A stretch of 64,000 nucleotides of DNA from Eledone cirrhosa (Eukaryota): NCBI GenBank assembly GCA_964016885.1, contig OZ024743.1:43958001-44022000 (forward strand), given 5' to 3'. The notes beneath the pieces are model-generated. The model had not been told where the DNA came from. It saw only the letters and a list, made by a program, of their open reading frames with translations, and did no database searches. The first letter of the stretch is position 1; each line of letters begins with the position of its first letter. The position numbers were made by a program, and so were the translations under genes. This document shows positions 1 through 64,000 of the stretch, piece after piece.

Positions 1-399
1 TCATATCATGCAACATTTTGTTTCGGGATCACTGACTCTAGAAATTTCATTCTGTGTTAATTTCGTTGAGTCAGATAAAAACCAGCTGAGATGATTTAAG
101 ATGAAGAAAAAAAAAATGATAAGGGGGATGAAATAAAGAAATGTGCGAAAAGTAATGTTAAATGGATAAATTAAAGACACTGTTGATAAACACTTCATGT
201 ATCTCTTGTAAACAACTATTGCTCTGTATTTTCAAAACACCACTCAAATATATACATAGAATTATATTTTAAAGAAAATCACACATATTTCCATTGGAGA
301 ATTTATCTGAAAGGAAATTCACTACAAAATATGATGATTATCATTTTGAAAGTAGAAGCATCGACTGACTTTTAAACGCTTTCTTGATTCAGAAATTAT

Positions 400-2060
400 A
401 TATTAATTATGTTGTTATTGCACGTACTGACCTGAAGAAGGGGAAACAGTTTGCCGATGCAGCACACACTGTAGCAGCAGAGCAACTATTTCTTTAACCA
501 TGGAGTAAAAGATTGTTGGCTCCATCAGATACAGAACCAATACCATTTCCTGAACACAATACGAACCATACATTTTATATTTGCGCCCAAAATAAAGAAG
601 GAAATCCAACTCATACAATAAATTTATTCTCAGATCCTTATGAGACGGGGAATGAACATTCAAACCAGATAGATATACAACTAAAGAAAAAAACGCGAAT
701 CTCCCTTGAGGCTGTCACTAAACACAGACTCTCCCATGAAATTGAAAGGCCTAGAAAGAGAAACCTGGGCTATAGAAAACATTTAAAAAAATCTAATTCA
801 TTCTTTAAATTCACAAAAGAGATCACCTTAGTACACTAAAAAGATGACCCTTTCCATAAAAAACTCGCGGAGAGTCCCTATCCTCGATGTATGTGAGGTA
901 CTGAACGAGCAAACCGAATATGTTTTCACACCCCTAACGAGGCACAAGCAAATACGGAAACCTGATGAGTTCTTTGATACTATTGTGCTATACGGAGAAA
1001 TGGCAAACATCAACGACATACATATAAAGAAGGAAGATATATTACCATCCATAGACGAAAGGAGACAATATTAAGTTGCCGTCACTGATGGATTCTCAGA
1101 AAACCTCCTAAAATCATGCAAACGAACCTTTGAAAAACCACTGCAGATTCTCTAACAAAGTACCTTGCCTGTGGTGAACTACTCAGACTACTGAAAAGGG
1201 AACTATATGTCCTATCGATAAAGGGGAAAGCAGAATGGATGCTAAAAACTACAGACCTGTCCCCCTGATTTCATACATCCACAAATTCATGAAACGAATC
1301 CTCGAAAGTAAACGAATCTGTTTCCTAGAGAAATGTGGCCTACTAACTGATATCCTGTATGATTATCTCTCGTTAAGAAGCTGCTTCACATACAGTTTAC
1401 AGCACTATGACTGGGTGGATTGGCAGTATCGGTAGAGCGTCAGACACCATGATTTGAAGCATAGTTATGGCCCTTTGCGTTCTGAGTTCAAATCCCGCAG
1501 AGTTTAACTTTGCCTTTCATCCTTACAGGGTCGATAAAATAAAGTACCAGTAATGTACTGAGCAATTGCTGGCCTTGTGCCAAATGTAGAAACAATTATG
1601 ACTGAGTAATGAAACAGCTGCTAGATCGTTCAAATATGAATGTGTTGTATTTCGTGTTTGCTAAGGCCTTCACCAGGTTTCTAATAGAATAATGTTTCAC
1701 AAAGAACGGAATTTCGGTATAGCTTAAAAATTAGGTGACTGGCTCCATGATGTCTGAAGAATCTGTCTATTGCAGCCAACGATGCCCTCTCAAAGGAGAC
1801 ATCAATAGCAGGTGGTGTTTCCCAGGGAAATGACTTGTTTGTAATAGCTATCTTAGATGTGTCCTCTGTAGCAGAAGTGGCCTCCCTTAACACAACATTC
1901 CCCCAAAACCTGAGATATCTGCATGGTGTTGATGTAGATGTTTTCAAGACGCATCTTGACAGTCTAATAACTAAGATCCCAAATGAATCCAGAGCACGAG
2001 GCGAAATTTAAATAAGGGCGGCAGTGACAGCTCCCTCTTACGTTAATGTCGCCACCTCAA
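400..2060 (+). mobile_element. Degenerate CR1-group LINE fragment (RT region), interrupted by a SINE
   Basis: ORF 1235-1435 DAKNYRPVPLISYIHKFMKRIL matches the LINE RT NYRPISL motif. Downstream are GGVSQG (~1810, GVPQG-like) and DVFKTHLD-like C-terminal residues. Many stops and frameshifts; boundaries approximate. Confidence 0.7.
1413..1600 (+). mobile_element. tRNA-derived SINE, family 1 (Octopus-type)
   Basis: GGATTGGCAGTATCGGTAGAG head, GAGTTCAAATCCC B-box-like motif and TTTGCCTTTCATCC..GGTCGATAAAATAAAGTACCAG body. Flanked by a TATGACTG short direct repeat. About 10 copies in the window. Confidence 0.85.
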
Positions 2061-2144
2061 TTTTGGAAATATCAGATTGTTAGTAAATCTGATGACTAAT
2101 TACATATCTCTTTGAAGGAGGGGGAGGAGCAGCAGTAACAACTG

Positions 2145-2145
2145 C

Positions 2146-2176
<31 letters not shown>

Positions 2177-2232
2177 ATAGTGGCAGTAGTAGTAGTAGTA
2201 GTAGTAGTAGTGGCAGTTGTAGTAGTAGTAGT
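2145..2232. repeat. (GTA)n microsatellite
   Basis: Direct reading. Confidence 0.95.
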
Positions 2233-2393
2233 AGGTTCCACGGAAATCAGCGCTGATGGGGCAGTGCTATAATCTACGATGGCTACTCCTGCCTGAATTG
2301 CACACACATGTCTTTCATCATTTTGATAGCATGGTAAACGTGAATTTATCACTGGTTTCAACACAATCAACTCGCCCTATATATATATATATA

Positions 2394-2424
<31 letters not shown>

Positions 2425-2468
2425 GTGTGTATATATATACATATATATATGTGTATATATATATATAT

Positions 2469-2520
<52 letters not shown>

Positions 2521-2643
2521 GAATATAGACATAGAATATTCGAAAATATTCTGTATGTTTATAATAAACATTTTGAAGACCTAATCGCTATAGAATAGAA
2601 TACGTCACGTATTACAATTAGATTCTCGATAAAAGCAAGGGAA

Positions 2644-4236
2644 GTAATCTACGCGTTTCATTCTTGTTAGAAATCATCAGGACTACATATCCAGTGCTTT
2701 TATCGAGAATGACACAGCTAGAGACTTATAGAATACTTAGCTGTGTACAGGAACTGGTTTGAAAGAGCGGTTGCCGGTCCGGCAGAAATTAGAAATTGGA
2801 ATAAATGCTCTGAAATAGCGATATATATGTGAATATAGACATAGAATATTCGAAAATATTCTGTATGTTTATAATAAACATTTTGAAGACCTAATCGCTA
2901 TAGAATAGAATACGTCACGTATTACAATTAGATTCTCGATAAAAGCAAGGGAAGTAATCTACGCGTTTCATTCTTGTTAGAAATCATCAGGACTACATAT
3001 CCAGTGCTTTTATCGAGAATGACACAGCTAGAGACTTATAGAATACTTAGCTGTGTACAGGAACTGGTTTGAAAGAGCGGTTGCCGGTTCGGCAGAAATT
3101 AGAAATTGGAATAAATGCTCTGAAATAGCGATATATATGTGAATATAGACATAGAATATTCGAAAATATTCTGTATGTTTATAATAAACATTTTGAAGAC
3201 CTAATCGCTATAGAATAGAATACGTCACGTATTACAATTAGATTCTCGATAAAAGCAAGGGAAGTAATCTACGCGTTTCATTCTTGTTAGAAATCATCAG
3301 GACTACATATCCAGTGCTTTTATCGAGAATGACACAGCTAGAGACTTATAGAATACTTAGCTGTGTACAGGAACTGGTTTGAAAGAGCGGTTGCCGGTCC
3401 GGCAGAAATTAGAAATTGGAATAAATGCTCTGAAATAGCGATATATATGTGAATATAGACATAGAATATTCGAAAATATTCTGTATGTTTATAATAAACA
3501 TTTTGAAAACCTAATCGCTATAGAATAGAATACGTCACGTATTACAATTAGATTCTCGATAAAAGCAAGGGAAGTAATCTACGCGTTTCATTCTTGTTAG
3601 AAATCATCAGGACTACATATCCAGTGCTTTTATCGAGAATGACACAGCTAGAGACTTATAGAATACTTAGCTGTGTACAGGAACTGGTTTGAAAGAGCGG
3701 TTGCCGGTCCGGCAGAAATTAGAAATTGGAATAAATGCTCTGAAATAGCGATATATATGTGAATATAGACATAGAATATTCGAAAATATTCTGTATGTTT
3801 ATAATAAACATTTTGAAGACCTAATCGTTATAGAATAGAATACGTCACGTATTACAATTAGATTCTCGATAAAAGCAAGGGAAGTAATCTACGCGTTTCA
3901 TTCTTGTTAGAAATCATCAGGACTACATATCCAGTGCTTTTATCGAGAATGACACAGCTAGAGACTTATAGAATACTTAGCTGTGTACAGGAACTGGTTT
4001 GAAAGAGCGGTTGCCGGTCCGGCAGAAATTAGAAATTGGAATAAATGCTCTGAAATAGCGATATATATGTGAATATAGACATAGAATATTCGAAAATATT
4101 CTGTATGTTTATAATAAACATTTTGAAGACCTAATCGCTATAGAATAGAATACGTCACGTATTACAATTAGATTCTCGATAAAAGCAAGGGAAGTAATCT
4201 ACGCGTTTCATTCTTGTTAGAAATCATCAGGACTAC
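2644..4236 (-). ncRNA. Six type I hammerhead motifs (one per unit: 2644-2686, 2954-2996, 3264-3306, 3574-3616, 3884-3926, 4194-4236)
   Basis: Minus strand reads GUAGUC-CUGAUGA-UUUCUAACAAGAAU-GAAA-CGCG-UA/GAUUAC: stem I 6 bp, stem II UUCU/AGAA, palindromic stem III. Confidence 0.9.
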
Positions 4237-4607
4237 ATATCCAGTGCTTTTATCGAGAATGACACAGCTAGAGACTTATAGAATACTTAGCTGTGTACAG
4301 GATCTGGTTTGAAAGAGCGGTTGCCGGTCCGGCAGAAATTAGAAATTGCTTTTATCGAGAATCTAATTGTAATACGTGACGTATTCTATTCTATAGCGAT
4401 TAGGTCTCCAAAATGTTTATTATAAACATACAGAATATTTTCGAATATTCTATGTCTATATTCACATATATATCGCTATTTCAGAGCATTTATTCCAATT
4501 TCTAATTTCTGCCGGACCGGCAACCGCTCTTTCAAACCAGTTCCTGTACACAGCTAAGTATTCTATAAGTCTCTAGCTGTGTCATTCTCGATAAAAGCAC
4601 TGGATAT

Positions 4608-5270
4608 GTAGTCCTGATGATTTCTAACAAGAATGAAACGCGTAGATTACTTCCCTTGCTTTTATCGAGAATCTAATTGTAATACGTGACGTATTCTATT
4701 CTATAGCGATTAGGTCTTCAAAATGTTTATTATAAACATACAGAATATTTTCGAATATTCTATGTCTATATTCACATATATATCGCTATTTCAGAGCATT
4801 TATTCCAATTTCTAATTTCTGCCGGACCGGCAACCGCTCTTTCAAACCAGTTCCTGTACACAGCTAAGTATTCTATAAGTCTCTAGCTGTGTCATTCTCG
4901 ATAAAAGCACTGGATATGTAGTCCTGATGATTTCTAACAAGAATGAAACGCGTAGATTACTTCCCTTGCTTTTATCGAGAATCTAATTGTAATACGTGAC
5001 GTATTCTATTCTATAGCGATTAGGTCTTCAAAATGTTTATTATAAACATACAGAATATTTTCGAATATTCTATGTCTATATTCACATATATATCGCTATT
5101 TCAGAGCATTTATTCCAATTTCTAATTTCTGCCGGACCGGCAACCGCTCTTTCAAACCAGTTCCTGTACACAGCTAAGTATTCTATAAGTCTCTAGCTGT
5201 GTCATTCTCGATAAAAGCACTGGATATGTAGTCCTGATGATTTCTAACAAGAATGAAACGCGTAGATTAC
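4608..5270 (+). ncRNA. Three type I hammerhead motifs (4608-4650, 4918-4960, 5228-5270)
   Basis: GTAGTC CTGATGA(4614-4620) TTTCTAACAAGAAT GAAA CGCG TA GATTAC, enclosed by a 15-bp stem TTCTCGATAAAAGCA/TGCTTTTATCGAGAA. Confidence 0.9.
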
Positions 5271-5469
5271 TTCCCTTGCTTTTATCGAGAATCTAATTGT
5301 AATACGTGACGTATTCTATTCTATAGCGATTAGGTCTTCAAAATGTTTATTATAAACATACAGAATATTTTCGAATATTCTATGTCTATATTCACATATA
5401 TATCGCTATTTCAGAGCATTTATTCCAATTTCATATGTATATATATATATATGTATATATATATATACA

Positions 5470-5563
<94 letters not shown>

Positions 5564-5564
5564 C

Positions 5565-5634
<70 letters not shown>

Positions 5635-5677
5635 TTATATATATATGTATATATAGATATACATATATATATAGATA

Positions 5678-6087
5678 TATCACAGAAAAAAAGAGAATCA
5701 GTTTTACGACGAATGGAATTTATTGGACATATTACAATCACTTCTCTGGCGAGCAGCTCGAGACACGATCGAATTTGATGATTGAACGTGACTCTGAAAA
5801 TCGCAAGGTCCTCAGATACGTCTTGATTCTACGAAGCAGATTTTCCTATTTCCTTCGTAGAATCAAGACGTATCTGAGGACCTTGCAATTGTCAGAGTCA
5901 GGTTCTATCATCATATCGATCGTGCCTCGAACTAGTCACCAGAGAAACGATTGTAATATGTCCAATAAATTCAATTCGTCGCAACACTGATTCTCTTTTT
6001 TTCTGTGATATCATACTCTGCACTATGAGAGCACCGAGTGCTCACACAGCCTACCGCATACGGACGCTTTAAGCATCCAACACCAAT

Positions 6088-6090
<3 letters not shown>
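5678..6090. mobile_element. Fold-back HHR module, family D, inserted in (TA)n
   Basis: Inverted arms ~5678-5836 and ~5853-6011 plus a short unique tail. Related to 48660-48888. Confidence 0.85.
5867..5962 (+). ncRNA. Type I hammerhead with long stem II (family D)
   Basis: GACGTAT CTGAGGA [63 nt] GAAAC GATT GTA ATATGTC, stem I 7 bp. The mirror copy on minus at 5726-5822 has GAAA changed to GAAG. Confidence 0.75.
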
Positions 6091-6149
<59 letters not shown>

Positions 6150-6289
6150 CAACAGTTTAACAAGGTTCATTGTTTAATCAATGAATATAGTTTTACAATA
6201 GATTAGAAGCACTCTACCGTTAGATTTTCTGGAGTTATTAATATTACTTCAAAATATTAATAAATATAGACATTCATGGATTCAAATAT

Positions 6290-6353
6290 ATTTTATTATA
6301 TATATTTCAGAGGTAATGAGCTGTTTGATCAGTATGTTATCATCAGATAAAAT
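6290..6353 (-). ncRNA. Type I hammerhead, family B (old copy)
   Basis: Minus strand reads ATTTTAT CTGATGA [decayed stem II] GAAA TATATA TA ATAAAAT. The module 6245-6410 is homologous to 21850-22010 and 23250-23415. Confidence 0.7.
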
Positions 6354-8369
6354 AAATTGATGTCTGACATACCTCAACTGTGCTGATGGTTCAATTCCAG
6401 TTTTGGCAGTGATTAGTTATGACAAAACTCAATATGTATATACCATAAGCAGTAACATGACAAACTACATATAATTGAGAGGGTGCGTAGGAAAACGTGT
6501 ACAAAATAATACAATAAGTATATATAAAGACAAGTAAAATATATAAACATATAAGTACATAGTTAAATATTTAAATAATTAAATATGTAAACATTCGTAT
6601 TAGAGAAGAAGCAAATGAGAGAGAGAGCTAAATAGAGGGGAGAAAGAAAGAGATAGAGGGATGATACTAAAAACAAAGAAAGGGAGTTATGTATGGTATA
6701 ATATGTATGGTATAATATAAGGAAAAAAAGAATAAAGGTATATGATGCGTGACCGTTTTTTTTTCAAATATTAAGTTAGGTAGAAATAATCAATTAAATA
6801 TCGTGAAATTTTTAGTCTATAATATTTGAAAGAAATTATACTATTATATTATATCAAAATTAAAACAATATAAAGTGAAAAGGATAATATAACATAATTT
6901 CAAGGGTAATCAGGAATATATTTAAATTAATAAATATAATCAATAATTTAGTTAGAAAAATCAAAATTAAAAATATTATTTACTAACAATGGTGCTTATA
7001 AATGTAGTAAATATGATATTATTAAACCTAACTTATTTAGATATTAGCATTTATATAGTTCTTTTATATAAACTATATAACTTAAATCAATATTTGTCAA
7101 TTACATATAAGATTAATTATTAGTTATAATTACACTTGAGAGTATTATTATTTTGATTTAACTTATTTTACTGCATTCAATACTATAAATCAAGTTAAGT
7201 ACAGATTATTAATCAATTTAAACAAAACGAAACTTATATACGATAAAGGTAAACAATATCTTCGTACGACGTATACAAACATTTAAGTTAATTAAACGGT
7301 TTGAGAGTCAGTATATAAGTTTCGTTGCCTCCTAATTTAGTTCACATTCATCAGAAATATGAACTAGAAATATATAAATATCAGCATATTATACCGTCAA
7401 TATTGACATATAACCTACAGATATACAAGTTGTATACAAACAATTATACTGCATGTGTTTATAATAGAGGTTGTTTAAAATAAAACAATATGTAACATAC
7501 ATACAATTCGTATTATAACATTATGGAGTGGTGTGTTATCCTTGAAATATTAATGTTGTCGTAATATATGAATCACCTTGATTAGTTGAATAGAGTCAAA
7601 ATTAATGTTTTGAAGAAAAACTCTGTATCTGTAGTGGACGTGTTTATTGATAAGTGTATTAGGCATAGAAGGAAAAACCGAATTTTTGAATATTGGATTC
7701 AAAATTGACTAATGAATTGTGTTGACATGAAAGTATAAAGCTATAAAAATACAATATTAAAAGCGAAGTTACTATCGGAAAAATAATCTAGATTAAAAAT
7801 AACATCAATAAAATTTACGACTGTTTCTTGTAATAAAAGATATACGTAATTTTCAGGAAAGTGTATTCAGTTTTTTTACGGAATGTATCAAATGTTTGGG
7901 TGTTAAATTAGGCAACATCATATAAAGCATAGCTTGGCAACACTTTTTACGTGATGCAATGAAACAATATTAACTGACATCAGATGAGACTGGTCTTCTT
8001 CAGACGTATATTACAATATATACTTGAACGATCAGAATAGATCCATTATAAAAGAGAATAGACGTTGTAACTTTTAATGTAATGTGTATTTCTAATGTAA
8101 TGTCAGTCTCGGTCATTGTATTGGACAAAACGAAATCAAACTGTAATACATCGTCAAAAGAATTATGAATCATATATTCATAAATATATTTTTTTAAAGG
8201 TCAGAACCTTGGCATATATATGATGATTTCGAAACAAAAAGTTGTTTTTACAGAAGTGATTGTCAAAAAAAATTGCAATAAGTAATATATAAGTGGTTTT
8301 ATAAGCAAATGTTAAAGGTTTCTAAATCAAAACGTACATAAAGTTATTCATTATTAATATAAACGTAGA

Positions 8370-8570
8370 TCGTTAGAGCGTCGTATACATATGCTTTGCG
8401 CTATTTGTTCGGTCTCATATTGTTCCGAGTTTAAATCTTGTTGAGGTTGACTTTGCCTCTTATTATTTTGTGGCCGATAAAATAAAGTACCACTAATGTA
8501 CCGGGTTCGATATATTCTATTTCACCTCCACACATATTGCAAGCTTTGTCCCTAAATTAGAATTTGCTTT
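8370..8570 (+). mobile_element. Degenerate SINE family 1
   Basis: GAGTTTAAATC..GAGGTTGACTTTGCCT..GCCGATAAAATAAAGTACC. Confidence 0.7.
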
Positions 8571-9237
8571 TAAATTATAAAGTTGATGGTTTTCGTTGGT
8601 GATTATTTTCTATTAAGGTTCAGATTTCCATCGGATCCAAAAGGAAGTGTTCTAGTTGTTCAATTAAGGAACGCCCTGCTCTTGAAATTAATTTTTGCAG
8701 TGACAAACTATCCCACATACAACTGTACACTTAACGAAGAACTCACAAACATATTCAGCGTAACATAATGTCTGACAAGGCTGGTCTCTTAAATCACAAA
8801 TACAATGGATTTCTTTTTCAACCAAATCAAAAGAATCCATGTGAAATACATTGCCCTGTCTCAGGAATCAAATCATAATATCCATATACCCAAAGTCCTA
8901 AATGATGCGCTATCCCAAGAGAGAAACATGTACCCTAGCAAAGATAAATATTGTGTCCGCTGTTAATTGTAGAAAATAGAGGAAAAAATGAGTGTGAGAA
9001 TAATGAGTTTTAGTCTTGGTGTCTAGCGAAAGATGGTGTAAGTTATGTACCAAATAGAACTAATGTTGTTCAAATATCAATATGTTATACTTACAAAAAC
9101 TGGTCAGTGGAAAATGCACACACACAAACACCCCCCCAAACACACTCACACACACACACATATATATATATATATAAACCTCGCAAAAGAAATATAAATA
9201 TATACAAATATGTATATATATATATATATAGATACAA

Positions 9238-9320
<83 letters not shown>

Positions 9321-10689
9321 TATATCTATGTATATGTATGTATATATATATATATATAAGAAACACACGCACGAATTCACTTCAATTTATTATTATAATT
9401 TCCCGTCGGTTGTTTAGTTGCCAAAGCTCATTCGTCACATATTCTGTGAGCTTTTCAGTGATTACTATTGTTACTTTGTGTCTCCTCTTTTTTCTGTTTT
9501 ACACGCAGAAATGATGAAATGATCCGACAGATTATATAAATGAACTTCGACCAAAAGCAAATAGAAAAAATGAATGGAATAAGAACCTCACAACATAGTG
9601 ACGAAGGTCAACATAAATACACACACAAATCAATACGACTAACCCCCCCCCCCCCCCCATCCTCCCACACACACACAGATACATATATATATATAGTATA
9701 CAAAAATAAGATAACAATTAACTAGTGGCAATAAGGTAAAAGAGAAGAGAGAGAGAGAAAGAAAGAAATATACAGATCGGATGTAACGCATATACAATCC
9801 AGGTACACAACTCATATGCATCAAACCCAAGAAAGATTTGCTACATATATTACACTATCGCTATCCCAAACGAAGGTTTAATGACATTAATAATAACAAA
9901 AAATGCAATATTGCTATTTTTTGGCACTGGTACAGTTATGATAACTGACAAAATATATATATTGGTCAAACTATTTATATCTGCTAGTGGTTTTTCATTT
10001 TGTATCTAACAGAAAAGTTTAATCTAAATTGTTTCATTTCTTTTAGCTGGCAAATATACAATAATCTATTTTCAGCTCTACAAAACTAGAATGAAGTATT
10101 GTGTAGATAATTGTTTTGTGTATTGTATTGAGTTGTGCACTGAATTTTTTTAGGAACACACCCTTCACAGAGTATACATCTAAAGTAAAAGTGAACATGA
10201 AAACAAAATAGGATATTTGCATCTCACAATTAGCTGGCCACCAACGGCGCTGTATCCCATATGAGTTTCCTTGATTGTTGCAATGATAGTTGTTCCAGTC
10301 CGATCATGGAAAGCAACATAAAATTAGAACCTTATTCAAAAATAGACTAAACCAACCTATCCACATATCGAGCTTACGACCTTTTGCTCATGTATGCAGC
10401 ATTTGCACCACTAGGCCATATGCCCTTATATGCACCTAAGTGTATATATCATGACCTGTCAATAGCGTTATTATATTTACAATAAATAAAGACTTTTTAA
10501 CAATTGGTAAATATGGCGGAAATAACGTTCATTTCTACAATCATAACCTTGATATACTACATCAGTACATTTTTATTCAGCATATTTTTACATATCTCTA
10601 TTCAACAAACAGGCATAACGAGATATTTTTTCTAGCATTTCATTTTGAGAGTATAGATTGTTGGTTATATAGTATACCTGAGGGAATTT

Positions 10690-11875
10690 CTACAGTGAGT
10701 GCTTCCAGAATTCGATGACTGTGGTTCGACACATGGGAAAGCCACCTTATTTCATCACAGTAACACCTAACCCTAACTAGGATGAAATAAAAACTAATAG
10801 TCTGTTTTGTTTCTAGTGGACAGCCAATGACTAAGTTGACGGAATATTAGAGACCCTCTGGCACAAAACACATTGTATATTGTTATTCCTAAATATTTCA
10901 CTTCGACAAACAAAAAGTGACGAAGAAGAAACAAGGGATGGTGATCAACAATTTATGAGTGAATATCTTGGACGTGTTCCAACAGTATCTCGCAATAGAC
11001 AACAATCTGAGTTATATTACCTGAGGACGATCCTTTGTGGAATCCATGGAGACGACAACCAACACACAACGGTTACTTAATGCTAGGGATTCTGATGAAA
11101 GACAGTTTGCAAACTACCTTCTTGATGTGGGAAACGGTAACATACCGACTGTACCAACTTTAGGTGCATTCACAATTTCTCTGCCAATGAACTTTGTCTG
11201 AATATGGTAACGTGTCTGGACTGTGTGATTTTGTGTATACAAATCTTCAAGGAAACTATTCAAAACCACTATGGCTTGCAAATAGAGCCATTATCACTCC
11301 AACAAATGATGCAGCAAGATTGGTGAATGAGTTCATGCTCAACAAGTTCCCTGGTCATGAAATAATCTACAGAAGCTCTGATACAGTAGATAATGAACTG
11401 CAATATCAGTTGAGTTCATCAACAAACTTACCCCATCACGCTTCTCAACACACATACTTAAGCTGAAGAAAGGCAGTTTCATCATACTTCTGAGAAATCT
11501 GGATCCTCTAAACGGGCATTGCAGTTTAATTTTACATAATCATGGCGTTGGGTACCAATGCTAGAACTAGGTTGCATTATCAGTTTACATAATCATGGCG
11601 TTGGGTCCCAATACTGGAACTAGGTTGCTAACCCCAAGGATACCTCATGCGTCTCAAGAGCTTAAGTTCCCTTTCGCCTTTACTTACAAGCAATTTCCTG
11701 TCAAATGAGTTCCTTACATGCAACAAGGCAGACATTTAAAAAGATAGGTGTATATTAGCAAAACAATTATTCTCACATGGTCATATGTATATTGCATTAT
11801 CAAGAGTTACAACAAAAGAAAATATAGGGGTCTGTTTGCTGACAACTGTGTCTACAAAGACAATCTACAGCGATG
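10690..11875 (+). pseudogene. Helitron RepHel relic (Rep start joined to Pif1 helicase C-terminus)
   Basis: GKPPYFITVTPNPN*DEIK (~10735, Rep FxTxTxNPxW motif), FANYLLDVGNG, WLANRAIITPTN, LKLKKG..IILLRNLDP.NG.C, QFPV and QLFSHGHMYIALSRV (Pif1 motif VI). Frameshifted. Confidence 0.85.
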
Positions 11876-13055
11876 TGAAACAGCTATCACTCTCTTTTAG
11901 TTTCGTTTTAATTGCTAGAAAAGGGACACTACACAATCTTAAGAAGTCTATATGTGAATAGAGTAAAACCACAATATAACGAAGGTCAACTGTTCATATT
12001 GGTAAATGTAATTCATTCATTCACACCAACAGCATCTATTTTCAAATTCGCTGGTTAAAGCTTCCAATCAACTTTCTCAACAGTTTCGTCACTTTTCCTT
12101 CTTCAGTATTACCTTTTCTTTTAATGTATCATGGATTACTTTACTGGTTACAGAAGAAAGTATAACACAATCTTTGTTCAATTTATGTGCATATTGTCAA
12201 TTTACTTTTCAATTTACGTATCATATCTATATGCTTATATATTTGCGTATGATATCAATATGCACACTACATATGCTAGCAGAAACCGCCCATGGGACGT
12301 TTCTCCTGCTAGTGTCATATAATTTGTTCGATGTATATTCCATTTTGTTTCGCATTTCAAATGGTTGCCCTAAAAGTATAAAACATGATGTCTCCTGTAG
12401 AGGTTATGTGCTGTTAATTTAAACAGTTTTATGAATGCATAAACATGCCATAGATCACCTAATGTATAGCTTTGCCTTTGGTGAACATTTTAACTTCAAA
12501 GTCTCCTGTAGGAATAGAGAGATATATGGAAAGGAATTATAGTTTATTATAAACCAAAGCTACCGCTAACAAAGGAATGTAGACGTTTGCGTTTTATATC
12601 GATTGTAATTGTCATTTGTAGACAAATATTCCGTGTCTTGTTGCTATGCTAGACATGAAATTATACAATAGAAAACCAAAATATATTCAATGAAATTAGA
12701 AAAGTAAATATGACATTTTTAAAACTCTTTTTTTTTAAACTTTTCTACAATTCAAGGTTTAGTTTTCTCAATAAAAAGAACAAATAAGTATTTTGGTAGG
12801 TAGGCATAATAGGGCGAAACAAAGAACAGAACTAAAACATAGTATCGAACAATCATCTTTAATTTCACACATTATCAACATTTCTTTACTCGGTGAAAAA
12901 AAATATATATTCAAGAATCAGTTTCAAGCATTTACGAAATATTCGATTGCTATCGTTAAAATAGTTTTTATTATATTGTTCAGTTCTCCTCCTTTCCATT
13001 ATTGAGGAACGTTTATATTTTTTGTTACAATTAGTAGTTTGTTTGACAGGTTATG

Positions 13056-13169
<114 letters not shown>

Positions 13170-13535
13170 ATGGAGTTTATCAGCAAACATTTGCAACTGT
13201 TTGAACCAGCTTTGAATATCACAATCACAATTCAATGTAGAAGAGATTGTATTCTCAATAGGATATCGGTTTATGAGATATTACAAAAACAGGAAGAATA
13301 AAATATAATGCACTATTAATTATGTAGATTGATGCAGAGTCATCTAATGTCAATGAATATTATTGTTATATTTCACCTCTATGATTAACTACTGTTTTCC
13401 AATATTCAGGAAAGCACATTCACAGAATTCTGGGCCACCAAATTCAATATGAAACACAAATCGAAAATGCAGTTGAAAGCATTTAACAAATGTACATCTG
13501 GCGTCACAGTCATAAGTTTTAATACTTAAATGTTT

Positions 13536-13619
<84 letters not shown>

Positions 13620-13622
<3 letters not shown>

Positions 13623-14042
13623 AGAGGGTGTAACTTGGAGTTACTCCAGGTTCACCCGGCAGAGCACTTGATGTTTAGGTTCACTTCTGGGATGAGGTGT
13701 AGAGCTATACAGAGTGTAATATATTGACAGGATAACAAGTGCGATTGGTTACACCTTCATTACATTTATTGGTAGGTGACGCGCGTTTCGCCACTGATCA
13801 GCTCAAGGTTCGATCCTTCCCGACTCAATGATCTGCAGCTCAAGGTTCGATCCTTCCCGACTCAATGATCTGCAGCTCGACGGACCCTTTAAAATGCTAT
13901 GAGTAAATAGCATTTTAAAGGGTCCATTGAGTCGGGTAGTATCGATAAAGATCGAACCTTGAGCTGATCAGTGGCGAAACATGCGTCACCTACCGATAAA
14001 TGTAATGAAGGAGTAACCAATCGTCCTTGTTACCCTTGTAAT
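13620..14042. mobile_element. Fold-back module in (TA)n with an HHR-like fold
   Basis: Inverted arms ~13725-13899 and ~13907-14042, with a 37-nt tandem duplication at 13801-13874. GAAAC GCGC GTC on minus and GAAAC ATGC GTC on plus. Confidence 0.8.
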
Positions 14043-14091
14043 ATATATATATATGTGTGTGTGTGTATATATGTATATACATATATATATA

Positions 14092-14162
<71 letters not shown>

Positions 14163-14165
<3 letters not shown>

Positions 14166-14325
14166 AAGGCGGGTAAAATTCCCGAGATCCATGGACGAGT
14201 TCTCTCCAGCGGTCTCTGTCCCTCATTATCGCTGCCATGTCCTGCGTCTCCAATAAACCAGTGTCTGTCCTTAGGGCATGAACATACGTTAACCTTGGTC
14301 TTCCTCTTCTAGTGTGTCCATGATT
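14163..14325 (-). mobile_element. 3' end of an RTE-type LINE
   Basis: RRGRPRLTYVHALRTDTG...[11 protein letters not shown] is the typical RTE-group ORF C-terminus, followed by (TA)n. Confidence 0.7.
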
Positions 14326-14538
14326 CAAGTTCCTCAGAGAAATAACAACACTACCAGGAGCCGGATATATCGATGAATTGACGGAGTAAAACACACTTCA
14401 ACATGTGTACCTGTCTTTCCCACACAAATTCGCACTGTCTGAAGAGGTCACAGCCAATGATGGCTGTCACGGATGTATATATAGCAGTATATCTATGATG
14501 TGTATTAAACGAAGCCAAATGTTGCATATTTAACTTAA

Positions 14539-14545
<7 letters not shown>
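14320..14545 (+). mobile_element. Diverged family A Penelope pLTR fragment with a decayed HHR
   Basis: Homologous to 21520-21730. ACTGT CTGAAGA GGTCACAGCC..GGCTGTCAC with GAAA mutated, then GCAGT. Confidence 0.7.
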
Positions 14546-14569
<24 letters not shown>

Positions 14570-14585
14570 CAGACACACACACAGA

Positions 14586-14697
<112 letters not shown>

Positions 14698-14756
14698 GCA
14701 CAGAGTGCTCTACCACTACAGATATTACCTTCCAGTGGTCCACCACTATATATATA

Positions 14757-14880
14757 TATTAAAATAACAGATTAATGTTAAAGCAAAGAATCGCTATTTC
14801 ACCATTAACGGGATCTTCTGAAACTAAGGATGAATGCAGCGATTCTTTGCTTAAACTGTAATCTGTCATTTCAATAAATA
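14757..14880. mobile_element. Small fold-back HHR module, family C
   Basis: A minus-strand HHR copy (core CAGAAGA at 14814-14820) is joined to a plus-strand 3' half. Homologous to 31315-31404 and 22081-22142. Confidence 0.75.
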
Positions 14881-14974
14881 TTTGCTCTAGGGTTCTTAGA
14901 TATTTATATATTTGATGTATATATTTATCCTTATCGATCCCTCTTTGGATTTTAGTCTTCACATTTATTATTAT

Positions 14975-15082
<108 letters not shown>

Positions 15083-17113
15083 GCAAAACGTAAACAATGG
15101 TAACAAAGCAGACGACACAGTGTAATGACGAAATATATTTACTTAATATAGTAAGTAAAGTACAAGGTTTCGGATATTAGTCCTTCTTCAGGAGATATAA
15201 TGAAATATAATAGATGAAGTAGATAGATACCATCTGAAAAAAATGAAGGAACAGAAACAATATTTAGGACAAAACACGTATATAGTTTACATAAATAAGG
15301 TGATATCAGTCTTTTATTAATATATTAATCACAATGATACTTATTGTTTCCCTATGTGGTGTACATAAGAATAATTAGATTATACGAAACTATAAATATA
15401 AATATATATTTATACATGCATACAATCAATTCGTTTCAATTAAAACATCATAAATTATGTTTTTTTACCGGCTGGATATAATAAATCATATATTTACTTC
15501 TATGAGCTTTCCAGAATTCGCTATATATTACATCGGTTGAGATATTTAAAATTAGAACCAAAGAATATGTTTATACATCTCAAAATACCAAATCAGTAAG
15601 CCTTATGAAATAGATTTATTCATCCACCATTTTAGGATACACATCTCTAAACAAACTCACCAGAATATTATATGCCTTAAATCCTTCTCATATAGGTTTA
15701 GGTGGGCATTCATTTGGCAATGTTATGAACACACGCATTCTAGCCATGACTACAATTTCCAACGCCTCACCCTTTTAAGGAAGGTAGTATTAATTTTAGA
15801 GTATTTTCGTTTCTATTTCTGACATAGGAGCTTCCTAATTGACTCAAATAATTCAGTCCCCGTCTTTCATTTCCTTAATTTGTCTAATTTGAAATAATTA
15901 ATAATTAAGTTTGAATAGATAGTTTTTGCCTTACAGTATTTACTCATTTCCAATTACATCCTCTTTGCAGTTTTGACTTTCCATTTCATATTTCTGCAAT
16001 CATGCCAGATTTACCGATCAAGTATTGGAAGTTATCTAATAAACTGTGATTTTACTCCACATATTATCTTCCATCTGTTTGAAATTCATAATTAAATATT
16101 AAAGCTCCAGGGAGCAATATAAATGATATAGAGCCAACTTCAATACAAGGAAAATCAAAACTAACCCAACAGGGATATTTAACATTTGAAATCAAAGTTC
16201 AAATTCCATTTTTGTTTTCATTTATACCTGTTTTAGTCTATGTGATTTATAATTATCGTATATATATTTATTCTTTAATTTTACCAAGGTAAAATTATAA
16301 ATAAGTGTAATTAAATCATTAATCATTATGTAATTATAATTATCCTGTTAATGACCTGAATAAACACTAGTTAGCGTTTTACTGCAGGCACTTATAGTAG
16401 TTGTTTATGTTACCATTAATATTCACTTCGATTTCCCTTCCAATATATATTATCACTAAAGCAAATTATTGTTGTTTAATCAGCAAAGTCAATGACACTC
16501 TGATGGTGTGCATATACGTATTTTACTGTTTATTTGAATAAACATGTGAGACGAATACGGATATTTAAAAACATGCACTGTTGTAATATCTAGTCAGCTT
16601 CTTTTATACATTTATTAACGTTTTTTTTTATGTCTAACCTCTTTTAAGCTTGTTTTACATTAACCTTTTTCAATCATCAGCGGGGTAACAATAGTGTTGC
16701 TAGGGGGTTTGTCACTAAAGCATGTGATATATGGTTCTGCGTGAATTTGTCTTACTTTTTCAGGCGAAATTAAAGAGCCAAATGACGTTGTAACAAGTTG
16801 ATTTTAGCGCTATAGTATAAAATACTGACGTGTAAATCTCATATAACCGTCATTGCTGGTCAATTTTGAAGTTGATATATGTTAAATGTTAATTCAGAAA
16901 TATAACATTTTCTGAGAATAGGAAATAAACTTATTTAAAAGTATAAATGACTGAACAGAAATGTTTACCTATATAAATAAATTATTATTTGTTTTATCCA
17001 GTGAGGTGGGGTGTAAGTATTCTTCGTTAAAATGTAAAGCCGATTTGATATTTCAAGCATTATGCATACTAACTGACTGAGTCTTCATATTCTGAAATCC
17101 ATGAGAGCATCCA

Positions 17114-17250
<137 letters not shown>

Positions 17251-17659
17251 TGGGTGTTTTCGTGTGAGTACCTAGTGTTTATTGAATAATGTACGGTATG
17301 TTTATCAGAAACATTTCATGGCCATTTGCTATGAATTTTTAAGGTTGTAACCAACCTCACACACCTAACCTCAGCAAAAGCAGGGCGAAGTAATCGACAA
17401 CGCATTATTTCTCGCTCTTTTGTGCTTATCAAGACTACATGTCTCTCCACGTCTGCTGAGGTTAAGATAAGCTATTATCTTATAGATTTTTGCTTATGTT
17501 TACAGGCTGCTGAAATTCATTTGCTTACACAGCGGTAGCCACCCTATATAAACTTTAAACTTAAGACCGCCCGGCTACCATTCCTTATGCAAATGCGTTT
17601 CATCAGCACGTAAACATAAATAAAATATATTTATTTTGTATGTTGCTATGCTGGAGTAT

Positions 17660-18190
17660 CACTACAAATTGTGCGATATATCACAGAGATGATAGGGTAT
17701 AATCCTAGATTCGATGAGGATCTGATTAATTTAGATCAAACGAAGATTTTTGATATGGTTAACCATCGATACGTGGCGGCTGTCCTCAAGGAAGCTGGCA
17801 TCGGCCCCCTCTACAGGAGCTGGATCTCTGAAATGCACAGCTGTATCTGTTCGGTCGCCAATGTTAATGGCATCTTTCAGAAATGTTTCAAACCTCCCGA
17901 TCAGTCCCTTAAGGGTGCCTTCTCTCCACCCTTCTGTACGCATTGACTCCGGAGCCATTACTGCAGAAGCTGAAGCTGTTGCAGGGCATCGTGCACGAAC
18001 CGGAAAGAGGAAATGCTGTGTCGGCATATGCGGATGACATCATCGTGATGGTATCGAACACCGGTAATCGAGATGGGCGGCACCAACTTGGAGGAATATG
18101 ATAGTTTGAAAGGAGCAAAACTAAACACGGAAAAGTCAGTGGGTTTACAGTTCGGCACATGGAGAGGCAAGTCCATGCCGTCCAACGAGT
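17660..18190 (+). mobile_element. L1/Tx1-type LINE RT fragment
   Basis: LINLDQTKIFDMVNHRY, GCLLSTLLYA and SAYADD. Clearly homologous to the Tx1 RT at 62950-63450. Confidence 0.85.
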
Positions 18191-18319
18191 TAAACTAATA
18201 TATATATATCATTATTGTGCCACCTGATTCCCGTGTGTTGGATTTTTCGTTGAATGTTCGCATACACAAATATGTCTTTACACACACACAACACACGCAT
18301 ACACAAACACAGAGGCACA

Positions 18320-18440
<121 letters not shown>

Positions 18441-18449
18441 TGCATATAG

Positions 18450-21322
18450 ACGACAAATCAGGGCATTGTATACACGACTCCAGCCGCAAGATTTCGAAGT
18501 GTATCCTTCCATATTTACCAATTTACCGGCCGGGTACTAGGCGCACTAACACAGCCAGCCATCACCAAAACACGCTGTCTGCACGTATAGATCGCAGTCC
18601 CCCAAAATCTGCCAACATTCCCAACGTGAGAGGCTATGTCTGCTGACCGACTGTCCCTTTACTCATCTTCCTGGCACACAACGCACGAACAGAAAAGGGG
18701 CTTCATGCCAACCCACAAACCACATAAAGCCACCCCCTGCTGCGGTAATACTGCTCCAGTCTCCTCACAAAGACATGATTACAACAACAAAAACAACAAA
18801 AGTAATGCTGCTCCAGTCTTGTCACAAAGACACGATCACAACAACAACAAATACAACAACAAAAATAACGCTGCTCCAGTCTTTTCACAAAGACACAATT
18901 ACAACAAATACAACAGAAACAACAAAAGAGGGAACTGCAACCCTATCCGATGTTGTAACCACAAATCCAATCAAAAACTGCTTCCTGAACAAAAAGAAAA
19001 TCTTTCTTGTTTAGCCATGAAACTGGCAAAAGAGATAGAGAAAAACATTTTAGCCATCACCCAACACCAACCTTGCTGTCACTAACACACAATCACAAAA
19101 CAAGCTCCCTGCAACAGTCAAAACCAGCCACCATACTAGCCTCCACATTCTTACTGAATACACAAGCTATCAGCCGATCGATCAATGCACAAAAATGGAA
19201 GATCCAATTCATTGAGTATTGGGTTGGTAACCATCCATTTCACATCCCCTTCTTCATTCTTACTGAGACCCACATTGACATCTCCCACTTGGAGGCCGAA
19301 GTAAGAGTGAGTAATTTCACAACCATCCGTGCGGATCGTGTTGGCAGAAGGAAGGGTGGAACTGCCATTTTCCTGCATGATTCCTTTACGGCAGATGGCA
19401 ACCCAACATTCTCTAATGGATACTGTGAGTCAGTCACTGTGTACAATAAATCCAATGACCTGACATTAGTTTGGCTCTATAGGCCACCACAAACACCCAT
19501 AATCTGTTTCAAAGAATGCCTGAACAGTATTAAATGCTTTATTAAACAGTGCCATTCTAGCAACATACTTTTGATGGGAGACTTTAATCTACCCTGTGTC
19601 GATTGATCTACATGTAGTTTGAAACCAGGCTCCACAGCCTCAACCACTGACAAAGAGGCTGTCGAGTCACTTCTTGACTTCATGAATGAGTTTTTCTTGT
19701 CCCAACTTGTCCTTGCACCAACGAGGCATCATAATAACATTCTAGATCTAGTGTTTAGTAAACACACTAACACTATACATAATATTACAGTGGAAAAAAC
19801 CATTCTCTCAGACCATGACATGGTTCTTTGTAACCTGAGATTCCACCAGCCGAAAGCTAATCCCAGGGTCCTCTCTCCAGCCCACCCACTTGATAAAAAG
19901 GATCTCCACAATGCCAACTGGGATGCAATTATGAACGAACTATCACATGTCGACTGGTCTTTTACACACGCACACACTTCCACCAACATCAAAACATCTT
20001 GGCAGATTTTTGTAGACACTATCACAAATATATGTACAAAACACACCCCACCAAAACCTGTGAACAAAACCAAGTGCAGTATGCCCCAAAACAGAAAAAC
20101 AATTATCAGAAAAATAAAAAGAACAAACAAAAAAATTAACACACTAAAATACTGCCAACAGCAACACACACATTCAATGGCTATCACCCTGCTTGAGTCA
20201 AAAAAATGTAACCTCCGGCAATGCATGATGACCATCATCAATAACCAGAGAATAGCTGAACAGAGGTGGGCCATACATAAAATCAAACTCAACCCCAAAG
20301 TTGTCTTCTCATTCGCTAAAAAACACAAGGTCACCGTCTCCACTGTTGGCCCCTAGTTCATGAAAATGGCACACTCCAGGACAATGCCAAAGCCATGGGC
20401 GAGATACTGCAGAAACAGTACTGCTCTGTTTTCAACAACCCTGTTATGGCCGATCTGGGCCGTATCCGTGATATTAACTCCCAACACACTATATCAGACA
20501 TAACGTTTGGCGGCCCTGGTGTCTTAGATGCAATTAACGAAATTAAACACAATTCAGCAGTAGGCCCCGATAGGTTCCCTGCTTGTGTCCTGAAGGTGTG
20601 TCGACACCAACATGCAACTCCTCTTGCTAATCTGTGGAGGATCTCACTGGACACTGGCTATATTCCGTTCTGTCCCAGTCCGTTGTCCCAGTCTTCAAAA
20701 AGGGAAATAGATCCCTTGCAGTGAACTACCGTCCGATCTCACTCAGCTCTCATATTATCAAGGTATTTGAGAGGGTGGTGAGATCACGAATACCCACTTT
20801 CTTGAAAGCAACGGCCTGCTGAAATTCAACCAACATGGATTCCGTAATGGAAGTGACTGCCTAACGCAGCTCCTGCATCACTTTGAGGATGTTTTGAGAG
20901 CCTTGGGGAGGGCTCCAGAACTGATGTCATCTACCTTGATTTCAGCAGGGCCTGCAACAGGGTTGATCATAAGATTCTACTGAAAAAACTATCCAATGTT
21001 GGTGTCTCTGGAAGGTTACTACAGTGGATCAAATGTTTCCTGACAGGCAGAACCCAGCATGTTGTAGTCGAAGGAGTAAATTCAAGCCCTGCCAAAGTCA
21101 GCAGTGGCGTCCCACAAGGCACAGTGATGGGCCCACTTCTTTTCATCATCTACATTAATTACATTACTGACATCATCAAACACATCAACATCAGAATCTT
21201 CGCAGATGATTCCAAGCTCCAAAGGCTCATCAATGAGGTGGTTAACCGGACTTGCCTTCAGTCAGACCTACTGGCTGTTATCCAATGGGCAGAGATGAAT
21301 AATATGCTGTTGAATGAGGATA
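18450..21322 (+). mobile_element. CR1-group LINE (ORF1 remnant, APE and RT), 3'-truncated
   Basis: Cys/His-rich ORF1 remnant with three ~57-60 nt repeats (18750-18920). APE motifs ILTETH, RADR..RKGG.AI, LYRPP, LMGDFNLP, NILDLVF and SDH. RT motifs NYRPISL, SGVPQGTV.GPLLF and FADDSKL. Frameshifted, and cut at ~21322 by a Penelope pLTR. Confidence 0.92.
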
Positions 21323-21324
21323 TA

Positions 21325-21835
21325 TTGACTCCAACAATTACACCACTACCAACATAAGAATAGAGGTCAGATGTACCTAACAATAACAAGAACAACAACT
21401 ACAGATTCGCTTGCCTCAGAACGAATTTCTATATATTTTGACTGAGGAATGTTCTAACAACTGACGATTGAGAGCCGAAGGGGCCCTTTGACGCTGAAAT
21501 TCGTTTGTTTAAATTCATAGGATTCCAGTTTCTCACAGAAATAACAACCCAACCAGGAACTGGGCATAGCAGAGTATTGACAAAGTTATACACCTCAACA
21601 ACATGTGTACTCGTCTCTACCACACTAATTCGGACTGCCTGAAGAGGTCACAGCCAAAAGTGGCAGTCTCCGAAATATATATAGCAGTAATAAACGAAGC
21701 CACATTTCAAACATTTGACTTATTTATTTTATTTTATTATACATCACCCCGGTGTAACAAAACCAACCTGCGAACTTCGTCGAGTGCCCCAATCTGCATA
21801 CTGATGTGTTGGTATACAACCAACATATACTCAAT
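21325..21835 (+). mobile_element. Family A Penelope pLTR (solo copy)
   Basis: Homologous to 23450-23940 (reverse) and 25855-26270. Contains an HHR. Confidence 0.85.
21634..21688 (+). ncRNA. Type I hammerhead, family A
   Basis: ACTGC CTGAAGA GGTCACAGCC AAAAGT GGCAGTCTCC GAAA TATATA TA GCAGT. Confidence 0.85.
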
Positions 21836-21903
21836 ATATATATATATATGCCATGACTGAATTATAACCATCAACATAGTCAAGGTATGTCAGGCATCAA
21901 CTC

Positions 21904-21967
21904 ATATTATCTGATGAGGGCGTACTGTTGAAATAGCTCAGTACCGCTGAAATATGTATAATAATAT
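21904..21967 (+). ncRNA. Type I hammerhead, family B
   Basis: ATATTAT CTGATGA GGGC GTACTG..CAGTAC CGCT GAAA TATGTA TA ATAATAT, stem I 7 bp. Confidence 0.85.
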
Positions 21968-22080
21968 ATATTTTATCACATGAATGCCTATATTTATTAA
22001 TATTTTGATTTAATATATATATATGTATATAATGTATATATATAAGTATATATATGTATATATATATATATGTATATATA

Positions 22081-22142
22081 TTTATTAAAATAACAGATTA
22101 AAGTTTAAGCAAAGAATCGCTGCTTTCACCCTTAACGGGATC
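22081..22142 (-). repeat. Family C HHR 3' fragment between TA tracts
   Basis: Minus strand reads GA TCCC GTTAA GGGT GAAA GCA..TGC TT AAACT, truncated inside the core. Confidence 0.75.
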
Positions 22143-22170
22143 ATATGTATATGTATATATAAGTATATAT

Positions 22171-22350
<180 letters not shown>

Positions 22351-22376
22351 AACCACAGACCCTCCATCTCAACTCA

Positions 22377-22414
22377 CCTTTTGAAAAGCAGAAGAACTGC
22401 GAAACCGGTAAAGG
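22377..22414 (+). ncRNA. Minimal type I hammerhead with U3-A8 core variant (family G)
   Basis: CCTT TTGAAAA GCAG AAGAA CTGC GAAA CCGG TA AAGG. The module 22347-22490 recurs at 59698-59835. Confidence 0.75.
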
Positions 22415-22558
22415 AACCAAATAAATATATATATTTTTTAAAGAAATAAGACTTCAGTTGCATTTTCGATTTCATCCCTTTTTCTTTATATATATATATA
22501 TATACTTATATATACATATATATATATACTTATAGATACATATATATATATATATATA

Positions 22559-22649
<91 letters not shown>

Positions 22650-22650
22650 T

Positions 22651-22686
<36 letters not shown>

Positions 22687-22714
22687 TATATATACATATA
22701 TATATATATATATA

Positions 22715-22775
<61 letters not shown>

Positions 22776-22894
22776 GTATATATATATATACTTATATATA
22801 CATATATATATACTTAAATATAAGTATGTATACGTACATACACATATGTATACAGACGTAGATTAGTATGTATATATATATGCATACATGTATA

Positions 22895-23036
22895 TATATG
22901 TACGTATGAATTCACCGAACATTTATTATAATGCTCGGTGTGTTTGTAAACAAACATCCCGAATTAAGCCGTACAGTGTCTAGCAACACCGTTGCTCATT
23001 TGTTCAAAACTGACAAAGCAACGTTGTACTAAATTC
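22895..23036. repeat. Dispersed hairpin-rich repeat (copy 1; reverse copy at 43660-43800)
   Basis: CCGAACATTTATTATAATGCTCGG, TGTTTGTAAACAAACA and GAATTAAGCCGTACAGTGT are shared in reverse complement with 43690-43785. Confidence 0.8.
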
Positions 23037-23174
23037 AAGCTTATTAGCTATCGTCAGCAACGTATACCTTCCTGCCAGATGATTGAACGTCTGAAAGTAT
23101 ATACTTTCCTTATGCATATTAACGGCTGAGCAGCCCAATTTGCATATATATATACATATGTATATACATATATA

Positions 23175-23245
<71 letters not shown>

Positions 23246-23249
23246 GTAT

Positions 23250-23411
23250 ATAACTTCAAAATATTAATAAATATAGACATTCATGTGATCAAATATATAT
23301 TATTATACATATTCCAGAGGTACTGAGCTATTTCAACAGTACGTCCTCATCAGATAAAATAAGTTGATGCCTGACATACCTTGACTATGTTGATCGTTAT
23401 AATTCAGTCAT

Positions 23412-23415
<4 letters not shown>
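23250..23415 (-). repeat. Family B HHR module (GAAA mutated to GGAA)
   Basis: Reverse complement of 21850-22010; HHR at ~23298-23358. Confidence 0.8.
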
Positions 23416-23448
<33 letters not shown>

Positions 23449-23586
23449 TGTATATGTTTGTTGTATACCAACACATTAGTATGCAGATTGGAGCACTTGA
23501 CGAAGTGCGCAGGTTGGTTTGGTTACTCCGGAGTGATGTAAAATAAAATAAATAAGTCAAATGTTTAAAATGTGGCTTCGTTTATT

Positions 23587-23641
23587 ACTGCTATATATAT
23601 TTCGGACACAGCCATTTTTGGCTGTGACCTCTTCAGGCAGT
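23587..23641 (-). ncRNA. Type I hammerhead, family A
   Basis: Minus strand reads ACTGC CTGAAGA GGTCACAGCC AAAAAT GGCTGTGTCC GAAA TATATA TA GCAGT. Confidence 0.9.
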
Positions 23642-26166
23642 CCGAATTAGTATGGTAGAGACGAGTACACATGTTGTTGAGGTCAATACTCTGCTAGGCC
23701 CAGTTCCTGGTTGGGTTGTTAATCTCTGAGGAACTGGAATCATATGAATTTAAACAAACGTATTTCAGCTTCTTCAAAGGGCCTCTTCTCCTCTCATTTT
23801 TCAGTTGTTAGAACATTCCTCAGTCAACAGTCTATAGAAATTCATTCTGAGGCAAGCCGATCTGTAGTTGTTGTTCTTGTTATTGTTAGGAACATCTGAC
23901 CTCTATTCTTATGTTGGTAGTGGTGTAATTGTTGGAGTCAGCTCAAAAAAATTATAAAGTGGTAGAAGGAATAACATGGTAAAGGGACAACATAAAATAA
24001 AATGTGTGTGTATGTTATACCCATCTCAATGTTATAAAGATTTGTAAGGTCACTCTTTCAATTGGTCAGTTTTGATAGCATTCCTCATTCCAAAGTCTAT
24101 AGAAATTCTTTCTGGGATGACTCTCCCTGTAGTGTTTGTGTTTGCTATTGTTATGTACATCTGACCTCTAACCTTATTTTATGTAGTGTTTTTGGTGTTG
24201 TGGTCAGCTTATGTCTTGCTGCTGCTGACAATTTAGAAGTATCTGTGTGTGTGTTTCTTAATCCCTCCTGCCACCATCTCCCGTACTGCTGGTGGTGGTG
24301 GTGGTGGGTGTTCTGCCATGTATATGAAGAAATAGAGGCAAGAAAATGAAGAAAACAGAAAATAAACAATAAATAGAGAATAAAGAATAAATGAAAAATT
24401 AATGAAAAAGTAAATGAAAATTAATGGAAAATGAAAATGGAGAATGAAAAATGAAAATGAAAAGTGAAAAATAAAAATGAAGATTCAAATAAAATATGAT
24501 AAAATGTATGTGTGCTATAACCAATCTCAAGGTCAGAAATATGTTGGATAAAGTGGTAGGAGGAACAAGATGGTAAAGAATAAAGCGAAATAAGATAATC
24601 AAATAAAATGTGTGTGTTTTATAACCAATCTCAACATAAATATAAGGTGATAAAGTGAAGAAAACAGAAAACAATAACAAATGAATAATGAGAAATCAAA
24701 AATGAAAAATAAAAAATCCAGTAAAGTAAAATGTGTGTGTGTTATAAAGATGTTGGCCAAATTATAAAGGCTGTGTCAGAATCAATCTCTAGGCTATCAT
24801 GGTGTCTGCTCAGCCAGGGTTGGTCCCTATGGCTTGAGGCGAGTTCCCAACCTATGGTGTTTCTACTGCCTATATAGCTTGAGGGAGGTCTGGCCGAGAG
24901 GTGTCTACATGTTCTGAAGAAGTCCCTATAGCTTGAGGGGAGTTCACATCTTATTGTGTTGCTATTGTGCATATATCTTGAGGAAGATCCCGGCCCTGAG
25001 GTGTCTGCATGTCCTGAATAAGTCGGTCCTGAGGTTTATCAGGCCGCATCCACCTCCTAGTATCTCGAGTATCTCGTTCAGACATAGTTTGCATATGCAA
25101 GATCCCCCTTTATCGGGTGGTACATTCTTGATTATGGACCAGGCCAGAGAGTACGGGGTCCTGTCCAGCTTAAGCTTCCAGATCAGGTCCGAGAGAGCCG
25201 TACTTTTCCTTTTGGCCTCCTTATTGAAGGAATGGGGTTGGTTATACCAGCGGTCTTTAAAGCTCGTTGATGTGACTCCTATGTCGGGGTGTTCTGAGTT
25301 GGGGGTTTTAACCCTACAACCGTATACTAGGTTCTTCTTAAGGCATTCATTACCAAGAGGGCATGATTCGGGGTTTCTGCAGTTTCAGTGGGTGGTGTGA
25401 GCACTGGGTCCCCCTTCTCTCCTTTCACATGGTTCTGCTGAGTGCTTGTATTGCCATCTTCTGGTTCTGGGTGGTTTTTAAGCCTACTCCTGTTGATGCT
25501 AGCTATGTGTTGGGCCATATTTCTCGTGGTGGAATACGAGAGCTTCACAGTGTGTCTGTTGAAGATTTTGTGGTATCTATGGTTGCTCGAGAAGCATTTA
25601 TCAAATACCAAAATAAGGGTAGAGGTCAGATATACTTAACAATAGCAAACACAAACACTACAGGGAGCCTCACCCCAGAAATAATTTCTATAGACTTGTG
25701 ACTGAGGAATGCTCTCAAAACTGACCAATGGGAAGAGTGACCTTACAAATCTTTATAACATTGAGATGGGTATAACACACACACACATTTTATTTTATTT
25801 TATTTTGTCCCTTTACCATCTTATTCCTTCTACCACTTTATCATTTTTTTGAGCTGACTCCAACAATTACACCACTACCAACATAAGAATAGAGGTCATA
25901 TGTACCTAACAATAACAAGAACAACAACTACAGATCGGCTTGCCTCAGAATGAATTTCTATAGACTTTTGACTGAGGAATGTTCTAACAACTGACAAATG
26001 AGAGGAGAAGAGGCCCTTTGAAGAGGCTGAAATACGTTTGTTTAAATTCATATGATTCCAGTTCCTCAGTGAAATAAGGACCCAACCAGGAACTGGGCAT
26101 ACCAGAGTATTGACAAAGTTATACACCTGAACAACATGTGTACTCGTCTCTACCACACTAATTCGG

Positions 26167-26221
26167 ACAGCCTGAAGAGGTAACAGCCAAAAATGGCTGT
26201 CACCGAAATATATATAGCAGT
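26167..26221 (+). ncRNA. Type I hammerhead, family A
   Basis: ACAGC CTGAAGA GGTAACAGCC AAAAAT GGCTGTCACC GAAA TATATA TA GCAGT. Confidence 0.85.
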
Positions 26222-26387
26222 AATAAACGAAGCCAAATTTTAAACATTTGACTTATATATTTTATTTTATTTTATATATATATATATATTGTCAATTTGA
26301 TGGACATGAGAATTACTTATCGCTTATAATAACGTGTTTATTAAAGAGATTGTATTAAAGCCTGGTCACATTCCCCACACTTGATAT

Positions 26388-26437
<50 letters not shown>

Positions 26438-26440
<3 letters not shown>

Positions 26441-27326
26441 TTTCCCAATGTGTAGAAAACTTATAATGAAACGATCGTTTGGAAAGAGAGATGTATTTTA
26501 ATTATGTGTCATATAAAATAATACAACTGGCTATCCGCAAAATACGTATAATTGGGATTATACTAAGGTATATCCTAATGTTTGTTGAGTGAGACGGAAG
26601 CCGGTCGGAGTATTGCTTAAAGATTTCTCTGTTAATGTATTAAATATTATACTCTTGATTTGGCCAGGGATGAATATTTACAGATACTTTTTAGGTATGA
26701 CTTTCCGTATTTATCCTTTGTATGAAATATTGATTGTTCTTCCGATATCTTATCTCCTATAGCCTAAGAAAATACCTATATGCGTGTATAAATGATACAT
26801 GCATATATTTATTTTTTATATCGAATTGAGTTCTTCACGCATGGTTAACATTATTGAAAGAATTATTTGACCCGCTATGGCCCCCCCTTTCCGTTTGATG
26901 GCAGTGTGAGATTTCTCATTGTGAGACTGCTGGAATTTCAAATTTGGCGGTCATTCTAGCACGGAGGGGTACCATCGCTGGACATTAATATCGGTAAGGT
27001 TTTTTTTATATCGATATTTGTCGTGCATCCACTGATGATTTATAAGTGCCCACCTACAAATATTACTACAGACTATGTGTAGGCTTCTACATAACCAGGA
27101 CATTGTTTTCCCAATTTGTAGAAAACTTATGATGAAACGATCGTTTGGAAAGAGTGATGTGTTTTAATTATGTCTCATATAAAATAATACAACTGGCTAT
27201 CCGCAAAATACCTATAGTTAGCACCTCAAACGTATAATTGGGATTATACTAAGGTATATCCTAATGTTTGTTGAGTGAGACGGAAGCCGGTCGGAGTATT
27301 GCTTAAAGCTTTCTCTGTTAATGTAT

Positions 27327-27332
<6 letters not shown>
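26438..27332 (+). mobile_element. Non-coding HHR-delimited element, ~666-nt unit present as ~1.3 tandem copies in (TA)n
   Basis: Direct repeat 26441-26648 / 27107-27332. Predicted cleavage sites after 26479 and 27145. No ORF. Confidence 0.8.
27028..27149 (+). ncRNA. Type I hammerhead with a 95-nt branched stem II
   Basis: TCCA CTGATGA T TTATAAGT [CCTACA..TGTAGG, TTCTACA..TGTAGAA] ACTTATGA T GAAA CGATCG TT TGGA. Confidence 0.8.
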
Positions 27333-27374
<42 letters not shown>

Positions 27375-27375
<1 letters not shown>

Positions 27376-27828
27376 CAAACGTATATATTGAGTGAGAAAC
27401 ACAAAATACTCTCTTACAATATTAAATAGCTCAAGGAAAGAAATGTTTTCGAGCCGTGTAATTGAATATAAAAGAGAGATAAAAACAGATATATACATAT
27501 GTGTGTTCAAATCGTTCGAGACCAGAATCGCTAGGATGAACAAATTACTAACTATGAACAATAGTGTTTGTCAGACGTAATTTAAAGGAATAAATTAAGT
27601 AACAAATATACAAACCGAAATTGTGATAACTATCAGACACCCAAACAGCTTTTGGTAATACTGTTTCGCAATTTAGTGATAGGGAATTCCCAATTCTATT
27701 GCGTATCACTGGGTGTGGAAATTAGTAAACCCTTCACTTCTAATTATCTCAAAAGAATCTGGTCTATTACGATTTGAATACATATATGTATATATCTGTG
27801 TTTATCTTTCTTTTATATTAACTTATAT
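27375..27828. mobile_element. Fold-back module with an HHR-like fold on minus (27637-27716)
   Basis: Inverted arms ~27460-27530 and ~27755-27827. Minus strand reads ACACCCA GTGATAC GCAAT..ATTGC GAAA CAG..CTG TT TGGGTGT. Confidence 0.65.
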
Positions 27829-27839
27829 ATATATATACA

Positions 27840-27956
27840 CAGGAAAATGTTTGACCCCGTCGGGGTCAAACGTTTTCCTGTTACCCGCTCTACTACCCCA
27901 AATATGAGTACTCTGGTGCGTTATGGTCCATATGGTTCCTTACCACATCTCGTTCG

Positions 27957-27960
<4 letters not shown>
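27840..27960 (+). mobile_element. Family E module with a 19-bp terminal hairpin
   Basis: CAGGAAAATGTTTGACCCC GTC GGGGTCAAACGTTTTCCTG, then a tail shared with 44117-44216 and 48525-48620. Confidence 0.8.
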
Positions 27961-28011
<51 letters not shown>

Positions 28012-28018
<7 letters not shown>

Positions 28019-28714
28019 ACTAGAAATTGATTAACATATAAGTAAACATGAATAATCACAGGAGATAATTTTTACAAGTGTGTAACCACACATAGCTAGG
28101 TAGGTAACTAACTAAAGTTGACCAGAACTTCAAAAATAGATACCTTATAATATGATTAATCTTCCCTGTCTATATTCCATTAAAGGAATATATTTCACTA
28201 ATTAATTGGATGGTAAACCACGGAAGTGGAGACTTGGATTTTCAACAAGGAAGAAGTTCCAGCGATCCGTGTTTACACTTCAAGTTCAAATCAGCGACTG
28301 GCCAGCAACACGTGGTATATCTATTAGAAATACACACATCATACTAGCTTCGTCCCAGTGGCGTGAATAGGGTTATCGACAACTTCCGTGGTTTACCATC
28401 CGATTAATTGGTGAAATATATTTCTTTAATGGAATATATACAGGGAAGATTAATCATAAGGTATCTATTTTTGAAGTTCTGGTCAACTTTATTTAGTTAC
28501 CTACCTAGCTATGTGTGGTTACACACTTGTAAAAATTATCTCCTGTGATTATTCATGTTTATTTATATGTTAATCAATTTCTAGTTATTATAAAATCCTC
28601 GGACCTACTCTTTAGAATCTTAGAGCTTATTTTGCGGGTGATATGGCGCATGTTTTTTTGGCGTGACACCCATAATTTTGATTTAAATTAAATTCATTTG
28701 ATTTATCTTAATTT

Positions 28715-28718
<4 letters not shown>
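28012..28718. mobile_element. Large fold-back module in (TA)n
   Basis: ~215-bp inverted arms 28012-28227 and 28382-28592 around a ~155-nt spacer, plus a unique tail. Confidence 0.9.
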
Positions 28719-28785
<67 letters not shown>

Positions 28786-28787
<2 letters not shown>

Positions 28788-29420
28788 GTTATTCCGGGTT
28801 GATCGGAGGTAACTACAGTAAGTAAGGTACTCAATACATTGCAGAGTATAAAAGTTTTAATATAGATGAGATTCTACAGGACTAGAACTGTTTCATTCTT
28901 TAGAAATCATCAGTAATCTGGGTATCAAAAAATAACTATGGTATTTATAGGTCTCTTCAAGTGGTAGGAGAGGATAGGGAGTGGGATGGGTGTAGGTCAT
29001 TGGTTGATAGAAAAGGGAATTCATTAAAAGCTAATTCTACAAAGCTATAGTTTATTTTTATTTTTAGAGTAACAAAGGCAGAAATAATTCTATAAACAGG
29101 TTCAGGATGGGGTGCCACTCCTTATTATTAAGTTCCTCTTAAGCTAACAGGTGTATATAAGATAGGTGGGGGTCAGTCATGGTTGATAGATTTAAAGGAA
29201 AGGGATATTCTTTAAAAGCTAAATTCTTTAAGGTTCTACTAAGTGAAAAAGGTTTAGAGAATTCTGTAGACAAATTCAAAATATTGAGTGCATATCATAA
29301 AATTATCTTCAAATTTCTCTTAAACTATTCAACTATATGACAAAAATCAACAGACACATTCAGAAACACACTCACTCACACACAGGCATGCACCCATAAA
29401 CACACACACATACACATATA
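28786..29420 (-). mobile_element. Family F pLTR-like module with an HHR at 28869-28919
   Basis: Minus strand reads AGATTA CTGATGA TTTCTAAAGAAT GAAA CAG TTCTAGTC CTG TA GAATCT. The terminal ~38 nt are repeated at 29537-29575. Confidence 0.8.
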
Positions 29421-29423
29421 CGT

Positions 29424-29536
<113 letters not shown>

Positions 29537-29574
29537 CGTTATTCCGGGTTGAATCGGAGGTAACTACAGTAAGT

Positions 29575-31404
29575 ACGTTTCGTTGAGGCTTTCCCGTCTT
29601 TCCACCAATGAACGTATTTTCAACGACCATTCCACATATTACTATGAAGCTCTTGCTCGAAGTGGATTTGTCGATAAGGTAGCATATACAGAGTACGATA
29701 ATAGATCTAGAAGTAATAGACCCCGTCGCATGTGTTGGTATAACCCACCATATAATATGGAGGTGGCCACACCATTAGCTAAGATCTTTCTTTCCCTTAT
29801 TACGAAGCATTTTCCCCCTACACATAAATATAGTAACATTTTTAATAGAAATACTATTAAAATTTCTTACTCTATGACTCCTAACCTTGCACATAACATC
29901 ACAGCTTCAAATTTAGCTAAACTACCTAGCCGTAGAAACACGTGCAACCCTGTAGTTAGTACTAACTGTAATTGCAAGAATCGGGCTGATTGCCCCATTC
30001 TGGGAAATGCCTCTCTAGTAACATTGTCTACAAATGTAAGGTTGTAATACCCATGTCCCGTAGGGCCTACATAGGGTTAACCGCCAATAGATTCAAGCAG
30101 CGTCTTTACATGCATACCCATTCTTTTCGTTACCCTCTAAGAAGGAATATGACGTCACTTTCAGCTTATATCTGGAGTCTAAAAGACAACCACACCCAAT
30201 ATAAGTTACACTGGGAGATCCTAGCTAGGGCTAGATCGTATAACGGAAATAAAAGACCATGTGACCTCTGCGCCGCTGAGGCCCTGGAAATACTCTACGC
30301 CACAGGCCACTTCTTAAACAAAACATCTGAGGCAATTTCGGCTTGTAAACATAAATTGCACAAAACTTTCCTGTATTACAGCCCCACGTTATACCATAAC
30401 GGATACTACGATCTATACGTGGATATTTTACGTCTTGATGTGGGAGCTAAGTATATGTTTTCTTTATACCTTTACTTATTTGCATAGGTAAGTATATATT
30501 ACCCGTATGTTTTGTGAAGGTACGTATACCTTCTCGTACGCATATTTGATTGGTATGGCGTATAATTGTATATATTCTGGTACATATGGCTATGTGTATA
30601 CGGGAGATTTGCGTCTGTGTGAGTATGCAGGTTCGTACGTATGGCGGGTGTGTGTATACGTGTACTTCATGTTTTGTTTGACTTGCGTCTCCGAACATTC
30701 GTGTGATTATATGATGGTATGTGTGTGCGCTTGTTATATACGTATTTATTTATTTATATATGTTTATATAATTATTTATTTATTTGTATACACGCATATA
30801 CACACACACACATATTTATATGTGCGGGGTTTTGTATACCTATGGTAAGTTTTTGCGTATGCTGGTGCATGTACGTATTTGTTTGCGTGTATGTATTTAT
30901 TTATTTCTATTACTTCTGTATTGTATTTATTTACTTTGTTCTTAACTCTGTAGCGGTGATTCATTTGGGCTCCTTGTTAGAATTTTAGTCTACAACTTCT
31001 GCTATACCATTTACGTGGTTTTGTCTTTGCGTGCAATTGTTCTCCACGCTCCACATATGACGTATTATCTTCGTTTTTTCGTTCATTGCCAGAGAACGTC
31101 TCTATGCACCACCTAAGAGAACATTAGTCTACGACCTCTTTTATACCATAAAAGTGGTTTTGTCTTTGCGCGTAATTGTTTTTCACCGCTCCTATTAATG
31201 ACGTATTATTCGTTTTTTCCCGTTCTTTGCCTGCGAACGTTACCACGAACCACAGTATCGTCTTCCTGTCTTCCTCCGGTTGCAACGTTTTTTGAAATAT
31301 CCATTTCTGCGTTTACAGATTGACTTTGTTAGTTTCAGAAGATCCCGTTAAATGTGAAAGCAGCGATTCTTTGCTTAAACTTTAATCTGTTATTTTAATA
31401 AATA
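29575..31404 (+). mobile_element. Penelope-like element 2 (RT thumb, linker, GIY-YIG and 3' region with HHR)
   Basis: [59 protein letters not shown] and CDLCAAE, with a frameshift near 30000. A ~139-nt tandem duplication at 30986-31240. Ends with an HHR and AATAAA. Confidence 0.92.
31315..31390 (+). ncRNA. Type I hammerhead with U4A core (CAGAAGA), family C
   Basis: ACAGATTGA..AGTTT CAGAAGA TCCCGTTAAATGT GAAA GCA..TGC TT AAACT TTAATCTGT, with an extended stem I. Confidence 0.7.
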
Positions 31405-31414
31405 TATATAAATA

Positions 31415-31622
31415 TATATATAGCTTTCACCGTATTTTTGACGAAAGGAATTTTAGCTTGATAACGGGGTTTAGAACCCTCAGATAAATACTCATCTTTT
31501 TCCATTTATCTGAGGGTTCTAAACCCGAGTTATCAAGCTAAAATTCCTTTAGTCAAAAATACGGTGAAAGCTATATATTTTTTAATTTCAAACTCGCTCA
31601 CTGTTTTCAAAACTTACTTACT

Positions 31623-31625
<3 letters not shown>
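31415..31625. mobile_element. Fold-back module in (TA)n
   Basis: ~75-bp near-perfect inverted arms 31415-31489 and 31504-31580, plus a short tail. Confidence 0.9.
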
Positions 31626-33180
<1,555 letters not shown>

Positions 33181-33354
33181 AATTAGTACTCAATAAATAT
33201 ACGCATATAGACAGGCACATAAAAACAGCTCTACAGGCAGAAAATGCAGATAGCTAAGAAGTACTCACATAACCATAGTGGCCGTATTTCAGGTTGAGGA
33301 GGGGTGGGGGTGGTATGGGAAGGAAGTATAGGGGCTAATAGGAGGAGGTCCTTT

Positions 33355-34612
33355 TTAGCCATCGGGCTTTAACACTGGCTTAAAGTATTTGAAAGTTGCA
33401 AAGTTCTTGTGCATGCAGTTCGGGCAGTGTTCGGAGAGTTTGTTCAGTAGCGGGCCCTTGGCGAATAACATTTCGTAGCTCCCTGAGAGACAAAGGTCGC
33501 AGCCCTTGTGTCCTCCGTTGTAATATCGCGCTTGCTGGAGTATTTTCCATTTAAGCGTGAAGGGGGTGGAATTCCTTTTGAGGTCCCAAACATAGGAGGC
33601 GAGTGTTGTCTGGTTTGATTTGTCCGGTCTTCTGAAGGAGTGGGTATGGGCATACCAACGGGTCTTAATATTGTTGGAGGTCATGCCGATGTTTTTTTTT
33701 TGTTATTGCAATCATCGTTGCCTGAGATGACATCGCATTTGTATACGATATCATTTGTGAGGTATTTGTTTTCAAGTGGGCATGCTTCCTTATTTAGGCA
33801 ATTACACACAGCCCCAGTCCGGGGATTGGGTTCTGAGGTGGTTGGCTTATTTAATTTTTTAGAATTGTGGTTGGCTATATTCCTAGCTAGGTTAGGTGTG
33901 GTGGAGTAGGAGAGTCTTATTGTGTTCTTATTAAAGATGGTGTGGTACCTATGTTGTATGAGGAAGTGCAATTTCAGCAAAGTGAAGAAAATCCTAGCTA
34001 TCGGTGTAGAGACCTCTCTATTGAAGGGAGGGTTGTACCAGCTAATCTGCCTATGCCTATTCCTCTGCAATCTTGCGGTGGTTTCTAGGTAGGTTATCTT
34101 TTCTTTAAATCCGCTGCGGGCGAGGGCTTCATTGTAGTAGGAGGCAGAGGCGTTCAAAATATCTTTGTTGGCGGAGAGGCCAGATATTCTAATAGAGACG
34201 CTTTTTACTAGGTTATCAGTGATGTTTTGGGGGTGGTTTGAATTAACATTAATATATCTAAGGGACTCGTTAGGTTTGTGGTACGGGTAATAGAGGGAAG
34301 TATCTAGGTCGAGATTGACATCTAAGAAGTTGGTCCTAGTCAAATTAGATTCTATAGTTATACTAAATCCTAGATTAGAGAAGAACGAGCTTAAGTTTTT
34401 CCGAAACCCATCAGTGGTTCTGGGGTTAACCTTATGCAGGGCGAAGAGGCCGTCGTCTCGGTATAAACCTCCGGTTAGGCCGGTAAAGAGGTTCTTCAGG
34501 TGATGTAGGATGTACAAGCCCACAAGGTCGCGAATTTCAGCCGAGTCACTCGCTCCCATGCTAACGTCAAATGGGGTCTGAGATTTCTTGTTGATCCCCA
34601 GTAAGATCCATC
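33355..34612 (-). mobile_element. Penelope-like element 3 (RT core to GIY-YIG), 5'-truncated
   Basis: FDVSMGASDSAEI.DLVGLYIL, GLYRDDGL, NFLDVNLDL, PYHKPN...YINVNSNHP, WYNPPF, IVYKC and GMTSNNIKTRWYAH, with a frameshift at the poly-T near 33695. Confidence 0.95.
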
Positions 34613-34648
34613 GTGGTATATAAATACCATACTTATTTTTTGATACCC

Positions 34649-34699
34649 AGATTCCTGATGATTTCTAAAGAATGAAACAATTCTAGTCCCGTAGAATCT
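34649..34699 (+). ncRNA. Type I hammerhead, family F, inverted at the 5' truncation point of PLE 3
   Basis: AGATTC CTGATGA TTTCTAAAGAAT GAAA C AATTCTAGTCCC G TA GAATCT. Confidence 0.85.
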
Positions 34700-34708
34700 C
34701 ATCTATAT

Positions 34709-34739
<31 letters not shown>

Positions 34740-34766
34740 ATTTATATATATATATATATATATATA

Positions 34767-34825
34767 TGAAAAGGGTCATGACGCTGACGGCTGAGCTCCG
34801 GCCATTTCGACAGCTAGATATATCT
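34767..34825 (-). repeat. Diverged family E HHR 3'-half fragment
   Basis: GACGGCTGAGCTCCGGCCATTTCGAC resembles 44042-44066. Confidence 0.6.
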
Positions 34826-36364
34826 GTATGTGCGTGTGTGTATGAGTGTGTGTGTGTGCGTGTATGTGTATTCGTATATGTGTTTATATGTGTGCGTGGG
34901 TGTAGGTAACTGAGTTTTACTGTTACATATATCGTTTTATAAATACGCAGTATAAAATAAAATTGCTTAAGTTTAATATGACCTGGCGTGTACGGAAAAG
35001 AGACTAAGCTAGAAATCAACAATCCCTAGTGATGTTATATATAATTCCCATTATGTTAATACCGGTATATATGTCAAGTATTTGTAACTAGTGATTATGT
35101 TCCTAAACGATATATCGAAGTCTCAAACCATTTTACCATAATTAAATCTGTGAGAGTCAACGAAATGTTGAGAAGAATTTAATATATAGCTATTGTTTGC
35201 AAACGAACTCAAACACCGACAGTGTTGGACGCAATATTAGTAATATATAGGAAGATAATGTAATGTTTATGTATAATATTACATTTGATATAAATTGATC
35301 GGGAAAGAATTCTTTTATTTAAAACTACTGGGAAAATTATAGGTTTTTAGCACTTCTTTCATAAATAATATTGCCGTTCAATATATTTAAAAAATAATCT
35401 TATTCCATCAATATAATCTTTTGAAAATGTCTTTCGAGAGATATCGTTAAAAAATTGAAAAAGTTGAGTTAATATTTTTTTACTTATTTATTAATTTTTA
35501 CATACATCAATAAACATTAGATTGTGTATTCCCAATATAAATATGTCAGCATTTAGCAAAGTAGAATTCATATTTGAGTAAAACACTTCCATTATTACTT
35601 TTTTCCTTACGTTATCACTACTATTCTATATGGCGTAATGTTATATCTTTATTCTAAATATTACTGATTGTTATTTACACTAAAAGAGAGGGTTATACAA
35701 AAAATGTCTGAATATATATATATATATATGTATATATAAATATATATGTGTGTGTTGGTGGCCTCTCTATCCGCAATCTTTACGGCACGTTTTTACCACC
35801 GTCGTAAAAAAAACCTTCTGGATTATCTCCCTTTCCCTTCTCCTCCCTTTTGGTTGCCAGTGTCTCTCTCTCACTTTCTCCTGTCTATACGAGAGGCAAC
35901 ACGATTATACCAACTCTGAGTCGTAGCTGATCACCAGGCTAAAGTCTCCCTGGTTGGCCACAACTTACTTTCCCTATTTTTCCACGGTTACTTTTTTGCA
36001 TGTTTCGTTCACCTGTGTATTCCCACGATGGTACCTGTACACTTTTTTTCTTCCATTCCTTTCCTATATTTCCCCCTCTGCCTCTCTCCTCATCTTTCAC
36101 CCCCTGTTTTTCCCTCCTTTCTCTCTCTTTCCTTTTCTCTCTCCTTTTGTTCTCTATTTTCCTCTCTTCTTTTCCACCTGGTCTTTTGATTAATAAAAGG
36201 CCTCGGGCGCACCCGAACTACATCGATGTCCTGTAATTCGGGATACATCCGCAGATGACGTGGAAACTCCTTTCTTCCTCTCTCCTCCTGTTCCGTCCTA
36301 ACCACCATGCTAATCCTTGTTTTCAGTAACCACACAGCCCCATTCGGTTCATAACTTTTTGTAT

Positions 36365-36395
<31 letters not shown>

Positions 36396-36504
36396 TTTAA
36401 GAGAAAATACTCTTTCAAGGAGCATGTGCTTTCGAAACTACGGAGAATAATTAGCTAAATTGAAACGTATATTTTTTAATTCCCTCTAATATGCAATGCG
36501 CTCG

Positions 36505-36587
<83 letters not shown>

Positions 36588-36632
36588 TTTTCTTCTTCTT
36601 CTTCTTCTTCTTCTTCTTCTTCTTCTTCTTCT
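36505..36632. repeat. Compound (GTT)n(GTC)n(TTC)n microsatellite, tail of the adjacent RTE element
   Basis: Direct reading. Confidence 0.95.
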
Positions 36633-36960
36633 TTCGTCTTTGCCGACTTACTCTTGGGTGTCGCTTAGCGACAGGCTCCCAACGCATGCCTTTCAACGGA
36701 TTCTGTCAGAGGCAACTGTCTTCAATTGATCTAGCTGGATCCCGAAGTTCGACCATTGGCACTATTGGATGTAATCTAATTATCCTGCTAGGGGTCGAAC
36801 TCTGGGCTTCCTGCTGGCTCGTTCTGCGGGTAAAATCTGTCCAGCAATTCTTTTCTTAGACATTTCCCTCGTATGCCCGTATGTCCCTATTATCCAAGCT
36901 GTGACTGTCAATTCGGAGAAGTATAGGCTCTACCTAGAGTGTCTCTCTGTACTCCGAGCT
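36633..36960 (-). mobile_element. 3' end of an RTE-type LINE
   Basis: Minus strand reads YGHTREM..RIAGQIL...RKPRVRP...LDYI...LKTVASDRIR, followed by a (GAA)n tail. Degenerate LINE sequence may continue to ~37470. Confidence 0.65.
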
Positions 36961-37816
36961 ACATAATGTCTCACATATCTTTACTACAAAAGGACTAGGA
37001 GCAACACATTTCGACCGCTTGTATTCGCCATTGTATTCCATCGGTCATCACAGATAATTACTGACCATATGTGAATCGGATGCTGACATTGGTGCATTAC
37101 TGCACCAACTCCTGCAATTCCTGCACTTAATTCATCGTTGTTATTCAATGCAATAACTGATGAAGTTATCACTCAATGCAATTAAATATAGATGTTTCAT
37201 TCATTATAAAGATCAATATTGATTCCTGGCATATGCAAATTGCTCCAAATTTGGAAGAATTGTATAATCGATTAAATTTAACAACAGCATTGAACTGATA
37301 CTTTCTGTTATTGACCACAGAAGGTAGAATATAAAATGTTAACTTGGCTGTGAAATAGAATATAACAGTCGATAAGTAAATCACGTTGTATTGATTCTAC
37401 TAATCGCCTATCCTAATTGCGAGTATCCATGGTGTTATTTAGAAACTGAACTTCTTGAAACGTAATTCTAATACGATAAATAATAGAAATAAATATAAGT
37501 TACGCTGCTGTTCCATCCAAGGTATCAGTGCTTCTTCAGCAATTAAAACCGATAGACAATATTCCATCCCAAACATGCAATAACTCTAATATCAGCTGTC
37601 TGGGCCACGGTGTCTCTTATTCTAGGGATTGTATTCAACGATTCCAATAAATAAAAAAAGAAAAGTAAAATAGATTGATCTGAGTGGAAATCTTTTGAAA
37701 AAGGTATTGGTATTATATATGACAAAAAAACGCGCACACACACACACATATATATATATATATACATATATATATAAATGTGTGTGTGTGTGTGTGTATG
37801 TGTCTGTATGTGTGTG

Positions 37817-37853
<37 letters not shown>

Positions 37854-37893
37854 CTGTGTGTGGGGAGGAGGGGGGCTTGTGTGTGTGTGTGTC

Positions 37894-37926
<33 letters not shown>

Positions 37927-40126
37927 TGATAGACAGAAATCAATCTCACCAAAACTTCTTTTTTTAAATCATACTATTAAAAGTTATGAGACCAATTACA
38001 ATCTTGTAACACGCATCTAGAAGGAATAATTCCTCCAAAATTCCTGTCGTTCGTTTCTTGAATATGTGTCTCATTATATTGTATTCGAAAGTAATTTTGA
38101 AGAAGCCAGAGGAATTGGTGAATACTCACTTATATTGAAGCTTGTTGAGGAATCTTTCGGTTGGAACAATTATTTCCCCACATAATGAACTTGCAATAAC
38201 TTGCGAGATGGTTACATACTGCGAAAATATCATTGCGTTCCTGCATTAATATGAGTTAACAATAGACATTCTCTTTATTTCTGTTTTTGTATTTTCTTAT
38301 AAAGAAGTCATATACGACGTGTTTTTCCCATCGACAGACATGTATCGCGTTCTACTTAAGATTATTGAATAGATGGTCGTGTGACACGTTTTGTTTTGTT
38401 GCCTTTTGCAATTACTAAAACCTTCAAGGTTAATCTGATTGTGATGTTATTACAAAGAATGCTTGCTTAGATAATGTCACACTGTGATAATGTCATCTTG
38501 TGCTGCGTTAGTAATCGGCTCAGTAAACCTCGAAAAAACGTTACAAAATCTGTCGCTCGTAATGATATATACAAAGTCTATTTAAAATATTGAGTAAACG
38601 CATAACACAGAACCACAAACGTCCACATACTTACACACTCACACTCACTATGCCTATCTGTAAGCATACATAAGATATCAGGAATTGTCTTTACTTATAT
38701 ATCAAGTGTATCCTTTCATTTAATACTGTTAGACTTACTGAAATAAATATTTAAATCGGCAGTATAAGTAAATTGTATAGCATTATTATAATAGTTTTAT
38801 AAACAATAAACAGACAATTACTGACATACATGTAAATCATATTATATATATATATGTGTGGGGGGTGGGGGTGGGTCTACTTGTGTGTATGCGTATGTGT
38901 ATGTTACCATACCATAAATTAGTGGTTTGACGAAACGAGATCAATAAATTGAATACCAAACTTGAGAAAAAGCAATACTGGGGTCAGTAGATTTGACAAA
39001 GACCCTTTCAAGCCGGAGCCTCCAGCATGCCTGAAAGATGAAAAAGAAAATGGTATTATTACAGGACAGTTTTAGGTCTATTGATCTATGTACCGTGTTT
39101 AACCTTACTGTGTCATTTGTGTATGTTTCTCTGTTATTTCTTCTTTCTATTTTGTCTTTGTCGTGTATCACTGGAGCTGTATTACGTTCTCCTATATTAT
39201 GTAATCACTAGCAGAAAAAAATCCTTCGGGTGGTTTTCTGCTAGCATGTGTAGTGTGCATATTGATATTATATGCAAATATATATACATGTAGATATGAT
39301 ACATCAAATAAAATCGTAATTCACAATATCCACAGAAATTGAAGAGAATCTGTGTTTTACTGTCTTATGTAATCAGTAAAGTAATCTATGATACATTAAA
39401 AGAAGACGATATTATATATAAACTGCTTTAGGAAAAAAATTAGTGATGGAAATATATGAATGTTTATATTTGCGATCGCTAATCGGAAGTGTAGACATTT
39501 AACAATTTTAAAGAAGTGAATCTTAAAATAAGCAACAACATTATTTTTATTTCATCAAGAATTACGAAATTTAGTAGATAAATTATGTAATATTCATTCA
39601 TTATTTATTCAAAGTAATCCAACTTATTTTACAAACGGGCTAACCAAATATATTCTGGACGCAATCCCACACTCCTTACTTTATTATAGTTAAGATATAT
39701 CGCTGGGGTTCTCAAATCATGTTCGATTTTAAGCTCTCTATTTCAATTTTAATCTCTCTTCCTAATTTTGATTTTTGTTGGAATAACCTTATACTCATCC
39801 CTTATTCTGTTATTGGTATTGTATATTTTGGAATCGAATATTGAAGTTATACCATATGTCTAGCAATGTATCTTCCGTTGAATACGAAGAGACATGCCTT
39901 TTCACGCGAAGTATTATAACTGTTTGCAGCCGAAGTTCTTCCTACCAACATGTGCTAGCTGTCAATAGCTTACGGATAAAGCTACAATTCGGAGTTACAT
40001 TTGACACCAGCATGTGCCTGGTTGTACCAGCCATGTGGTGTATTTCCGTGACATGGTTTGGCTATCCGGGTTCTATATTGAATTAGTTGCCTACATTGAA
40101 TATTATAACTATTATATTCATCATCA

Positions 40127-40128
40127 TC

Positions 40129-40163
<35 letters not shown>

Positions 40164-40385
40164 CATCAGCAGCAGTAGCAGCAACAATATTAGCAGCAGC
40201 AGCAATGGTAGTATTAGTATTAGTAGTAGTAGCAGCAGCGGTAGTAGTAGTAGTAGCAGAAGTAGTACTAGCAACAACAGTAGCAGCAACAGTATTATAT
40301 AGTAGTAGTAATAGTAGTAGTAGCACAGCAGTAGCAGCAACAGCAGAAGTAGCAGCAGTATTATTATTATTATTATTAGTAGTAG
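40127..40385. repeat. (AGT/AGC)n low-complexity triplet tract
   Basis: Direct reading. Confidence 0.9.
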
Positions 40386-40387
40386 TA

Positions 40388-40790
40388 GGGCGCTGGATTG
40401 GCAGTGTCGGTAGAGGGTCAGACGCCATGCTTTGTAGCAAAGAGTTACGGCCCTTTACGGTCTGAGTTCAAATCCCACCGAGGTTAACTTTGCCATTCAT
40501 TCTTACGGGGTCGATAAAATAAAGTACCAGTAATACACTAGGATAATTGCTGGCCTTGTGCCAAAAGTAGAACCAATTATTATTAGTAGTAGTAGTAGTC
40601 GTAGTACTGGGCAGTATCGGTAGAGGGTCGGACGCCACACTATTTCCAGCATAGTTACGTCCCTTTACGATCTGAGTTCAAATTCCGCCGAGGTTGACTT
40701 TGCCTTTCATCCTTACGGGGTCGATAAAATAAAGTACCAGTAATGCACTGGGGATTTGCTGGCCGTGTGCCTAAAGTAGAAACAATTATT
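40388..40790 (+). mobile_element. Two tandem SINE family 1 copies (40388-40582, 40608-40790) with (TAT/TAG)n tails
   Basis: Both carry the head, B-box-like motif and AAGTACCAG body. Confidence 0.88.
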
Positions 40791-40804
40791 ATTATTATTA
40801 TTAT

Positions 40805-40869
<65 letters not shown>

Positions 40870-40899
40870 CTAGTAGTAGTCATATGTATTTCTGTCATA

Positions 40900-41500
40900 T
40901 TTGGACTATATAGAATACCAGGTGCACCTCCATGTTTGCACCATTCCTCGTTGACAATGAAGAATTATTCTTGACTATATCGGTTGCCATTTATTCCTCC
41001 TTTGAAATCTGTACTGTGTTGTTTGTCATCTTATTAGTCTTAGTTCTCTCGTATTGTTTAACTGTTGTGTGATCTGTGTAATAGTGTTCAATATTTGTTT
41101 GTATATTGCATGTAATGTGTGAATAGTATCATCGTTAAGCTTTGATTGCGTGAATTATGTTATATCGTTTACCGATGATTGCGTAGATTTAGCCTTGTGT
41201 GAGTTGTGTAGAAGTATAATATTGTGAGTGGAATTAGTTCCCTTCTATTAATTTAGCATATTATGTGTATCCAAGAAAAAATATAAATCATCATGATATA
41301 TGAACCAGAACCTAATTGGTCTCCCATGGAGCTTTATATTTTAATATAGTTAATTAATTTGTAGCGTGTAGTAACCACAGCGAATCTGAATATAATCTGA
41401 AATGCCTTCCAGCATTCTCGTGCAATAAAATCGATAAATGGGACAAGGAGCTAAAAATATTTGTTCTAGAGATGTAAATAATTTTCGTTAAACTAATCTG
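40900..41500 (-). mobile_element. Very degenerate LINE RT/3' fragment
   Basis: RLYSDSLWL (YADD-like) and FLGYT*YAKL (KYLG..D.KL-like) on minus; weak. Confidence 0.35.
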
Positions 41501-42399
41501 GTAAGATATATTTATACACACATGCATATATAAATCTATATGTATGTTGTGTGACCGTGTATGTGTGCATGCACGTGTATGTTGATGTGTGTGTGAGGGG
41601 GGGGGGGACGTGTGTGCGTATGTATAATAACCATACAAAATAATATGAGAAACATGGTGTAATCTAGTTTTTGCAGATTACTCCTGTTTCTTACTTTCAT
41701 TCTGAGATTAATTCTAATGCTTTCGTTATCTCTAAGTTCAGATTCAATGTATTTTGTTCTACTCTTTGCTAATATATAGGACATGTATCTGATATTACGT
41801 TGCTAAATATAATAACTGATGCACGATAAAAATTATTTTCAGGGTAAAATTAGTGGATAATATAAATGAACAGAGTAATTTGAAGTATGTATTTAAGAGA
41901 AACGAAGTTATATGCTTTAGAAGTCACACACAAAAAAAAATAGAATCCATCGCCTTTCATTATCTAAAGATGTGGTTAATTTGTAGATAAAATCTACATT
42001 ATCACCACATGCCTCTCTAACAAATTGCACACTACATTAAACATTTATAACAATTATAACATGTTTTAACACCCCACACAAAATATGTTTATTTCAACTA
42101 CATTATAACTATTTATTCATACATGTTTTATTGACTGTATTGACTCCTGCATTTTACACCAATTTTCCTTGCTTATAACCTTTTTGCTTGTATTTTTTTG
42201 CTTGTGCTTTTCAATTATACATTCAACCAGTGCTGCCTGTAATTGTGTTCTTTCAAGCAGAACATATTTTTAACTCATGACTCTCCACATGTTACCTATG
42301 ACACTAACAAAAATATTGTACCCTAAATGTTCTAAATGACTAGGATTTTAGTAGCATGTTTCGACATTCCCTATGCTCCCATGATTCCAGACTTCCCTT

Positions 42400-42848
42400 T
42401 GGAAGTACTGGAGTCAATTTAATCGACTGTCTCCTCCCCTGGCCTTGTGCCTATATAAGAAACTATTATTTAGAATAGGGCGATGGTTTGGCAGTATCGG
42501 TAGAGGATCGGACGCCATGCTTTCCAGCATAGTTACGTCCCTTTACAATCTGAGTTCAAATCCCGCCGAGGTTATTTTGCCTTTCATCCTTATGGGGTCG
42601 ATAAAATAAAGTACTTATAACGTACTGGGCCAAAAGTAGAAACAATTATTTAAAATTGGAGGATTGACAGAGAAACATTAGATTTTCTGACAAATGCCCT
42701 GTTTTATTCATTATGTCTATTTATGTGCAGACTTCAAATCCCACCGAGGTTAACTTTGTCTTTCATCCTTACGGGATCGATAAAATAAAGTACCAGTAAT
42801 CCACAGGGATAATTGTTGGCATTGTGCCGAATGTAGACACAATTATTA
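42400..42848 (+). mobile_element. Cluster of SINE family 1 copies (3' piece 42400-42470, 42478-42650, 42655-42848)
   Basis: Family 1 motifs are repeated. Confidence 0.8.
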
Positions 42849-42969
42849 CGTGGTTGCTAAAATAAGTTAGCGGTACATTACTGAGATTCCCCATAATTGC
42901 TGCATCTGGGCCAATATTAGAACGAATTATATATATGCGTCTGTGTGAAAGGGTGTGTGTGTGTGCCTG

Positions 42970-43002
<33 letters not shown>

Positions 43003-43659
43003 GTTATGTGCATTGAACCTTGTGTTCCTCTAAATGAACATATATCAGTAGATAATGTGTTTATAAATAAAATAGTCCTACTTGTATTTTGTGTATCAGG
43101 TTTTATGTTTATTTTCTGTGCACGATATGTCACTCTATTACTTTTTTAAGACGAAATTGTAGCTTGAGCAAAAAACATATAATTGCATATATTTGGTATA
43201 GCTGGTTTGGTATAGTTGTCAACAATGTATATACAAATCGTTTAATAACCTCTTGTAGTTTTGTTTATCATTGACGAATCTAACATTCAGTATACTCTCA
43301 TGTTCCTAGTGTTCATTGTGTGTACGTGTGTTTACATATAGAGTCAGTGAGATAAAATCAAAAACAACTATATTTGCCATATATTCGAAATTCTCAACTG
43401 AATTCTTTGTACAATAATTTAAAAACATATTACTGCCAGTCCGAGATTTCGAAGAATTCAAGCCCCTCAGAGTATAACTATTACAGTTTACATTACTCTA
43501 GTTTACAATGTAATACAAATAAAAGTGTTTAATTTATGTATTGAATACCCAACGCAATTTGTGTATGTATATACATATTTATCATATATGGCTCCATATA
43601 GATGTTAATCCATAACATATATATCTTGTATTTGAAGCCATATATGATGACAACTACCT

Positions 43660-43800
43660 CGAAACTAGTTCATCGTTCCTTTGTGAGTGTTGAACAAAAT
43701 GGCAGCGATGGTTGCCGAACACTGTACGGCTTAATTCGGGCTGTTTGTTTACAAACAAACCGAACATTATAATAAATGTTCGGTAAGCCCATACGTACAT
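43660..43800. repeat. Dispersed hairpin-rich repeat (copy 2)
   Basis: Reverse complement of 22895-23036. Confidence 0.8.
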
Positions 43801-43938
43801 ATATATATACGTATGCATATATGTATGTATATACATACTGCTGTACGACTGTATACATATATGTATGTACGTATACATACTTACATTTAAGTATCAGCCG
43901 TACTAAAAGTGAGAAATGAAATTCCATTTTTTCTTGTT

Positions 43939-44021
<83 letters not shown>

Positions 44022-44024
<3 letters not shown>

Positions 44025-44213
44025 GGAACAAGTAAGACCCCGACGGCTGAACTCAGGCCGTTTCGACGGCTAATTCTGTACTGAATTAGCCGTCGAAACG
44101 GCTTGAGCTCAGCCGTCGGTGTCTTACTTGTTCCTATTACCCACTCTACCACCCTAAGTATTGAGTACTTTAGTGCGTTATGGTCCACCTGGTTCCTTAC
44201 CACATTTCCTTCG

Positions 44214-44216
<3 letters not shown>
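44022..44216. mobile_element. Family E fold-back module (HHR 3' half in both arms)
   Basis: Arms 44022-44076 and 44083-44136. GTC GAAAC GGCT TGAGCTC AGCC GTC, with the CUGANGA part absent. Confidence 0.8.
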
Positions 44217-44276
<60 letters not shown>

Positions 44277-44339
44277 CATGTATATGTATGTATTTACATA
44301 TATACAAGTATATATGTATATATATACATGTATGTATAT

Positions 44340-44463
44340 AGACGGTGGGAGGGAATACTTGGTGGTATATATTTTGGCTCTCTTTATACATTCTGAGTTC
44401 AAATCCATCGAAGTGAAATTGCTTTTCATCCTTCTGAGGTAAACAAATGAAACAATTCTACCC

Positions 44464-44537
<74 letters not shown>

Positions 44538-44565
44538 ATATTTCTCTCTCTCTTTACTCACACGC

Positions 44566-44603
<38 letters not shown>

Positions 44604-44614
44604 GTATCTATGTG

Positions 44615-44677
<63 letters not shown>

Positions 44678-44771
44678 AAATACATACCTATACATACATG
44701 TATATGTATGTATCTACACACAGATTTATATATATATATGTGTATGCATATATATATATACATATGTATGC

Positions 44772-44805
<34 letters not shown>

Positions 44806-44985
44806 TTGTGCGTGTATGTGTAAAGAGAGATAGGAAGAGAGAGAGAGAGAGAGAGGGGGGGGGGGGAATTGTTTCATTTGTTTTCCTCGGAAGGATGAAA
44901 AGCAGCTTTCACTTCGATTGATTTGGACTGAGAATGTATAAAGAGAACCAAAACGTATACCACCAAGTATTTTTTCCCACCGTCT
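44340..44985. repeat. Inverted pair of SINE-derived heads enclosing mirrored microsatellites
   Basis: 44340-44458 is the reverse complement of 44866-44986. The interior reads (CT)(CA)(TA) / (TA)(TG)(GA). Confidence 0.8.
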
Positions 44986-45099
44986 ATCAGCTCTATGAAA
45001 TCGCCACATATAAAATGATCGATCGACTTTCGTCTAATCGGACCGAGGAAACAATATTTTCTTCGGTCTTTCCAATTGCTAGTACTATCTATCGGTCGC

Positions 45100-45225
45100 A
45101 GCTCCAGGTAGAAGCAGCAACGTGAAATAAAGTGTCTTGATCAAGGACATAACGCATCGCCAGGTCCAGGAATCGAACTCACAATCACAAGATTGTGAAC
45201 CCAATTCTCCAACCACCCAGCCACA
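45100..45225 (-). mobile_element. tRNA-derived SINE family 2
   Basis: GCAACGTGAAATAAAGTGTCTTG..CAAGGA..CAGGAATCGAACTCACAA (B-box GTTCGATTCC on minus). Second copy at 54945-55085. Confidence 0.8.
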
Positions 45226-45647
45226 TATACAATATATGTATATGTGGCTGAGAACATAAAGGCAAACATAGTAAAGAATCACACTTAGATTTGATGGTTG
45301 GACAAGAATGAATACCAGTTGTATGAACAAATTGTGAAACGGATAAGATATTAATATAATTGCATTAGACATACATGAATGTACAGACTGGCACAGCAGC
45401 GACGAATGTTTCTCGATATATAATTACTTACAATAAATAGATATATACGTCTGTGTGACTGTCCAAAATATATGCTTACAATACAAGACTTACACACACA
45501 CTCACGCACATACATTCATACATACGCAAATACACACACACACATGCGCACACATATATACATATATATAGATAGATCGATATCCATATGCAAACACATA
45601 CATGCACACTCACACTTATACACATATAAACACACACACACACACAG

Positions 45648-45680
<33 letters not shown>

Positions 45681-45743
45681 CATGCGTGTGGTTGTGTGTG
45701 TGTGTGCGTGTGCGTGTATGTGTGTGTGTGTGTGTGTGTGCGT

Positions 45744-45782
<39 letters not shown>

Positions 45783-45849
45783 TGTTTGTGTATGTATGGG
45801 TGTGTTTAGATGTGCGTAATTAGAAATTATTTTTCCGAATAAGAACGGA

Positions 45850-46350
45850 TTATTTATTGTCTGTCAGTATATTTGCTTCCTAACAAAGTTATGTAAGCTA
45901 GGTACACCAACATTCCGAACAACTTGTGCTCGAGTACCTGGATTCTTTGTTCCATGTTGGCTGGAATAATCCAGCTCTCACACCCATAAAGAAAGATATT
46001 AGTCACCTAAGAATTTGTACAATCGAAGCCTCATTAGAAAAGTATACAGTTTCTTTTCTAAATGACGCTTGGTCCTGAACAATATGGATTCTAGTTTCTT
46101 GAAGTTGTCCACTTCTCAGTTTTCCACCGTTCATGGTTATTTTATTCTGGTCATGACTATTCATCCAAATGTTGCTACTTCTTGTGCTTCTTGACCTGTT
46201 TTTAGTCTTTCTAAGCTCACTGTGTTGTGTGTCACACTTTTGCAATAGGCTAATATCATCGGAATAACGCAATGGTGAGCAGTGGTCGTTCTCCAAAGGA
46301 AGTCGGTGTGTGGAGGTCTCTGAGATTATTTTGTATAATGTTTTACGGGA
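45850..46350 (-). mobile_element. Degenerate RTE-type LINE RT fragment
   Basis: LRYSDDISLL (YADD), then a KTK motif and later LYGCESW-like TGGGTGTGAGAGCTGG. Confidence 0.65.
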
Positions 46351-46497
46351 ACATATTTAAAAGGGTGGAGAGCTGAAAGATCCCTCTGAACTATTCGATT
46401 TTCCTAAAGTGCTTGGTTTACTTGGTGGGTGTAAAAATAGAGATGATATGTTGAAACTACTCAGTACAACTCTACCTATATTATATATGCTGAAATG

Positions 46498-46687
46498 GTG
46501 GTGGATTGGCAGTATCGGTAGAGGCGTCGGACGCCATGCTTTGACGCATAGAGTTACTGCCCTTGCCATTCTGAGTTCAAATCCCGCCGAGGTTAACTTT
46601 GCCTTTCATCATTACGGGGTCGATAAAATAAAGTACCAGTAATGTACTGGATAATTACTGGCCTTGTGCCAAAAGTAGAAACAATTA
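46498..46687 (+). mobile_element. SINE family 1
   Basis: Full head and body motifs. Confidence 0.88.
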
Positions 46688-48480
46688 TATATATGCTGAA
46701 ATAAGATTTTGTCTCCTGTGATCGGGGCATTTATAGTTAAAGTGGATTTGTATGAAGAACATCATTACATTAACAATCGAGTAACCTCTAGAATTAGAGG
46801 ATTTTAATGAGGTTGGTGATGATTGAAAGTTTGAGTATTTTCGGTTATATAATTTTATCAAATATAGTTCTATCAAACTTGCACACTTTCTCCGATTACA
46901 TAACATTACTGATGCCTCGGGCTGGCACTCATTGTTCGCGTTTCTAAATATATTTAACATAACTAAGGAAGAGGTGTAATGTTCAAATCTTTGCAAAATT
47001 GCTGATAATAGACTCCATTAAGTTATATATGATAGTTCACACAGATCTCTATAAAATAGTACCATGTTATCTTCTTACGATGGCATTTCTATTTCAAGAC
47101 TCGAATAAAAAATTGGAACGTTGACCACTTGATGGGAGATATATTACAGGGAAGGTTCAATTGGTATATTGATCAAATAAAAATATATCACATTTACACC
47201 AACATAAAAATATTTATTACAATCGTATTCTACATTTTCTTGGCATTTATGGCATAGTAAGATACAGTGTACATCAACGATATATGCATCTACATTTCTC
47301 TAACGAAATAATGTTTATTAGTATGATGTCTGCATAAATTTATAACATTTATTTAATCACGTAGTAGTCAATATTCATATAATTATATTCGGTTGTTAAG
47401 AACAATTGGAAGAATAATAATCATTATAAAATAAAGGGCGATACTACGATAAAGGGCGATAAACGGAAATGGCATTAAACAATATAAATCCTTTCGAAAA
47501 TATTCATGTATGGATTAGAGACATCTCAACTAGTATGGTGCAAAGTGGAAATATTTGCTAGTATCACTTCTCTGAGATTATTATCGTAGATATGATTATA
47601 AGAAAAACAAAAACATTAAACGAGAATGAAAGACTGGGTAACCTCGTAAACATTCAGGTAAATATTCGTAAACACACCTATATTTCATCTCAAAATAATG
47701 GCCTGATATATATACAATTTCTGTAACAGAGAATATATGTAGAAGATATAATCAAATCACAGATATTCATAAAATATTTATTTTATCAATTTGGTCCATT
47801 TGCACAAGTTATTTACTATCAGAAAAAAAAAAAATGAAAGAATGGTACATATAATATAATTCTATATGCATTGACAACAATAAACCATTTAGTCAAAATA
47901 AGTAAACATCTAGAGTTCTCATTAAAGTGTTATCAGTTGGCGTTCAAAACACTTTCTTCGCAAACGAATTGCAGATCGTGGGAGATATTTAAAAGAAGAG
48001 GCATATATGGAAATAGAGTATGGAAAATATCAATACGATTATAGTAGTATAAAAAGAAAACAGCTTCAGACTGTAAGTATTATTAAACGAATAAGAATAA
48101 CCAGTAGTAAGGCCTTGGTAAGTAGAGTCAACAAGAAGCTTTGCACCAGGTCATGGTTTAGTCTTTTTTCTTAACCGCATTTCAGTTAGAAGTTTAGAAA
48201 GGATATGACATGCCATAAATAAACTGAAGCAGGGTCGATAAGATACGCCTTACTCCATTTCCTTATGAATTCGCAGGCTCTATATGTACGTGAATCCTCA
48301 ATTCTACGCATCATAACGCGGCACACTACATCTCAGTCACTCCGGATGGTATATTGTTGTTGTCTCTGACTATCGTTTGTATTTTCAAGTTCAAAACCCA
48401 TTATCAAGGGACCAGACCTATGAAAGAATTAAATTGATATTTCCTATTCAACAACGTTTCAAGCAAACTACAACATTCTG

Positions 48481-48517
<37 letters not shown>

Positions 48518-48522
48518 ATATA

Positions 48523-48885
48523 ACTAAGGAATTGTAGTAAGGAACCATATGGACCATAACGCACCAGAGAACTCAATACTTAGAGTAGTAGAGTCGGTAA
48601 TAGGAAAATATATGACCCCAACGGCAGAGCTCAAGCCGTTTCGACGACTATTTCTGGACAGAAACGGACAATCAGTGTTGCGACGAATAAAATTTATTAG
48701 ACATATTACAATCGTTTCTCTGGCAACCAACTCGAGGCACGATCGATGTAATGTTCGAACCTGCGATTTCAGAGTTAGGTTCGATCGTTACATCGATCGT
48801 GCCTCGAGCTGGTCGCCAGAGAAACGATTGTAATATGTCTAATACATTTTATTCGTCGCAACAATGATTTTCCGTTTCTTATGTG

Positions 48886-48888
<3 letters not shown>
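48523..48888. mobile_element. Chimeric module: family E piece (minus, 48523-48657) fused to a family D fold-back (48660-48888)
   Basis: Homology to 44085-44216 and to 5680-6010. (TA)n on both sides. Confidence 0.85.
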
Positions 48889-48916
<28 letters not shown>

Positions 48917-48928
48917 CTTATACATATA

Positions 48929-48998
<70 letters not shown>

Positions 48999-49005
48999 CT
49001 TATAC

Positions 49006-49273
<268 letters not shown>

Positions 49274-49353
49274 TTATATACATACATACATACATACATA
49301 CATACATACATACATACATACATACATACATACATACATACATACATACATAC

Positions 49354-52300
49354 AGGTTTAATAACTGGTTATTCTTCTAACTATCCCTTATGAAGTCACC
49401 TTTTATTCGAATTCGTAGAGATATCCCACTAAATACATAATTCATTTTACAAGGATGTGCTACAAACAGAATGGCTGAACACAACATCAACAACAAAATT
49501 AAGGAAGTACCGAAGACAGATAACAAGGAAGGTAATCAAACTTTATTCAGTTGTAGCTACAGAAGAAACCGAAAATATAAATCGCATTTCTCTTGGGGTT
49601 GCGAACTTAATAATGATTTATTTAATTGTTATAAATTGGCAAAAAACAATCCCTTCATTGGCTATATGAATAGAATGAAGTTACACTGGGACGAAATTCA
49701 TCCAGAGCTAAATTATTTCACAGCGAAACAATTACGCCAACAAGCGACGTTTGTTGAACGTAAATATAAGATAAATATTATTAATTGTAAGTTCCTAACA
49801 ACAACACATGTTCTCAACAACACGTGTTATCAACAAACATATTAACAACAACACGTCGCCATGCTACTAGACTTCCTAGTAGCCAGGTCGAACAGCGTCT
49901 TGAAACAACTATGCCTGTAACAAACTTGACACCACCTGTACCATCTAAGTCTACCTCGAATGCTGGGGAAAACACTATCGATAATAATAATAATCGAAGA
50001 AATTTGACACCACGTGTACCATCCGAGTCTACCTCGACTATTGTGGAAAATACTATCGATAATGATAATCAAAAGTATAAACAATTGAAAATTTCCCTCA
50101 ATGAAATCTTCCAGAGAGAAATTAACTCATGTATAAACATATCTCTGGCTGAACGTGTTAAAACGACAATGTTGAATAAAAAACTAAATAATGAAATATT
50201 ACGTGTTGTTGACGAAATAGGGGATTTATATTTACGACGGATAAAAACCCCATGATTTTGGCAAATCAACGCCTGTTTATATGCCTTAGAAATGACAGTG
50301 AAGCATTATCTTGGTGATAGCAGATATATTAACAAGAACAAAACACCACCATAAATACCATCATATATAACTAAAATAGAAAAAAAGATTGCTGACCTAC
50401 GAAAAAACATAAGATATGCTCCTTACATGCAAACAAACACAAAAAACCTCACTCCTCACCAACAATGAGTGAAAAATAAAATAGAGACGATGTTTGGTAA
50501 CAGTAGAACCAGAACTCTCCAATATAATCTGATCACCCTCAAACAAGAATTGAGAGCTCTTAGCGAATAACGCCGATACATTATGAAGGTAGATGAGAGA
50601 AAATTGCTTAATAAAAGATTCAGACGAAACCAAAAGCAGTCTATAGAGATATGAAGGGCAAAATAATAATTGTTACTGAGGCCCCATCCTAGAAAGACAT
50701 AGATTCCTTTTGGAGCAAAATATGGGATGAAAAGATGAATTTCAACGAAGATGCAGTGTGGCTAAGAGATATCCGAAATAACTATTGCTCCTACACTACA
50801 ACAAAAACATACAAAATAAGTGAGGTAACCGTTGAAACTGTGATAGGAAAACTCCAAGATAATAAAACACCAGGAAGAGACATGATTATCGGCTACTGGT
50901 AAAAAAAACTGATATTCTATCGGAGGTATCTTACTGACCTCTATCAACAAGTTCTTAAGGGAGATACACTTATACCAGAATGGTTGACATTAGCACACAC
51001 ATTACTGGTCCCCAAGAAGAAAGACACCCACTTGGCAAAAAACTACCGACCCATTGCATCCCAGAACCTGATGTATAAGATGTATACAGCCTGCCTGAAC
51101 CTATTCCTCCAAGATCACTGTGAAAATAATAACATCATCACAGATGAACAGACAGCTGGAAAGAAAACGGTTTGGGGATGTGCTGAACAACTCCTAAACA
51201 ACAAAACTGCGATGTCGGAGGTGCGACACCTTAGGAAGAATATGACTACAGTCTGGCTGGACTACAGGAAAGCTTTTGATTCTGTTTTCCTACTCTTGGA
51301 TGATAGAGGCCCTCCAACTTGCTAACGTCCCACACATTATTGTCAGGGCCATAGAGAGGCTGTCTTCTTCTGGGCTACTATCCTAAGGTTAAAGACAGAG
51401 AGGGAGGACTCTATTTTCAGTGTTAAAATAAAATATTGCAGGGGTATATCTCAGGGGGACAGTCTCTCTGTGATATTATTCATCTTGTCATTAAACCCCT
51501 TGTCATTTCTGCTTAAGAAATGTGAGGGATACATCATTGGCTCACATGAGGGCAGAAATACGAACCAAACCCATAATTCCTTTGTGGACGATCTGAAATT
51601 CCTATGCCAAGAACATTGATGGGATGAAGAAAAATCTTGACCTGGTTACAACTTTCTCAAAGGAAATAGGAATGGAGTTTGGCCAAGATAAATTCTCATA
51701 CATGACAGTAAAGCGGGGAAAAACAACAACCCAATCTAGCAACATTGTCATCAATGACCTAACTGTTTCACCGATATTTGATGAGGACTGCTACAGATAA
51801 CTGGGTATAGATGAGAACAAATCCTATAATGGTATATGTAATAAAGAACGCATAACCAAGGAATACTACATTCGATTAAGAACGATCTGGTCATCGGACC
51901 TTTCTGCGCAAAACAAAACAATGGCTCACAATGTGTTTGCTGTGCCTGTCCTAACACCAACGTTTGGAATACTCAATTGGAAGATAGACGAAATCCGAGC
52001 AGTTGATGTTGGAACTTAAATAATACTGAACAACACCGGAAACTTCCACATCAACAGTGACATAGACCGCCTTTACTTGAAAGGTAAGCAGGGAGGCAGA
52101 GGCCTAGCATCAGTCCAGACAACATTTGAATGTCGCATCATATCTCTCCGACAACATCTACGAACCTCGAAGCGTAGGAGCCTGTCACTCGAGCAAGTCT
52201 ATCTGCATGAAACAGATACGATCATGAGAGTTGGGAAGGAACGCCTCGAGAGATATTCCCTGTGTGATTATCAAAACCTCATACCCAGAGATGTCGCTCA

Positions 52301-53340
52301 GCAGTATGGCAGTGAATCCATGGATGAAAAACTGCATGCCTATCAGCAAAAAATCATACATGGATATGTTGCGAGGAAGCTCCAGAGTGAGAGTAATATA
52401 CATAAAGAAAGTAGTCTATCTTGGACCAGCAACCGCTATATTGGCTCCCACTTTGAAGGATACGCTTTTGAAATCCAGGAACAGGAGTTTAGCACGAAAT
52501 ACCTGATTCACAAAAGAGATAGGGATGCAGGCAAAACACCTAGATGTGATAACAAGTGCATACTCTGCAGAACTAACATCGAGGATATCACCCATGTCAT
52601 CAGCAGCTGTCCAAAGATGTCATCGCGGTACTATCTACCTATCAGGCATGATGTTGTGGCCAAAACACTGTACAATGCAGTTCGTAAAAAAGATAGCCCC
52701 GATAATAAACACATTAAAAGCTACAGCAACCTGGAAGACATCCATGTACATAATATGAAAGAGTACTGGTGGATTCTTCCAGTAAAAACCCAAATAAAAT
52801 GCAGGCCTAACAGACCAGATATTATGATATGGGACAGGGAGAAGAAAGCATACACAGTAGTGTAAATTAGCTGCCCAGCAGATGCCAATATAATATCAAA
52901 GATTAGTGAAAAGGTGAACATTTATGCAGAACTGATGAGAAATCTGCAGATACTCCACCCTGATTACACCTTCAGATTTATGCCTGTGATTATTGAGGCA
53001 TGGGATATGTTAGTAACTGCTTCAATACAAATCTAGAGAAGCTAGGCTTCACAGGAACAGAAAGAACACAACTAGTTAGGAAATTACAAGTACAATCCAT
53101 TAATGGAACAGTAAAAATATGTAAGACATTCCAAAAATGTTGCATCTAATAACTGCATATACACTTATACAGATGCAAAGCATATACACATGCACACATA
53201 CAACTCAAAACATACACATCCACACATACAATAACATCCATATCTACACATGCATGCATACATAATCTACTTAGTTGATGTTGTGTAAATTCCATTTTCT
53301 ATTGGGAAAAAAATTGTTAAATTATAAAACCAGAAGAACG
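49354..53340 (+). mobile_element. R4/Dong-like site-specific non-LTR retrotransposon (RT, CCHC and RLE endonuclease), decayed, near full length
   Basis: KNYRPIA..NLMYK, VWLDYRKAFDSV, GISQGDSLS, FVDDLK, GGRGL, CILCRTNIEDITHVISSC..Y..RHD.V and NRPDIMIWDREKK...ISCP (PD-D/ExK). Many stops. Bounded by (TACA)n. Confidence 0.92.
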
Positions 53341-53980
53341 TACATACATACATACATACATACATATATTAAGGTATATGTAGCCAGTATATATCCATTG
53401 TCACACGGATGTGCATGTTCTTTCAAACCCTCGCTCTACTGTTCAAAGAAATAATTTCTAGTCGTATGGTTATATATGCTAGCAGAATTTTTTTTTGTAT
53501 GCAAGTGAAGAAGAATTATATAAAATATAATTCGTTCGCTAGTGTAATTCTTCATTGCATGAAAACTAGATGAAGGCAGAATTATATTGGTGCAGTACAG
53601 AACATTGACGTCTTCTGGTTGCATTGCTGATATATATTTTCTTGGCTGTTATTTCTGTTATTTCTTTGATCAAACCACTGATATTCCAAGAGATGCAGCC
53701 TTCCAACAACGAAACTAATTACTTTAATGGTGTAACATATAGCGTTTCACACAACTAGTATCATTTGTTTGAAGTTACCACGCACCCCACCGTCACCACC
53801 ACCATTGCCGTTACCGACACCATCAACATCACCCCCGTAACAACTAACTTACATTGATTTCTTATTGCAGATTTCTACGGCTTGATCACTGATTTGAGAG
53901 TTCACTATGTAATCATATAGGCACAATCAATCTTAAACACATGCACACAAACACACACATATATCTCTCTACCCCTTATC

Positions 53981-54051
<71 letters not shown>

Positions 54052-54209
54052 CTCTCTCTCTCTCTCTCTTTCTCTTTACATGTGTATATGTATATTTATA
54101 TATACATATATATATTCATATATTCATATATTTATATATATATATATATATATATAAACACACACACATATATGTATAGATACATATCTACATTCACGCA
54201 TATATATAG

Positions 54210-54272
<63 letters not shown>

Positions 54273-54944
54273 TGCATCGCATGTGTGTGTGTATACATTT
54301 TATTTTCTGTGATGAATGAAAGTCACACATAGCAAAGTTATAAAAAGGGTATATATAATCATCAGTAATTTAATATTCTGCTTTTAACTTTATTCTACAT
54401 TTGCCACTTTTACCAGCAGTATGAAAGTTGCATTGGTCAGTATGCTATACAAACCTGTCTTATGTAAGCTGTTGGACTAAACATGTTTCTTATTAACTTT
54501 GTAAAACATTCTTAGAAAAGGAACTAACATAATTGTACGAAAGTGACGTGGAAATATGAACCACGTGTTGGTTATGGATTTTAGAATCCTATGCAGTGCC
54601 CAGCAAAGGCTGATTGCTTCTTTAAATTCCCTCCTTTGATGTAGTGAAACGTTCAGGATATGATAGTTGGAAGAAGAGAGAACTTGACCGGCACTGGGCT
54701 GGTACCTATTTTAGCGATGCCAAATGAATGAATGGGAAAGATGTTCCCTATGGAATTTGAACGTCGAGGCCAAATTTGAATTCAGAGTCCAAACACAAAT
54801 ATCCAACGCTCTAAGGATTCTCCCTTATCGATCACCACTAATGTGTGTGTGTGTGACAGCTCAGACCTATGCTGATTTAGCTGGCCTCCTCCAAGGTGGA
54901 GGTGTCTTGGGTAATTTAATGATAGGGACTCCAGTCCTATCACC

Positions 54945-55085
54945 TCATTTCTATAGCTGAGTAAACTGGAGCAACGTGAAATAAAGTGTCTTGCTCAAGG
55001 AAACAATACATCACCTGGTGCAAGAATTCAACTCACAACCTTTCGATTGCAAGCCCAATGCTCTAACCACTAAGCCATGCGCCTT
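54945..55085 (-). mobile_element. SINE family 2
   Basis: CTGGAGCAACGTGAAATAAAGTGTCTTGCTCAAGG..AACCACTAAGCCA. Confidence 0.8.
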
Positions 55086-55304
55086 CCCCCACAATACATA
55101 TAGGGTCATACAGGCTCATTAATCCATTTCAAAATAAAAATAAACCTTATATTTATTAAAAGATTAATTATAAAATATTATAAGAGTGAGAGATTCTTGA
55201 GGACGGGATTTGAATTAGTGTAGGAAATGAGATACAAGCCACCAGGTAATTCTAGAAAGGATCAGCTTCAGAGTACCATGATAAAAAAAGAACTAGTGGT
55301 AATG

Positions 55305-55490
55305 TAGGATTGTCAGTATCGGTAGAGGGTCGGACGACATGCTTTGACGCATAAAGTTACGGTCCTTGCCATTCTGAGTTCAAATCCTGCCGAGGTTAAC
55401 TTTGCCTTTCATCCTTTCGGGGTCGATAAAATAAAGTACCAGTAATACACTGGGTTATTGCTGGCCTTGTGCCAAATGTAGAAGCAATTA
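55305..55490 (+). mobile_element. SINE family 1
   Basis: Full head and body motifs. Confidence 0.88.
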
Positions 55491-56879
55491 TATTTTATAA
55501 AGGTCTAGGGACGTTTGGGCTATTAAGTATAAGACTAATTATCTGTAAATATATTGCCGAGCTCTATTCATGCATTCAATGTTGAGGGTCGGTACCAAAA
55601 TCTGGACACAATGTGTCACGTTAATTCTCAGTCAGAATTACATTAAGACAAAACGCGTATGTCGAATGTTCAGTAACTTACACGCTAGCTTCATGTGTTG
55701 GACGATATGTTGATCAAACCACTAGAATATTCATCATCTCAGTTTAATGGAGTCCCATTTACGCAAAGATGAAACGAATAGTCTGTGTCATCATGGACTC
55801 GGATTTAACGCCTCGCTATATTTATTGTCATGTCACCTGTACAAATGCCGCTGAGCTCAGCTTTTTTTATCGTTTAGGAGACAATAACATATTGTACTAC
55901 TCTCAGGCAGGTTGGTTGGCAAAATTGTTAGGACGTCGGACGTAATCCTTTTCGATATTTGTGTACTGTATATGTGCGTTGTAATTGTTCAAGTTGCGTG
56001 TAGGAATTCAAATTCCGCCGATGCCACGGACTAATTTACTGACCTCTACGCTTGGAAAATGGTTTTCAGACGACCACCAAGACGACGATGATGATGATAA
56101 TAATGATTTGGAGGAGGTGGGCAATGATGATAACTTTGTTGATGTTGTTGATGGTCATGATTATTATTAGCACGATGATGAGGAAAATTACAATAAAGTT
56201 GATGATGGTATTGATGATGATGGTGATGGTAGTGAAGATACTACACCTGTTAATGATAGATGATGATAGTGATGATGATGACGATATTGATCCTTATGAT
56301 GATAGATGACGATGGTGGAGGGGAATCACGTTAAGGATTATATGAGACATATTGGCGATATTATAGGGTTTCAATTTTTTATGGAAGTTTCTCAATACCC
56401 CCCCCCCCCCACAAATATATCCACATTTTTCACAAATGGACAAGTATATCTTAGTAATTAATAACCTACATTTTCTACATGTTATTGTATTATCCAACAT
56501 AATGCTTGTTACCTTCACAAAGTGCAAAATCATTTAGGTGCCCTTTGTACGGCATCTATAAAAAGCACCGCTGATAGAGAGTACACACACCTAAAATAAA
56601 ATGCTTCTTTGTGGTACATGCCTGACGAGTTTTGGCTTCATCAAACTGCATTTAATACACCTGCTCTACGTTCGGAAGAATAACAATAGTGCTTTATAAT
56701 CTATAGTACAATAAAATATATTTACATATTAATCATGTACACAACACATATTATCTATTCCCATAAACGCAGACTACTTATATTTATACATACATATATG
56801 TGTTTGTGAGGGGGGGGGGGGTTGTAATGTTGTATGTATGAATGTAATTATGAGCTTAGGGCAGAAAATGTAAGCGATA

Positions 56880-56922
<43 letters not shown>

Positions 56923-56926
<4 letters not shown>

Positions 56927-57340
56927 TAAGAGCGAAGAAAAAATGGTCGGCTGTGCAAAACAGATTTATTTACAGTATTAACAATTGTTTCATTGATCAG
57001 GTGAGTTTAAAGGCCACTAATCACTCGAAGTTGCGTCACTCGACCTTAGATACAGTGTGTGTCTGATCAAATCATCGGAATACTGGCAGTTTAGACTCAC
57101 CTCATCAATGTAATAATTGTTAAAACTGTAAATAAAACCCTTTTTGTACAGCCGTTCATGTTATTCTTCACTCTTTCACTACTATTACTCCAAGAATGAT
57201 CTGCATGGGAATTATCGCAAACATGCTACCTAACTAAGGAAACCTCTTGTTGAGTCAAACAACGCCGTACGTTAAAACTATCCATAGTACAGAACACTCA
57301 TAACCTCTAACTGGATTACCTAAAACAATAACTTGTTATC
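56923..57340. mobile_element. Fold-back HHR module in (TA)n
   Basis: Diverged inverted arms ~56923-57010 and ~57090-57182, plus a tail. Confidence 0.8.
56973..57085 (-). ncRNA. Type I hammerhead with U4C core and ~80-nt stem II
   Basis: Minus strand reads CAGTATT CCGATGA T TTGATCAG [..] CTGATCAA T GAAA CAATTG TT AATACTG. Confidence 0.78.
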
Positions 57341-57396
57341 CTATATATATATATATAAATGAACGGTAATGTCTTGAGACACCTCCACACACATAC

Positions 57397-57440
<44 letters not shown>

Positions 57441-58265
57441 TAGATAGATATATTTGTGTGTGTGTGCGTATATTTGTGTGTAAGGGGACTGAGAATGCAC
57501 AAAGACAGCGTTAAGCAAGATAGGAGTGTATATGTTTATATACAATAAACATATGAAAACCTCTCTAACAAACAAAAAATATGTTTTCCTTAAGAAGATA
57601 TATCATTAGCAGTCGAGTTTGCCAGACAACGCTCTTTCAGGTTTCGTTAATCTCTCAACAGTGGCATTCACAGAGCTTCTACTAACATGAACATAGACAT
57701 GAAACTATATATATTTCTGCCCTACGGTCATATAGATAGATAATCTATGTGCATGTTATTACTCTTCTATGTCCTGTGCAAAAAAGCAAGCCGACCACCA
57801 GAATCACAGCCCACTTCCGATTTTATATGTATTTAAATCCACAATGTGCAACATTATAAATTGATTTATTTTATTTGTTTTTTCTTCACCTCTGTTAGCA
57901 TTATTATCTATCTAACATAAACTCTAGTATCTTTTCTAAAACAATTCTATCACAATATCTTACAGCTTCACCAACACATATATGTAGCCAGGAGCTCTTT
58001 GTAAATAAATAAGTAATTAATATCGTATGCCAGCGCAACGTACTGTTTAATATTCCACATATGTTTGTGTTAAACATATGTTTTGCCCATGTTTGTGTCA
58101 ATTTCTTCGAATCACTAACTGATAGACTACTCGTGAAATTGACGAGCACGTAGCGAGGTATTTCAAAGCAGGTATACCCCAAACATTTCGTGCCAAGTCT
58201 GACCCTTTGAAATATAGTTCCAAATATTTTTTCCTGTTAAGTGAACTGGAGCTACATGAAATAAT

Positions 58266-58408
58266 TGTTTCCAATTTAGGCACAAGGCCAGCAATTACCC
58301 AGTGCACTACTGGTACTTTATTTTATCGACCCCGTAAGGATGAAAGACAAAGTCAACTTTGGCGGGATTTGAACTCAGATCGTAAAGGGACGTAACTATG
58401 CTGGAACA
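58266..58408 (-). mobile_element. 5'-truncated SINE family 1 with a 19-bp target-site duplication
   Basis: TGGAGCTACATGAAATAAT at 58247-58265 and 58409-58427. Confidence 0.88.
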
Positions 58409-59088
58409 TGGAGCTACATGAAATAATGTGTATTTTTCATAGGCATAGCGCATCGCGGGACTCTCTAACTCCTACAACATCTCCCTTCACATATTTCATA
58501 CATAGAAAACTAGTTGTCCGTGTCTATTAAAGTTAAGTCAATCTTAAATGTTCGTAGTTCAGAGACTATATTTTCTCAACACCAAATAAATTTCTAAGTA
58601 TATTTTTTAATGTGGGAAATAACATATCTTTTTTACTTTAGTCATTCTTGCCACGCTAATCTGCTCGTTTTCACCGGCTTAGATAATCTACTCTTTTCCG
58701 ACCTTGTGTTTTATCCATTTTCCTCCGACGCAACTTTTTCAGACACATATATATTGTTGGCACTGTCCTTATTCTTTTAATGGTTTATCTCAGACGAATA
58801 AATCTGTTCCTGGTGCAAAGATTCCTGTCTCACCACCTGATAGGATCTTATTCAAATATACAATCCATATTGATTCCTCAACACAGTAGAATGCCATTAA
58901 ACAAACGATAAATACTGATTATATGTATATGTGTGGGGGGGTGTATGTATGTATGTATAACTTATATATAGAGATATTATTTACATATATATATAACTTA
59001 TATAGAGAGATATTATATATATATAATCAAATTAAGTTTATTTTAAAAAAAGCCTTCGTGGGCCTTTTTTTTTAAATAAAAAGAAATT

Positions 59089-59160
<72 letters not shown>

Positions 59161-59162
59161 CG

Positions 59163-59193
<31 letters not shown>

Positions 59194-59728
59194 AGACACA
59201 AGCACACAAATAAACATACATATCTTTACTTTCTTTATTTCAATAGAAAATCTGAATTCTGACATCGCAGCGAACTAACCATATTCACTGAACCAGAACA
59301 ATTCTCCCATCCTATTTCTCTTGACCATTATCTGTTGCTTGTCATAAAATTCTCTAAAAAGGTTAAAGAATAGATTTCTAAATAAGTGCGCAAAATTTAA
59401 TGAAAACTTGTTCACGTGACAGCCATAATTTCATTTATAACCAATCAAATTACGTTTATTAAAGAATAGCCTTCGTCAGCCCCCTTTTTTTTTAAGTAAA
59501 AAGAAATTCAAACACTCATATATGAAAAAGACAACGTGTGCCTCCGCCCCTTGTTTGAAGAACTTTCTAACGCCAACTTGCGCGAAATTTATTATAATTA
59601 TTGACCAACCAATCAAATTACTTCTCTAAAAACCTGGCGTTTCGAGCCACTTTTTTCCATATAAAACAAGTAACATTCAAAGACCAACCAGATGTGAGAA
59701 AAACCACAGACCCTCCATCTCAACTCTA

Positions 59729-59765
59729 CTTTTGAAAAGTAGAAGAACTGCGAAACCAGTAAAGG
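59729..59765 (+). ncRNA. Family G minimal hammerhead (U3-A8), second copy
   Basis: CTT TTGAAAA GTAG AAGAA CTGC GAAA CCAG TA AAG. Confidence 0.65.
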
Positions 59766-59889
59766 AACCAAATAATTATATATATATTTTTAAGACTCCA
59801 GTTGCATTTTCGATTTCATCTTTTTTTCTTTATACTTTCACACGTGTAGGACACCTCGGTTATTTTTCATTTTGTAAAAAAAAACTCAC

Positions 59890-59959
<70 letters not shown>

Positions 59960-61599
59960 GCGTATGTGTGCGTATTTGTCAAGTATTACATCTGTTTTAA
60001 GAAATCGATATATATATATATATATAATACGTGTGAGTGTGTGTGAGCGTGAGTGTATGTGTGTGTGTATGTGTGTGTTTGTATGTGTGCGCGTGAAGAC
60101 GTGTGTGGATGTATGCATGTGTGTTGCTGTGTGTGTGTGTGCGTGTGTGCTATTTTCAAAAGAGAATGTTCGGTGATGTTTCCAGTTCAATTTTCAAAGT
60201 AAAAAACCATTCACGTAAGTGTGATTTCATGTAAGTGTGATCAATTCGTGCACTTAAGTGGACTTAATACACATAGTCAATGGCTATATTGATGGCTTGT
60301 GTATTTTCCTTCTTTAGTTTATATCCCATTGCGATCAATTTTGCTTCTCATCCTTTCTGTATACACAACCGAGTGTAAGTAAACTCATATACCTTATAGA
60401 TTCTTGGCGATGGAAAAAATGCACGCTTGCCATGATATTTGCCTAAGTTCTTTAAGTCAATGGATTTCTGAACATCATTGCTTCAACTAGTAACAAAGAC
60501 ATAACCAATCATTAACATGTATACTGCATGAGGTTAAATTCACAGATTGCTTCCTGCGGCTTTATAGGAAATGACGAATATTTGATTTCCAACTGAGTAT
60601 ATACTCCAACATTGACATAACCATTTTGGGTATAGGATACTGAGTGATTTCCAAGGTAGAATAATCAATTTTGTCATGTTTTATATCTTGTATACAAATA
60701 TATCTTGCAAAACATTCATGCAGAGAGTGTCATTGGCCAATATATCCTACTTGAGAAGTGATAGATTCAAGAACATTCAATGATGTTGGAGTAGAATGAA
60801 AACAAAAAGGCAAGTCGAGTGTAACTGCAGTTTCTCTACAGGATTAACCCCTATGTTTTGTATATTATACGAGGAGCCCATACACTTTTGATTGACCTAC
60901 CTTTAGGTCTTAATTTATGCATGAATTACTATTCCGTTGAGGAAAACCCGGCACAGCCGTATGATGTGTTCCTAAAACATAGGAAAAGATCTGCCTGAAT
61001 GATTGGCGGTAGAGTTACAGTAATTGCGTCAAATGATAACATATATACTCAGTCAAGGAACTAAATACTATAAACGTGGCCCATCCAGAAGAATACATTA
61101 TATTTAATGCAACGCAGCATCAATGCAGATAAATAATGAAACTGGTGAGAATACTGAAGGAATCATATGTTAGTTTAAAACAACATAATTAGGGTTTTAT
61201 TGATAGATGTAGGTAGATATATAGAGGGAGGGGAACTGACTAGTGTTTTCGATGCTCAGAGAGAGGGATTGGTCAAGTGTAAGGCCTTTCCCTACTTAAA
61301 AAACTTTCAAAGCGCAGGCATTGCTTGTTCAAGATATGTTACAGGTTCGTATGGCTGGCGTAGCATAAAAGTGCACCAAACTCTATAAACTTACAAGCGA
61401 TTGCAATACTCTTAACAGAGGTTGCACTCATCGTATATATAGGGAGAGAAGGGGGACAGAGGCAGGTATGTTTAGATAGTTAGATCGAAAGATAGATAAA
61501 TAGATAGATAGATAGATAACTTTCTATTTGTTTGCCACCAAGGCATCAAAGATTGGGACAAATACAAGGAGGGCGGGGGGTGGTACATACATTTCAAAG

Positions 61600-63992
61600 G
61601 ACGTGTAAAAACATATAACAAATAAAATTCAACAATCGAAGTCCTCAATAGGGAGGGGACGTTGACGTGGGTCGCACACACCCCCGAAAAAAATGTGCAA
61701 CCCTACTCCTCATCAGGAGCACAAAGAGCGTGTGCTCCCTTCCTATCCTCTTTCTTCTCCTCTCTCACCTATATAAAACTTGCTGGGGTAGAGCACCTCT
61801 CTCTCCATTCTGATCTTTCTTCTAAAATGGTATTTGAAAAAAAGGACCAGTTGTTGACACGGAGGGAAAGGTGCCTGACATCAGCCCTTTCAACCTCGTC
61901 CACCATTCAACCTCTTTAGCCATAGAGGAAAACCGCCTCACCTCTGTTTTGAATAGGGGGGGGGGGCGGTTTGATCGTGATAATGTACTCGGTGGTGAAC
62001 AGGATTGGTCCCACCCGCTACAGTAGTTGTTCCACATAGCCCCACAGGTCAGCAACGTCCGGGCAGTGTACGAATGCGTGCGCGACGGTTGCTTCGTCAC
62101 GCACGCATCTCGGACAGATCTTTTTCGAGGGGTCCCTACCCGGGCGCCCGTGTCTGTAGAACTTGCCCCGAACGGGTAGAGCTCCTCGGTAGCACTGCCA
62201 AGCCATAGACTTTTGGAAATTGTTCATCGGTCCCGGGCCAAACGTCCTACCGAACAGACTGGCTACTTCGTCTTCCTTCATGCCCAGAGATTCTTCGAGA
62301 GCGACGTCGCACTTTCTGCGCACCAACCCTCTATAGAATGTCGAGGTGGAGTCTCCACTGATTGCCGGATCCGCTTGCCAGAGGGCCGTGAGCGCCTCGT
62401 CACATTCAATGTGCCACTCGCCCACTTTTCTCAGTCTTTGCTTGACTCAGGATTGCAGCTCGGTGAGCGAGACGAGTCTCGGAAAGGCTCGGCTCACAAA
62501 AGGGGACCACACCGGTTGACCTGTTAGAAATACCTGGAGGTGCCGTAGCCTTAATGCATGTTTACGCATCGTCAGCCATGGCACCCACAGCCCTCCATTC
62601 GAAGACTGTTGACAGCAGATGGATCTTCTCACCAAAGGGGCCCGCTTCTTCCAAAGGGATTGGAAGAGCGCGCACTCCATTTTGGCGAGCGTTTCGCTGG
62701 GCAAGGCACGACGGTCAAGTGGTAGTAGATGACAGACGCTATATAAGTGTTCGCCACCTCCGCTCGACCTGTTAGGGATAGTTTGCACTCGGCCCACTTC
62801 TAGGCGAGTGCAAACACCCTGCCCGTTACCTCGTCCCAGATTTTCTCCACCTGGAGGTTTGGTCCGAACCAGATCCCGAGCAGCTTCACCGGTCCTCCGT
62901 CCCACGTCCGACGACGCTGTCGGAGGGCATCGGTTTGGCTCTCCATGTTCCGAGTTGCAAACCGACGGACTTGTCCCGGTTCAGCTTGGCTCCTGTAAAC
63001 CTTTCGTATTCCTCCAGTATGTGCCGATCTCCCCGATTTGCGAGACGCTCGACACCATTACTGTCACATCATCGGCGTAGGCCGACAACGCTTTCCCCAA
63101 TCCCGGTTCCAAGGCGATGCTCTGTAACAGCTCCAACTTCCGCAGTAATAGCTCGAGAGCCAGCACATACAGAAGGGAGGACAGAGGGCATCCCTGTCGG
63201 ATGGATCGCGTGATTTGGAACGGCTCCGACAGGTAGCCGTTAACCTTGACCCTCAAACAGGTGTTGCCGCTGTGCATTGCAGCAATACAGCCCCTGAAAA
63301 CGGGTCCGATGCCTGTCGCCGCGAACACCGCATCCAGGTACCGATGGTCGACCCTATCGAACGCCTTAGATTGATCCAAGTTGATCAGGGCCCCACCAAA
63401 GCTGGGTGCATTCCCTACCATATCTACGATGTATGGCATGAGATGGAGGTTGTCGTGTATGGACCTGGACGTGATTGCGCATGTCGGCCCTTCTCCCACC
63501 AGGTTCCTGAGGACAAGCGCCAACCTCTTCCCTAACACCTTGGCCAAAATATTTAACTCTGTATTTAGCAGAGTTATGGGTCTGAAGTTATCTATGTCAT
63601 CCCCCTTGTTCTCATCCTTCCTGACTAGCGTGAATACGCCCTTGGTCACAGAACTGGGAATTCTCCCGTTCTGTTGCCAGTTGCAGTAGACCGCCTCGAG
63701 GAGCTCAAGTCCGGCATCGCTACATAATGTTCGTATGGTAGACCATCGAGACCCGGAGATTTGTGTTTGCCGCATCGGCTCAGCGCTTTCCCTATTTCAG
63801 CGGCTGACAGAGAGATGCATAGATCTCAAAGTCGTCGAAGATGGGGGCCAGTTGGTGCTCGCTGCTGATCCTGGACTCGCAAATAGCTATTACATCCATT
63901 CTGTGCGACCTGAGGTCATTTAAGTGTTTGCCCTGCTTCCAGGATATCCCCAGGCCGCACACATTTAAACATCCAACTCTTATGACAGCCAT
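61600..63992 (-). mobile_element. L1/Tx1-type LINE ORF2 (APE N-terminus, internal deletion, RT, zf-RVT)
   Basis: MAVIRVGCLNVCGL..DVIAICES (APE start), NFRPITLLN, LINLDQSKAFDRVDH, IRQGCPLS.LLY, SAYADD, GGL and CPRC....TVAHAFVHCP. Frameshifted. Confidence 0.93.
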
Positions 63993-64000
63993 GTTGGTGG

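Follow-up and report, generated by a model that had tools for sequence, protein, structure and literature searches.

What kind of event could leave a tandem hammerhead array inside a (TA)n tract with some of its units facing one way and the rest the other? We examined this question in a 64,000-nucleotide stretch of the Eledone cirrhosa genome (hereafter, the window), in which 9.4 units with a period of 310 bp form two arms, with 5 substitutions in 2,912 bases (Table 1). A sequence-only reading of this stretch had reported about 9.4 units of 310 bp with five listed substitutions, one intact type I hammerhead per unit and no ORF, and six hammerheads pointing leftward and three rightward from 4346-4348 within (TA)n, all of which our re-analysis bore out. 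The internal substitutions are exactly five (3089, 3508, 3828, 4303 and 4408), and a sixth mismatch, at 2519, is the boundary between arm and TA tract. Hammerhead cores are intact in 9/9 cases, six on the minus strand (from 2650-2680 to 4200-4230) and three on the plus strand (4614-4644, 4924-4954 and 5234-5264). When the unit is numbered from the first base 3' of the predicted cut, the tail-less arm has its outer 3' end at unit position 130 and its inner end at 162-165, and the tailed arm has its inner end at position 12 and its outer 3' end at position 168. The unit is non-coding (no ATG-started ORF of the multimer exceeds 30 aa) and holds no RT or GIY-YIG endonuclease ORF; it is therefore not an autonomous PLE.

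Table 1. Features of the hammerhead array and its flanks (window coordinates).
Feature	Position	Strand	Remark
(TA)n target tract, left	2378 to ~2520	no strand	
Tail-less arm	2520-4348	minus	5.9 tandem 310-nt units, six hammerheads
Head-to-head junction of two 5'-truncated arms	4346-4348		3-nt microhomology (TTG overlap)
Tailed arm	4346-5432	plus	3.5 units, three hammerheads
One type I hammerhead	4584-4672	plus	core at 4614-4644; stem I extended, closing stem of 16 bp
Predicted cut	after 4644	plus	predicted from the hammerhead consensus
One cut-to-cut monomer	4645-4954	plus	predicted (putative) 310-nt circle
PLE-type tail	5395-5432	plus	between two fixed RT start sites, this end only
(TA)n target tract, right	5433-5680	no strand	

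The monomer was predicted to fold at -72.5 kcal/mol (z = -4.4; 0/100 shuffles fold equally well), in keeping with the earlier claim of a highly structured unit, although the closing stem measured 16 bp and not the 15 bp given there. The ribozyme is a full-size type I hammerhead: stem II carries a loop, stem I is interrupted by an internal loop, and helix III is palindromic and very short. Its previous description as a minimal type I hammerhead with a palindromic stem III thus holds for helix III, which is minimal and palindromic, and fails for the rest of the motif, where the stem II loop and the stem I internal loop are present. The ribozyme aligned weakly over all 77 positions of Rfam HH9 (19 bits, E = 0.033, well short of the gathering score of 52), and a search of the window returned no hammerhead family at Rfam gathering. 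In a folding model that leaves tertiary contacts outside, the active hammerhead fold has -20.2 kcal/mol against -31.9 kcal/mol for the lowest-energy fold. Since helix III is weak, cleavage may be slow; folding also suggests that the palindromic helix III could pair between two copies.

We then sought further copies in the 3.0-Gb genome. A 38-nt core pattern gave 4,493 exact matches (2,294 + 2,199; reversed control 0) and a relaxed pattern gave 4,059 further matches, the 100 listed being all one variant of this family (family A), which brings the hammerhead-core matches genome-wide to more than 8,500 for the strict and relaxed patterns together. The tailed end of family A is found in 1,096 exact copies. 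The retrozyme family is young, abundant and dispersed over many loci. We parsed 71 insertions, drawn from the window, 10 regions picked by hammerhead and 59 picked by the tailed (165) end; all sampled loci other than the window come from the first part of contig C1. For the 59 regions picked by the 165 end, only the short end and the inversion count as tests. Two loci (L033 and L178) look chimeric, but an N run separates their parts, and they were left out of the count.

The arrangement in the window proved to be that of the family. Two divergent arms were present in 63/71 insertions; in 4 others an N run or the end of the sequence interrupts the insertion, and the remaining 4 were single-armed (L038, L060, L171 and L176), of which L171 is a family A insertion in the internal TA run of a second family, B. 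Wherever both ends of a two-arm insertion were in view, one was tailed and the other short (59/59). Tailed ends lay at 165-168 (63/63 arms), and the two-arm insertions that had not been picked by this end (n = 9; the window and eight picked by hammerhead) also had it at 165-170. Short ends lay at 118-139 with modes at 130 and 139; haplotype variants and a TA-like stretch of the unit make this position less sharp. The distance between 130-139 and 165, roughly 26-35 nt, matches the PLE tail, and TA runs formed 100/122 outer flanks. Inner ends, by comparison, were near uniform over the unit (chi-square p = 0.24). Arms overlapped at their junction mostly by 0-6 nt, with several junctions passing through the 16-bp stem and a few holding foreign filler between the arms, which measures 272 nt in L037 and in L189 consists of 54 nt from a dispersed repeat. 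The filler in L037 (2899-3170) is C-rich and has no match among the sampled loci.

Both outer ends are thus 3' ends of the hammerhead-sense strand at fixed sites, and therefore both are priming sites. The sequence-only reading had proposed a single RT with a template switch, which predicts one random outer end, whereas both ends were fixed in 59/59 complete insertions, which means two priming events; with each arm primed on its own by the target, the inversion needs no template switch. What survives of that proposal is a single retrozyme insertion made by PLE machinery, with a 310-nt circle as its probable template. The link that the reading drew between retrozyme concatemers and the PLE inversion signature is real, and stronger than was claimed, because inversion is the rule of the family.

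L1 twin priming starts from primers on both target strands and leaves an inverted segment with microhomology at the join; one cDNA is then predicted to stop where the other starts. The window had hinted at in-register twin priming of this sort, as one arm stops at 162 and the other starts at 168. Across the sample, however, short arms stop at 155-175 in only 6/63 cases (p = 0.25), and we rejected in-register twin priming on one linear concatemer; unlike in L1, both primers also sit at fixed unit sites. Run-off at cleaved 5' ends was rejected as well, with 4/126 inner ends within 10 nt of the cut. An excess of inner ends at positions 1-30 (21/126, p = 0.01) was noted post hoc and comes partly from junctions via the 16-bp stem.

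The shape of the template was examined through sequence variants shared by the units of an insertion. The 57 loci with full coverage carry 27 haplotypes, of which 18 occur a single time, and two random loci share a haplotype with a chance of 0.074. With arm ends trimmed by 25 nt, the haplotype was fixed in all units of both arms in 42/45 informative insertions, and length variants of 308 and 311 nt are among these fixed differences. In nine arrays of 8-21 units the haplotype was unique in the sample and minor variants numbered 0-5 per array, and no crossing of the cleavage site had a private indel nearby (0/564). The window array has the commonest haplotype of the sample, so the window alone cannot show a circular template, and the other loci supply the evidence. 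For a new variant to reach every unit, it must pass through a monomer bottleneck and then be re-amplified. The rate of minor variants was flat with array length (rho -0.14, p = 0.32), and 18/30 arrays of at least 8 units had at most one minor variant; such long, clean arrays and the lack of a trend of divergence with length favour amplification at insertion, and thus rolling on a circle. As far as sequence can tell, this pattern favours rolling reverse transcription of a monomer circle.

The same variants bear on the ribozyme. Counting distinct substitutions at paired or core positions, and setting aside two fixed and two singleton insertions, we found that fixed substitutions kept pairing in 7/7 cases and hit the core in 0/7, whereas singleton substitutions kept pairing in 1/14 and broke a pair or the core in 13/14 (Fisher p = 7e-5). 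Because pairing is kept in fixed variants, it appears that the copies that propagate keep a working fold, as would be expected if cleavage belongs to the cycle.

The explanation that we prefer, with a probability of about 0.68, is that the window array is a non-autonomous non-LTR retrozyme insertion, PLE-primed at two sites, with rolling cDNA synthesis on a 310-nt circle. Multimeric transcripts would self-cleave, probably as double hammerheads, and be ligated to 310-nt circles. A PLE RT-endonuclease would then cut both strands of a (TA)n tract, and each 3' end would prime cDNA on the same template, at unit positions ~130-139 and ~165, where the ends are seen to be fixed. Both cDNAs would circle the template a variable, non-integer number of times and would stop near-randomly and join head to head by the short microhomology that is observed, leaving two divergent arms and one tail.

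The best-surviving alternative keeps the same two-ended PLE priming and takes as the usual template an uncleaved linear multimer from a homogeneous genomic array, with circles rarely or never needed. Slow cleavage by a weak helix III would suit it, and two loci speak in its favour with heterogeneity that is identical unit by unit from the outer end in both arms. In L179, both arms begin with two units of one haplotype and switch to another at the same unit, and in L159 a variant is shared at the same unit index of both arms; these loci point to a multimer template rather than a monomer circle, or to a joint switch. Elsewhere, a haplotype switch lies within one arm (L059) and a variant occurs in one arm only (L187). 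Among testable minor variants, however, 47/52 were private to one arm. Copying of a linear template offers by itself no way for a new variant to enter all units, and fixed haplotypes are nevertheless as numerous as counted above and mostly seen once. We consider a linear template unlikely as the usual one.

It is more improbable still that insertions were born short (~1 unit per arm) and that the arms later expanded as a satellite by unequal exchange or slippage. Local satellite amplification is favoured in the main text of Li et al. (10.64898/2026.07.22.740005), and the longest arrays here (L036, L037, L050 and L163) do have multi-unit variants, including a period-7 pair in L036, which suggest later DNA-level turnover. 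Expansion of this kind would nevertheless have to proceed separately in both arms with the native ends kept, and it sits poorly with the many long arrays that have at most one minor variant and with the flat relation of divergence to length. One long array (L163:410-8001) shows two linked substitutions in 5/25 units at non-periodic positions, either from array turnover or from repeated switching between two templates. Finally, it is scarcely credible that the array is an artefact of assembly or of fold-back reads, or that a satellite was inverted by chance at the DNA level: the window junction at 4346-4348 was not found in independent reads of public runs and four loci used in the counts contain 200-N runs, but 63 loci have unequal arms, nearly all different junctions and two fixed outer ends, contigs of one run (X2) have TA loose ends at 4783 (9 contigs) and 4814 (1), near both fixed sites, and three other element families share the design.

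Two-site priming on a circle, as we prefer it, calls on a PLE enzyme, and a candidate source is present in the genome. From an ORF next to one retrozyme locus (L056) we traced an intact, very young PLE unit of 4,279 bp that occurs in tandem and inverted copies (L191-L194). It holds an open frame of 1,279 codons, RT motifs, a Zn-finger-like linker, a GIY-YIG motif at the C terminus and a hammerhead of its own. By its motifs, on which the clade name is based, it appears Neptune/Nematis-like as defined in the main text of PMC8557442. Pfam gave a weak RVT_1 match in 1/4 PLE fragments and no match for the full PLE ORF. All of its scored matches were 99-100% identical (121/121), many of them in minus-then-plus pairs; its ends lie in (TA)n at 164 and 217-224 nt after its cut site, and its short end has 12,330 exact copies. 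An intact young PLE of the same two-arm, two-end, (TA)n design in the same genome argues for the explanation given above.

Whether this particular PLE is the partner is a separate matter. Its tail of ~55-60 nt, against ~30 nt in family A, fits family B better. The unit and the PLE showed no significant similarity when one PLE unit was aligned (18% of 300 shuffles score as well). In one of the four PLE loci fetched (L194), the PLE short end lies on the left and the retrozyme tailed end on the right, and in L138 an older copy of the PLE stands head to head with an older subfamily, A'; such fusions could also come from deletion between neighbouring insertions. Two other PLE families are also young (150/150 scored matches, at 97-100% and 98-100% identity). 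We conclude that dependence of the retrozyme on PLE machinery is very likely, and give the 4,279-bp element an even chance of being the partner. Further PLE or hammerhead elements were seen at L042:600-6400, L033:3283-6001, L046:100-1450 and L054:5300-5900, several with inverted arms, and two ORF families among them have many copies that are 97-100% identical.

A more specific model, which we put forward tentatively and at less than even odds, is that one dimeric PLE protein grips one small circle and primes both strands of the (TA)n cut at sites ~30 nt apart, so that both active sites roll together; the intact 4.28-kb PLE would be the driver, and several selected viroid-like circle families (A, A', B and C) would share the machinery. 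If true, a dimer on one circle would explain the PLE tail, the PLE inversion, the tandem arrays of retrozymes and the simultaneous switch in L179.

These other families resemble family A in several respects. Family B (L045:1508-5134; L091-L120), which gave 10,718 exact core matches, has a unit of about 480 nt (~470-530 nt) that includes an internal TA run and a hammerhead of the same design, and in many inspected loci its divergent arms end near 267 and 328 in (TA)n. The B array beside a PLE ORF in L045 had been considered as a pLTR; this was rejected, the array being the second retrozyme family. The older A' (L121-L150; ~320 nt) shares the tail motif (3,086 matches) and, in many inspected loci, the two-arm, two-end, (TA)n design; its hammerhead cores are decayed and its palindromic helix III is long. 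A third tandem hammerhead family, C (L178:1270-4500; ~470 nt), is related to B and has a similar ribozyme.

Known systems offer close parallels. By sequence criteria family A is a non-LTR retrozyme, and its insertion anatomy ties retrozymes to the two-site, two-strand mechanism of PLEs. As described in the main text of Cervera and de la Pena (2020; PMC7229834), metazoan non-LTR retrozymes such as newt satellite 2 and axolotl Rtz_331 and Rtz_353 likewise have tandem non-coding units of 170-400 nt, one type I hammerhead and low GC; the short palindromic helix III recalls HHR_Amex1, and helix II begins with a U.U pair that recalls HHR_Amex2. That work demonstrated circles for other animal retrozymes and offered mobilisation by PLEs as a hypothesis. 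Unlike the retrozymes described there, the insertions here are two-armed, tailed and (TA)n-targeted, and the circle, demonstrated there, is here a predicted one; the main text of PMC7229834 contains none of the terms 'inversion', 'target site' and 'microsatellite'. Vertebrate retrozymes, including those of Xenopus, are treated as PLE derivatives on the basis of shared distribution and pLTR homology in the main text of Li, Clavereau and Pollet (2026; 10.64898/2026.07.22.740005). They resemble family A in their co-occurrence with PLEs and proposed dependence on them; unlike theirs, the link here is the insertion anatomy, with no significant similarity to the candidate PLE pLTR, and 'inversion' and 'tail' occur 0 times in that main text.

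On the PLE side, the main text of Craig (2021; PMC8557442) describes insertions in which tandem copies are accompanied by a 5'-truncated copy in inverted orientation and one end carries a tail of 30-40 bp; it calls the cause of the tandem and inverted structures undefined and states a (TA)n bias for Naiads. Purified PLE protein (PAc) nicks and extends both strands, starting at two sites that bound the tail (Frangieh 2024; PMC11167929), and the main text of that paper leaves inversions, circles and retrozymes undiscussed. Family A thus resembles endonuclease-positive PLEs, as presented in these main texts, in its tandem and inverted 5'-truncated copies, one-end tail, (TA)n sites, two RT starts and use of both strands, and is unlike them in encoding no protein (PMC8557442; PMC11167929). 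Rolling of a PLE-type enzyme many times round a small RNA circle, the most likely mode of copying here, has been proposed before, and we found no evidence for it from genome sequence in the literature searched. The same search, of titles and abstract openings of papers whose supplements or figures could show such cases, returned no tailed, two-armed retrozyme insertions and no per-insertion haplotype fixation.

Family A links two questions: which machinery moves animal retrozymes, and why PLEs insert as tandem and inverted copies. The genomic evidence can be counted, in the form of dual starts at fixed sites, divergent arms that are nearly obligate, fixation of a haplotype within each insertion and selection for pairing in the ribozyme. 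The proposal is testable in vitro, with a 310-nt substrate that has mapped start sites and an intact PLE ORF with near-identical copies, both from the same genome. Genome-writing work would also have an interest in such a natural eukaryotic RT, if it does roll on small RNA circles and insert the long concatemers into the genome.

A near-identical unit (window 4645-4954) was also present in 20 public sequencing runs under 17 organism labels, with no RNA run among the holders listed. Two of these runs (X1 and X3) each had a single contig, of 340 nt and at a depth of 10-12, that goes back 310, which fits a circle or a DNA tandem equally. Horizontal transfer was not adopted as an explanation of the 17 labels, as trace DNA of a high-copy repeat could give the depth in X1 and X3; trace DNA, close relatives and transfer are all compatible with the labels.

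Elsewhere in the window we noted broken retroelement ORFs (18989-21354, 24965-25384, 29553-30484, 33684-34664, 49441-52862 and 61825-63796), which we take to be of non-LTR types or Hydra-like fragments of PLEs. A tRNA match at 55020-55077 is weak and probably SINE-derived. Adjoining the array lies a 335-bp fold-back (5677-6011) with arms of 96 and 69 nt that are 90% complementary, which is either a MITE or another short two-arm insertion.

What the first reader, a model, noticed from the sequence alone, without database searches (positions are those of the whole stretch)
26438..27332. 666-nt ORF-less unit delimited by hammerheads with a 95-nt branched stem II
Seen in sequence: a canonical CUGAUGA and GAAA-CGAUCG-UU are separated by an 8-bp stem II base that opens into two further hairpins. 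The 3' half of the same HHR recurs 666 nt upstream, giving cleavage site-to-site monomer geometry. Established: stem II is usually short. Inference: a second, larger retrozyme-like RNA whose ribozyme carries an extra domain, possibly for RT binding or regulation.
Basis: partly seen in the sequence, partly recalled or inferred. Interest (0 to 1): 0.72.

Follow-up and report, generated by a model that had tools for sequence, protein, structure and literature searches.

The report
Branched oversized hammerhead in Penelope parasite
A non-coding jumping repeat with about 3,000 copies in this animal genome carries a hammerhead RNA motif with an unusually large two-armed side domain; broken ends of its copies pile up at the predicted cut site, so it likely cuts itself and is likely copied by the enzyme of a Penelope-type retrotransposon.

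Summary
The motif is real: CUGAUGA, a 95-nt stem II, GAAA and palindromic stem III (27028-27149); its 3' half recurs 666 nt upstream. It lies in a non-coding repeat family (2,977 exact matches, control 0) with 664-995-nt monomers, a fixed 3' end on (TA)n and head-to-tail partial tandems. The hammerheads do not bound the element; 666 is this copy's deleted spacing (family about 720). Across subfamilies stem II keeps a three-way junction: one arm covaries, the other is invariant and so untested. Stem III stays palindromic through three double changes, pointing to dimer cleavage. Upstream-copy 5' ends pile up at the predicted cut (15 of 87; 3.2 expected; scan-corrected P 0.016), indirect evidence of cutting. 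None of 30 junctions leads into an ORF; a Neptune-type Penelope element shares the 3' terminus (28 of 36 nt) and is the likely helper. Several ORF-bearing Penelope families here also have 90-105-nt stems II, mostly unbranched. Verdict: new variant of animal non-LTR retrozyme. Cleavage, circles and the arms' role are untested. The scan reported what reads as this family before, on other DNA (e1-8673761).

The parts
26391..26437 (.). (TA)n target microsatellite, left flank
26438..26644 (+). 5'-truncated upstream partial monomer; holds only the 3' half of the hammerhead (site after 26479) and has a 20-nt deletion
26645..27330 (+). Full non-coding monomer, 686 nt, 35% GC (boundary ambiguous by about 3 nt because TAT is shared with the target); longest Met-ORF in the whole unit 33 aa on + and 50 aa on -
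26987..27018 (+). Hairpin just 5' of the ribozyme; kept with changed pairs in sister subfamilies (seen by eye, not counted)
27023..27026 (+). GGGC in the family (GTGC here); candidate partner of the junction GCCC (pseudoknot or off-state hairpin); near-invariant, no covariation
27028..27038 (+). Stem I 5' strand UCCA and core CUGAUGA
27039..27133 (+). 95-nt stem II: U.U, 8-bp base (27040-27047 with 27125-27132), junction GCCCA (27048-27052), arm A (27053-27083, covarying), arm B (27085-27123, outer 7 bp invariant)
27134..27149 (+). GAAA, palindromic stem III ACGAUCGU, predicted GUU cut after 27145, stem I 3' strand UGGA
27296..27330 (+). Fixed 3' terminus about 185 nt after the cut; resembles the 3' terminus of the Neptune-type element at 31371-31403
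27331..27375 (.). (TA)n target microsatellite, right flank
29560..31403 (+). Separate 5'-truncated Penelope-type element (linker, GIY-YIG-like region, 3' UTR); its family is the candidate helper; not part of the unit

Best explanation
This is one decayed copy of a non-coding repeat family of about 3,000 copies, with a fixed 3' end on (TA)n and a type I hammerhead motif whose 95-nt stem II is predicted to fold as a three-way junction; it is likely a non-autonomous retroelement (retrozyme) that cuts its own RNA as a dimer and is likely copied by a Neptune-type Penelope enzyme. Steps: (1) Shown: dispersed copies, partial tandems and at least one long array. (2) Inferred: read-through gives multimeric RNA; two hammerheads pair through the stem III palindrome and cut slowly, so some internal sites stay uncut. 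(3) Inferred: the helper's endonuclease nicks (TA)n and its reverse transcriptase starts at the fixed site about 185 nt downstream of the cut, which resembles the helper's own end. (4) Shown as a pattern, inferred as a cause: synthesis crosses one hammerhead and one junction and often stops at or just 3' of the next cut site, as expected if the template's 5' end was made by self-cleavage. (5) Shown by comparison: both arms are conserved. Arm A keeps its pairing while its sequence changes; arm B and the GCCC/GGGC pair keep their sequence. Inferred role: a folded handle on the RNA (protein binding or gating of cleavage), not needed for core chemistry.
For: Family size and control. Fixed 3' end: of 92 distinct ends in 76 loci, 60 are followed by TA, 29 by the next monomer, 3 by neither under the strict rule. 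331 head-to-tail junctions; 30 of 30 fetched have no Met-ORF over 93 aa in the next kb, and 25 of 30 show the next end at 664-995 nt. An array with 17 stem-III motifs lies in L219-L220. Structure: 94.8% of cells paired versus 31-51% when slid; covariation score 0.151 versus 0.108, 0 of 500 shuffles; 13 representatives, 6 pairs with double changes: 3 in arm A, 1 closing stem II, 2 in stem III. Stem III: 93 of the first 100 listed matches are perfect palindromes of three kinds (64, 21, 8; counted by eye); one kind changes the central pair, which can form only between two molecules. 5' ends: 15 of 87 lie within -2..+17 of the cut, 3.2 expected; all 15 are in U.U/GUU subfamilies. Helper: 28 of 36 terminal nt match the Neptune-type family versus 12-20 for 8 other element ends; that family has RT motifs and a C-terminal nuclease-like region. 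Published: dimer-dependent type I hammerheads in Penelope elements (PMC4209133); a U.U variant in axolotl that cleaves (PMC7229834); internal fixed RT start sites (PMC11167929).
Against: No cleavage or RNA was observed. The count of pairs with double changes in the 58-row alignment is not above shuffles (153 of 500), and rows are related, so shuffle counts are not probabilities. Arm B and the GGGC/GCCC helix never covary. One small cluster (L032-L035) breaks two arm A pairs. Six of the 15 piled-up ends sit at +11, an ATATAT patch that matches the target in the subfamilies that carry it; without them 9 remain (P 0.004). The window was fixed with the data in view; scan-corrected P is 0.016. Genome-wide pattern counts show a step, not a sharp spike, at the cut: per strand 40 for -60..-30, 60 for -23..+7, 203 for +8..+38, the last inflated by intact copies. 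The commonest subfamilies have U.U, a GUU site and a 12-nt palindrome that could over-pair; predicted minimum-energy folds of monomer and dimer are not the active fold. Eight of 9 Xenopus retrozyme dimers did not cleave in vitro (10.64898/2026.07.22.740005). No ORF-bearing element with this same hammerhead was found. Pfam did not name the helper's domains above cut-off.
Confidence: 0.78

Rival explanations
1. The hammerhead is a vestige in the U.U/GUU subfamilies: the fold is kept as a handle for the helper protein, and 5' ends gather near the site because of ATATAT microhomology or polymerase stalling at folded RNA.
For: U.U base, GUU site and possible over-pairing; 6 of 15 ends at one microhomology; in the anole Poseidon element, ribozyme-dead mutants still inserted in vitro and no RNA reads ended at the site (PMC11167929).
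Against: Core, stem I and palindrome are kept in all 9 clusters (rows were picked by a core pattern, but the DNA-similarity set shows the same). Other TA-rich patches and the 3' edges of stronger helices show no pile-up. Nine ends remain without the +11 class.
Confidence: 0.15
2. The main template is a ligated monomer circle copied by rolling-circle reverse transcription, as proposed for retrozymes, rather than a partly cut linear multimer. This differs from the best reading only in the template.
For: Greater-than-unit copies and seamless junctions; monomers fold well as circles (z -2.6 to -7.4 on the + strand, 12 shuffles each); circles are shown for coral, mussel and axolotl retrozymes (PMC7229834).
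Against: A closed circle has no 5' end, so second-round stops at the cut site need re-cutting during copying. Genomic tandems explain the junctions equally well. The minus strand also folds better than shuffles (z -1.6 to -7.4).
Confidence: 0.4
3. The unit is only the terminal repeat (pLTR) of an ordinary ORF-bearing Penelope element, with the ORF lost in this copy.
For: Other long-stem-II hammerheads here lie downstream of Penelope-type ORFs on the same strand (L071, L080, L081, L085, L086, L088).
Against: 30 of 30 junctions lead into a non-coding unit. ORF fragments next to family copies (L008, L016, L057, L069) are separated by (TA)n and have their own ends. Monomer length varies by internal duplication.
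Confidence: 0.04

Closest known systems
Animal non-LTR retrozymes (Cervera and de la Pena 2020, PMC7229834, passages and section 14 read; Li, Clavereau and Pollet 2026, 10.64898/2026.07.22.740005, parts 1-3 of 5 read)
   Same: Non-coding, AT-rich, one type I hammerhead per unit, monomers to multimers, weak palindromic stem III; U.U at the base of stem II is known (axolotl HHR_Amex2); co-occurs with Penelope elements.
   Different: Monomer 664-995 nt versus about 170-400 nt in the tested cases (51-972 in the vertebrate survey); stem II of 95 nt with a three-way junction versus a short hairpin; no archetypal loop 1-loop 2 contact seen; mostly dispersed 1-1.5-mers; expression and circles not shown.
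[quoted passage not shown]
   Same: Short stem I (4 bp), longer-than-usual stem II base (8-9 bp), small palindromic stem III, dimer design, position near the 3' end.
   Different: The published metazoan helix II is 6-8 bp in the text read; here it opens into two further arms, and the carrier has no ORF.
Neptune-clade Penelope elements and non-autonomous PLE derivatives (Craig et al. 2021, PMC8557442, passages read)
   Same: (TA)n target, partial tandems, 5' truncation, 3'-end similarity between non-autonomous and autonomous families (described there for Chlamys).
   Different: No ORF; inverted two-armed insertions are rare here (0 of 76 loci by strict rule; seen in L086 and a short one in L012).
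Pseudoknotted hammerheads (Perreault et al. 2011, PMC3088659, passages read)
   Same: A possible helix between a strand next to stem I and a loop of stem II.
   Different: Here the loop is a three-way junction 9 bp from the core while stem I is 4 bp; there is no covariation; it may be an off-state hairpin instead.

Membership tests
Type I hammerhead ribozyme | CUGANGA and GAAA core, stems I-III, A15.1-U16.1, NUH site | tested here: met
   H is U, C or A across subfamilies (75, 16, 9 of 100 listed; the pattern required H)
Type I hammerhead ribozyme | G10.1-C11.1 pair | tested here: not met
   U.U in this copy and in 27 of 58 rows, G-C in 31; U.U is a known tolerated variant (PMC3088659, PMC7229834)
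Type I hammerhead ribozyme | Match to a curated Rfam hammerhead model | tested here: not met
   gathering threshold; the short hammerheads in the window were missed as well
Type I hammerhead ribozyme | Site-specific self-cleavage | not testable with these tools
   indirect only: 5'-end pile-up
Animal non-LTR retrozyme | Non-coding unit with one type I hammerhead per monomer | tested here: met
Animal non-LTR retrozyme | Head-to-tail tandem copies with at least two complete hammerheads | tested here: met
   met for the family (L012, L013, L029, L036, L068, array L219-L220); not for the window's copy
Animal non-LTR retrozyme | Expression as linear and circular monomer RNA | not testable with these tools
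   needs host RNA
Animal non-LTR retrozyme | Highly self-paired monomer | tested here: inconclusive
   63-65% paired, z -2.6 to -7.4, 12 shuffles only; the minus strand also scores
Non-autonomous Penelope-like element | Fixed 3' end, variable 5' truncation, partial tandems, microsatellite target | tested here: met
Non-autonomous Penelope-like element | 3'-end similarity to an autonomous family | tested here: inconclusive
   28 of 36 nt plus a similar junction versus 12-20 for 8 other ends; short and AT-rich; no similarity over the rest
Autonomous Penelope-like element | RT plus GIY-YIG ORF between pLTRs | tested here: not met

The most novel reading that the evidence does not exclude
Penelope (Neptune-type) elements of this lineage use a class of giant-stem-II hammerheads in which stem II is a protein-docking domain that gates cleavage. 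The invariant arm B carries a UACAUA(A/G)/UUGUA helix-plus-loop that recurs, in inverted orientation, in the rod-shaped stems II of other ORF-bearing families; it would be a binding site for the retroelement protein, coupling self-cleavage to loading of the reverse transcriptase. Thousands of such ribozymes would be invisible to current descriptors.
Probability: 0.2. Interest if true: 0.78.

Novelty: new variant of a known kind. Interest (0 to 1): 0.52.

Why it matters
Natural animal hammerheads are described with a stem II of 4-8 bp. A conserved 95-nt branched stem II, and 90-105-nt stems II in several ORF-bearing Penelope families of the same genome (9,482 pattern hits versus 40 control; some are chance pairings), means standard searches miss a large set of ribozymes. 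The family also gives two ready tests of open questions: whether Penelope-associated hammerheads cut in vivo (the 5'-end pile-up suggests so, even for U.U/GUU cores) and which enzyme mobilises a retrozyme (a named candidate with a matching terminus). It is not a new class of element.

Tried and rejected
Rfam scan: only a tRNA-like hit elsewhere. RNA evidence: no RNA holder listed; contigs of three runs showed only that related sequence is present, also in a second coded organism; neither bears on expression. A genome-wide scan with the covariance model was not possible, so model R1 was run only on the window and 50 fetched loci: it finds the family (E below 1e-23) but the other long-stem families only weakly (E 0.002 or worse), so homology of those stems to this one is not shown. 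ORF fragments beside family copies (L008, L016, L057, L069) were first taken as possible parents and rejected: they are separate insertions into the same (TA)n. Local alignments of monomers to Penelope 3' UTRs gave only low-complexity matches apart from the terminus. A sharp genome-wide spike exactly at the cut was looked for and not found. A relic second hammerhead at the 3' terminus was considered by eye and left as speculation. Pfam did not name the helper's domains; 'Neptune' rests on motifs recognised from recall plus the linker and target described in PMC8557442. Literature searches for a natural branched or very long stem II found none. Lunse et al. 2017 on dimeric Penelope hammerheads is not held and is recalled only. 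No supplementary files were read; alignments there could hold long-stem examples. Row L158 was dropped from the 5'-end count as mis-mapped.

Full report
Observation. The window holds, on the + strand, UCCA-CUGAUGA (27028-27038), 95 nt, GAAA-CGAUCG-UU and UGGA (27134-27149), a type I hammerhead layout with the predicted cut after 27145. The 95 nt fold as a U.U mismatch and 8 bp that open into two hairpins (z -2.4, 5 of 200 shuffles as good). The 3' half recurs upstream with its site after 26479, 666 nt away. The upstream copy begins at a (TA)n run and lacks CUGAUGA. Rfam does not report the motif.

What the unit is. The window lies in a 3.0-Gb animal genome. A 501-nt internal probe gave 3,092 candidates, 40 scored. 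A 33-nt pattern on the ribozyme's 3' half gave 2,977 exact matches versus 0 for the control. Copies share a fixed 3' end about 185 nt past the cut. Of 92 distinct ends in 76 loci, 60 run into TA, 29 into the next monomer and 3 into neither by the strict rule. 5' ends vary. There are 331 exact head-to-tail junctions. In 30 of 30 fetched, the next kilobase has no Met-ORF over 93 aa; 25 of 30 show the next end 664-995 nt on. One array holds 17 stem-III motifs in 20 kb. So the window's copy is a 1.3-mer: a 686-nt monomer (26645-27330) preceded by a truncated 207-nt piece. The spacing 666 reflects a 20-nt deletion upstream and a ~34-nt deletion in the monomer; close relatives are about 720 nt.

Is the branched stem II real? 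RNAalifold on 58 distinct copies predicts the same three-way junction. With the structure named, 94.8% of cells pair versus 31-51% when slid, and the covariation score exceeds 500 of 500 shuffles, though the number of pairs with double changes does not (153 of 500 reach it) and the rows are related. On 13 representatives, chosen by me to span the nine clusters, six pairs change on both sides: three in arm A, the pair closing the stem II base, and two in stem III. Arm B (7 + 3 bp) never varies among them, so it is conserved in sequence but not tested by covariation. One small cluster (L032-L035) breaks two arm A pairs. The base pair 10.1-11.1 switches between G-C and U.U. The junction GCCC is complementary to a GGGC just 5' of stem I; both are near-invariant, without covariation. 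The predicted dimer fold uses them as a hairpin that hides the core, so this is either a tertiary contact or an off state. The window's copy has a mutation in this GGGC and two in arm A.

Stem III. Of the first 100 matches listed, where these five positions were free, 93 are perfect palindromes of three kinds (ACAATTGT 64, ACGATCGT 21, ACGGCCGT 8; counted by eye) and 7 differ by one base. The third kind changes the central pair, which cannot form within one molecule. This is the dimer design described for animal and Penelope hammerheads (PMC4209133, parts 1-2 of 4 read; PMC7229834, passages and section 14). By inference, the complete ribozyme in the window could cut the upstream half-site in such a dimer.

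Does it cut? Not shown directly. As an indirect test I mapped the 5' end of the upstream piece at 88 junctions: the first 100 listed of 331, less 5 already held and 7 inside the array; a few pairs belong to one insertion. L158 was dropped as mis-mapped. Fifteen of 87 end within -2..+17 of the predicted cut, against 3.2 expected from the rate elsewhere (P 1e-6; window fixed with data in view; scan-corrected P 0.016). Six end at +11, an ATATAT patch matching the target; without them 9 remain (P 0.004). All 15 belong to U.U/GUU subfamilies. Genome-wide patterns show a step at the cut rather than a spike: per strand 40 ends in -60..-30, 60 in -23..+7 (20 of 30 listed loci within -2..+7), and 203 in +8..+38, inflated by intact copies. 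Run-off from a cleaved 5' end followed by joining at the nearest TA-like patch fits best; stalling or microhomology alone is not excluded. Note e1-8664355, on another family, suggested this test. Against activity: the U.U base, the GUU site, possible over-pairing of a 12-nt palindrome, non-active minimum-energy folds, and the report that 8 of 9 frog retrozyme dimers were inactive in vitro (10.64898/2026.07.22.740005, parts 1-3 of 5 read). In the anole Poseidon element the hammerhead cut only with protein present and was not needed for insertion in vitro (PMC11167929, parts 1-2 of 4 read).

Who copies it? The fixed 3' end, 5' truncation, partial tandems and (TA)n target are Penelope-element features (PMC8557442, passages read). 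[quoted passage not shown] The Atlas neighbours are RT/HTH_animal clusters; Pfam gave nothing above cut-off. I call it Neptune-type from recalled motifs. Its last 36 nt match this family's at 28 positions, versus 12-20 for eight other element ends, and the bases after the junction are alike too. This makes it the likely helper; the match is short and AT-rich.

How unusual is the long stem II? A loose pattern for cores 85-110 nt apart gave 9,482 hits versus 40 control (some are chance pairings). Fetched examples include several other families with 90-105-nt stems II, mostly predicted as irregular rods, and six loci have Penelope-type ORF remnants upstream on the same strand. Model R1 scores them only weakly. 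So oversized stems II are a habit of Penelope-associated hammerheads in this genome; the three-way junction is this family's form. Four related rod-type families share a TACATA/TTGTA helix-plus-loop with arm B, in inverted orientation, and four other families lack it; this is a lead only. In the papers read, 'long' helix II means 6-8 bp (PMC4209133; PMC13725137, passages). Searches found no natural branched stem II; PMC3088659, PMC10085705 and PMC13282606 were read as passages only; supplements were not read, and Lunse et al. 2017 is not held.

Verdict. A real, conserved feature in a known kind of element: a non-LTR retrozyme, or non-autonomous Penelope derivative, with a new hammerhead variant. 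It works like published retrozymes by inference; formal membership lacks the RNA evidence.

Noticed in passing
window 2680-5234: Two-armed array of about 310-nt units, each with a short type I hammerhead (14-nt stem II, palindrome ACGCGT): six on the minus strand, three on the plus strand.
   Followed up: no
window 21400-21740, 23600-24200, 25600-26280: Another hammerhead-bearing repeat (CUGAAGA, 26-nt stem II, TATATA palindrome) with about 270-nt internal repeats, in inverted arrangement.
   Followed up: no
window 31330-31403; L112-L130: The candidate helper family ends in its own short hammerhead-like motif (core CAGAAGA in most copies, U.U base, CUU site about 25 nt before the end; read by eye) and has a second end or tail after the junction.
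   Followed up: partly
L071:1470-1655: A copy of the helper's 3' UTR that lacks about 750 nt starting at AG|GTAAG, as if spliced.
   Followed up: no
L071-L090: At least seven other families with 90-105-nt stems II and palindromic stem III; six loci have Penelope-type ORF remnants upstream.
   Followed up: partly
L219-L220 (G000:C2:312265500-312285300): Tandem array of this family mixing units of about 746 and 998 nt.
   Followed up: partly
L067:690-830: A family copy joined directly to the end of a helper-like element at the shared TCTGTT motif; possible template switch or targeting; single case.
   Followed up: no
window 34655: Hammerhead-like motif with a 12-nt stem II and 6-bp stem I, on the strand opposite a Penelope-type ORF remnant at 33681-34664.
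   Followed up: no
window 18989-21357, 52020-52865, 62018-63796: Decayed LINE-type fragments (endonuclease, RVT_1, zf-RVT).
   Followed up: no
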